Assembly: GCA_029977805.1 (NCBI GenBank)
Contig: JAPOKE010000001.1
Location: forward strand, 1-52,937
Reading direction: 5' to 3'
Length of the DNA stretch: 52,937 nucleotides
DNA from: Phenylobacterium parvum
GTDB taxonomy: Bacteria > Pseudomonadota > Alphaproteobacteria > Caulobacterales > Caulobacteraceae
Part shown: positions 1 through 52,937 of the stretch, in pieces
How positions within the stretch are numbered: the first letter of the stretch is position 1
Layout: every line of letters starts with the position of its first letter
Notes under the pieces: model-generated
Told to the model about the DNA's origin: nothing
Database searches by the model: none
Seen by the model: only the letters and a program-made list of their open reading frames with translations
Made by a program: the position numbers and the translations under genes

Positions 1-2006
1 AGACCCTCGACCGCCGGGTTGACGACGACGAGGATACGCGCCGCAAGGCCGCCAACGCCGCCGGCAAGCCGATCAGCCGGGCCAAGGGCGCGACCCAGCG
101 CCGCGAGGGCCGCCTCACCATCCAGGCCGTGGCCGGGGACGACGAGGGCGCCGTCGAGCGGATGCGTTCGCTGGCCTCCGTCCGCCGGGCCCGGGAGCGC
201 GAGCGCGAAAAGCGCAAGGGCGGGGTCCAGGAACAGGCCCGCGTCGCCCGCGAGGTGGTGATCCCCGACGTCATCACCGTCGCCGAGCTGTCCAACCGGA
301 TGGCCACCCGCGGCGTGGACGTCATCAAGTTCCTGATGCGCCAGGGCATGATGCTGAAGATCAACGACGTGATCGACAGCGACACGGCCGAGCTCATCGC
401 CACCGAATTCGGCCACACGGTGAAGCGCGTGTCCGACTCCGACGTCGAGGAAGGCTTCCTGGGCGCCGAGGACGTGGACGAGAACATGGAGCCCCGCGCC
501 CCCGTGGTGGCGGTCATGGGCCATGTCGACCACGGCAAGACCTCGCTGCTGGACGCCCTCCGCCTCACCGACGTGGCGGCCGGAGAGCACGGCGGCATCA
601 CCCAGCACATCGGCGCCTACCAGGTGAAGCTGCCCAACGGCCAGAAGGTGACCTTCCTGGACACCCCCGGCCACGCCGCCTTCACCGCCATGCGGGCCCG
701 CGGCGCCGAGGTGACGGACATCGTCGTCCTGGTCGTTGCGGCCGACGACGGGGTCATGCCCCAGACCATCGAGGCCATCCAGCACGCCCGGGCGGCGAGG
801 ACGCCGATCATCGTGGCCGTCAACAAGATGGACAAGCCGGACTCCAACCCGACGCGCGTCATCAACGAGCTGCTGCAGCACGAGGTGGTGGCCGAGAGCC
901 TGGGCGGCGAAACCCAGATCATCGAGGTCTCGGCCCTCAAGAAGACCGGCCTGGAGGACCTCATCGAGGCCATCCTCCTGCAGTCCGAGGTGCTTGAGCT
1001 GAAGGCCAACCCGGACCGCACGGGCGAGGGCGTGGTCATCGAGTCCAAGATCGACCGCGGCCGCGGCGCCGTCTCGACCGTCCTGGTCAAGCGCGGCACC
1101 CTGAAGCGGGGCGACATCGTCGTGGCCGGCGCCAACTTCGGCCGCGTCCGCGCCCTGCTGAACGAGCGGGACGAGCAGGTTCCCTCGGCCGGGCCGTCCG
1201 AGCCGGTCGAGATCCTCGGCCTGGACGGCGCGCCGTCGCCGGGCGAGGCCTTCGCCGTCGTGGACTCCGAGGCCCGCGCCCGCGAGCTGACCGAGTACCG
1301 GATCCGCGTGAAGCGCGAGAAGGCCGGCGCCCCCGTGGGCGGCGGCGTGTCCATGGCCGACTTCATGGCCAAGATGCAGGACAAGAAGATCTCGGAGATG
1401 CCGGTCATCATCAAGGCCGACGTCCAGGGCTCCGCCGAGGCCATCGTGGGCTCGCTGGACAAGCTGGCCACGGACGAAGTCCGCGCCCGCATCATCCTGT
1501 CCGGCGCCGGGGCGATCAGCGAGAGCGACGTCATGCTGGCCAAGGGTTCGGGCGCGCCCATCCTGGGCTTCAACGTCCGCGCCACCAGCCAGGCCCGCCA
1601 GCTCGCCGAGCGCGAGGGCGTGGAGATCCGCTACTACGCGATCATCTACGACCTGCTCGACGACGTTAAGGGCGTCATGTCCGGCCTGCTGGCCCCCGAG
1701 CAGAGGGAAACCTTCCTCGGCAACGCCCGGGTCCTGCAGGTGTTCGACATCACCCGCGTGGGCAAGGTGGCCGGCTGCCGCGTCACCGAGGGCGTGGTGC
1801 GCCGCGGCGCCCGGGTCCGGATCGTCCGCAACGACATCGTCGTCCTCGAGCTCGGGGTCCTGCAGACCCTCAAGCGCTTCAAGGACGAGGTGGCCGAGGT
1901 CGGCAACGGGGTCGAGTGCGGCATGGCCTTCCAGGGCTTCCAGGACATCCAGGAAGGCGACATCATCGAGTGCTTCACCATCGAAGAGGTCAAGCGCAGC
2001 CTCTAG
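1..2006 (+). CDS. infB: Translation initiation factor IF-2 (5' truncated by window edge)
   Basis: Frame of ORF 129..2006 is open back to position 3. GTPase motifs [22 protein letters not shown] and the IF-2 C-terminal domains are present. Confidence 0.98.
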
Positions 2007-2032
2007 TCGGCTGCGCGCGGCCGGGGGGTTTC

Positions 2033-2548
2033 ATGATCAGACGCCTCGCCCTTCTCTCGATCCTCTGCCTCCTGGCGGCCTGCGCGACCGCCAGCCGGGT
2101 CGGCGCGGCCAATGACGTCCACGCCCTCCTGGTGGCCATCCGGGACGACGACCGCGCCGCCTTCGACGCGCGGGTCGACCGGGACGCCCTGAAGGCGGAG
2201 ATGTCGTCGCGCCTCTCCCGGGAGGCCTCCCGCCTCAAGGTGGACGGGCTTGACCTCGGCCGGCTCGGCGTCGTGGCGGCCCCGGCCCTCGCCAACCTGG
2301 CCGGCGACGCCCTGATCCAGCCGCGGGTCTTCCGCCAGGTGGCGGAGGCCTATGGCTACACCCGGGACAAGCCGATCCCCGGGACCATGGCCATCGCCAG
2401 CCAGCTCAAGGCCATGCCCGACGGGAGGGTCTGCGCGACCCGCGAGAAGGACGGCCCCTGCATCCTCGTCTTCACCCGCTCGAGCGAGGGCCGCTGGCGG
2501 CTGAGCGGCTTCGAGGGCGACCTCTCCTCCCTCAAGATCCGGCTCTGA
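2033..2548 (+). CDS. Putative lipoprotein, DUF2939-like
   Basis: ATG 2033; signal peptide with lipobox LAAC; AIRDDDRAAFDARVDRDALK and terminal WRLSG pattern resemble DUF2939. Confidence 0.65.
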   Translation: MIRRLALLSILCLLAACATASRVGAANDVHALLVAIRDDDRAAFDARVDRDALKAEMSSRLSREASRLKVDGLDLGRLGVVAAPALANLAGDALIQPRVFRQVAEAYGYTRDKPIPGTMAIASQLKAMPDGRVCATREKDGPCILVFTRSSEGRWRLSGFEGDLSSLKIRL

Positions 2549-2559
2549 AGGAGGCCCGC

Positions 2560-3351
2560 ATGGCCTGGGAAGACGCCCTGTCCGCCTATGAGCGGTTCGA
2601 CTTCGAGGACGGCCCCTGGACCCGCCCCGTCTGGCGGCGCGGCGAGGGCCCCGCGGTCATCATCATCCACGAGATCCCCGGCCTTCACCCGCTGGTCATC
2701 CGTTTCGCCGACCGGGTGGCCGAGGCCGGCATGACCGTCTTCCTGCCCAGCCTGATCGGCGATCCCGGCCGGCCCGTGAGCGGGGGCTACGCCCTGAAGT
2801 CCATGGCGACCGCCTTCTGCGTGCGGCGGGAGTTCAACGTCTGGCGGACCGGGCGCACCAGCCCCATCGCGGACTGGCTGCGGGCCCTGGCGCGGAAGGC
2901 CCACGACGAATGCGGCGGCAAGGGCGTGGGCGCCGTGGGCATGTGCTTCTCGGGCGGCTTCGCCCTCGCCATGATGACCGAGCCCGCCGTCGTGGCGCCG
3001 GTCCTGTCCCAGCCCTCCCTGCCCCTGCCCTTCGGCTCGAAGGCCCGGTCGGCGGACATCGACGTCTCGCCGGCCGACCTGCGCTGCGTGAAGGACCGGC
3101 TGGAGGCCGAGGACCTGACCGTCATGGGCCTGCGCTTCCGGTCGGACCGCTTCGTGCCGGACGCCCGCTTCGAGACCCTGAAGGCGACCTTCGGCGAACG
3201 CTTCGACCCGGTGGAGCTCGAGGACGCCGATGCGGCGCCCGCAGACATGCCCCCGCACTCGGTCCTGACCCTGCACCTGCGGGAGGACGGCCCCACCAAG
3301 GCGGCGGAGCAGAAGGTCATCGACTTCTTCCGGACGCGGACGGGCGCCTGA
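2560..3351 (+). CDS. Dienelactone hydrolase family protein
   Basis: AAGGAGG RBS; HEIPG and nucleophile motif GMCFSGG; late HSVLT. Confidence 0.85.
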   Translation: MAWEDALSAYERFDFEDGPWTRPVWRRGEGPAVIIIHEIPGLHPLVIRFADRVAEAGMTVFLPSLIGDPGRPVSGGYALKSMATAFCVRREFNVWRTGRTSPIADWLRALARKAHDECGGKGVGAVGMCFSGGFALAMMTEPAVVAPVLSQPSLPLPFGSKARSADIDVSPADLRCVKDRLEAEDLTVMGLRFRSDRFVPDARFETLKATFGERFDPVELEDADAAPADMPPHSVLTLHLREDGPTKAAEQKVIDFFRTRTGA

Positions 3352-3360
3352 CGCCGCCGC

Positions 3361-3389
3361 TGGACAGCGGGGCCCGCCGCGACTAGAAC
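3361..3389 (+). promoter_or_regulatory. Putative sigma70-type promoter for rbfA-truB
   Basis: TGGACA (3361-3366), 17 bp, TAGAAC (3384-3389). Confidence 0.5.
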
Positions 3390-3452
3390 CCGCCGCCTTC
3401 CCCCGCGCCCGCGTCCGATCCGCGGTCCGGGCCAGCCATCCGGGACCCTCCC

Positions 3453-3878
3453 ATGAAAAGACACACCGGCGCCGGTCGCGGCGCCCCGGCCGGACCCTCG
3501 CAGCGCCAGCTGCGGGCCGGAGAGCTCATCCGCCACGCCCTCGTCGAGGTCCTGCGGGAAGAGGACATCGCCGACCCGGACCTCGAAGGCGTCTCCGTGA
3601 CGGTGACCGAGGTCCGCATGAGCCCGGACCTGCGCCACGCCCACTGCTTCGTCGAGCCCCTGGGCGGCCAGGACGCCGGACGCGTGGTCTCGGCCCTGAA
3701 CCGGCATTCGCGCTTCCTGCGGGGACGCCTGGGACGCGGGATCGACATGAAGTTCACCCCGGACCTGCGGTTCGCCCATGACGAGAGCTTCACCGAGGCG
3801 GCGCGCATGGAGGCCCTCTTCCGGGACCCGCGGGTGGCGCGGGACCTTTCGCCGGATGACCCGGACGGGGAGGACTGA
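3453..3878 (+). CDS. rbfA: Ribosome-binding factor A
   Basis: [40 protein letters not shown]; directly upstream of truB. Confidence 0.96.
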
Positions 3879-3879
3879 G

Positions 3880-4809
3880 ATGGGACGGCGCAAGACCGGC
3901 GAGGCGATCTCGGGCTGGATCTGCCTGGACAAGCCCTATGACCTGACCTCGACCCAGGCGGTCGGCCGGGTCCGTCGCCTGTTCAACGCCCGCAAGGCCG
4001 GGCACGCCGGGACCCTCGATCCCCTGGCCACCGGGGTCCTGCCCATCGCCCTCGGCGAGGCGACCAAGACGGTCAGCTTCATGATGGAGGCGGGGAAGAC
4101 CTACCGCTTCTCCATCGCCTGGGGACGGACCACGACGACCCTCGACCGCGAGGGCGAGACCTCCGCCGCCTCCGATGTCCGGCCGGCGGCCGCGGCGGTC
4201 GAGGCCGCCCTGGAGGACTTCGTCGGGGAGATCGACCAGGTCCCGCCCGCCTACTCCGCCATCAAGGTCGACGGCGAGCGCGCCTACGACCTGGCCCGGG
4301 CCGGGGAGACGGTGGAGCTGGCCGCCCGCCGGGTGGTGATCCATGGGGCCCGGGTGACGGACGCCCCGGACGCCGACCATGTCGAGATCGAGATCGACTG
4401 CGGCAAGGGCGTCTACGTCCGGTCCCTGGTCCGCGACCTGGCCGAGCGGCTCGGCGCCTGCGGACATGTGAGCGCCCTGAGGCGCACCCGGGTGGGGCCC
4501 TTCACGGAGGCCCGGGCGATTGGACTGGAAAACCTGGACGATCTGGGGCATAAGGCCCGCCTCCTGGAGGCCCTGCTTCCGGTCGAGACCGCTCTGGACG
4601 ACATCCCGGAGCTGGCCGTGACCGCAGAAGACGCCTTCAGGCTAAAGCAGGGACGGCCCATCGTTCTCGTTCCCCGACAGGTTGACGACCTGAGGTCCCG
4701 GCTCCCGGCCGGAACCCGGACCGTGTCAGTCCTGGAGGGCGGTTCGCTGGTGGCGCTCTGCGAGATGCGGATGGGACGGCTCGAACCCGCACGCGTCTTT
4801 CACCTCTGA
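3880..4809 (+). CDS. truB: tRNA pseudouridine(55) synthase
   Basis: [38 protein letters not shown]; ATG at 3880, 1 nt after the rbfA stop. Confidence 0.97.
4591..4612 (+). promoter_or_regulatory. Candidate S15 autoregulatory RNA hairpin inside the truB CDS
   Basis: GCUCUGG/CCGGAGC stem with loop ACGACAUC; the loop 7-mer CGACAUC is complementary to GAUGUCG spanning the rpsO start (4828-4834). Confidence 0.55.
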
Positions 4810-4828
4810 CCAGAGCGGAGATCCTACG

Positions 4829-5098
4829 ATGTCGATTACGCTGGAACGCAAGGCGGAACTCATCCAGACCCACGGTCGCTCCGAAGGCGATACCGGGAGC
4901 GCGGAAGTCCAGGTGGCCATCCTGTCCGAACGGATCGCCAACCTGACCGAGCACTTCAAGACCCACAAGAAGGACAACCACTCCCGTCGCGGCCTCCTCA
5001 AGATGGTGTCCCAGCGCCGCCGCCTGCTGGACCACCTGAAGGCCTCCGACGTCGCCCGCTACCAGGCGATCATCGAGAAGCTCGGCCTGCGCCGATAG
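4829..5098 (+). CDS. rpsO: 30S ribosomal protein S15
   Basis: [32 protein letters not shown]; 89 aa. Confidence 0.99.
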
Positions 5099-5101
5099 TC
5101 C

Positions 5102-5127
5102 CCGGGGCCCCGAAAGGGGCCCTGGTT
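5102..5127 (+). terminator. GC-rich hairpin after rpsO (weak terminator or processing stem)
   Basis: CCGGGGCCCC-GAAA-GGGGCCCUGG, 10 bp with one G.U pair; only a poor U-tract follows. Confidence 0.55.
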
Positions 5128-5321
5128 CCATTCACCGCCGCCCCCGCGACAGGCCGGGGGACAAGGGGCGGTGCGCGGGGGTCCATTCGGGGACCTTCGT
5201 CCTACGTCGGGGGTTCCACAGAAATCCTCACCGCGCCTGTCGTTCCTGGAGAGGATTTCGGTCGTCCGACGCCCTGTCCGCCCCCGCCGGGAATACGCCC
5301 GCGGGAGAAGAAAGAAGCCAA

Positions 5322-7466
5322 ATGTTCGATATCAAGAGAAAGACCATCGAGTGGGGCGGCCGCGCGCTGACCCTCGAGACCGGCCGCATGGCCCGCCAGG
5401 CCGACGGTTCCGTCCTGGCCACCTACGGCGAGACCATGGTGCTGGCCACCGCCGTCTACGCCAAGAGCGCCAAGCCCGGGCAGGACTTCTTCCCCCTGAC
5501 CGTGAACTACCAGGAGAAGTACTACGCCGCCGGCAAGATCCCCGGCTCCTTCCCCCGGCGCGAGGCTGCGCCGACCCAGAAGGAAACCCTGACCTCGCGC
5601 CTGATCGACCGTCCGATCCGTCCGCTGTTCGTCGAGGGCTTCAAGAACGAGGTCCAGGTGGTCGCCACCGTGCTGGCCCATGACCTCGAGAACGATCCCG
5701 ACATCGTCGCCATGGTCGCCGCCTCGGCCGCCCTGGTCCTGTCCGGCGCCCCCTTCATGGGCCCGATCGGCGCCGCCCGCGTGGGCTACGCCAACGGCGA
5801 GTACATCCTCAACCCGACCCTCGACCAGCTCAAGGAGTCGGCCATGGACCTGGTCGTCGCCGGCACGAGCGACGCCGTGATGATGGTGGAGTCCGAGATC
5901 CAGGAGCTCTCCGAAGAGGTGGTCCTGGGCGGCGTGACCTTCGCGCACAAGGCCATGCAGCCGGTGATCGACGCCATCATCGAGCTGGCCGAGCACGCGG
6001 CCAAGGATCCCTTCGAGTTCACCCCGGACGACACCGAGGCCCTCAAGGCCGAGGCCCGCAAGCTGGTGGGTTCGGACCTGGCGGCGGCCTACAAGATCGT
6101 CGCCAAGGGCCAGCGCTACGAGGCCGTCGGCCAGGCCAAGGCCAAGGCGGTCGCCGCCCTGGCCAAGTCCGAGGCCAACCCCTCGGGCGTCGACGCCCAG
6201 AAGCTGGCCGGCGTCCTGAAGGAGCTGGAAGCCGAGGTCGTCCGCCGCAACATCATCGAGACCGGGATCCGCATCGACGGCCGGACGGTGGACAAGGTCC
6301 GCCCGATCGTCTCGGAGGTCGGCGTGCTGACCCGGGCCCATGGCTCGGCCCTGTTCACGCGCGGCGAGACCCAGGCCCTGGTGGTCGCCACCCTCGGCAC
6401 CGGCGACGACGAGCAGCTGATCGACGCCCTCGAGGGCAAGTACTACGAGAAGTTCCTGCTGCACTACAACTTCCCCCCCTTCAGCGTCGGCGAGACCGGC
6501 CGGATGGGCGCCCCCGGGCGGCGGGAAGTGGGTCACGGAAAGCTGGCCTGGCGGGCGATCCGCCCCATGCTGCCGGCCTATGACGAGTTCCCCTACACCA
6601 TCCGCCTGGTCTCCGAGATCCTGGAGTCCAACGGTTCGTCCTCCATGGCGTCGGTGTGCGGCTCGTCCCTGGCCCTGATGGACGCCGGCGTGCCCCTCAA
6701 GAAGCCGGTCAGCGGCATCGCCATGGGCCTGATCCTCGAGAAGGACGGCTTCGCGGTCCTGTCCGACATCCTCGGCGACGAGGACCACCTGGGCGACATG
6801 GACTTCAAGGTGGCCGGCACCGAGGACGGGATCACCTCCCTCCAGATGGACATCAAGATCGCCGGGATCACCGAGGAGATCATGCGCAAGGCGCTGGAAC
6901 AGGCCAAGGGCGGCCGCCAGCACATCCTGGGCGAGATGGCCAAGGCCATGGAAGCCCCGCGCACCCAGCTCGGCGAATTCGCCCCGAAGATCGAGACCAT
7001 CAAGATCCCGGTGGACAAGATCCGTGAGGTCATCGGCTCGGGCGGCAAGGTGATCCGCGAGATCACCGCCGAGACCGGCGCCAAGGTCGACATCGGCGAG
7101 GACGGCACCATCCGCATCGCGGCGGCCGAGCAGTCCAAGATCGACGCCGCCCGGGACTGGATCAAGTCCATCGCCTCGGAGCCCGAGCTGGGCGCCATCT
7201 ACACCGGCAAGGTCGTGAAGATCGTCGACTTCGGCGCCTTCGTGAACTTCTTCGGCGCCAAGGACGGCCTGGTCCACGTGAGCCAGATCTCCAAGGAGCG
7301 GGTGAACAAGGTCTCCGACGTCCTGCAGGAAGGCCAGACCGTGAAGGTCAAGCTCCTGGGCTTCGACGACCGGGGCAAGACCCGGCTGTCGATGAAGGTC
7401 GTCGACCAGGAGACCGGCGAGGACCTGTCCAAGAAGGAAGGCGCCTCGGAGGACGCCGAAGGCTGA
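5322..7466 (+). CDS. pnp: Polyribonucleotide nucleotidyltransferase (PNPase)
   Basis: [44 protein letters not shown], plus KH and S1 domains. Confidence 0.99.
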
Positions 7467-7491
7467 TCCGCCTTCCCGTCCGGGAGACTTC

Positions 7492-7524
7492 AGGGGCGGC
7501 CGGAGCGATCCGGCCGCCCCTTTT
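7492..7524 (+). terminator. Intrinsic terminator of pnp
   Basis: 13-bp perfect stem AGGGGCGGCCGGA / GCGA loop / TCCGGCCGCCCCT, followed by TTT. Confidence 0.85.
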
Positions 7525-7571
7525 CATGTCCGGTCCGCCGGGTTAAGGCGGGACAGGGTCCGCAGTTCACC

Positions 7572-7713
7572 CAGGCGTCGCCGCCCCGGAAGGGGAGCTA
7601 AACCTGCCAGCACAGACTTTTCCGCATCTGACGCTCTCCTTCCGCGCCAGGTCGAAGCCGGCGACCCCGACACCGCCCAATGCGGGCAAGGCGCAGCACG
7701 AGGACGCGTGATG
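7572..7713 (+). promoter_or_regulatory. Candidate cis-regulatory RNA switch (5' leader of the DUF2087 gene)
   Basis: Mutually exclusive pairings: 7587-7598 with 7633-7644 (12 bp, one G.U), versus hairpin 7572-7606 plus 7631-7648 pairing with 7690-7709 over the RBS and start. Confidence 0.55.
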
Positions 7714-8277
7714 CCCAGGACCTTCCTGCCCTATTCGGTCGACGACATTTCGGCCCTTGCCCGTTCCCTCAGGGAGCAGCTGGCCGCCCGGACGGAACCG
7801 CCCGGGCATGTCGAGATGCTCAACATGCTGGCCAGGGCGGCCGGCGACCGGAACTTCCAGCAGTTCCGCGCCCGGGCGACGGGGACTGTCGCCCCTGCCG
7901 GGCCCGCCCCCCCGCAGGACACCGCCCCACCGACGGACCTCGCCCTGGTGGAGCGGACGGCGCGACATTTCGACGCCGAGGGACGCCTGGCGACCTGGCC
8001 GGCGCGGACCTCCCTCCAGGCCCTCGCCCTGTGGGCCCTCTGGGCCCGGATCGAGCCGGGTCGCAGCTTCTCGGAAATCGGGTTCAACCAGTCCTTGAAC
8101 GCCCTGAGCCTGATCGGCGATCCCGCCCTGCTGCGGCGTTCGCTCTTCAACCAGGGGCTGGTCTCGCGCACGGATGACTGCCGCGACTACCGGCGGATCG
8201 AGCGGCCGCCCCCGGCGGAAGCCAGGGCCCTCTTCGCCCGGCTCGGCCTGGGCCGGGCGGACCAGGGGGCCGCCTGA
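7711..8277 (+). CDS. DUF2087 domain-containing protein
   Basis: GAGGA RBS at 7700-7704 (in-frame GTG at 7708 is an alternative start); FDAEGRLATWP...FSEIGFN...GDPALLRRSL...LVSRTDDCRDYRR resembles DUF2087. Confidence 0.8.
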   Translation: MPRTFLPYSVDDISALARSLREQLAARTEPPGHVEMLNMLARAAGDRNFQQFRARATGTVAPAGPAPPQDTAPPTDLALVERTARHFDAEGRLATWPARTSLQALALWALWARIEPGRSFSEIGFNQSLNALSLIGDPALLRRSLFNQGLVSRTDDCRDYRRIERPPPAEARALFARLGLGRADQGAA

Positions 8278-8296
8278 CGGCCCGCCCGGTCCGGCG

Positions 8297-9763
8297 TCAG
8301 CTGCGCAGCTTGCGGATGATGGCGTCGAGGTCCCGGGCGAGGACCGCATCGTCCTGCTTGAGGGCCTCGATCCGGCGGACCGCATGCAGGACGGTGGTGT
8401 GGTCCCGGCCGCCGAACCGGCGACCGATGTCCGGAAGGGAGCGCGTGGTGATCTGCTTGGCGATCCACATGGCGGCCTGCCGCGGCCGGGCGACGACCCG
8501 GGCCCGGCGCTCGGAGATGATGTCCGCCTGCTTCAGGCCGTAGTGCTCGGCCACGGCCTTCTGGATCTGGTCCACCGTGACCCGCTTCTCGCTGCAGGCC
8601 AGGTGCGGCCGCAGGATGGCCTGGGCCTCGTCCAGGCCGAGCCGGGCGATATCGCCGCCAACCCGGGCGACCAGGGTGTTGAGGGCCCCCTCCAGCTCAC
8701 GCACGGAGTCCGTGAAGCGGTCCGCGAGGAACTGGAGGACCTCCGTCCGGGCGGATGGCAGGAAGCCCCCGGCCTGGGCGAGGATGGCCAGCTTGCGCTC
8801 GAGGATGCCCAGCCGGAGGGTGCGGTCCGCAGGCTCGATCCCGCAGACCAGGCCCGACTGCAGGTGGGAGCGCAGGCGGGGCTCCATCTCCGAAAGCTCG
8901 GAGGGCGAGCGGTCGGCGGTCAGCACCACCCGGCGACCGTCCTCGATGAGGGCGATCAGGGTGTGGAACAGCTCTTCCTGGGTGTTCTGCTTGCCGGCGA
9001 CGAAGTGCACGTCGTCGATCAGGAGGAGGTCGGCGTTCCGCAGCTCCGCCTTGAAGGCGGCGGTCTGGCGGTCCTGGATCGCCCGCACGAAGGTCGAGGT
9101 GAAGCGTTCGGCGGTCAGGTAGACGACCCGGCGCGTCTCGCCCGTGCGCATGGCCTCCCAGGCCAGGGCGTTGAGCAGGTGGGTCTTCCCGAAGCCGTAG
9201 GGGCCGTGGAAGAGGACCGGGTTGAAATGACCGTCCGCCCAGGAGGCGACCCGCCGGGCGACCGCGAAGGCGAACTCGTTGGACGGGCCGGGGACGAAGG
9301 TCTCGAAGCTGAAGCGCTCCTGCAGGCCCTGCTGGCGGGCGCCGGCGAGGACGGGACGCGCCTCGTCCGCCGCCGGCCGGGGCGGCGCAGCAGCGGCCGG
9401 CGCCGTGCGGACCGCCGGGGCCGGGGCGGTGGCCTCGGCGGACGCCGGGGCGGGACTGGCGGAGGCCTGGCCCTCGAACTCCATCCTCGACTTCAGGGCG
9501 AGGCTGCGGCCCTTGGGGTCGTTCTGGGCCCAGAGCTCACCGATCCGGCGCCAGGCATGGCGACGGATCCAGTCCCGGGCGACGCCGGTGGCCGCCACGA
9601 GGCAGACATCGCCGTCCTGCTCGCGCAGGGAGGCCTGGCCAAGCCAGGACCCGAAGGTGGCCTCGCCGAGCTCCCGCCTCAGGATCTGGCAGGTCTTGTT
9701 CCAGGCCTCACCCGAAGCCCCGTCCTTCGACGACCCATCCTTCGACACGCTCCCGTTCGCCAT
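8297..9763 (-). CDS. dnaA: Chromosomal replication initiator DnaA
   Basis: Walker A GPYGFGKTHL, LLLIDDVHF, TQEELFHT, SVRELEGAL, FGGRDHTTVLHA. Start at 9763 preferred; ATG 9784 is an in-frame alternative. Confidence 0.97.
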   Translation of the reverse strand: MANGSVSKDGSSKDGASGEAWNKTCQILRRELGEATFGSWLGQASLREQDGDVCLVAATGVARDWIRRHAWRRIGELWAQNDPKGRSLALKSRMEFEGQASASPAPASAEATAPAPAVRTAPAAAAPPRPAADEARPVLAGARQQGLQERFSFETFVPGPSNEFAFAVARRVASWADGHFNPVLFHGPYGFGKTHLLNALAWEAMRTGETRRVVYLTAERFTSTFVRAIQDRQTAAFKAELRNADLLLIDDVHFVAGKQNTQEELFHTLIALIEDGRRVVLTADRSPSELSEMEPRLRSHLQSGLVCGIEPADRTLRLGILERKLAILAQAGGFLPSARTEVLQFLADRFTDSVRELEGALNTLVARVGGDIARLGLDEAQAILRPHLACSEKRVTVDQIQKAVAEHYGLKQADIISERRARVVARPRQAAMWIAKQITTRSLPDIGRRFGGRDHTTVLHAVRRIEALKQDDAVLARDLDAIIRKLRS

Positions 9764-9920
9764 CACCAACCCGTCCTGACCCATTTCCGCCCCACCCGTC
9801 GCCACTGCGCCGGAGAGCGCGCCGATACCGCGCAAAAGCTTCCCCGCGCTGCCGCGACCATGTCGCCGGCGGCTGTTTTCTCTCTCTCGAGGTCGCTTGG
9901 AAAAACGCTTTACGAGCCCA

Positions 9921-9948
9921 ACACTAGTGACGGCGAAGGGCCGGTCAA
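9921..9948 (-). promoter_or_regulatory. Putative dnaA promoter
   Basis: TTGACC (9948-9943), 16 bp, TAGTGT (9926-9921); implies a leader of about 150 nt. GANTC sites lie upstream at 9953, 9985 and 10049. Confidence 0.6.
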
Positions 9949-10086
9949 CGGAGATTCTTTTCGGCTCCGGCGGATATTTTCGTTGACTCCGGGAAAGCCA
10001 AATTCCGCAAGGAAATGGCGTTTTCAAGATCCATTTCGGGACGTTTCAGAGTCGTGTCCCGCGGCCCGGACACCTGTCCCGAAACG

Positions 10087-10114
10087 AAAAAGCCCCGCCA
10101 GGGGCGGGGCTTTT
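10087..10114. terminator. Intrinsic terminator downstream of rpsT (potentially bidirectional)
   Basis: AAAAAGCCCCGC-CAGGG-GCGGGGCTTTT inverted repeat with A/T tracts on both sides. Confidence 0.8.
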
Positions 10115-10167
10115 CCTTAAAGAAAACAGCGTATTAATCCGGGGCGACCCGAAACGGGTCAAGGCGC

Positions 10168-10437
10168 TCAGGCCGCAGCGGCCTTCCGGAGACGGGCGGC
10201 CAGGCGGGAGACCTTGCGCGAGCCGGTGTTGTGGTGGACCACGCCCTTGGAGACCGCCCGCATCAGCTCGGACTCGGCCTGGACGAAAGCGGTCTTCGCC
10301 GCGGCGAGATCGCCAGAGGCGAGGGCCTCGTCGAACTTCCGCAGGAAGGTCCGGACCCGCGAACGGCGCGCCTTGTTGACTTCGGTGCGACGGGCGATCT
10401 TGCGGACCGCCTTCCGGGCGCCGGGATTGTTGGCCAT
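10168..10437 (-). CDS. rpsT: 30S ribosomal protein S20
   Basis: [30 protein letters not shown]...[16 protein letters not shown]. Confidence 0.98.
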
Positions 10438-10500
10438 GCTTCAGCTCTCAGACTGGTCGCCGGCGCCCCCTGGGGGACGGCGGCTGAAATTGGAGGCGCG

Positions 10501-10529
10501 GATATACGGTAAGGCGCCCCGGCGGTCAA
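10501..10529 (-). promoter_or_regulatory. Putative rpsT sigma70 promoter
   Basis: TTGACC (10529-10524), 17 bp, TATATC (10506-10501). Confidence 0.65.
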
Positions 10530-10553
10530 TGCGGCGCGGCGGCCACGGAAGGC

Positions 10554-11330
10554 TCAGCGGCCGCGGAAGTCGGGCTTCCGCTTCTCGATGAAGGCGGCCA
10601 TCCCTTCCTTCTGGTCCTCGAAGGCGAAGAGGGAGTGGAAGAGCCGCCGTTCCATGGCCACGCCGGCCGAGAGGGTGGTCTCATAGGCGGCGTCCACCAG
10701 CTCGGTGTTCATCATCACCGCAAGGGGCGACTGGGAGGCGATCTTGGCGGCCGCATCGAGGGCCTCCGCCATGAGCCGGTCGGCGGGAACGACCCGGGAG
10801 ACCAGGCCCGCGCGCTCGGCCTCGGCGGCGTCCATCATCCGGCCCGTCAGGATCATGTCCATGGCCTTCGACTTGCCCACCAGCCGGGTGAGCCTCTGGG
10901 TGCCGCCGATCCCCGGCATGACGCCGAGGTTGATCTCGGGCTGGCCGAACTTCGCCGTCTCGGAGGCGATGATGAAGTCGCACAGCATGGCGAGTTCGCA
11001 GCCGCCGCCCAGGGCGTAGCCGGAGACAGCGGCGATGATCGGCTTGCGACAGGCCTCGATCCGCCGCGCCGCCGGCCCGAAGAAGTCGGCCATGAACATG
11101 TCGGCGTAGGACTTGTCGGACATCTCCTTGATGTCGGCGCCGGCGGCGAAGGCGCGATCCGACCCGGTCAGGACCAGGCAGCGGACCCCGTCATCGGCCT
11201 CGGCGGCGTCCAGCGCCCGGCCGAGCTCCTCCAGCAACTGGCTGTTGAGGGCGTTGAGCGCCTCGGGACGGTTCAACCGGATCAGCGCCACGGCGCCGTG
11301 GGCTTCGACGATCAGGGTTTCGTAGGCCAT
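10554..11330 (-). CDS. Enoyl-CoA hydratase
   Basis: [51 protein letters not shown]. Confidence 0.95.
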
Positions 11331-11394
11331 GGGGATCTCCGGCGTCGGGTCCCTGTCGCTTTAGGCGGCGGGGACGAAAAGGCCAAGGGGCCCC

Positions 11395-12249
11395 TCACCT
11401 CTGGCAGGCGGGGCACCAGAAGGTGGACCGGCCGGCCTGAACCCGCCGGCGGATCACCCCGCCGCAGCCGGCGTTGACGCAGGCCTCGCCCTCGCGGTCA
11501 TAGGCCCGGAAGCTGTGCTGGAAATAGCCCAGGGCGCCATCGGCGGCGGAGAAGTCCCTGAGGGTGGAGCCGCCGGCCGCGATGGCCCGCTCCAGGACCG
11601 CCTTCACCGTGCGGGCCAGGCCGTCGAGACGCGGTCGCGAGATGCGGCCAGCCGGACGGAAGGGGGAGATCCTCGCCTCGTGCAGGGCCTCGCAGACATA
11701 GATGTTGCCAAGCCCCGCCACCGTCCTCTGGTCGAGCAGCAGGGTCTTCGGGCTCTGGCGGCGCCCCTCGAAGGCCGCCTCCAGGCGCCCGCCCCCGAAG
11801 GCGTCAGACAGGGGTTCCGGGCCCATGCCCGCGAACCAGGGATGCCGGTCGAGGTCCGCCGTGGGCGCCAGGCCCATGAATCCGAACCGCCTGGGGTCAT
11901 GGTAGACGATGCGCCCGCCGTCCTCGGTCTCGAAGACCACGTGGTCATGCCGCGGGTTGTCCCCGACGGGATGGTGGAACTGGCCGGGCGCCCGGGCCCC
12001 CTCGATCCGGAACCGGCCGCTCATGCCGAGGTGGGCGATCAGGGTCTCGCCGCGGTCGAGGTCGGCCAGGAGATACTTGGCCCGGCGCCTCAGGGCCATG
12101 ACCCGGGCCCCCGACACCCGCTGGACGAAACCCTCTGGGAAGGGAAACCGCAGGTCGGGTCGCCGGGCCTCGACCCGGGCCAGGCGACGGCCCTCCAGGA
12201 CGGGGGCCAGGCCCCGGCGGACGGTCTCGACTTCGGGAAGCTCGGGCAT
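11395..12249 (-). CDS. mutM: Formamidopyrimidine-DNA glycosylase (Fpg)
   Basis: N-terminal MPELPEVET, HLGMSG, DPRRFG, GLGNIYVCEAL, C-terminal zinc finger RSTFWCPACQ. Confidence 0.97.
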   Translation of the reverse strand: MPELPEVETVRRGLAPVLEGRRLARVEARRPDLRFPFPEGFVQRVSGARVMALRRRAKYLLADLDRGETLIAHLGMSGRFRIEGARAPGQFHHPVGDNPRHDHVVFETEDGGRIVYHDPRRFGFMGLAPTADLDRHPWFAGMGPEPLSDAFGGGRLEAAFEGRRQSPKTLLLDQRTVAGLGNIYVCEALHEARISPFRPAGRISRPRLDGLARTVKAVLERAIAAGGSTLRDFSAADGALGYFQHSFRAYDREGEACVNAGCGGVIRRRVQAGRSTFWCPACQR

Positions 12250-12359
12250 GGGCATGGCCTCGCATGGCCCGGCGCCGAGGGCAACCGGCAGGCGGGGCCT
12301 AGCCCGGGAATCGCGTGAAGCGGCTTTCCCGCAGGCCCCCATCGTTCTAAGAGCCCGGC

Positions 12360-13109
12360 ATGAGCGCGACCTTCGGATTTCGGGACGTCGATCCCCGGGA
12401 GAAGCCCGGCCTCGTGCGCGGGGTCTTCGACCGCGTGGCCAGCCGCTACGACCTGATGAACGACGTCATGAGCGCGGGGGTCCACCGGCTCTGGAAGGAC
12501 GCGGCCGCGGCGCGGCTGAATCCCCAGCCCGGCGAGACCATCATCGACTGCGCCGGCGGGACGGGCGACATGGCCCGGCGCTTCGCGGACCTGGCCCGGC
12601 GGGCGCGGGAGCGGCGGGGCGGCGAGGACGCCCGGATCCTGGTCGTCGACTACAACGCCGAGATGATCGCCGCCGGTCGGGACCGGGGGCTGGAGCCGGA
12701 GATCGACTGGGCCGTCGGCGACGCCCAGCGCCTGCCCCTGCCGGACGCCTGCGCCGACGCCTATGTCATCAGCTTCGGCATCCGCAACGTCACCGACATC
12801 CCCGCCGCCCTGCGGGAGGCGCGGCGCGTCCTGAAGCCGGGCGGCCGCTTCCTCTGCCTGGAGTTCTCCAGGCCCCCGGCGCCGGCCCTGGCGCGGCTCT
12901 ACGACGCCTATTCCTTCCGGGTCATCCCCTTCATGGGCGAGAAGATCGCCGGCGACCGGGACTCCTACCAGTACCTGGTCGAGAGCATCCGGCGCTTCCC
13001 GGACCAGAAGACCTTCCAGGCCATGATCGAGGCCGCAGGCTTCGGCCGGGCCGGCTACACCAACTTCACCGGCGGGGTCGCGGCCCTGCACCACGGCTGG
13101 GCGGTCTGA
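12360..13109 (+). CDS. ubiE: Ubiquinone/menaquinone C-methyltransferase
   Basis: [45 protein letters not shown]. Confidence 0.96.
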
Positions 13110-13111
13110 GG

Positions 13112-14614
13112 GTGCTCCAGGGCCTTTCGGCGGCGGCGAGGCTGGCGGGGGCGGGCTGGCGCCTGGCCCGGGCCGACGCCCTCCTGCCCCGGGAGCTCCG
13201 CCCCCTCTATCCCCCGGGCCTGGAACGGCTCTCGAGGCTGTCCGGGGTGCTGGCGGGTCCCGCCGCCCGCCGCGGCCGCCCCGGCGAGCGGCTGGCGCGC
13301 TGCCTCGAGGGCATGGGCCCGGTGGCGATCAAGCTGGGCCAGCTCCTCTCGACCCGGGCCGACATCTTCGGGACGGAGTTCGCCCTCGACCTGGCCCGCC
13401 TGAAGGACCGGCTGGACCCCTTCCCGACGGAGGTCGCGCGGCGGGAGATCGCCGCCAGCCTGGGCCGCCCCGTCGAGGCCCTCTTCGCCGACCTCGGGGC
13501 GCCGGTGGCGGCGGCCTCCCTCGCCCAGGCCCACGAGGCGCGGCTGGCCGACGGCCGCCGGGTGGCGGTGAAGGTCCTGCGGCCGGGCATCGAGCGGCAG
13601 GTCGAGGCCGACGCCCGGGTGATGGGGCTTGCGGCGGGACTCGCCGAGCGCTTCGCCCCCGATGCGAAGCGGCTGGAGCCCCGCACCCTCGCGGCCTCGG
13701 TCATCGAGTCCGTCCGGCGGGAGCTGGACCTGCGGCTCGAGGCGGCGGGCGCGGACGAACTGGGCGCCGTGATGGCGCGGGACGGCTACATGTCGGCGCC
13801 GGCGGTGGTCTGGGAAGGGGTGGGGAGACGCGTCCTGACCCTGGAATGGGCCCGGGGCGTCCCCCTGTCGGACCCGGCCAGCCTGGAGGCGCCGGGGATT
13901 GACCGGCAGGCCCTGGCGACGGGCCTGATCCGGGCCTTCCTGGCCCAGGCCCTGGACCACGGCGTCTTCCACGCCGACCTCCACGAGGGCAACCTCTTCG
14001 TCTCGGCGCCGGACCGGATCGAGGCCGTCGACTTCGGCATTGTCGGCCGGCTGGGGCCGGACGAGCGGCGGTACCTGGCGGAGATCCTCTGGGGCTTCCT
14101 GCAGCGCGACTACGAGCGGGTGGCGCGGGTCCACTTCGAGGCCGGGTACGTGCCGGCCCGGCACGCCGTCGGCGACTTCGCCCAGGCCCTGCGCGCCGTG
14201 GGCGAGCCGATCTTCGGCCGAACGGCCCGGGACGTCCCCATGAGCCGGGTCCTGATCCAGCTCTTCGAGATCACCGGCCAGTTCGACATGCACCTGCGCC
14301 CGGAACTCGTCCTGCTGCAGAAGACCATGATGACCGCCGAGGGCGTGGCCCGGTCGATCTGGCCGGACCTCGACATCTGGACGGCGGCCGACCCGGTGGT
14401 CCGCCGGTGGATGACCCGGGAGCTCTCGCCCGCCGCCCGGCTGGGCCGGCTGGGCGAGCAGGCCGGACGCGTCCTGTCCCGCCTGTCGGCCCTGGCGGAG
14501 ACGCCGCCGGCGCCCCCGCCGGCGGCGCGGGGCCCCTCTCCCGCCGTCCTCCTGGCCGCCGGGGCGCTTGTGGCGGCCCTGGCGGCCCTGGCGGTCTCGC
14601 TCTCAGCCCTCTGA
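13112..14614 (+). CDS. ubiB: Ubiquinone biosynthesis ABC1 kinase-like protein
   Basis: GTG 13112 just after ubiE; IKLGQLLSTRAD, AASLAQAH, VAVKVLRP, FHADLHEGN, DFGIVG, LVLLQKT. Confidence 0.93.
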   Translation: MLQGLSAAARLAGAGWRLARADALLPRELRPLYPPGLERLSRLSGVLAGPAARRGRPGERLARCLEGMGPVAIKLGQLLSTRADIFGTEFALDLARLKDRLDPFPTEVARREIAASLGRPVEALFADLGAPVAAASLAQAHEARLADGRRVAVKVLRPGIERQVEADARVMGLAAGLAERFAPDAKRLEPRTLAASVIESVRRELDLRLEAAGADELGAVMARDGYMSAPAVVWEGVGRRVLTLEWARGVPLSDPASLEAPGIDRQALATGLIRAFLAQALDHGVFHADLHEGNLFVSAPDRIEAVDFGIVGRLGPDERRYLAEILWGFLQRDYERVARVHFEAGYVPARHAVGDFAQALRAVGEPIFGRTARDVPMSRVLIQLFEITGQFDMHLRPELVLLQKTMMTAEGVARSIWPDLDIWTAADPVVRRWMTRELSPAARLGRLGEQAGRVLSRLSALAETPPAPPPAARGPSPAVLLAAGALVAALAALAVSLSAL

Positions 14615-15196
14615 GGGCCTGGCGGAGCCGGCCCGGGCGGTGCGGCCCTGGCTTTCGCGCGCCTTCTGCTCCGCCCAGTAGGCGGCGCCCTCGTCGGGAT
14701 GGAAGAAGGCGCGGGGCGCGCCGTCACGGCTGGCCACCGCAAAGGGGTTTGAGGCCGGATGATAGAGCAGGACATCGCCATTGCGGCGGGTCAGGCGCTG
14801 GGCGCCCGCCGGCGGGGCGTCGATGAAGGCCCGCGCCTTGCGGACATAGGCCTCCAGGCTCGGCGCACCGAAGCTGTCCCCGTTCCGGGCGAAGGCCCGG
14901 CGGGCGTTTTCCTCGGCGGAGCCGCGGCGGCTCGAGGTCCAGAGGGGACGGCCGTCAAGCAGGGGGGCGGGCGCGGAGGCCCGTTCCGAGCGGGCCGCGG
15001 ACCGCTCGGCATAGGCGGCCGGATCCCCGGCGTCCGGGGCGGCCGGAACCCCGGGAGCGTAGGCCGGGGGCGGGGCGGCGGCGAGGGCGTCGCCGGACCG
15101 GACGGCGGAAGGGCGCTCGCAGCCGGAGAGGCTTGCGGCGAGGCTGAGGACCCCCAGCGCTGCGAGGGCGGGGGTGCGGACGGACCGAAGGGTCAT
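14603..15196 (-). CDS. Lipoprotein with a C-terminal polymorphic-toxin/pyocin-like domain
   Basis: GGGAG RBS; lipobox LSGC; Ala/Pro linker; C-terminal W..ENA..F..G..Y...A..F...PP...R.NGD.L.Y....N.F.V....GAPR.FF.P...YW pattern. Family assignment is from recall, not a search. Confidence 0.7.
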   Translation of the reverse strand: MTLRSVRTPALAALGVLSLAASLSGCERPSAVRSGDALAAAPPPAYAPGVPAAPDAGDPAAYAERSAARSERASAPAPLLDGRPLWTSSRRGSAEENARRAFARNGDSFGAPSLEAYVRKARAFIDAPPAGAQRLTRRNGDVLLYHPASNPFAVASRDGAPRAFFHPDEGAAYWAEQKARESQGRTARAGSARPSEG

Positions 15197-15226
15197 GGTG
15201 GTCTCCCTATGCGCCCGCCCAGGCCG

Positions 15227-15241
15227 GAACAGAATAGGAAC
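15227..15241 (-). promoter_or_regulatory. Alphaproteobacterial LexA (SOS) box
   Basis: GAAC-AGAATAG-GAAC, i.e. GTTC-N7-GTTC on the minus strand, overlapping a TATTCT -10 element 30 bp upstream of the 15196 start. Confidence 0.75.
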
Positions 15242-15313
15242 ATCGCATCCGGTTTGTCGAGTCCCGTCGTTATGGCGTAAGAGGCGGGGCGTTGACGGAG
15301 GCTGCCGGGACCC

Positions 15314-16522
15314 ATGTCGGACAGACGGGTGCTATTGATCGTGGGCGGCGGAATTGCGGCCTACAAGTGTCTGGAGCTTGTCCGCCTGCTGCGCGGGCGG
15401 GGGATCGCCGTGCGGCCGGTCCTGACCGAGGCCGGTGCGAAGTTCGTCACGCCCCTGTCCCTCGCCGCCCTCTGCGAGGACAAGGTCCACACCGACCTCT
15501 TCTCCCTGACCGATGAGGCCGAGATGGGCCACATCCGCCTGTCCCGGTCGGCGGACCTGGTCGTCGTGGCGCCCGCGACCGCGGACCTCATGGCCCGGGC
15601 GGCCGCCGGCCTGGCCAACGACCTGGCGACCACCCTCCTGCTGGCCACCGACACGCCGGTGATGATGGTCCCGGCCATGAACGTGCGCATGTGGACCCAT
15701 CCGGCGACCCAGAGGAACCTTGCGGCCCTGCAGGCGGACGGGGTGCGCTTCGTCGGACCGGAGGTCGGCGACATGGCCTGCGGCGAGACCGGGCCAGGCC
15801 GCATGGCCGAGCCCGCCGCGATCTGCGCCGCCATCCTCGACGCCCTCGGGGCGGACGCCGCCCGGCCCCTGGCGGGCCGCCGCGCCCTCGTCACGGCGGG
15901 CCCGACCGCCGAGCCCGTCGACCCCGTCCGTGTCCTGACGAACCGCTCCAGCGGCAAGCAGGGCTTCGCCATCGCCGGGGCGCTCGCCGCCCTGGGCGCC
16001 GAGGTGACCCTGGTGGCCGGGCCGGTCGCCGAGCCGACGCCGCCGGGCGTGCGCCGGGTGGACGTCGAGACCGCGCGGGAGATGCTGGCGGCGTGCGAGG
16101 CCGCCCTGCCCGCCGACGTCGCCGTCTGCGTGGCCGCCGTCGCCGACTGGCGCCCCGCCGAGGTCGCCGCAGGCAAGACCAAGAAGACCCCCGGGGCCCC
16201 GCCGCCGGAGATCCGCCTGGTGGAGAACCCCGACATCCTGGCTACCCTGTCCCGCGCCGCAGCCCGGCCCCGGCTGGTGGTGGGCTTCGCCGCCGAGACC
16301 GAGACGGTGGAGGATCACGCCCGGGCCAAGCTCGCCCGCAAGGGCTGCGACTGGATCGTCGCCAACGACGTCTCCCGGCCCGGCGTGATGGGCGGAAGCG
16401 ACAACACGGTCTCCATCGTCACCCGTGAAGGGGTGGAGCGCTGGGAGGAGGCCCCCAAGGCCGAGGTGGCCCGGCGGCTGGCGGCGCGGATCGCCGCGAC
16501 CCTGGGAGGCGAGACCCCATGA
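15314..16522 (+). CDS. coaBC: Bifunctional phosphopantothenoylcysteine decarboxylase / phosphopantothenate-cysteine ligase
   Basis: [66 protein letters not shown]. Confidence 0.97.
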
Positions 16523-16974
16523 AGCCCGTCGTCGACGTCGTGCGCCTGGCGCACAACCCGGACCTGCCCCTGCCCGCCTACGAGACCGCCGGGGCGGCGG
16601 GCATGGACCTGCGCGCCGCGGTCCCGGAGGACGCGCCCCTGGTGCTTCGTCCCGGCGCCCGGACGGCGGTCCCCACCGGCCTGGCCTTCGCCCTGCCCGA
16701 CGGCTTCGAGGCCCAGGTCCGCCCGCGCTCGGGCCTGGCCCTGAAGTCCGGCGTGACCGTCGCCAACGCCCCCGGCACCATCGACCAGGACTATCGCGGC
16801 GAGCTGAAGGTGCTGCTGGTCAACCTCGGCGAGGAAGACTTCGTCATCCGGCGCGGCGACAGGGTCGCCCAGCTGGTGATCGCCCCCGTCGTCCAGGCCG
16901 CCTGGCGGGAGGTCGACGGCCTTGACGCCACGGACCGCGGCGCCGGCGGCTTCGGATCCACAGGCGGGCGCTGA
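16519..16974 (+). CDS. dut: dUTP diphosphatase
   Basis: [44 protein letters not shown]; ATGA overlap with coaBC. Confidence 0.98.
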
Positions 16975-17000
16975 CCCGCACCCCAGAACGGAGAGACCCC

Positions 17001-17588
17001 ATGGAGCTGATCCTGGTCCGCCACGGACGCCCCGCCCGGATGGAGACCACCTCCGACCCCCATCTCAACGAGGTCGGGCTCGACCAGGCGCGCCGGGCCG
17101 CCGCCTGGCTGGCCCTGGAGCCCATCGACGCCACCTGGTCCTCGACCATGCTGCGGGCCGTCCAGACCGCGGAGGCCTTCGCCGGCCTCGTGGGGCATGA
17201 AGTCCAGAAGCATCCGGGCATCGTCGAGTTCGACCGCAACTCGGGCGTCTACATCCCCACCGAGGAGCTCAAGAAGGAGAACTTCGCGGCCTGGCAGGCC
17301 ATGGCCACCGGCGGCCACGGCGTCGACATGGCCGAGTTCCAGAAGATGGTGGTCGACGGCATGGAGGAGATCATCGCGGCCCACCCCGGGGGCAAGGTGG
17401 CGGTCTTCTGCCACGGCGGCGTGATCAACGTCTGGGCGGCGCATGTCCTGGGCATGGAGCCCCGGGTCTTCTTCGAGGCGGACTACACCAGCATCAACCG
17501 GTTCCTGGCGGCGCGCAGCGGCCAGAGGGCGGTGGTCAGCCTGAACGAGCGCGCCCACCTGCTGGACGACGTCCGCCGGCCCGCTTGA
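17001..17588 (+). CDS. Histidine phosphatase family protein
   Basis: LILVRHG, SSTMLRAVQTA, VFCHGGVIN, LNERAHL; GGAG RBS. Confidence 0.9.
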   Translation: MELILVRHGRPARMETTSDPHLNEVGLDQARRAAAWLALEPIDATWSSTMLRAVQTAEAFAGLVGHEVQKHPGIVEFDRNSGVYIPTEELKKENFAAWQAMATGGHGVDMAEFQKMVVDGMEEIIAAHPGGKVAVFCHGGVINVWAAHVLGMEPRVFFEADYTSINRFLAARSGQRAVVSLNERAHLLDDVRRPA

Positions 17589-17627
17589 CAGGCTGCGGCG
17601 GCGGGCCGAGCCTCTTTCCAGACGGAA

Positions 17628-17643
17628 TGTAGCGGATGCTACA
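17628..17643. promoter_or_regulatory. Palindrome, possible transcription-factor operator
   Basis: TGTAGC-GGAT-GCTACA directly before the GGGAGG RBS of the 17650 gene. Confidence 0.35.
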
Positions 17644-17649
17644 GGGAGG

Positions 17650-18756
17650 ATGCCCGTGCCGGACCTCGACTTTCCCCGCGCCATCGACGCCATCAGCGCG
17701 GACTGGCTGACCCGGCGACTCCAGGCCTCCGGCGCCCTGCCGGCGGGCGGGCGGGTGACGGCCATCGCAGCCGAGCCCCTCGGCCAGGGGGTGGGCTTCG
17801 TCAGCGCCATGCAGCGCCTGAGGCCCGTCTATGCCGGCGACGCCGCCGGCGCACCGGCCAGCCTGATCGCCAAGGTCTCGCCGGTCGACCCCTCCTCCCG
17901 CCAGGTGGGCGAGATCTTCCGCTTCTACCAGAAGGAGACGGGCTTCTACGGCCAGCTGGCCGGGCGGACGCCGGTGCGCACGGCGCGGGCCTACGGCGTC
18001 GACTATGACCCGGCGACCATGGATTTCGTCCTCCTGCTCGAGGACCTGAGCCCCGCCCGGCTGGGCGACCAGGTGGAGGGGCTGTCGTCCCGGGACGCCC
18101 AGGCGGCCATCGACGTGGCGGCGCGGCTGCACGGCGCCTGGTGGCGGTCTCCCGAGCTCCCGCAGATGGACTGGCTCCTGGCGCTCAACTCGGCGGAGAT
18201 GAAGGCCCTCGAGCCCGTCTACCAGCAGTGCTGGCCGGCCGTGGTCGACTTCATCGGGGACTCCATGAGCCCCTACATGCGCCGGGCCGGGGAGGCCCTG
18301 GCCACCCGGGTCGCCGCCCTGATGGACCGGGCCTGCGAGCAGCCCCAGACCCTGATGCATGGCGACTTCCGGGCCGACAACATGATGTTCGAGGCGGGCG
18401 TCGACGCCGATCCCTTCGCCCTGGTGGACTGGCAGATCGTCATGAAGGGGCCGGGGGCCTTCGACCTCGCCTACATGCTGTCGGGCAGCGTGACCGTGGA
18501 CGACCGGCGCGCCTGGCAGGAGGACCTGGTCGCCCGGCACCACGCCGGCCTGGTCGCCGCCGGGGTGGAGGGCTATTCGGCGGCCCAGGCCCGGGACGAC
18601 TTCCGGGTCTGCGGCGCCCTGGCCTGGTGCTGGCCGGTGGTCGCCATCGGGTCGCTGGACTTCGACAACCCCCGGGGCCTGGTCCTGTTCCGGGCCTGGG
18701 CCGAGCGGTCCATGGCCCTGCTGGAGGACCTCGACGGCGCCGCCGTCATCGGCTGA
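17650..18756 (+). CDS. APH/ecdysteroid-kinase-like phosphotransferase
   Basis: SLIAK, ETGFY, LLLEDL, LMHGDFRADNMMF, LVDWQ, FDLAY. Confidence 0.88.
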   Translation: MPVPDLDFPRAIDAISADWLTRRLQASGALPAGGRVTAIAAEPLGQGVGFVSAMQRLRPVYAGDAAGAPASLIAKVSPVDPSSRQVGEIFRFYQKETGFYGQLAGRTPVRTARAYGVDYDPATMDFVLLLEDLSPARLGDQVEGLSSRDAQAAIDVAARLHGAWWRSPELPQMDWLLALNSAEMKALEPVYQQCWPAVVDFIGDSMSPYMRRAGEALATRVAALMDRACEQPQTLMHGDFRADNMMFEAGVDADPFALVDWQIVMKGPGAFDLAYMLSGSVTVDDRRAWQEDLVARHHAGLVAAGVEGYSAAQARDDFRVCGALAWCWPVVAIGSLDFDNPRGLVLFRAWAERSMALLEDLDGAAVIG

Positions 18757-18762
18757 GCGGCC

Positions 18763-19536
18763 TCAGTCCCGGAAGCCGAGGACGTTGCGCATGTCGTAGG
18801 CGCCGGGTTCCCGGGCCGCGACCCAGCGGGCCGCCGCCAGGGCGCCGCGGGCGAACAGGCCCCGGTCCCGGGCCGAGTGGCTGAGGGTCAGGATCTCGTC
18901 CTCCCCGGCGAAGATCACCGAGTGCTCGCCGACCACCCCGCCGCCGCGGACCACGGAGAAGCCGATGGCCCCCTCGGGCCGGGCGCCGGTGACGCCGTCC
19001 CGGGCGCGGATCGAGGCCCGGCCGAGGTCGAGGCCCCGGCCGCGGGCGGCGGCCTCGCCCAGCATGAGGGCGGTGCCGGAGGGCGCATCCACCTTGCGGC
19101 GGTGGTGGGCCTCGAAGATCTCGATGTCGAAGTCGGCCGGCGCGAGGGCGGCCGAGGCCAGCTCGACCAGCCCCATGAGCATGTTGACGCCCAGGGAGAA
19201 GTTGCCGGCCCGGACGATGGGAACGCGCAGGGCCGCCTCGGCGAGGGCGTCGATCTCGCCCGCCGAGAAGCCGGTGGACCCGATGACCAGGGCCGGGCCG
19301 CCCAGGGCCGCCGCCTCGCCGGCGAGGGCGACGGAGGCCGCCGGCGTCGAGAAGTCCACGACCACATCCGCCCCTTCGAGGGCCGAGGCGCGGTCCGTCA
19401 GGGCGGGGTCATCCGCGTCAGGACGGTCAAAGCGGCCGGCCAGGACGAGGTCCGGCGCCGCCTCCACCGCCTCGGCCACGGCCAGGCCCATGCGCCCGAG
19501 GGCGCCGGCGACGGCGATGCGGATCGGCTGGGTCAC
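18763..19536 (-). CDS. dapB: 4-hydroxy-tetrahydrodipicolinate reductase
   Basis: GTG start; [49 protein letters not shown]. Confidence 0.96.
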
Positions 19537-19699
19537 GGGGCGGCCTCCGGGGGCTGGCGGGGCCCCCTTGTCCCGCGGCCGGGTCCCGGCGGTCAATGCC
19601 CCATGGGCCCTGCGAGGTTGTCCCGCCCGCAGGCGGCCTGTAGGTTGCCCGCCTTTCCGGGGCCCGTACGGCCTCCACCCCCAAGGAACCGCCGTCCCG

Positions 19700-21988
19700 A
19701 TGAGCGACGCCAGGAAGCGCACCTTCACCGACGAGGAAGCCCTGAGCTTCCACCAGCACCCCGTCCCCGGGAAGCTGGCCATCACGCCCACCAAGCCGAT
19801 GGCCACCCAGAGGGACCTCAGCCTGGCCTACTCGCCGGGGGTGGCTGTACCGGTGCTGGCCATCGCCGAGCGCCCGGAGACGGCCTACGACTACACCTCC
19901 AAGGGCAACCTGGTGGCGGTGATCTCGAACGGCACGGCCATCCTCGGCCTGGGCAACCTCGGGGCCCTGGCCTCGAAGCCGGTGATGGAGGGCAAGAGCG
20001 TCCTCTTCAAGCGCTTCGCCGACGTGGACTCCATCGACATCGAGGTGACGGCCACCGACCCCGACGAGGTGATCACCGTCGTCAAGAACATCGGCGTGAC
20101 CTTCGGCGGCATCAACCTCGAGGACATCAAGAGCCCCGAGTGCTTCCGCATCGAGACCGAGCTGCAGGAACTGCTCGACATCCCGGTCTTCCACGATGAC
20201 CAGCACGGCACCGCCATCATCTCGGCCGCCGGCCTGATCAACGCCTGCAAGATCACCGGTCGCGAGCTGAAGGACGTCAAGCTGGTGCTCTGCGGCGCCG
20301 GCGCGGCGGGCATCGCCTCCCTCGAGCTGGTCAAGGCCATGGGCGTGCGGGCCGAGAACTGCATCGCCGTCGACAACACCGGCGTGATCTACCGCGGCCG
20401 CAGCGCGGGGATGAACCAGTGGAAGTCGGCCCACGCGGTGGAGACCGACGCCCGCACCCTGGCCGACGCCATGAAGGGCGCCGACGCCTTCTTCGGCCTG
20501 TCGGTGAAGGGGGCCCTGACCCCCGAGATGGTCGCCTCCATGGCGCCCAACCCGATCATCTTCGCCATGGCCAACCCGGACCCGGAGATCACGCCCGAGG
20601 AGGTCGCCGCCGTGCGCAGCGACGCCATCGTCGCGACCGGCCGCAGCGACTATCCCAACCAGGTCAACAATGTCCTCGGCTTCCCCTACATCTTCCGCGG
20701 CGCCCTCGACGTGCGCGCCCGGCGGGTGAACATGGAGATGAAGGTCGCCTGCGCGAACGCCCTGGCCCAGCTGGCCCGGGAGGATGTCCCCGACGAGGTG
20801 GCCGCGGCCTACCACGGCAAGCAGCTGAAGTTCGGGCCCGAGTACATCATCCCCTCGCCCTTCGACCCGCGGCTGATCTCCTACATCCCGCCCTTCGTGG
20901 CCCAGGCGGCCATGGACTCGGGCGTCGCCCGCACGCCGATCGCCGACATGGACGCCTACCGGGCCAGCCTCGCCCAGCGCCTGGATCCCACCGCCGGCTT
21001 CCTGCAGAAGATCCAGGGCGTGGTGCTGAAGTCGCCCGGGAAGCGGATCGTCTTCGCCGAGGGCGAGGAGCCGAGCGTCATCCGCGCCGCCTTCGCCTTC
21101 CAGAACGCCGGCCTGGGCCGCGCCATCCTGGTGGGCCGCGAGGACCTGGTGGCGGAGAACATGCGCCTCGCCGGCCTCGATCCCGCCGAGGCCGACCTCA
21201 AGGTGGTGAACGCCCGCGTCTCCGAGCACAACCCGGAGTTCGTGGACTTCCTCTACGGCCGGCTGGCGCGCCAGGGCTACCTGAAGCGCGATGTCCTGCG
21301 GCTGATCAACCAGGACCGGAACTCCTTCGCCGCCTCCATGGTCGCCCTCGGATACGCCGACGGCATGGTGACCGGCGTGACGCGGTCCTACGACCAGGCC
21401 CTCGAGGAGGTGCTGCGCGTCATCGATCCGTCCCCGGACGGCCGGGTCATCGGCATGAGCGTCCTCCTGGCCAAGGGCCGGACCCTGTTCATCGCCGACA
21501 CCAACATCACCGAGATGCCGGACGCCGACGAGCTGGTGGAGATCGCCTGCGAGGCGGCCCGGGCGGTCAAGACCCTCGGCTACCAGCCCCGCATCGCCTT
21601 CCTGTCCTACTCGACCTTCGGCAATCCCATGGGCCAGAGGTCGGAGAAGGTCCGCGAGGCGGTGGCCATGCTGGACGACATGGACGTCGACTTCGAGTAC
21701 GAGGGCGAGCTGCCCCCGGACCTCGCCCTCGATACGGCCAAGTGGGCCAACTACCCCTTCATGCGGCTCAGCGGCCCGGCCAACGTCCTGATCATGCCGG
21801 CCATCCATTCGGCGGCGATCTCGACCCTGCTGGTCCAGGAACTGGGCGGGGCGACGGTGATCGGGCCGATCCTGCTCGGCCTGCAGAAGTCCGTGCAGAT
21901 CACGCCCCTGGGCGCCTCGGTCTCGAAGATCCTGCAGATGGCCACCCTGGCCGCCTACGAGCAGGACGTGGTCGACGAGCAGGGCTGA
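19700..21988 (+). CDS. maeB: NADP-dependent malic enzyme with a PTA-like C-terminal domain
   Basis: [56 protein letters not shown]. Confidence 0.96.
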
Positions 21989-23107
21989 TCAGGCCCGGGC
22001 CTCCGGCGTCCCGTCGCCGCCCGGCCGCCCGTCGGCCGACAGCAGGACCGCGACCCAGCGGGACCCGGGGAACTGGGCGCACACCACCATCACGATGACC
22101 GTGAGCGGCGTGGACAGGAACATGCCGACCACGCCCCAGAGCCAGCCCCAGAAGGCGAGCGACAGGAGGACCACAAGCGGGTCCATGTTCAGGCTCCGCC
22201 CCTGCATGCGCGGCGCGATGATGTTGCCGACGACGAAGTGCAGCCCCTGCAGGACGATGTAGAGGAAGACCGCCTGCCAGAGGGTCGGGAACTGCATGAG
22301 GGCGAAGAGCGGGGCGGCGACCACGCCGAGGGCCGCGCCCAGGATCGGGATGTAGCAGGCCAGGAAGATCAGGATGGACAGGAAGGTTGCGCCCTCCAGG
22401 CCCACGGCGGTCATGGCGACCCAGGAGGCGCCGGCGATCATCAGTCCCGTGACGGTCTGCACCCAGAGGTACTGCTCCACCGAGTTCAGGATGGAGCGAT
22501 AGGCCGTCAGGACCGCCCGGCGTCCCTCGCGCGCTTCCGAAAGGTTCAGGACCTTGCGCTCCAGCCCCCGCCGGGAGGCGATGATGAAGCCAAGGTAGAT
22601 CAGGATCAGGATCGTGTCGGCCGCCAGGTTGCGGACGACGCCGGCCGCGCTGGCCAGGTACTGGCCCGGGTTCAGCTGGAGGAGGAGGTCGTCCAGGGTC
22701 GGCACCGCCGCGGTCTGGGCCGCGCCGGCCAGGCGGGCGATCAGGTCGTTGAGCCGCGGGCCATAACTGGCCAGCTTGGTCGCGAAGGCCGAGGCGTTGT
22801 CGATGGTCAGGACCAGGAGCCCGGCGAAGAGGAGGCCGGTCACCGCAAGCGCCGCCGGCATGCCGAGGCTGGCCCGGCCCGGCAGGAACCGGTCGATCCG
22901 GCGCTCGAGCGAACTGGCGAAACTCTCGATCACCACGGCGAGGAAGAGGGCCATGGCGAAGGGAGCGAGCACCCCAGAAAGCGCCTTGGCCGCAGCGGCG
23001 GCGGCGATCACGGCCAGGATGGCGAGGCAGGCGCGCTCCAGGGTCCGCCCCGGAGCGGCGGTCGGCGGAAGGGGCGGCGGGGCTGTCGAAGGCGGGTCGT
23101 CGGTCAC
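21989..23107 (-). CDS. AI-2E family transporter
   Basis: Multiple TM helices; [40 protein letters not shown]. Confidence 0.9.
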
Positions 23108-23211
23108 GGCGCGAACATGGCACAGCCGACCGGCTTGGCGAAGCCCCGCCTGCGGGTCATACAGGGAGCGTCGGACCGCCCTTCGCGGCCGGCGGGATTT
23201 CCGGAGGGACC

Positions 23212-24705
23212 ATGACGGACACGGCTCAGCCTGGCGGCGTACTGATCGGCAGCTCTGGCCAGCCCGAGATCCTCCGGCTGGACCGCGCCAACCGCCACGG
23301 CCTGGTGGCCGGGGCCACCGGGACCGGCAAGACCGTGACGCTGCAGATCCTGGCGCAGGGCCTGTCCGACGCCGGCGTCCCGGTCTTCGCGGCGGACGTC
23401 AAGGGCGACCTCAGCGGCGTCGCGGCCCCCGGCGAACCCGGCGAGAAGATGCTCGCCCGGGCCCGGTCCATGGACCTGGAGCTGGTCCCCCAGGCGGCGC
23501 CCACCGTCTTCTGGGACCTGTTCGGCGAGCAGGGGCACCCCATCCGGGCCACTGTCTCCGAGGTCGGCCCCCTCCTGATCTCGCGCATGCTGGAGCTGAA
23601 CGACGTCCAGGAAGGCGTGCTCTCGGTGGTCTTCCGCGCGGCGGATGACGAGGGGCTCCTGCTCCTCGACCTGAAGGACCTGCAGGCCGCCCTGACCTAC
23701 GCCTCCGAGAACGCCGCGGCCCTCGGCGCGCGCTACGGCAATGTCTCGACCGCGACGGTGGCGACGATCCAGCGCAAGCTCCTGGTGCTCGAGGACCAGG
23801 GCGGGGCCCGCCTGTTCGGCGAGCCGGCCCTCGACCTTTCGGACTTCATGCGCAAGGACGCCAGCGGCCGCGGCTACGTGAACATCCTGGCCGCGGACAA
23901 GCTGATCGCCTCGCCCCGGCTCTACGCCACCTTCCTCCTCTGGCTGATGTCGGAGCTGTTCGAGGTCCTGCCGGAGGTGGGCGACGCCGACCGGCCCAAG
24001 CTGGCCTTCTTCTTCGACGAGGCCCACCTCCTGTTCCGGGACGCGCCGAAGTCGCTCCTGGAGAAGATCGAGCAGGTGGTCCGCCTGATCCGCTCCAAGG
24101 GGGTCGGGGTCTACTTCGTGACCCAGAACCCGGCGGATATCCCCGACGCGGTGCTGGGCCAGCTCGGCAACCGCATCCAGCACGCCCTGCGGGCCTACAC
24201 GCCGGCCGACCAGAAGGGCCTGCGCGCCGCCGCGAGCAGCTTCCGGGCCAATCCCGGGTTCAGCACGGCCGACGCCATCCAGGCCCTGGGCGTGGGCGAG
24301 GCCCTGGTGTCGGTCCTTGACGAGAAGGGCGCGCCGACGGTCGTCCAGAAGACCCTGATCCGGCCGCCGATCTCCCGGCTGGGGCCGCTGACGCCGCCGG
24401 AACGGGCCTCGGTCATGGCCTCCAGCCCGGTGAAGGGTGTGTATGACGCCGCCGTCGACCGGGAGAGCGCCTTCGAGGTCCTGCAGGCGCGGTCCGCGGC
24501 CAAGGCGCGGGTCGAGGCCGGGGGTGCGGACGGGGACCCCGCCCCGCGGGCGCCGAGGACGACCTCCGGGGCCCGGGCGCCCTCGCCGGGACGCGGTCGC
24601 CAGACCCTCACCGAGACCTTCGCCAAGCAGTTCCTGCGGACCCTGGCCTCCTCGGCCGGCCGGGAGATCATGCGCGGGGTCCTGGGCGGCATGCGCCGCC
24701 GCTGA
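23212..24705 (+). CDS. HerA-like ATPase, DUF853/YjgR family
   Basis: [63 protein letters not shown]. Confidence 0.92.
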
Positions 24706-24723
24706 GCCGGCGGACCGCACACG

Positions 24724-24754
24724 AAAAAGGGGCCGGCCCCGAAGGACCGGCCCC
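24724..24754 (-). terminator. Intrinsic terminator for the 24780-25562 gene
   Basis: Minus strand reads GGGGCCGGUCC-UUCG-GGGCCGGCCCC followed by UUUUU. Confidence 0.8.
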
Positions 24755-24779
24755 CCGTCGCGGCGGATGGGGCGTGCGA

Positions 24780-25562
<783 letters not shown>

Positions 25563-25619
25563 GGACGCTGAGCTCCCGTGCTCGTCTGAGGAAAAACCTG
25601 TAGCCTTGCCTTTAGCCCG

Positions 25620-26060
25620 ATGAACCCAGACTCAAAAGCATCACGCGACGTAAATCCGGGGGGAATCGACCCGGACTCGCCGATCGCCCCCGACCGGGCG
25701 ATGGTCCCCGAGGTCGTGCGCGTCAATGCGCAGCGCGTGTCGCGGGGCTTCTGGCCCAAGATCCGGAGGGTGGCGGCCCACATCCCCTTCGCCGTCGACG
25801 CCCTTGCGGTGTGGCGCTGCGCCCAGGATCCCGCGACCCCGCGGACCGCCAAGGCCATGATGCTGGCGGCCCTGGCCTATTTCGTCCTGCCGACGGACGC
25901 GATCCCCGACATCCTCGGCGCCGTGGGGTTCACCGACGACGCCGCGGTCTTCGCCGCCCTGCTCGCCGTGATCGGCAAGCACCTGAAGCCCGAGCACAGG
26001 GCGGCGGCCGAGGTCGACCTGAAGCGCCTGCGCGGCGAGGACACACCCGGAGCCGGCTAG
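25620..26060 (+). CDS. YkvA/DUF1232 family membrane protein
   Basis: FWPKIRR, DPATP, ALAYFVLPTDAIPD...GFTDDA. Start uncertain (ATG 25700 is an alternative). Confidence 0.85.
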   Translation: MNPDSKASRDVNPGGIDPDSPIAPDRAMVPEVVRVNAQRVSRGFWPKIRRVAAHIPFAVDALAVWRCAQDPATPRTAKAMMLAALAYFVLPTDAIPDILGAVGFTDDAAVFAALLAVIGKHLKPEHRAAAEVDLKRLRGEDTPGAG

Positions 26061-26974
26061 AAAGGCGCGGCCCGCGCCGCGGCCCGCGAGGCCGCGTGCT
26101 CGCGCCAGGTGATGAACAGGGTCGAAGCGACCACCACTGCAGCGCCCACGATCGTCCAGGTCCCCGGGACCTCGGCGAACAGCAGGAAGCCGACAAGGGC
26201 GGCGAAGACCAGGCGGATGTAGTCCACCGGCGCCATGGCCGCCGCATCCCCCGCCGCCATGCCGCGGATGTAGAAGGCCTGGGTCGCCGTCCCCATGACG
26301 CCCATCACCGACAGGAGGGCCAGGTCGACGGGCTCCGGCCAGCGCCAGGACAGGAGGGCGCCGGGGATCGAGAAGACCATTCCCAGGGTCGCCGCCCAGA
26401 CCAGGAGGACGGTCGGGGCGTGATCCCGGGTCAGCACCTTCATGCCCGTCACCGTCAGGGCGAAGAGGAAGGACGAGGCCAGCATGGCCAGGGCCGGAAG
26501 GCCCAGGGCGAAATGCCCCCCGGCGCCGGGCCGGACCATGATCAGGACCCCGGCGAAGCCGGCCAGGGCGGCGAAGATGCGGAGCGGCCCGATCCTCTCC
26601 CCCACGACGAAGGCGGCCAGGGGCACCAGCCAGAGGCTGCGGGTGAAGGACAGGGCGTTGGCGTCCGCCAGGGGCATGTTCTGGAAGGCGTAGAAGGACA
26701 GCATGGTGCCCAGCGTCCCCGCCCCGGCCCGGAAGATCAGCAGGTCAGGGCGGCTTGTGGCGAAGGCCGCCGACCGGTGGCGCAGGATGACCGGCAGCAG
26801 GATCACGAAGCCCGCCGCCTGCCGGTAGAAGGTCTGAAGCCCGGGGGAATAGCCCTCGCCCAGGTACTTGATCAGGGTCGACATGACCGTGAAGGCCAGG
26901 GCCGACGCGGTCATCCAGAGGGCGCCCCGGACGTTGGGCGACAGCCCGGAGAAGGCGAGGGCGAGGCGTCTCAA
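26057..26974 (-). CDS. DMT/EamA family transporter
   Basis: About 10 TM helices; [26 protein letters not shown]; TTG start overlapping the upstream stop. Confidence 0.9.
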
Positions 26975-27840
26975 CCCTGGCCGGAGCCCGGCGCCATCTG
27001 CATCATGGACTCACCGAAGATGGCGGCGAAGGGCGACCCGGCCGACGGATCCCAGCTGTGCCGCGAGCCCACCGTGATGCCGCCGTCCACGACCAGGTGG
27101 GTCCCGGTGACGAAGGCCGAGGCGTCGGACGCCAGGTAGAGGGCGGCCTGGGCGATGTCCTGCGGCAGGCCCGGCTTCTTCACCGGCTGGGCGATCTGGG
27201 CGTTCTGGGCGACCAGGGCGGCCATCTGGTCGGCGGCGTCCCGGGTCATGCCCATGGTGGCGCCGAAGATGGAGGTGGCGATCAGGCCCGGGCAGATGGC
27301 GTTGACCCGGATGCCCTGGGGCGAGAGCTGGGCGGCGGCGCAGCGGCTCATGTGCACCACCCCGGCCTTGGCCGTGGAATAGGCGATCGGGCCCCAGCCG
27401 GCCTGCAGGCCGGCGATGGAGGCGGTGTTGATGATCGAGCCGCCGCCGCGCTTCAGCATGGCGGGGACCGCATGCTTCATGCCGAGGGCCGGGCCGCGGA
27501 CGAGGATGTCGAAGATCCAGTTCCAGCCGTCGGCGGTCACCTCGGTGATGGCGCCCATCCGGTCGGAGATGCCGGCGTTGTTGAACTGGATGTCCAGCCC
27601 GCCGAAGGCGCTCTCGGCCAGGGCCACCGCCGCGGCGATGTCGGCCTCCTGGGTCACGTCGCAGCGCGAATAGCGCACGGCGTCGGGGAAACGGCGCTCC
27701 AGCATGGCGCCCTTCTCGTCCTGGATGTCGGCGGCGATGACCTTCGCCCCCTCCGAGACGAAGAGCTCCAGGGTCCCCAGGCCGATGCCCGAGGCCGCCC
27801 CCGTGATCATCGCCACCTTGCCTTCAAGCCGTCCGGCCAT
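26971..27840 (-). CDS. SDR family oxidoreductase
   Basis: [37 protein letters not shown]. Confidence 0.93.
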
Positions 27841-27864
27841 GTCCGATCTCCTGTCCGTTGCGCG

Positions 27865-28869
27865 TCAGTCGCCGAGGGTGACGACGACCTTGCCCATGGC
27901 CTTGCGGCTGCCCAGGTGGGCGATGGCGTCCGCCGCCTTCTCGAAGGGGAAGCGCTCGGAGACGTAGGGGCGGATCTTGCCCTGGGCGTAGAGGTCGATC
28001 AGCTCCAGGTTGGACTTCTGGAACAGGTCGGGATTGCGCGCCGTCCAGTTGCCCCAGATGACGCCGACGATGTCGCAGCCCTTCAGCAGGGGCAGGTTGA
28101 GCGGGATCTTCGGGATCTCGCCGGCCGCGAAGCCGATGACCAGGTAGCGGCCTTCCCAGGCGATGGAGCGCAGGGCCGGCTCGGCGTAGTCGCCGCCGAT
28201 GGCGTCATAGATGACGTCCGCGCCCTTCTCGCCGCAGGCCTCCTTGAACAGGGCCGCCAGCTGCTTCTGGCCGTCGCGGTCGAAGGGCCCGCGGCCATAG
28301 ACCACGCCGGACTCGGCGCCGTGGCGGATGGCGAGGTCGACCTTCTCCTGGCTGGAGCAGGCGGCGATCACCCGGGCGCCCATGGCCTTGCCCAGCTCGA
28401 CGGCCGCGAGGCCGACGCCGCCGGCGGCGCCAAGGACCAGCATGGTCTCGCCGGCCTTCAGGTGACCCCGGTCCTTGAGGGCGTGGTAGGAGGTCCCGTA
28501 GGTCAGGATGAAGGCGGCCGCCTCGTCGTAGGGCATGGAGTCCGGGATGGGGGTCAGCCGGCCGGCGGGGGCGACGATCTCCTCGACCAGGCCGCCGTGG
28601 CCGATCTGGGCCAGGACGCGGTCGCCGACCTTCACCTCGGTGACGCCCTCGGCGACCTCGGTCACGACGCCGGACACCTCGCCGCCCGGCGCGAAGGGGC
28701 GCGGCGGCTTGGACTGGTACTTGTCCTCGATGATCAGGACGTCGGGGAAGTTGATGCCCACGGCCTTGACCTTCACCCGGGCCCAGCCGGGCCGCAGCTC
28801 GGGGGCCGGGATGTCCTCGATCACCAGGGTCCCGGGACCGCCGACAACCTTGCTCAGGACCGCTTTCAT
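27865..28869 (-). CDS. NADPH:quinone oxidoreductase family (MDR) protein
   Basis: ATG 28869 after a GGGAGAG tract; [32 protein letters not shown]. Confidence 0.92.
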
Positions 28870-29022
28870 CTCTCTCTCCCCAGATACTTTGCGCGCGTGG
28901 CGATGGCCGGGCACGCTAGCCCAGCCGTCCGGCGCGCGGAAGCCTCGGGCGGCGAAGAATCGCGGGATTTGGCGGGCGTCCCCGCCTCGCCTATATTCCG
29001 CCCTCCTGCGGCCGAGGCTCCC

Positions 29023-30228
29023 GTGACCACCACCCTTGACCTTTCCCGGGCCCGCGCGCCCGGCGCCGCCCCGCCGCGGCGGCCGAACCTCACGGGCCTG
29101 ACCCGGACGGCCCTGGCCGACGCCCTGGTCGAGGCCGGCCTCGTGCCGCCCCAGAAGGCCCGGATGCGCGCCACCCAGCTCTGGCGCTGGATGCACCACT
29201 ACGGGGTCACGGACTTCGACCGCATGACCGACGTGGCCAAGGAGCTGCGGGCCGCCCTGGCCGGCGCCTTCGACCTGTCCCGCCCCGAGGTGGTCGAGCG
29301 CCAGGTCTCGGTGGACGGGACCCGGAAGTGGCTGATCCGCATGGCCCCCGGCGTCGAGGTCGAGACCGTCTTCATCCCGGACGTCGGCCGGTCGGGCGCC
29401 CTGTGCGTCTCCAGCCAGGTGGGCTGCACGCTGAACTGCACCTTCTGCCACACCGGCACCCAGCCCCTGGTGCGCAACCTGACCGCCGCCGAGATCGTCG
29501 CCCAGGTCCAGGTGGCGCGGGACGAGCTCGGCGAGTGGCCCTCGCCCAAGGAGGACCGCCGGCTCTCGAACATCGTCTTCATGGGCATGGGCGAGCCGCT
29601 CTACAACCTGGACGCCGTGGCGGACGCCATCGACATCATCGCCGACCACGAGGGGATCGCCATCTCCCGCCGGCGGATCACCGTCTCGACCTCCGGCGTT
29701 GTCCCCCAGCTGCAGGCCCTGGGCGAGCGCACCCAGGCCATGCTGGCCATCTCCCTGCACGCCACCAACGATCCCCTGCGCGACGAGCTGGTGCCGATCA
29801 ACCGCAAGTATCCGATCGCCGAGCTGATGGCGGGGATCCGCGCCTATCCGGGCCTGGGCAACGCGCGTCGGGTGACCTTCGAATACGTCATGCTCAAGGG
29901 CGTGAACGACAGCCCGGCCGAGGCGCGCGCCCTGGTGAAGCTGCTGAGCGGGGTGCCCGCCAAGATCAACCTGATCCCCTTCAACCCCTGGCCGGGCAGC
30001 CCCTACGCCTGCTCGGACTGGGGCGCCATCGAGGCCTTCGCCGCCATCCTGAACCGGGCCGGCTACGCCTCGCCGATCCGGACGCCCCGGGGCCGCGACA
30101 TCCTCGCCGCCTGCGGCCAGCTGAAGAGCGAGAGCGAGAAGGAGCGGGCCTCCGTCCGCCGCGCCCGCGAACGCGCGGCCGCAGGCGACGCCGGACCCGA
30201 CGGGGACACCCCCCCGAACCCCGCCTGA
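29023..30228 (+). CDS. rlmN: Dual-specificity rRNA/tRNA m2A methyltransferase
   Basis: GTG start; [52 protein letters not shown]. Confidence 0.97.
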
Positions 30229-30239
30229 ACGGAGCCCGC

Positions 30240-30668
30240 ATGCCCGCCTCCATCGCCTCCCCCGAGATCCTGGCCTTTGCGGCGGGCTTTCCCCTCGCCC
30301 TGCTCCACGCGGCGGCCACCCTGGCCATCCTCGTCGCCGGCGCGGCCCTGTACGCCCTCCTGACGCCCCACCGCGAGATCGCCCTGATCCGCGAGGGCAA
30401 CACCGCCGCGGCGGTGTCCTTCGGGGGCGTCCTGGCCGGCCTGGCCCTGCCGCTCGCGGCCGCCATGACCGCCTCGGCCTCCCTGCTGGAGATCTTCATG
30501 TGGGGGGCCCCCACCGTCGTGGTCCAGCTCCTGGTCTTCCGCCTGGTGGACCTGCTGCTCAAGGGCCTGCCCGAGCGGATCCGGCATGGCGAGATGGCTG
30601 CGGCGGCCCTCCTCGCCGGCGCCAAGCTCGCCTCGGCCGTCATCCTGGCCGCCGCCGTCGCGGGGTAG
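30240..30668 (+). CDS. DUF350 membrane protein
   Basis: TPHREIALIREGNTAAA, ERIRHGEMAAA; four hydrophobic segments. Confidence 0.85.
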   Translation: MPASIASPEILAFAAGFPLALLHAAATLAILVAGAALYALLTPHREIALIREGNTAAAVSFGGVLAGLALPLAAAMTASASLLEIFMWGAPTVVVQLLVFRLVDLLLKGLPERIRHGEMAAAALLAGAKLASAVILAAAVAG

Positions 30669-30677
30669 GAGGCCGGA

Positions 30678-31511
30678 GTGCATTTCCCGCGGCTCAGCGA
30701 CTGGCTGGTCTACCTGGCCATCATCGTTGCCGTCGTCGTCGTGGCCATCGCCCGGCGCGAGCGGGCTGACGCGCCTCCACCCCCGCCGCCGCCCGCCGCG
30801 GGGGAGGGCTTGCCCCTGGGCCCCGCCTCGCCCTTCGACCCCTCGGTGATCGTCGAGGCGCCCGCGACGCCCGAGCCGGGCTCCGGCACCGCCTTCTCGA
30901 TCGACGACCGGGGCGTCTGGATCACCGCCCGGCACGTCGTGGACGGCTGCCGCAGGGCCGCCGTGGTGGTGGGGGACGGGCGAGGCGTGGCGGCGGACGT
31001 CCGGATCGACCCCCGCGGCGAGGTCGCGGTCCTGACCACCGAGGGCGGGGCCGCCGCCCTGCCGGTGGCGGTGGGCCGGACCCTGAGGCGGGGCGAGCGG
31101 GCCTATCACCCCGGCTTTCCCCAGGGACGCCCGGGCGAGGCGACCTCCCGCCTGATCGGCCGCGAGAACATGGTCATCCGCGGCCATGGCGAGCGGACCG
31201 AGCCGGTCCTCGTCTGGGCCGAGACCGGTCGCACCGACCAGCTGCGCGGGAGCCTGGCGGGCCTGTCCGGCGCGCCCGCCCTGGACGATGCGGGCCGGGT
31301 GATCGGCGTCACCGTGGCGGAATCACCGCGCCGGGGCCGGATCTACACCACCTCGCCCGAGACCCTGGTCAACGCCCTGAAGGCGGCGAATGAGAAGCCG
31401 CAGCCGGGGGCCGTGGGGGAGTCCGTGACGACGACGAACTACGGGATCGTCGCCGACAGCCTGCGCCGGGACCTTCGGGTGGCGCGGGTCGTCTGCCTGG
31501 ACGGCGTCTGA
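30678..31511 (+). CDS. Membrane-anchored trypsin-like serine protease
   Basis: N-terminal TM helix and Pro linker; GSGTAF, TARHVV, GLSGAP, GRVIGV. Confidence 0.85.
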   Translation: MHFPRLSDWLVYLAIIVAVVVVAIARRERADAPPPPPPPAAGEGLPLGPASPFDPSVIVEAPATPEPGSGTAFSIDDRGVWITARHVVDGCRRAAVVVGDGRGVAADVRIDPRGEVAVLTTEGGAAALPVAVGRTLRRGERAYHPGFPQGRPGEATSRLIGRENMVIRGHGERTEPVLVWAETGRTDQLRGSLAGLSGAPALDDAGRVIGVTVAESPRRGRIYTTSPETLVNALKAANEKPQPGAVGESVTTTNYGIVADSLRRDLRVARVVCLDGV

Positions 31512-31523
31512 AGCCTCGGCAGG

Positions 31524-32204
31524 TCAGTCGGGCCGGCGGACGAAGTCCAGCCAGACCGGCGCGCAGTCGCCCAGCTTCTTGGTCTCGTAGCGGGTCCGCA
31601 CATGGTCGGCGGGCGCGCGCCGCCAGTCGTCGGCGCAGGTTGCGGGCCAGTCGAAGCGGGGCTCGGCGAGCAGGACCCTGAGCATCTGGTCGGCATAGTC
31701 CGCCCAGTCGGTCGCCAGCCTCAGCCGGCCGCCCGGCTTCAGGAGGCGGGCCGCCTCCGCCGCGAAGGCGGGACTGACCAGGCGACGCTTGTGGTGCCGG
31801 GCCTTCTGCCAGGGGTCGGGGAAGAGGACGAAGATCCGCTCAAGGCTGGCGTCGGGCAGGCGGGCCATGAGCTCCCGCGCGTCGCCGTCGTGGATCCGGA
31901 CGTTGCGCAGGCCCTGGGCGTCCACGTGCCGCAGGGCGCTGGCGACGCCGTTCAGGAAGGGTTCGGCGCCGAGGACCAGCACGTCCGGCCGCGCGGCCGC
32001 CTGGGCGGCCATGTGCTCGCCGCCGCCGAAGCCGACCTCCAGCCAGGCCTCCCGGGCGTCGGGCGCCAGGCGGGTTGGATCGACGGGACCCTCCGCGGGG
32101 GGCCTAAGGGCCGGGAGCAGGGTCTCCATCAGGGAGGCCTGCCGGGGCTTCAGGGTCCGCGAGCGGATGCGGCCGAAGGACCGCAGGGGCGGCGGGGTCT
32201 CCAC
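31524..32204 (-). CDS. trmB: tRNA (guanine-N7)-methyltransferase
   Basis: LEVGFGGGEH, GAEPFLNG, LFPDPWQKARHHKRR, ATDW, TRYETK. Confidence 0.96.
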   Translation of the reverse strand: METPPPLRSFGRIRSRTLKPRQASLMETLLPALRPPAEGPVDPTRLAPDAREAWLEVGFGGGEHMAAQAAARPDVLVLGAEPFLNGVASALRHVDAQGLRNVRIHDGDARELMARLPDASLERIFVLFPDPWQKARHHKRRLVSPAFAAEAARLLKPGGRLRLATDWADYADQMLRVLLAEPRFDWPATCADDWRRAPADHVRTRYETKKLGDCAPVWLDFVRRPD

Positions 32205-32212
32205 GCGCGGCG

Positions 32213-33433
32213 TCAGGCCAGGCCCCTGAGGGCCTCCACCAGGTCCGTCCGCTCCCAGGAGAAGCCGCCGTCGGAGTCGGGCTCGCGGCCGAAGTGGCCG
32301 TAGGCTGCGGTCCGGGCGTAGATGGGGCGGTTTAGGCCGAGGTGGCGACGGATCGCCGCCGGGGTGGCGCCGCCGATCAGCTCGGGCAGGACCTTCTCGA
32401 GCTTCGCCGGGTCCACCTGGCCCTCGCCATGCAGGTCGACATAGAAGCTGAGGGGCGCCGACACGCCGATGGCGTAGCTGATCTGGATGGTGCAGCGGCG
32501 GGACAGGCCGGCGGCGACGACGTTCTTGGCCAGGTAGCGGCAGGCGTAGGCGGCGGAGCGGTCGACCTTGGTCGGGTCCTTGCCGGAGAAGGCGCCGCCG
32601 CCGTGGGGCGCAGCCCCGCCATAGGTGTCGACGATGATCTTGCGCCCGGTCAGGCCGGCGTCCCCGTCGGGCCCGCCCTGGACGAAGCGGCCGGTGGGGT
32701 TCACGTGCCAGACGGTCTTGCGGGTCAGGAGACCGTCCGGGAAGACGCTCTCGACCAGCGGGCGGATGGCGTCCTTGATCCGCGCCGGGGTGGCGAGGCG
32801 CAGGCCGATCCGCTTGGCGTGCTGGGTGGAGATGACCAGCTGGGTCACCGCCACCGGACGGCCGTTCTCGTAGGCCAGGGTCACCTGGCTCTTGGCGTCG
32901 GGCTCCAGGAAGGGCATCTCGCCCGAGTGACGGGCCGCAGCCAGCCGGCGCAGGATCTCGTGGGAGTACTGCAGGGTCGCCGGCATCAGGGCCGGGGTCT
33001 CGTCGCAGGCGTAGCCGAACATGATCCCCTGGTCGCCGGCGCCCTCGTCCTTGGAGTTGGTGGCGTCGACGCCCTGGGCGATGTCGCCGGACTGCCCGTG
33101 CAGGTGGCAGGCGTACTTCGCCTTCTGCCAGTGGAAGCCCTTCTGCTCGTAGCCGATGTCCTTCACCGCGGCGCGGACCTTGGGCTCGAGGGACGAGATG
33201 ACCTCGCGGGTGAAGGCCTTGTTCTCGGCCTTGCCGGCGCCGGGCCGGGAGGCGCGGACCTCGCCGGCGAGGATGATCCGGTTGGTGGTGACAAGGGTCT
33301 CGCAGGCCACCCGGGCCTCGGGGTCGGCGGCGATGAAGGCGTCGACCACGGTGTCGGAGATCCGGTCGGCGACCTTGTCCGGATGGCCTTCGGAGACGCT
33401 TTCGCTGGTGAAGATGTAGGAGGGTCGGGTCAC
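32213..33433 (-). CDS. metK: S-adenosylmethionine synthetase
   Basis: [59 protein letters not shown]. Confidence 0.98.
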
Positions 33434-35070
33434 GGGACGGCTCCGTCTGGATCGCGGCGCGCCCTGGACCGGCGCCGGCGGTTCGCGAGACCTATAAAGA
33501 TTTCTTTATGTCCTGCAAGGGCGGCGGACAGGATCAGGAGGGCGAGGAAGGGCAGGTCGCCCCACCGCGCATAGGGGGTTGGCGGACGGGCCGGCGGCAG
33601 CGCCAGGTCGATCACGCCCGAGGCGCCAAGGCCGAGGACCGGGCCAAGGGTGCGCCCGCTGGAATCGATCACCGCCGAGACGCCCGTGGGCGTCGAGCGG
33701 ACAATGGGCAGGCCCTCCTCGATGGCGCGGTAGCGGGCCATGTTGAGGTGCTGCCAGGGCCCCGAGGCGCGGCCGAACCAGGCGTCGTTGGAGACATTCA
33801 GGATCCAGGCCGGCCGGGCGCCCGACCGCAGGGACGCCGCGCGGGTAAAGCCCGGGAACAGGGCCTCGTAGCAGATCATGGGCTGGACATCGGGCAGGCC
33901 CGGGAGCCGGAGGGGAACCGGCGGCGGACCGGCGGTGAAGTCCTCGGGCATGTGGACCAGGCTGCGCAGGCCGATCCGGCCCGCCAGGTCGCCGAGGGGC
34001 ATGAACTCGCCGAAGGGCACCAGCCTGTGCTTGTCGTAGACCCCGGCCAGGGCGAGGTCGCTCCCCGTCCCCTGCAGGAGGACCAGGCTGTTGCGGTAGG
34101 TGAGGGCGCCGTCGCCGCCCATCTCGACCCGGTTCGCCCCCATGGCCAGGACCTGCCCCGGGGCGAGGGCCCGGGCGAGGGCGACGCGCCAGGGCGCCCC
34201 GGGCGCCAGCAGGTCGTTGATCACCGCCGGCAGGGCGCCTTCGGGCCAGACCACGAGGGCCGGGGGCGTCGAGGCCGCAGGCCGCGTACTGAGGTCGAGA
34301 TAGGTCCGGAAGATCCCCTCGAGGTTCTCGGGCCGCCACTTGGTCTTCTGGTCGATGTCGGCCTGCACGATGCGAACGACAGGGCCCGCAGGCGCGAGGG
34401 GCGTCGCCGCGATCCGGCCGGCGCCCCAGGCGTAAAGGGCGAGGAAGGCCCCGGCGACGGCGACAACGCGCATCCCCCGGCGGGCCGCGGGGGCGGGTCC
34501 GAGGATCCAGGCCGGGGCCGCCGAAAGGACGAGGGTCACCCAGGTCAGGCCGTAGGCGCCGGCGAGGGCCGCCCCCTGCGAGAGGGGCGAGCCGGCGGGC
34601 CAGGCCTCGCCGGGCAGGTTCCAGGGAAAGCCCGTCAGGACATGGCCGCGCAGCCATTCCGCCGCCGAGAGGCAGGCGGCGAAGGCGAGGAGGCCCTGCA
34701 GCCCGCGGGTCCCGGTCCAGCGCCAGAGGGCGGCGGCGGCGGCCCAGAAGAGGGACAGGCCGCCGGCCATGAGGACCAGGGCGAAGGGCGCCATCCAGCC
34801 ATAGGTCCGCTCGTCGACGAGGAAGGGCTCCACGACCCAGCAGACCGAGACGGCGAAGTAACCGACCCCGGCCAGCCATCCCCTGAGGGCTGCGGTCCGG
34901 ACGGGGGCGTCCCCGGCGCGACCTCCAGGGGCGGTCAGGGACCACAGGACCAGGCCGAAGCCGGCGAGGCCCGGAAGAAAGCCGAAGGGCGGGAAGGCGA
35001 GGGCTGCGAGCAGGCCCCCGCCCAGGGCGCCTGCGCCGGCGGCGACGGAACGGCGTCCCGGCAGGGTCAC
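33430..35070 (-). CDS. lnt: Apolipoprotein N-acyltransferase
   Basis: [54 protein letters not shown]. Confidence 0.96.
33494..33509. promoter_or_regulatory. SahR-type operator in the metK promoter, inside the lnt CDS
   Basis: Perfect palindrome ATAAAGA-TT-TCTTTAT between TTGCAG (33518-33513) and TATAGG (33496-33491) on the minus strand, about 60 bp upstream of the metK start. Confidence 0.7.
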
Positions 35071-35957
35071 CCGGCGTCCGGCCCCGGCGGCGGCGGGGTC
35101 GGGCGGATCCGCACCCGCTTGATCCGGCGGGGATCGGCGTCGAGGACCTGGATCTCGTAGCCCCCGGGATGGGCGATCACCTCGCCGCGCCGGGGCAGGC
35201 GGCCGGCGATGGCCGCCACCAGTCCGCCGACCGTGTCGATTTCCTCGTCGAGGTCCGGGGGTGCGAGGTCGCGCCCAAGGGCCGCCTCCAGCTCCTCGAG
35301 GGGCGCCCGGGCGTCCGCCTCGAAGACGCCTTCGGGCCGCTGCTGGACGCCCGCCGCCTGGGCCTCGTCATGCTCGTCGTCGATTTCCCCGACAACGGCC
35401 TCGACCAGGTCCTCGAGGGTCACCAGGCCGTCAGTGCCGCCGAACTCGTCGATGACCAGGGCCATGTGGGTGCGCGTCGCCTGCATCCGCAGGAGCAGGT
35501 CGGCCGCCCTCATGGAGGCCGGGACGTAGAGGGCGTCGCGCTTCAGCCGCATGAGGCCGGAGTCCCCCGCGCCGCCGCGTCGCGCCTTCGGCCGGGCGCC
35601 CGTGGCCATCTGCTTGAAGACGTCCTTGACGTGGACCACCCCCAGCGGATCGTCGAGCGTCTCGCGGTAGATGGGCATGCGCGAATGCTCGGCGTCGAGG
35701 AAGCGGGCGACCACCTCGTCGAAGGGGGTGTCGACCTCCACCGCCACGATGTCGGCCCGGGGGGTCATGACGTCGTCCACCCGGAGGGTCTGGAAGGCCT
35801 GGGCCTGGTCGACCAGCCGACCCCCGGCCGCCTCCGTCAGGGCCTCCGCCGCCGTAGCCCCGGAATCCTGTACGCGGGCCCCGAACAGCCGGCCGAGCCA
35901 GCCTCCGGGACCCCTTCCCTGTCGCCCCTCGGGGGCGGACGCGTCACGACTGGCCAT
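35067..35957 (-). CDS. corC: CorC/HlyC-type CBS-domain protein
   Basis: VMTPRADI, HSRMPIY, MALVIDEFGGTDGLVTLEDLVE, GEIDDEHD, C-terminal CorC domain; lies between ybeY and lnt. Confidence 0.88.
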   Translation of the reverse strand: MASRDASAPEGRQGRGPGGWLGRLFGARVQDSGATAAEALTEAAGGRLVDQAQAFQTLRVDDVMTPRADIVAVEVDTPFDEVVARFLDAEHSRMPIYRETLDDPLGVVHVKDVFKQMATGARPKARRGGAGDSGLMRLKRDALYVPASMRAADLLLRMQATRTHMALVIDEFGGTDGLVTLEDLVEAVVGEIDDEHDEAQAAGVQQRPEGVFEADARAPLEELEAALGRDLAPPDLDEEIDTVGGLVAAIAGRLPRRGEVIAHPGGYEIQVLDADPRRIKRVRIRPTPPPPGPDAG

Positions 35958-36435
35958 GGTCTCCTCTTTCGGCGGCATAGGGGTCAGGCGCCCCAAGGCC
36001 CGCCAGGATCTTCACCTCGAGCGCCTCCATCGCCTCGGCTTCGGCGTCGCTCTCGTGGTCGTAGCCTACAAGATGCAGCACCCCGTGCGCCACGAGATGT
36101 TGCAGGTGGTGCTCCAGGCGCTTGCCCTGGGCCTCGGCTTCCCGCCGGCAGGTCCCGAAGGCGAGGGCCACGTCGCCCAGCCACCCGCCCGGATTGGCGG
36201 GCGAGGGAAAGGACAGGACATTGGTCGGGCCGGCCTTCGACCGGAATCCGGCGTTCAGCCCCGCCAGCCGGTCGTCGTCCGCCAGCAGGATGGCCAGGCC
36301 GCCCCGGGCGCCGGCGGCGGCGAGGGCCGCCCGGGCGGCGCGCTCGGCGAGGCCCCGGGCGTCCGGGGGGCTCGTCTCCCAGGACGCAGCCTCCACCAGG
36401 ACCTCGATCTCCGCCGGCTCCCCCTCGGGGCTCAT
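35944..36435 (-). CDS. ybeY: rRNA maturation endoribonuclease
   Basis: LNAGFRSKAGPTNVLSFP, LGDV, HGVLHLVGYDH, MEALE. Confidence 0.96.
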   Translation of the reverse strand: MSPEGEPAEIEVLVEAASWETSPPDARGLAERAARAALAAAGARGGLAILLADDDRLAGLNAGFRSKAGPTNVLSFPSPANPGGWLGDVALAFGTCRREAEAQGKRLEHHLQHLVAHGVLHLVGYDHESDAEAEAMEALEVKILAGLGAPDPYAAERGDHGQS

Positions 36436-37381
36436 GCGCCCGGGTCCGGGCGGCGGCCGTCGGCCTCGTAGGCCCGGACGATGCGCTCGACCAGGGGATG
36501 GCGGACCACGTCCTCGGGGCCGAAGCGGGCCACTCCTATGCCCTTCTCGCCCTCGAGCAGGGCCACGGCGTGGGCCAGGCCGGAGTCGCGGGGGTGGGGC
36601 AGGTCGATCTGGCTGGGATCGCCGGTGACGACCATCTTGGCCCCCTCGCCCAGCCGGGTCAGGACCATGCGCATCTGCATGCGCGAGCAGTTCTGCGCCT
36701 CGTCGACGATGACATAGGCGTGGGACAGGGTCCGGCCGCGCATGAAGGCGATGGGCGCCAGCTCGATCTCGCCCTTCTCGCGCCGCCGGCGGAACTGCTC
36801 GGCGCCGAGGATCTCGGTCAGGGCCTCCCAGACGGGCGCCATGTAGGGGTCGACCTTCTCGGTCAGGTCGCCGGGCAGGAAGCCGAGGCGCTCGCCGGCC
36901 TCCACGGCCGGGCGCGAGACGATCAGCCGGTCGACATCCCCGCGGAGCAGGGCCCCGACCCCCGCCGCGACGGCGAGGAAGGTCTTGCCGGTGCCCGCCG
37001 GGCCGAGGCCGAAGACCAGGTCGCACTTGGCCAGGGTGTCGAGGTAGCGCGCCTGGGCCGGCGTGCGGGGCGAGACCGGCCCGCGCCGGCCCGACGGCAG
37101 GGCCCCGGGGGGCGACCCCCGCCCGGTGCGCGCCTGGCCGATGGCCACGCGGACATCGGCCTCGGCCACCTCCAGGCCGCGCTCGGCGCGCAGGGCCAGG
37201 GCCTCCACCACCCGCTTGGCCGAGGCGCGGCCGCGCACGTCGCCGGTCAGGGCGACGCCGCCGCCGGGGGTCTCGACCAGGACGTCGAAGGCGTCCTCGA
37301 TCAGGGCCGCGTGACGGCTTGAGGGTCCGGCCACCGCCCGGGCGGCGGTCTCCGACAGGGTGACGAACTCCGCGGTCCGGC

Positions 37382-37385
<4 letters not shown>
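36432..37385 (-). CDS. phoH: PhoH family ATPase
   Basis: [52 protein letters not shown]. Confidence 0.95.
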
Positions 37386-38726
<1,341 letters not shown>

Positions 38727-38734
<8 letters not shown>

Positions 38735-39134
38735 CGACGGGCAGGCCGTAGAGCTCGAGGCGATGATCCACGAGGCGATAGCCGAGGCGGCGGGCGATGG
38801 CCTCCTGCAGGGCCTCGATCTCCGGGTCGACGAATTCGATCACCTTGCCTGTGGTCATGTCGATCAGGTGGTCGTGGTGGGACTCGGAGGCCTCCTCGTA
38901 GCGGGAGCGTCCATCCCGGAAATCCAGGCGGGAAAGGATTCCGGCCTCCTCGAAGAGCCGGACCGTCCGGTAGACCGTCGCGATCGAGATGCGCGGGTCG
39001 ATGGCGTGGGTGCGGCGGTGCAGTTCCTCGACATCCGGATGGTCCTGGGCGGCCGACAGGACGCGCGCGATCACGCGGCGCTGCTCGGTCATGCGCATGC
39101 CCTTCGCGATGCAGAGGTTTTCGATACGGTCCAA
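38727..39134 (-). CDS. fur: Fur-family transcriptional regulator
   Basis: TTG start after CAGGAG; [39 protein letters not shown]. Confidence 0.93.
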
Positions 39135-39167
39135 GGCGGCGGTCTCCTGGGGCGCAGGATAGGGTTT

Positions 39168-39599
39168 TCAGGGCGTCGTGTTAAGCGCCCGCCGGAGGAC
39201 AAGGGCGTCCACCGTCGGGGTCCCGGCTCGCGGGTAGTAGCCGCGGCGGCGGCCGACCTCCTCGAAACCCAGCCCTGCATACAGGCGGCGGGCCGCCGGA
39301 TTGTCCTCCGCGACCTCCAGGAAGACGGCGCCGGCGCCCTCCGCGAGGGCCGCCGCCAGGGCCGCCTCCAACAGCCGCCGGCCGACTCCTGCGCCGCGCG
39401 CCTCCGGCCGGACGCCGATGGTGAGGATTTCCGCCTCCCCTGCAACGGTGCGCACGAGGACCAGGCCGGCGTCATCCTCCAGCAGGGCGACGGCGTCCAG
39501 GGCGGCGATCTCCCCGGCGCTCCAGGCCGGGTCGAAGGCGGCGGCGTGGAGGCGGGCGAGGGCCCCGAGGTCCGCAGGGCCGGCGCGACGGACACTCAT
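39168..39599 (-). CDS. rimI: RimI-like GNAT acetyltransferase
   Basis: EAEILTIGV, RGAGVGR, FLEVAEDNPAA, LYAGLGF, RRGYY; follows tsaB. Confidence 0.85.
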   Translation of the reverse strand: MSVRRAGPADLGALARLHAAAFDPAWSAGEIAALDAVALLEDDAGLVLVRTVAGEAEILTIGVRPEARGAGVGRRLLEAALAAALAEGAGAVFLEVAEDNPAARRLYAGLGFEEVGRRRGYYPRAGTPTVDALVLRRALNTTP

Positions 39600-40228
39600 G
39601 CCGGCAGGCGACCGCCGGGCAGGCGGGCGTCCGGGGGGCGCATGTAGAGGGGCGCGAGGGCTTCCGGCGCCCGGTCCATGGCCAGCCGCGCGGCGAGGAC
39701 GGCGTCGGGGAAGGCGGCGGCCAGGCGCTCGGCGCCGGGGAAGAGTCCATCCGCAAGGCCGGCGGCGCCGACGATGCGCGCCACGGGCGAGAGGTCCGGG
39801 AGGGCGGCGAGCGGGACGAGTTCGGGCGGGCCCAGGGCCGCGCCGCCCTCGAAGACCTGCCGGCAGACGGCGTCGCCCCGCCCGGGAAGAAGGGCGAGGG
39901 TGCGCCCGGGCGCCTCGGCATAGGGGGCGGCCAGGACCTCAAGGCAGCCCAGCCCGATCACGGGGCGGCCCAGGGCCAGGCCCAGGCCCTTGGCGAAGGC
40001 CAGGCCGACGCGCAGGCCCGTGAAGGAGCCGGGGCCAAGGGTGACGGCGATCCGGTCAAGGTCGGTGAAGGCGAGGCCGGCCTGGGCCATGACCTCCCGG
40101 GCCAGGGGGGCGAGGCGCTCCTGGTGGCCGCGCTCCATGGGCTCGCAGGCCGAGGCCGCGACCCGGTCCCCGTCGAGGACGGCGACGGAGCAGGCCGAAA
40201 GGCAGGTGTCGAGGGCGAGGACCCGCAC
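39596..40228 (-). CDS. tsaB: t6A37 biosynthesis protein TsaB
   Basis: LALDT, GHQERL, GPGSFTGLRVG, PLYMRPP. Confidence 0.94.
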   Translation of the reverse strand: MRVLALDTCLSACSVAVLDGDRVAASACEPMERGHQERLAPLAREVMAQAGLAFTDLDRIAVTLGPGSFTGLRVGLAFAKGLGLALGRPVIGLGCLEVLAAPYAEAPGRTLALLPGRGDAVCRQVFEGGAALGPPELVPLAALPDLSPVARIVGAAGLADGLFPGAERLAAAFPDAVLAARLAMDRAPEALAPLYMRPPDARLPGGRLPA

Positions 40229-40236
40229 GGCGTCGG

Positions 40237-40803
40237 CTAGAGGGTCTGCTCGACCCGCACCACCTCGGGCACATAGTGCTTGAGCATGTTCTCCACCCCG
40301 GCCTTGAGCGTCGCCGAGGACGAGGGGCAGCCGGCGCAGGCGCCGCGCATGTGCAGCCAGACCGTGCCGCTGTCCGGCTCGAAGCGGTCGAACAGGATGT
40401 CGCCGCCGTCCCGCGCCACGGCGGGGCGGATGCGGGTGTCGAGGAGCTCGCGGATCTCGGCCACCACCTGGGCGGTATCGCCCTCGTAGACGTCCTCCGC
40501 CACACCCTCGCCCGCCGCCGCCTCGAAGAGGGGCTGGCCCGAGGTGAAGTGGTCCATGATGGCCGCCAGGACCGGCGCCTTCAGGTGGTCCCAGTCGGCG
40601 GAGGCCAGCTTGCCCACGGTCAGGAAGTCGCCGCCGAAGAAGACCCGGTTGACGCCCTCAAGGCCGAAGATCTCCGCGGCCAGGCTGGAGGCGGAGGCCT
40701 CCTCGGCGGAACGGAAATCCCTCGAGCCGGACTCCATCACGGTGCGGCCGGGCAGGAACTTCAGGACCTGCGGGTTCGGGGTGGGTTCGGTCTGGATGAA
40801 CAT
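40237..40803 (-). CDS. NifU/Nfu-type Fe-S scaffold protein
   Basis: MFIQTEPTPNP, KFLPG, IRPAVARDGGDI, GACAGCPSS, GVENML. Confidence 0.93.
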   Translation of the reverse strand: MFIQTEPTPNPQVLKFLPGRTVMESGSRDFRSAEEASASSLAAEIFGLEGVNRVFFGGDFLTVGKLASADWDHLKAPVLAAIMDHFTSGQPLFEAAAGEGVAEDVYEGDTAQVVAEIRELLDTRIRPAVARDGGDILFDRFEPDSGTVWLHMRGACAGCPSSSATLKAGVENMLKHYVPEVVRVEQTL

Positions 40804-40954
40804 GCCGTTGATTTGGCCGTTCCCGCGCGGCGGCGCAAGACCGCTTTCCGGCGGGTCCCGGCGCATTGAACCGGCCCGGGAAAGGGTGTATCGCGCCCCC
40901 CGCACGACGGCATCGGGCCGCCGGGGCGGGGCGTAAGGCCCCTCGGGGACTGAC

Positions 40955-42880
40955 ATGGCGGATCCGGCTGAGTCTTCCGGCGGCGCGGCCCCGGCGTCGG
41001 CTGACGCCCCCCACGGCCACAAGGAGGGATTCCTCGCCCTGGCCCTGGGCGCCCTCGGCGTGGTCTTCGGCGACATCGGAACCAGCCCCCTCTACGCCAT
41101 GCGCGAGGCCCTCGCCCATTCGCGGGCCGACGTGCCGTCGGAGCTTTCCGTGCTCGGCGTGGTCTCCCTGATCACCTGGGCCCTCATCCTGGTGGTGACG
41201 GTCAAGTACGTCGCCTTCCTGATGCGGGCGGACAACAAGGGCGAGGGCGGGACCCTGGCCCTCATGGCCCTGGCCCAGCGGGCCCTGTCCCAGCGCTCAG
41301 GCGCCGTCCTCTTCCTCGGCATGGTCGGGGCGGCCCTGTTCTACGGCGACGGGGTCATCACCCCGGCCATCTCGGTGCTGGGCGCGGTGGAGGGCCTGAG
41401 GGACGCCCCGGGGGTCAGTCCCGAGCTGGGGGCGCTCGTCCTGCCCATCTCGGCGACCATCCTGATCACCCTTTTCCTCGTCCAGTCGCGGGGCACGGCG
41501 AGCATCGCCAAGGCGTTCGGGCCGATCACGGCGGCCTGGTTCCTGATCCTCGGCGGCCTGGGCCTCTTCCACATCTTCGAAAGCCCCTCGGTCCTGCGGG
41601 GCCTCCTGCCGCACTACGGGGTGCTCTTCCTGATCGACAACGGCTTCGTGGGCTTCGTCATCCTCGGAAGCGTCTTCCTCGCCGTGACCGGCGCCGAGGC
41701 CCTCTATGCGGACATGGGCCATTTCGGGAAGTCGCCGATCCGCGCCGGCTGGCTCTACCTGGTCCTGCCGTCCCTGGTGCTGAACTACCTCGGCCAGGGC
41801 GCGATGGTGCTCGCCCACCCGGAGATGCGGGAGAATCCCTTCTTCGGAATGGTGCCGACGGTCGTCTACTGGCCCGTCCTGCTGATGGCCACGGCGGCCA
41901 GCGTGATCGCCAGCCAGGCCGTCATCACCGGCGCCTTCTCCATGACCCAGCAGGCGGTCCAGCTGGGCCTCCTGCCGCGGATCGACATCCGCCGGACCTC
42001 CGAGACCCAGGCCGGGCAGATCTACGTGCCCCAGGTGAACACCTTCCTGATGATCGGGGTGATCCTGCTGCTCGTGACCTTCCAGACCTCCTCCAACCTG
42101 GCGGCGGCCTACGGGATCGCGGTGACGGGCTCGATGTTCGTCGACACCCTGCTGTTCTTCGTGATCATCCGGCACCTCTGGAAGAAGCCGCTGTGGGTCG
42201 CCTGGCTGGCGGCGGTTGGCTTCGGCGTCCTGGACCTGGTCTTCATCTCCTCCAACCTGCTCAAGCTGCCCCAGGGCGCCTGGCTGCCCCTGGTCGCGGG
42301 CGGCCTGCTCGTGGTGGTCATGTGGACCTGGCACACCGGCACCCGGATCCTCGCCGAGAAGACCCGCGCCGACTCCGTGGCCCTGGCCGAACTGACGGAC
42401 ATGCTCCAGGCCCGCCCGCCTCACCGGGCCTCCGGCGCCGCCGTCTTCCTGACCTCGGACCCGGACGTCGCCCCCGTGGCGCTGATGCACAACCTCAAGC
42501 ACAACAAGGTCCTGCACGAGCGCAACGTCATCCTGACGGTGATCACCGCCCAGACGCCCCGGGTGCGCGACGAGGACCGGATCCGCATCGAGCCCGTCAA
42601 CGACGACTTCCGGAAGCTGACCATCTCCTATGGCTTCATGGAGAGCCCGAACATTCCCAGGGCCCTGACCCTCTGCCGCCAGCAGGGCCTGAAGTTCGAC
42701 ATCATGGCCACAAGCTTCTTCCTGGGCCGCCGGTCGGTGGTGCCCTCGGCCAGCTCGGGCATGCCCCTTTGGCAGGACAAGCTCTTCATCTTCCTGATGC
42801 GCAACGCCGCCAACCCGACGGACTTCTTCAAGATCCCGCCCGGCCGGGTGGTGGAGCTGGGCACCCAGGTCACCGTCTGA
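40955..42880 (+). CDS. kup: Potassium uptake transporter
   Basis: GVVFGDIGTSPLYA, ADNKGEGG, GDGVITPAISV, GAEALYADMGHF, GQIYVP, YGFME. Confidence 0.97.
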   Translation: MADPAESSGGAAPASADAPHGHKEGFLALALGALGVVFGDIGTSPLYAMREALAHSRADVPSELSVLGVVSLITWALILVVTVKYVAFLMRADNKGEGGTLALMALAQRALSQRSGAVLFLGMVGAALFYGDGVITPAISVLGAVEGLRDAPGVSPELGALVLPISATILITLFLVQSRGTASIAKAFGPITAAWFLILGGLGLFHIFESPSVLRGLLPHYGVLFLIDNGFVGFVILGSVFLAVTGAEALYADMGHFGKSPIRAGWLYLVLPSLVLNYLGQGAMVLAHPEMRENPFFGMVPTVVYWPVLLMATAASVIASQAVITGAFSMTQQAVQLGLLPRIDIRRTSETQAGQIYVPQVNTFLMIGVILLLVTFQTSSNLAAAYGIAVTGSMFVDTLLFFVIIRHLWKKPLWVAWLAAVGFGVLDLVFISSNLLKLPQGAWLPLVAGGLLVVVMWTWHTGTRILAEKTRADSVALAELTDMLQARPPHRASGAAVFLTSDPDVAPVALMHNLKHNKVLHERNVILTVITAQTPRVRDEDRIRIEPVNDDFRKLTISYGFMESPNIPRALTLCRQQGLKFDIMATSFFLGRRSVVPSASSGMPLWQDKLFIFLMRNAANPTDFFKIPPGRVVELGTQVTV

Positions 42881-42911
42881 GCCCCGCGGCGACGCAGGCG
42901 GGGGCCCGGCG

Positions 42912-43400
42912 TCAGGGGCCTTCGGGGATCGGCAGCTCGAAGCTGCGCTTGATCGTCTCCATGGGCACGTCGGTCTTGACGCTCTGAACGCTGGGTATCC
43001 GGGTCAGGTGGTCCGCCTGGAAGCGCCAGTAGGTGTTCAGGTCCTTGGTCACGATCCGCAGGAGCGCGTCGCAGTCGCCGGTGGTGAGGTAGCATTCGAC
43101 CACCTCGGGAAACTGCCGGACGGTCTCGGCGAACTTCTGGGTCTGCTCCGCATCCTGGGTCTTGAACCAGACCCGGGCGAAGACCGTCAGGCCGAGGCCG
43201 AGGCTGGCCCCGTCGAGCACCGCGACGTAGCGGTCGATGACGCCGGCCTCCTCGAGAAGCCGCACCCGCCTGAGGCAGGGCGAAGGGGACAGGCCGACCT
43301 CCGCCGCCAGCTCATTGTTCTGGATCCGCCCATCGCGCTGGAGGGCGCGGAGGATGCGGCGATCGATGGCGTCCATCCGTAATGGCATTTTCGACTCCAT
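42912..43400 (-). CDS. Lrp/AsnC family transcriptional regulator
   Basis: DAIDRRILRALQRDGR, VGLSPSPCLRRVRLLEE, PEVVECYLTTGDCD. Start could be 43400 or 43388. Confidence 0.93.
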   Translation of the reverse strand: MESKMPLRMDAIDRRILRALQRDGRIQNNELAAEVGLSPSPCLRRVRLLEEAGVIDRYVAVLDGASLGLGLTVFARVWFKTQDAEQTQKFAETVRQFPEVVECYLTTGDCDALLRIVTKDLNTYWRFQADHLTRIPSVQSVKTDVPMETIKRSFELPIPEGP

Positions 43401-43493
43401 CCTTAGTGAGTTTCCACATTTTCTGCCCCTCAATGCTTTTCGAGTGGCATCTTCGCAACCCAATTTCGCAATGCTTGGCTTAGACTTCCGGGC

Positions 43494-44726
<1,233 letters not shown>

Positions 44727-44778
44727 TTCCCCCCGGGCGCGGGTCATGTCACCCTCCGGCCAAACCGGAGGAAATCCC

Positions 44779-45174
44779 ATGAGCTTCCCGAACGCCACAG
44801 CCATCGTCACCCTTCTTTCCCTCCTGGCCTATGTCTGGATGGGCCTGAGGGTCGGCGGCGCCCGCCGCCGGTCCGGCATCGCCGCCCCCGCCATGGCCGG
44901 CGACCCCATGCTGGAGCGCTACCTGCGCGTCCAGGGGAACACCCTGGAGTGGCTGCCCATCTTCCTCGCCTCGCTCTGGCTCTTCGCCCACTACTGGGGC
45001 GACCTCCCGGCCGCCGTGCTCGGCCTGGTCTGGATCGGCGGGCGCGTCCTCTACGCCGTGGGCTATTCCGCCGCGGCCGAGAAGCGGGAGCTGGGCTTCA
45101 TGGTGCAGACCCTGGCCGCCGCAGTCCTGCTCTTCGGGGCCCTCGGCAAGGCGGTGCTCTCGCTCCTGGCCTGA
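44779..45174 (+). CDS. MAPEG family membrane protein
   Basis: GGAGG RBS; VGGARR..GIAAP, RVQGNTLE, GRVLYAVGY. Confidence 0.88.
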   Translation: MSFPNATAIVTLLSLLAYVWMGLRVGGARRRSGIAAPAMAGDPMLERYLRVQGNTLEWLPIFLASLWLFAHYWGDLPAAVLGLVWIGGRVLYAVGYSAAAEKRELGFMVQTLAAAVLLFGALGKAVLSLLA

Positions 45175-45241
45175 CCGGCCATGATTTCGCCGGAGACAGC
45201 CCCTACATCCGGGGCTGTCCTTCCCGCCTGAGGAGTTCCCG

Positions 45242-45844
45242 ATGCGCCTGAAGCGCCTTGTCCTCGCCGCCAGCCTCGTCCTGGCCGCGGGTCTCGCCGC
45301 CTGCACCACCGCCACGCCCTACCAGCCCCTCCTGGCCAGCGCGCCGGGGCTTGGGGGCTATTCGGACGTGCGGATCGAGCCCGGGCGCTACCGGGTGACC
45401 TTCACGGGCAACAGCCTGACCTCGCGGGAGACCGTCGAGCTGTACCTGGCCTACCGGGCGGCGGAGCTGACCCTGGCGAACGGCTACGACACCTTCACCC
45501 TCGTGACCCGGGACACCGACCGGAAGACCTCGACCCGGCTTGAGCCGGGGCCGACGCCCCTGCCCTACTGGAGCCCCTACTGGCGCTACTACGGGCCGTA
45601 TGGCTGGCGGGTCTACGACCCCTGGATGGACAGCCCCTTCGGCCGCCCGTCCATGGATGTCTCCACGGTGGAGAGGTTCACCGCCTCGGCCGAGGTCGTG
45701 CTGGGCAAGGGCCCCAAGCGAGCGGACGATCCCGAGACCTTCGACGCCCGCGCCGTCCTGGAGAACCTCGGACCCCGGATCCAGCGGCCCGAGGACGGTC
45801 GGGTGAAGCCTGCGGTCAGCCCCGCGCCAGGACCGAAGTCCTGA
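45242..45844 (+). CDS. Lipoprotein, CC0125/CC1285-like family
   Basis: Lipobox LAAC; TPYQP, GYSDVRIE..RYRVTFTGN, YRAAELTL..GYD.F. Confidence 0.8.
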   Translation: MRLKRLVLAASLVLAAGLAACTTATPYQPLLASAPGLGGYSDVRIEPGRYRVTFTGNSLTSRETVELYLAYRAAELTLANGYDTFTLVTRDTDRKTSTRLEPGPTPLPYWSPYWRYYGPYGWRVYDPWMDSPFGRPSMDVSTVERFTASAEVVLGKGPKRADDPETFDARAVLENLGPRIQRPEDGRVKPAVSPAPGPKS

Positions 45845-46976
45845 AGCTGACGCCGGCGGCGTCGGACAGACGTCCGGCCAGGCCCGGCCCGAGGGCGGCC
45901 CCGGCGGTCCAGATCCCGGGCGGAAGGGACGGCGCCTCCGAGGCGGCGGCGAGGATCTCGGCGACAATGCGCGAAGTGGCCAGGTAGGCCGGGTCGCCGC
46001 GCGCCCCGATCTCACAGGCGATGCGGCGGCCGGACTCATCGATGCCGATCACCATGATTTCGAAATAGCCCTTCTCCAGCTCGGCGATGGGCGGGCCGTC
46101 GCCGGGCAGGGGCGCCGTGGCCGCCAGGGGCGAGCCCCCGTCCGACACCTCCTCCTCGTCAATCACGGCCAGTTCCTCGTAGCGGAAGTCCCGCCCCCAC
46201 CGGTGGCCCTGGAGGAGGTTCGACCGGTGGATGTTCTTGGTGTTGATGGCCGCCATCAGGATGGGGCCGACGGTGCGGGCGATGTCGGGGTCGAAGCGGA
46301 CGCTCTCCCCGTCCGGCTGCTCGGGCCCGCGGAAGCCGGGGGTGAGCGCGAAGGGGTCCCGGAGCAGGGCGGCGACCTCGGGGGCGCTGATCATCCGGGA
46401 GATGGTCTCCCGGGCGGTGGCCGCCGTGCCGCCCGACAGGGCGCCCTTCATCCGCATCAGCCGGGACCGGACCTCGGCGGCGGGGCGGCCGTACCGTGCC
46501 AGGGCCAGTTCCTGGACCTCCATCACGCCCAGCTCCCAGACCGTGGAGTCGAAGCCGCAGGACAGCAGGGCGGTGACGCCGGCCTGCCGCGCGGGGGCGT
46601 CGAAGCGGCGGATGACCTCGGCCATCCAGTGGGGCTCGCCGCACATGTCGACATAGCCTGCGCCCTCGCGCAGGCAGGCCTCGATCACCGGGGTTCCATA
46701 GAGCTGGTAGGGACCCGCGGCGGAGAGGACGAAGCGGGCGCGGCGCGCCATCTCGTCCAGCGACCGGGGATCGTTCACGTCGGCCAGGATCAGGGGCAGG
46801 CGTGGCCAGCCCAGGCGTTCGCGCAGGCGGGCGAGGCCGGGACCGTCGCGACCGGCGAGGCCCCAGCGCAGCTTGCCGCCGTCGCCATAGGTCTCCGCCA
46901 GGCGGCGGGCGATCAGACGGCCGGTGAAACCGGTCGCCCCGAAGATCACGAAGTCGAGTTCAGCCGTCCTGGCCAA
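45816..46976 (-). CDS. Saccharopine dehydrogenase-like / trans-acting enoyl reductase family oxidoreductase (copy 2)
   Basis: TTG start; GATGFTG, AGR, GPYQLYG, YVDMCGE, SCGFDS, SGGTAA. Confidence 0.88.
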   Translation of the reverse strand: MARTAELDFVIFGATGFTGRLIARRLAETYGDGGKLRWGLAGRDGPGLARLRERLGWPRLPLILADVNDPRSLDEMARRARFVLSAAGPYQLYGTPVIEACLREGAGYVDMCGEPHWMAEVIRRFDAPARQAGVTALLSCGFDSTVWELGVMEVQELALARYGRPAAEVRSRLMRMKGALSGGTAATARETISRMISAPEVAALLRDPFALTPGFRGPEQPDGESVRFDPDIARTVGPILMAAINTKNIHRSNLLQGHRWGRDFRYEELAVIDEEEVSDGGSPLAATAPLPGDGPPIAELEKGYFEIMVIGIDESGRRIACEIGARGDPAYLATSRIVAEILAAASEAPSLPPGIWTAGAALGPGLAGRLSDAAGVSFRTSVLARG

Positions 46977-47034
46977 GGCCGCCCCCCGGTCGATGTCCGG
47001 GGAAACAGTCTGGCGGGGCGGGGCTTACAGAGGG

Positions 47035-48198
47035 TTAACCCGCGTTATCCGTCTCGTCGGCGAAGACCAGGCCGGCATGGCCTGACAGGCGCTCGATCAG
47101 GGGAACGCCCAGGGCCGCCCCCGGCGTCCAGACCCCGCCCGGGGTCGCCGGGGTGCGGATCAGCTGGATGGCGGTCTCGGCCATCATCTTCGAGGTCGAG
47201 CCATAGCCGGGGTCGCGGTCACCCTTGACCGAGACCCGCACCTTGCGGCCGTCCGCCGCGATGCCGACGAACAGGATGTCGTAGAAGCCGTTCTCGCGCT
47301 CCTCGAGGCTCGGCCCCTCGCCGGGCTTGGGCGCGCCGGCGCCGCCAAGGTCGGTGAAGGAGGTGCTGGCGCCCGGCGCGGTGATGGACATCTCGTCGTA
47401 GGTGAAATCCGTTCCCCAGGGGTGGCCCTGCAGGAAATTCGAGCGGTGGACGTTCTTGGTGTTGATCGCCGCCATCATGAAGGGGCCGACCTCGGCGCCG
47501 ACGTCCTCGTCGAAGGCCGTCTCGTTCCCCGGAGGCTGGGGCGGTCCGGTGAAGCCGGGGGTCAGGGCGAAGGGATTGACCATCAGCTGGAAGAGGGCGG
47601 GGTTGCGGCGGATGGCGTCCATGGTGGCCGCGCCGCTGGCGGCGGTGCCGCCCGACAGGCCGCCCCGCATGTTCCGGACCCGGCCCTTGACCCGCGGGAC
47701 AGGCCCGCCCAGGCGACGCTTCGCGGTTTCCTCGGCGAACAGGACGCCGAGCTCGAAAGGAATGGAGTCGAAGCCGCAGGAGAAGAGGATCCGCGCGCCG
47801 GAGGCCCGGGCGGCCTCGTGGTGCGCCTCGACCATCTCGGCCATCCAGTTGGATTCGCCGCAGAGGTCCACATAGTCGGTCCCGGCCCGGACGCAGGCGG
47901 CCACGAGTTCCGAGCCGTAGAGCTGGTAGGGGCCGACGGTCGTGACGATGACCCGGGCGCGCCGGACCATGGCGTCCAGCTGGGCCGGGTCGGCGGCGTC
48001 GCAGACGACGAGGGGGGTCGAGGCCGGGGCGCCGACCAGGTCGCGGACCTCCGCCAGCTTGGCGGCCGAGCGGCCGGCCATGGCCCAGGAGACCCCGCCG
48101 CCCGGCGGCTGGGTGCGGGCCAGGTGCTCGGCGACGAGCCGTCCCGTGAATCCGGTGGCGCCGTAGACGATGATGTCGAATTCCGCGTCGGCCCGCAT
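47035..48198 (-). CDS. Saccharopine dehydrogenase-like oxidoreductase (copy 1)
   Basis: GGGAGG RBS; GATGFTG, GPYQLYG, YVDLCGE, SCGFDSIP, DPGYGSTSKM. Confidence 0.9.
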   Translation of the reverse strand: MRADAEFDIIVYGATGFTGRLVAEHLARTQPPGGGVSWAMAGRSAAKLAEVRDLVGAPASTPLVVCDAADPAQLDAMVRRARVIVTTVGPYQLYGSELVAACVRAGTDYVDLCGESNWMAEMVEAHHEAARASGARILFSCGFDSIPFELGVLFAEETAKRRLGGPVPRVKGRVRNMRGGLSGGTAASGAATMDAIRRNPALFQLMVNPFALTPGFTGPPQPPGNETAFDEDVGAEVGPFMMAAINTKNVHRSNFLQGHPWGTDFTYDEMSITAPGASTSFTDLGGAGAPKPGEGPSLEERENGFYDILFVGIAADGRKVRVSVKGDRDPGYGSTSKMMAETAIQLIRTPATPGGVWTPGAALGVPLIERLSGHAGLVFADETDNAG

Positions 48199-48244
48199 GG
48201 GTCCCTCCCTGGCTGTGATCTCCGATATGGACCCTGGCGCGCCC

Positions 48245-48874
48245 TCAGCCAAGCCGCCGCCGGGCCAGCCAGACGGTGTGTCCGCCGCAGTCCGGATCCT
48301 CGGGCCTGAACTCCAGGACGTCGAAGCCCTCCGCCGAGAGGCGGCGCCGGTATTCGGCGGGGGAGAGGCTGGCGTGGTGCAGGGGGTCGCCGCCGAACTC
48401 GCCCAGGACGGTCCCCGCGTCCGGACCCGAGGTGAACATCAGGACGGCGCCGGGCGCGGCGTGGGCGCCCAGGACGGAGAAGAAGGCCTCCTGGTCCGCG
48501 GCGGTCAGGTGGAAGAGGCTGTCCCAGGCGAGGAGGCCGTCATAGGTCGCCGCCAGCGCAAGGCCGCGCATGTCCGCGCAGATCCAGGTCCCGGCGGGAA
48601 ACCGCTCGCGGGCCCGTTCGATTGCAGGCGCGGAGGCGTCCACCCCCGTGACCTCGAACCCCTCGCCAAGCAGGCGAGCGCCGAGCGGCTGGCCCGTCCC
48701 ACAGCCAAGGTCGAGGACCCGACCGGCCGGAGGAAGGAGGTCCATGAACCGGGCCATCCAGCCGGCCTCGACCCGCAGGTCCGCCCCGCGCACCCGGTCC
48801 CAGAGGGCGGCGTGGCGCGTATAGAGCCCGGTGACGTCGGCGGCGGCCCGGGCGACCGGGTCCTCCGGCCTCAC
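48245..48874 (-). CDS. Class I SAM-dependent methyltransferase
   Basis: VLDLGCGTG, GVDAS, ADMR, AWDSLFHL; GTG start overlaps the upstream TGA (GTGA). Confidence 0.88.
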   Translation of the reverse strand: MRPEDPVARAAADVTGLYTRHAALWDRVRGADLRVEAGWMARFMDLLPPAGRVLDLGCGTGQPLGARLLGEGFEVTGVDASAPAIERARERFPAGTWICADMRGLALAATYDGLLAWDSLFHLTAADQEAFFSVLGAHAAPGAVLMFTSGPDAGTVLGEFGGDPLHHASLSPAEYRRRLSAEGFDVLEFRPEDPDCGGHTVWLARRRLG

Positions 48875-49341
48875 GGCCCGCGGCGCGGGGTTGCGCCCCG
48901 TCCCCGTCCGCCCTCGGCCACGCCCTCGGCGCGCAGCCGGTCCCCGAGGGACCGGCCCGCCAGCCGGCAGTCCGCGGCCACGCGGTCCCAGGTCCGCCCC
49001 CGGGAAACGCAGTCCACCCGCCTTCCGGCGGCGATTCGCGCCAGGGCCGCCCGGGCCTCGCGCCCGCCGGGCTCCCTGAGCTCGGGGGCGTGGAAGTCCG
49101 CGAGGCGCACCTCCACCCAGTCTGCGCCCCGCCGGGGCCCCACGGCGACGCAGAGGGAATCGCCGTCCCCGACATGCACCACCGGCCCTGAGAAGCGCTC
49201 GCCCCGGGCGAGGCTTGCGGGCATGGGCCCCTTCTGCGGCACGGCGCGGCAGGGATCGGCCAGGACCGGCCCGGCCAGGACAAGGAAGAGGCAGGATGTG
49301 GCGGCGGCGAGGAAGGAAGACAGCGGAGAGCGACGATTCAT
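48871..49341 (-). CDS. Exported thermonuclease (SNase-like) family protein
   Basis: Signal peptide ending in VLA-D; VGDGDSL, VRLADFHAPE, WDRVAA motifs. Confidence 0.82.
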   Translation of the reverse strand: MNRRSPLSSFLAAATSCLFLVLAGPVLADPCRAVPQKGPMPASLARGERFSGPVVHVGDGDSLCVAVGPRRGADWVEVRLADFHAPELREPGGREARAALARIAAGRRVDCVSRGRTWDRVAADCRLAGRSLGDRLRAEGVAEGGRGRGATPRRGP

Positions 49342-49420
49342 CAACCCTGCGCGCCCTATCCTGCCGCCGGGCGCTGATCTGCGCCCGGCCCAGCATATGA
49401 TCCCTGCGGAGTCCCGGTCC

Positions 49421-50269
49421 ATGCGCACCCTGCCCCTCATCCTCGCCGCCCTTGTCCTGGCCGGGTGCAGCCTGGAGGCCGCCACGCCGGCCGCGCCGGC
49501 GGCGGCGAAGGCCCCTGAATTCCCGCCGGCCCTGATACGCGAATACGTGGCGGGCATCAAAGCCCGCTGCGGGTCCGGGGCCGCCGGGGGCGTCTCGGCC
49601 GCGGACGTCGTCCGGAAGGGGGAGAGCCCCGCCGGCGCGATCTACGGGATCGACCTGGAGCGGATCTGCCCCGGCGCCGAAACCAGGGGGTTCTGCGGCA
49701 CCGGCGGCTGCGAGAACCCTGCCTTCCGGGTGGGCTCGGACGGGACGGCGGCCCGACTGGTGGAGGGCGTCAACCGGGGCTGGGAGGTTTCAAGGGACGG
49801 AAAGACCCTCATTGTGGCGGTTCACGGGGGACAGTGCGGCCTGCCCGGGCCCGTCCCCTGTGATGAGAAGATCGAGATCGCCACCGGCAAGGTCCTGGGC
49901 CACGAGAGCCGGGGAAAGCCGGTCACCGTTCCCGGCGCCGAGACCCGGCTGACCGAGGCCTACTGCCTGGGCCTGCATGTCGCCCTGGCGGGGAAGGCCG
50001 CCGACATCCTCGGCAAGGACAGCGACCTCGCCCAGGCCGGGTCGGTCTTCGCCGCCGGCAAGATGCTGGACGCAAAGCCCAGGATCAAAGACCCCGCCTT
50101 CCAGCGCGAGATGAAGAACGGCGCCTTCAGCGTCGACCATTACCTGACCCTGGGGGCCCTGACCGACAAGATCCCCGAGGCGGAGCAGCTCGGGCCCCGC
50201 TTCAAGGCGGGCTCGCCCCTGTTCGACGACTGGATCGCCTGCGCCGCGGCCTATCCGCTGAAGGGCTGA
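49421..50269 (+). CDS. Hypothetical lipoprotein (Cys-rich CGTGGC domain plus YCLG domain), paralog 1
   Basis: TATGAT -10-like element and GGAG upstream; lipobox LAGC; C-terminal domain shared with the next two genes. Confidence 0.8.
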   Translation: MRTLPLILAALVLAGCSLEAATPAAPAAAKAPEFPPALIREYVAGIKARCGSGAAGGVSAADVVRKGESPAGAIYGIDLERICPGAETRGFCGTGGCENPAFRVGSDGTAARLVEGVNRGWEVSRDGKTLIVAVHGGQCGLPGPVPCDEKIEIATGKVLGHESRGKPVTVPGAETRLTEAYCLGLHVALAGKAADILGKDSDLAQAGSVFAAGKMLDAKPRIKDPAFQREMKNGAFSVDHYLTLGALTDKIPEAEQLGPRFKAGSPLFDDWIACAAAYPLKG

Positions 50270-50381
50270 GACGGCTCCAGGCTTTACTCACCCCAGGATT
50301 GGGCCGACTGTGCCTTGGGCCTTGACGTCGGCGGAACCGGCCGACCCCGGGCGCCGGACGCCACGAGACAGGAGCCATGGA

Positions 50382-50888
50382 ATGCGAGTCCTCCCCCTGA
50401 TCCTCTTCGGGCTGGTGTGCGCAGGCTGCAGCCCCGGAACGCCCGACAAGCCGCCTGCGGCGGCGCCCGCCAACGACCTTGCCCGAGACCTCGGTCGCGA
50501 AACCATAGTCCAGGCGAACGCCGGTGAGCTGACGGAAGGCTACTGCCTGGGGGTAACCACCGTCCTCGCCCCCATGATCGTCCAGGCCGTGGGTCCCGAT
50601 AGCGCCGTCTTCAAGGATGCGATGACCTATCTCGAACGACGGGAAGCGAGCCTCCTCGCCGCAAAGGGGGTGCAAGGGCTGGACGAACTGGAAGCGGCGG
50701 ACCCCGCGCTCTTCGGGGAGATCGACCGCGGGACCCGATGGGCGTTTGCTCAGGTCGCAAGTTCGGCGGGCATCGTCCAGGCGCTCACCGGGCCAGAACG
50801 CGAAAAGATGGGCGCGAACCTGAAGTCAGGCGCACCGCCCTTCGATACCTGGGCGCAGTGCAGGAAGACCTATCCCGCCGGAGGCTGA
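50382..50888 (+). CDS. Hypothetical lipoprotein (YCLG domain), paralog 2
   Basis: AGGAG RBS; MRVLPLILFGLVCAGC lipobox; EGYCLG...PPFDTWAQCRKTYP. Confidence 0.8.
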   Translation: MRVLPLILFGLVCAGCSPGTPDKPPAAAPANDLARDLGRETIVQANAGELTEGYCLGVTTVLAPMIVQAVGPDSAVFKDAMTYLERREASLLAAKGVQGLDELEAADPALFGEIDRGTRWAFAQVASSAGIVQALTGPEREKMGANLKSGAPPFDTWAQCRKTYPAGG

Positions 50889-51027
50889 CGAGGGCCGGCG
50901 ATGCGCCGCCGCCGCCGAGCCGGCTCGAAGCCGCGGGGAACCGGTTCCGCTGGCGCCGGGGTCTTGACCTGATCCGTTTTCAAGGGCGGCATGAGGCGAC
51001 AGCCGGTTTCGGCGTGGAGTCCTCGGA

Positions 51028-51519
51028 ATGCGCATCACCCCCCTCCTGCTGGCCGCAGTGGTCTTGGTCGGCTGTGCCCCCGGGGCGCCCGAGACAGCCG
51101 AGGCCGCGACGCCTCAGGTCCAGGCGGCGAGCAGTGCCGCAAAAGACGTCGCGGCGAAGGCAGGCGAGCCTTCCGACGCCTACTGCCTGGGCGTCCAGAA
51201 CGCGGTCATGAACATCCTCGCCCTGGCCTTAGGCCTCGACAGCGACCTGGCGCGGGCCTCGGCGGTCTCTCTCGCAGACCGGGAACATGACTTTGCGCAG
51301 GCGAGGGGCTTGCAGTCCCTCGCGGAGCTGGAGGATCCCGACGTCATCGCCGAGGAGCAGCGCGGGAGCGCCTGGGCCTTGGAGGTCTCGGGGCTCAAGC
51401 CTCTCCCCACGGTCCTGAGCGAGGCCCAGAAGGAACGAGTTCGTCAGGACCATGAGGCCCGCAAGCCTCCGTTCGACACCTGGACCCGATGCGCGGAGCT
51501 CTATCCGGTGAAGGGCTGA
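51028..51519 (+). CDS. Hypothetical lipoprotein (YCLG domain), paralog 3
   Basis: GGAG RBS; MRITPLLLAAVVLVGC lipobox; DAYCLG...PPFDTWTRCAELYP. Confidence 0.8.
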   Translation: MRITPLLLAAVVLVGCAPGAPETAEAATPQVQAASSAAKDVAAKAGEPSDAYCLGVQNAVMNILALALGLDSDLARASAVSLADREHDFAQARGLQSLAELEDPDVIAEEQRGSAWALEVSGLKPLPTVLSEAQKERVRQDHEARKPPFDTWTRCAELYPVKG

Positions 51520-51528
51520 GGCGCCGGC

Positions 51529-52937
51529 TCAGCTCCGGAGGCCCGGCGGGTCGAAGACCGCCAGGGCCCGGCGGGCGGCGGGCGCGTCGCCGGTGATGGA
51601 CAGGGCCCCCGAGGCCTCCAGCTCCGAAAGCCGGGCCTGGCCGCCCAGGACCCGGGCGAGATCCGCCCAGCGGACGGCAAGGCGGGTCGTGGCCCCTGCG
51701 CCGTCCGTGGCGACGCTGACGCTGTTGCGAACGTGAAGGCCGGCGGCCCCGGCGTCCGGGAAGTCGAAGCCGAGGTGCAGGTCGATCCCCTCCGCCCGGG
51801 CCGGGTCGACCATCACCCGCAGGAGGTGCAGGGCCTCGCGCGGCGGGCGCGCCGCCAGCTGGGCCGGGCGCAGGCGATGCTCGGACAGGCGCGACAGGTC
51901 CAGGGCGCCCTCCAGCTCCAGGGCCCGGGTCAGGCACCAGTTGCGGATGTTGGCCGCCGAGGTCCCCTGGGCGATGGCGCGCAGGACGCCGGCAAGCTGG
52001 GCCCTGTCCGCGGGCTCGGCCTCCGGGCGCGCAACCAGCCAGGAGGCCAGCTCCAGGGCCCAGCGCAGGTCGCCTTCGCCCTGGGCGGACTGCGCCCGGG
52101 CGCGGACCTCCCCTGCGCCGCCGAAACCCTCCACCAGCCGCCGCGCCCGCTCGGCGGGGGGCAGGACGAAGAGCTTGCCCGGTTCGCCGTCGAACCAGCC
52201 GCGCAGGCCGGCGGCGATCTGCCGGACGTGGTGCTCGGCCACGCCGTAGAACTCGCTGGTCAGGTAGTCGTCGTCGCAGGCCGCGGGCAGGCGCACCTCA
52301 TGGGCCAGGGCGTCGGCGGTACTTCCCCGGTTGAGTCCGCGCACGGTCTGGTCCCACAGGAACTGGATGGAGTCGCGGTAGCGCGTCACGCGGGCGGCGA
52401 TCCCGTCAGCCCCGGAGATCGGCGGGCCGTGGGCGCCCAGGAGGTGCTCGGCGCCCAGGGACAGGATGTGGTCGATCCCCGCCAGCAGGACCTGCGGGTC
52501 GCGGTACTCCTCGCCCCGGATCGGGAAGATGTTGAACAGGGTCGGCCAGACCAGGTTCTGCACGCAGGTCGCTAGCTCGGGGAACCAGAAGGTGACGCTG
52601 TCGTCGGCGTCGGAGGGCGCGTGGTGGATCTCCACCGCCAGGCCCGCCAGGGTCAGGCGCTCGCCGCCCCGGAAGCTCTGGGTCAGGGGGACATGGCCGG
52701 GGGTGAAGGGGGCGTGCTCGGGGTTGCGGAAGTGCAGGCCGAGCCCCTCGTTGACCAGGGCGTCGGGGCCTTCGGGCGGCAGGCGCAGGCCGAACTGGTG
52801 GATCAGGCCCCGGGAATAGGCCGGGGCGATCTCGCCCGAGGTCCGGGCCAGGTTCAGGGGGATGCGCTCGTGCCCGAGGATGGGCAGGTCGGCGCGGCCC
52901 GCATCCGCCAGGGCCGCCGTCGTCCCGCCGATGTAGT
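51529..52937 (-). CDS. Alkyl/aryl sulfatase, SdsA1-like metallo-beta-lactamase fold (5' end beyond window)
   Basis: Frame is open to the window edge (YIGG...); NIFPIRGEEYRDP, LLGAHGPPI, EFYG, GWFDG, LRWALEL, RNWCL, SCP2-like C-terminus. Confidence 0.88.
   Translation of the reverse strand, partial: YIGGTTAALADAGRADLPILGHERIPLNLARTSGEIAPAYSRGLIHQFGLRLPPEGPDALVNEGLGLHFRNPEHAPFTPGHVPLTQSFRGGERLTLAGLAVEIHHAPSDADDSVTFWFPELATCVQNLVWPTLFNIFPIRGEEYRDPQVLLAGIDHILSLGAEHLLGAHGPPISGADGIAARVTRYRDSIQFLWDQTVRGLNRGSTADALAHEVRLPAACDDDYLTSEFYGVAEHHVRQIAAGLRGWFDGEPGKLFVLPPAERARRLVEGFGGAGEVRARAQSAQGEGDLRWALELASWLVARPEAEPADRAQLAGVLRAIAQGTSAANIRNWCLTRALELEGALDLSRLSEHRLRPAQLAARPPREALHLLRVMVDPARAEGIDLHLGFDFPDAGAAGLHVRNSVSVATDGAGATTRLAVRWADLARVLGGQARLSELEASGALSITGDAPAARRALAVFDPPGLRS

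What the first reader, a model, noticed from the sequence alone, without database searches (positions are those of the whole stretch)
49421..51519. Tandem array of three divergent lipoproteins defining an unrecognised YCLG...PxFDxWxxCxxxYP domain
Seen: all three begin MRxxPL(I/L)L with a lipobox and an Ala/Pro tether, and end in a domain of about 105-120 aa with conserved ends: LTEAYCLG / LTEGYCLG / PSDAYCLG (identical TACTGCCTGGG at 49961, 50541 and 51181), GKDSDLA / GPDSAVF / GLDSDLA, DP-x4-E-x3-G or similar, and PLFDDWIACAAAYPLKG / PPFDTWAQCRKTYPAGG / PPFDTWTRCAELYPVKG. The middle is highly variable. The two invariant Cys probably form a disulfide clamping a helical bundle. I recognise no family. 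Established: tandem, divergent, disulfide-bonded periplasmic lipoproteins are typical of immunity arrays against secreted envelope toxins and of variable surface proteins. Inference: an orphan immunity or variable-binder cassette; no cognate toxin is visible in the window.
Basis: partly seen in the sequence, partly recalled or inferred. Interest (0 to 1): 0.7.

Follow-up and report, generated by a model that had tools for sequence, protein, structure and literature searches.

The report
Accessory lipoprotein trio with orphan domain
Three neighbouring genes of a freshwater Phenylobacterium encode predicted membrane-anchored lipoproteins that share a small helical domain with no match in the databases searched; they form an optional 0-3 gene cassette that likely moves between sister species and likely shields the cell envelope by binding foreign proteins, although no target was found.

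Summary
Three ORFs (A 282 aa, B 168 aa, C 163 aa) carry lipoboxes and share a ~105-120 aa two-cysteine domain (YCLG...FxxWxxCxxxYP). It is predicted to be a helical bundle and has no Pfam, NCBIfam, PHROG, PADLOC, PDB or viral-fold match. The domain occurs in 5 of 197 genus genomes and nowhere else searched. It sits between an alkyl-sulfatase gene and a small secreted-protein gene, which abut directly in 11 of 16 close relatives. States seen: ABC, AC, brokenA+BC, A, A. Carriers are not one clade, and C's domain has a 305-nt identical run between two species. 'Variable binder' is not supported: A, B and C are three fixed orthologue groups under purifying selection, and B is identical on 93 contigs. 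No cognate toxin or toxin-linked homologue was found. Best reading: a laterally exchanged, fixed-specificity envelope-protection cassette (about 40%). It is a new but narrow family.

The parts
49421..50269 (+). Gene A, 282-aa lipoprotein: signal peptide/lipobox (Cys16), Ala/Pro tether, N-terminal CGxGGC beta domain, linker, YCLG helical domain. This two-domain form is the only gene in single-copy carriers.
   Evidence: orthologues 56-86% identical in G076, G179, G192; broken by an internal deletion with frame change in G196
49517..49915 (+). N-terminal domain of A (about residues 33-165): one helix plus antiparallel beta sheets, six Cys; member of a wider family of secreted alphaproteobacterial CGxGGC...HG..CG...C proteins; partial-beta-propeller-like
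49946..50266 (+). YCLG domain of A (about residues 176-282; Cys182, Cys274)
50382..50888 (+). Gene B, 168-aa lipoprotein: lipobox, tether, YCLG domain only (Cys55, Cys160)
   Evidence: exact sequence on 93 contigs; orthologue 83% in G196, absent from G076
51028..51519 (+). Gene C, 163-aa lipoprotein: lipobox, tether, acidic YCLG domain only (Cys53, Cys155; domain net charge -8)
   Evidence: orthologues 80-96%; domain has 0 synonymous and 1 non-synonymous difference to G076
51520..51531 (.). Right junction: the stop of C and the convergent stop of the alkyl-sulfatase gene lie 9 nt apart; same junction sequence in G076, G196 and G192
49342..49420 (.). Left junction: 79-nt divergent intergenic region between A and the small secreted-protein gene; in carriers that gene starts with a shared ATGAATCGTCG (MNRR) 5' end not seen in empty-site genomes
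48871..49341 (-). Left flank: 156-aa secreted protein with GDGDS / RLADFHAPE motifs (staphylococcal-nuclease-like by recalled motif only; no Pfam, NCBIfam or PDB match). In empty-site genomes it follows the alkyl-sulfatase stop directly.
51529..52937 (-). Right flank: alkyl sulfatase (SdsA1-like dimerisation and C-terminal domains), runs off the window
   Evidence: Pfam PF14863 E 3e-29, PF14864 E 9e-10

Best explanation
This is an optional cassette of one to three paralogous genes, inserted between two otherwise adjacent genes, whose predicted lipoproteins likely act as fixed-specificity, non-enzymatic shields that bind and neutralise foreign proteins reaching the cell envelope. Shown: the anatomy (lipobox, flexible tether, small domain), the insertion site, gain and loss of copies, three stable orthologue groups under purifying selection, and a clade-restricted domain. 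Predicted: a disulfide-stapled helical bundle in all three genes, and a Tsi1-like partial beta-propeller in A. Inferred: outer-membrane anchoring with the domain in the periplasm (+2 residue is Ser, Ala or Asn; E. coli rule, recalled). Inferred history: the two-domain gene A came first; B and C arose by tandem duplication with loss of the beta domain, diverged fast to new specificities, then were fixed. The cassette and pieces of it move between sister species by homologous recombination through the conserved flanks. Inferred and untested: the bound partner is a hostile protein (an injected cell-wall or membrane enzyme of a competitor or predator, or a phage protein).
For: No catalytic or metal-binding motif: invariant columns are Y, C, L, G, G, S, G, F, W, C, P. 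Accessory status: 5 filled versus 11 empty sites among 16 close relatives; states ABC, AC, brokenA+BC, A, A. The four carriers with a pnp sequence are rejected as one clade (AU p 1.9e-11). A 305-nt identical run covers C's domain between G000 and G076, the longest in 60,454 aligned bases of 84.6% mean identity. Long stems separate A, B and C (0.75-1.07 changes per column) with short branches inside: burst divergence, then stasis. The top three Foldseek hits of the A model are Tsi1-Tse1 complex entries, matching about 110 columns; the VIA Tsi1 alignment spans model residues 58-167. One CGxGGC relative is fused to a peptidoglycan-binding domain (L051). Precedent for tandem lipoproteins as immunity proteins: S. 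aureus DUF576/Til1 (PMC10730906, passages read).
Confidence: 0.4

Rival explanations
1. The proteins are accessory modulators of the cell's own envelope machinery (for example binding a TonB-dependent receptor, porin or peptidoglycan enzyme from the periplasm), a niche-specific fine-tuning function with no foreign target.
For: Purifying selection and near-monomorphic alleles; chromosomal site on the same contig as dnaA with no integrase or transposase hit in the ORFs scanned; no toxin-linked homologue.
Against: 11 of 16 close relatives lack the cassette altogether; A is broken in one species and B is absent in another. Deep, rapid divergence of the paralogues is more typical of conflict genes (established knowledge, recalled).
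Confidence: 0.3
2. They are ligand-binding surface or periplasmic proteins (nutrient, metal or polymer capture) that support the flanking alkyl sulfatase or secreted nuclease-like protein.
Confidence: 0.12
3. The cassette is a weakly selected passenger: genes drift in and out by recombination, and the paralogues have little effect on fitness.
For: A is decayed in one species (same broken form in P0028); dN/dS is higher than for housekeeping neighbours (0.06-0.23); recombination is common across the region.
Against: dN/dS is well below 1 in all 7 orthologue domain comparisons with synonymous change, counting A, B and C (one search gives 0.21-0.50 for 6 of them; the seventh, C vs G076, has no synonymous change). 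Both Cys and the W, F and P motif residues are kept across 22-37% identical paralogues.
Confidence: 0.1
4. One reading: a variable-binder or antigenic-variation cassette whose middle region diversifies between strains.
For: Paralogues are only 21-37% identical; some alleles are recombinant mosaics (P0080 and the A alleles).
Against: Only three types were ever found. B is letter-identical on 93 contigs and its 6 other cluster members differ by 1-2 residues; C alleles differ by 0-4 residues in the domain (clusters are at 90% identity by construction). Contigs from 4 independent studies carry the B-C stretch with at most 2.1% differences.
Confidence: 0.05

Closest known systems
Staphylococcus aureus DUF576 tandem-like lipoproteins (Lpl/Csa/Til1), immunity to the T7SS lipase TslA (PMC10730906; passages read)
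   Same: Tandem paralogous lipoproteins of variable copy number, which can stand without the toxin gene.
   Different: No sequence match to DUF576 (Pfam scans). Til1 genes are highly variable in number and sequence between strains, and three of four loci can carry the toxin; here there are three fixed types and no toxin at any locus.
Tsi1, periplasmic immunity protein to the T6SS amidase Tse1 of Pseudomonas aeruginosa (PMC3391265; passages read)
   Same: Small, disulfide-bonded, exported partial beta-propeller; top Foldseek hit of A's model, aligned on its N-terminal domain.
   Different: The match is weak and shared with ordinary propeller blades; no sequence match. Tsi1 is bicistronic with its toxin. 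A is a lipoprotein fused to a helical domain. The shared YCLG domain has no Tsi1 likeness.
Orphan-immunity arrays (AID/rAID) of Bacteroidales (PMC12247911; abstract and outline only)
   Same: Arrays of toxin-less genes in an accessory locus, gained laterally.
   Different: rAID genes are homologues of cognate immunity genes, are linked to a recombinase and accumulate non-synonymous changes. None of these was found here.
Uncharacterised secreted alphaproteobacterial CGxGGC...HG..CG...C proteins (nearest Atlas lead with a family name: PF27665 UCP028175, score 0.86, rank 23)
   Same: A's N-terminal domain shares the CGxGGC and HG..CG..G...C motifs (12 invariant columns in 10 rows).
   Different: The relatives are single- or double-domain proteins with FG-GAP-like DxxGDG motifs and have no YCLG domain. 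Their function is unknown, and the PF27665 link is a lead only.
Helical amidase-immunity proteins Tai4/Rap and lysozyme inhibitors LprI/MliC/PliI
   Same: Small exported, often disulfide-bonded inhibitor proteins.
   Different: None appears among the listed Foldseek or VIA rows for either model, and there is no Pfam hit to them.

Membership tests
Bacterial lipoprotein (signal peptidase II substrate) | Short positively charged N-terminus, hydrophobic stretch, lipobox Cys at about residue 15-25 | tested here: met
   LAGC/CAGC/LVGC with Cys16 in A, B, C and lipoboxes in 5 of 5 orthologues checked; Pfam LPAM_1 only sub-threshold; lipidation itself not tested
Orphan immunity array (AID/rAID, Til1-like) | Tandem toxin-less genes in an accessory, laterally exchanged locus with copy-number variation | tested here: met
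   0-3 copies, 5 filled vs 11 empty sites, carriers not one clade
Orphan immunity array (AID/rAID, Til1-like) | Homology to a cognate immunity gene that lies beside a toxin elsewhere | tested here: not met
   No YCLG homologue outside the clade; neighbours of 8 CGxGGC homologue loci gave no toxin family. Limited by search sensitivity for a fast-evolving 110-aa domain.
Orphan immunity array (AID/rAID, Til1-like) | Linked recombinase or other mobility gene | tested here: not met
   None between or next to the flanks in 5 carriers; no integrase or transposase family among the window ORFs scanned
Orphan immunity array (AID/rAID, Til1-like) | Strain-level sequence diversification of the immunity genes | tested here: not met
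   dN/dS 0.21-0.50; B identical on 93 contigs, alleles differ by 1-2 residues
Orphan immunity array (AID/rAID, Til1-like) | Binds and neutralises an antibacterial effector | not testable with these tools
   No candidate effector identified
Tsi1 family (gene A N-terminal domain) | Partial beta-propeller fold of three antiparallel sheets | tested here: inconclusive
Tsi1 family (gene A N-terminal domain) | Sequence homology to Tsi1, and bicistron with an NlpC/P60 amidase | tested here: not met
   No PDB sequence hit to Tsi1 at E<=10; neither neighbour is an amidase
Tai4/Rap or LprI-type helical inhibitors (YCLG domain) | Fold match to solved members | tested here: inconclusive
DUF6491 | Pfam score above the gathering cut-off over the mature domain | tested here: not met
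   18.5 bits vs cut-off 27.5 for full-length C; no hit for the domain alone at E<=10
Antigenic-variation / variable-binder cassette | Many non-orthologous variants or hypervariable segments across strains | tested here: not met
   Three types only

The most novel reading that the evidence does not exclude
A home-grown defence cassette: a new immunity fold that arose inside one freshwater Phenylobacterium clade as a fusion to a Tsi1-like partial propeller, budded off free helical modules with new target specificities, and now sweeps between sister species gene by gene. It would be orphan immunity with no cognate toxin-immunity pair anywhere, protecting T6SS-less oligotrophs against competitors, predators or phages.
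Probability: 0.2. Interest if true: 0.6.

Novelty: new member of a known kind. Interest (0 to 1): 0.33.

Why it matters
The domain family is new but narrow: one small clade of freshwater Phenylobacterium. Its value is as a clean, small case of gene birth. An empty site, a one-gene state, two- and three-gene states, a pseudogene and an inter-species transfer are all visible at one locus. If a defensive role were shown, it would add a new inhibitor fold and show that planktonic bacteria without a T6SS evolve their own envelope shields rather than borrowing immunity genes from attackers. Without a target it is one more lineage-specific lipoprotein family of unknown function.

Full report
Observation. 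The three ORFs are real and as described: A 49421-50269 (282 aa), B 50382-50888 (168 aa) and C 51028-51519 (163 aa). All have a lipobox with Cys16 and an Ala/Pro tether. They share a C-terminal domain: BLASTP B-C 35% (E 2e-33), A-C 33% (E 1e-14), A-B 27% (E 2e-10). The 11-mer TACTGCCTGGG occurs only at 49961, 50541 and 51181 on the + strand, and no fourth copy was found in the 86%-complete assembly.

Host and setting. The window is core chromosome (infB, truB, pnp, dnaA, dapB, metK, lnt, fur among the Pfam hits) with GC about 0.7; the cassette does not stand out in 1-kb bins. The nearest named homologues are NCBI 'hypothetical proteins' of Phenylobacterium parvum. Of the 20 runs holding the stretch or part of it, most are freshwater, estuary, wastewater or aquatic metagenomes.

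The shared (YCLG) domain. AlphaFold2 on a 17-row alignment gives B a helical bundle (helices 52-70, 75-95, 100-106, 108-128, 137-149, 154-163; pLDDT 88-96 for residues 41-120, pTM 0.72). The two Cys are in the first and last helix, so a disulfide clamp is plausible, but I could not measure the distance. Invariant columns are structural (Y, C, L, G, G, S, G, F, W, C, P), with no catalytic or metal motif. There is no match in Pfam, NCBIfam, PHROGs or PADLOC, in PDB by sequence (49, 50) or fold (57, 58), or among viral folds (123). Range: 5 of 197 genomes of the genus. None beyond the genus in 400 order genomes with a balanced domain-only profile (six weak hits were histidine-kinase helices) or in 400 class genomes (its two weak hits fall outside this domain). 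An unindexed HMMER search of 1.84 billion representatives, with a C-weighted profile, found 4 proteins: one each of C, B and A type and one spurious repeat protein. It is a genuine orphan family within the reach of these searches.

The locus is an insertion site. Among 16 close relatives (those with a near-identical alkyl sulfatase, 78-100% over the matched parts), 11 have an empty site. In the 10 shown base by base, the small secreted-protein gene starts 1 nt after the sulfatase stop on the same strand; in G181 the two genes are likewise adjacent. Five carry the cassette in the opposite orientation at that point: G000 ABC, G076 AC, G196 BC with an A broken by an internal deletion and frame change, G179 A, G192 A. 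The same broken A appears in an independent protein record (P0028), and a metagenome contig has A alone (L018). The carriers shown share a remodelled 5' end of the left flank gene, and four share the right junction, which points to one original insertion. More distant genus members do not show the left flank gene near the sulfatase, so no outgroup fixes the direction. On a pnp tree the four carriers with a pnp hit are scattered: G196 sits with four empty-site genomes (99/99), and carrier monophyly is rejected (AU p 1.9e-11). This is one gene in a recombining group, so it is indicative only. Either the cassette or the empty allele has moved laterally through the flanks (inference). C's domain shows 0 synonymous differences in 116 codons between G000 and G076, against dS 0.17-0.76 for their other shared genes. 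It lies in a 305-nt identical run, the longest in 60,454 aligned bases at 84.6% identity; a 270-nt run at an unrelated locus shows such blocks are not unique.

Fixed, not variable. The domain tree has three groups with long stems and short tips. Identity is 21-37% between groups and 52-99% within. Orthologue dN/dS for the domain (Nei-Gojobori) is 0.34-0.50 for A, 0.29 for B and 0.21 for C, against 0.06-0.23 for neighbouring genes: purifying but relaxed, and probably overestimated at this GC content. The exact B sequence is on 93 contigs and a one-residue variant on 45; exact C is on 38 and a one-residue variant on 38. Listed alleles differ by 0-7 residues in the domain, often as shared recombinant blocks, with one chimaeric B differing by 15 (15 or fewer members listed per cluster; clusters are at 90% identity by construction). 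Contigs from four studies span B and C with at most 2.1% differences. The variable-binder reading is therefore not supported.

No toxin. None in the window or at carrier loci. The five carriers have no VipB (0 of 5, including one complete genome) and no RHS repeat. They do have a VirB4 gene and TPS proteins elsewhere, not tied to this locus.

Mechanism. Shown: lipoprotein signals, an accessory 0-3 gene cassette, three stable paralogue types, clade restriction. Predicted: a disulfide-bonded helical bundle and a partial-propeller domain. Inferred: outer-membrane tethering with periplasmic exposure; A ancestral, with B and C derived by duplication and loss of the beta domain; exchange by homologous recombination. 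I commit, at about 40%, to non-enzymatic, fixed-specificity shields against foreign envelope-acting proteins. Gain-and-loss, burst divergence, lateral spread and small disulfide-bonded tethered domains are the usual profile of such proteins (established knowledge; precedent Til1/DUF576, PMC10730906, passages). The main rivals are modulation of the cell's own envelope proteins (30%), ligand capture (12%), a near-neutral passenger (10%) and a variable binder (5%).

Comparison with known systems. It works like an orphan-immunity array in layout only. It fails the membership features that could be tested: homology to a toxin-linked immunity gene, a linked recombinase, and strain-level diversification (rAID features from PMC12247911, abstract and outline only). 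It is not filed as Tsi1, Tai4/Rap, LprI, DUF576 or DUF6491. No paper on these genes turned up (listings only; open-access library).

Verdict. A real, previously unrecognised but narrowly distributed lipoprotein domain in an accessory tandem cassette: a new member of a known kind of locus, function unproven. Interest 0.33.

Noticed in passing
window 48871-49341 (-): Secreted 156-aa protein conserved in all 16 close relatives. Its GDGDS / RLADF(H/Y)APE / GRTWDR motifs recall staphylococcal-nuclease-like proteins (recalled), with His or Tyr where a Ca-binding Asp would be expected; no Pfam, NCBIfam or PDB match even as a 7-row alignment. Coupled to the alkyl sulfatase in empty-site genomes.
   Followed up: partly
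window 50964-50995 (+), L014 and L015 upstream of C: A conserved stretch cttgacct...gggcggcatg about 35-65 nt upstream of gene C in three species may be C's own promoter; the E. coli-type scan did not call it.
   Followed up: no
L014:11163-15241, L016, L017, L056-L066 (other side of the left flank gene): The slot between the secreted-protein gene and the methyltransferase is also variable between species: a ~112-aa gene, a mechanosensitive-channel-like gene and an adenylate-cyclase-like gene (labels recalled, not scanned) come and go.
   Followed up: partly
window 45816-48198 (-): Two tandem paralogous oxidoreductases (about 45% identical; saccharopine-dehydrogenase-like by recall); the G179 locus has only one.
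   Followed up: no
window 7556-7609 (+): COG3860 RNA motif (RF02940, 76.8 bits) just after pnp, in front of a DUF2087 coding stretch.
   Followed up: no
L100 (G181:C272), about 1385-2784: The alkyl sulfatase of G181 is split into two frames near residue 240; real frameshift or assembly error not determined.
   Followed up: no
L032, L033, L035, L037-L040: About 310-aa exported proteins, several with a lipobox, that appear to hold two CGxGGC-type domains; found in several Phenylobacterium genomes, in at least one case just after pdxJ; no family name.
   Followed up: partly
L051:640-2265 and 2-436 (-): CGxxxC-type domain inside a 542-codon frame with a peptidoglycan-binding domain, next to a second PG-binding paralogue.
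   Followed up: partly
L116-L120 (G076), L101, L108, L114 (G000): All five carriers have a VirB4 gene and 1-4 TPS-domain matches; in G076 these lie in open frames of 2,200-4,300 codons. One of these loci also shows long identical runs between G000 and G076.
   Followed up: partly
window 48343-48502 and 51865-52340: Blocks of divergent alleles in the methyltransferase and alkyl-sulfatase genes in contigs from several studies: frequent recombination on both sides of the cassette.
   Followed up: partly
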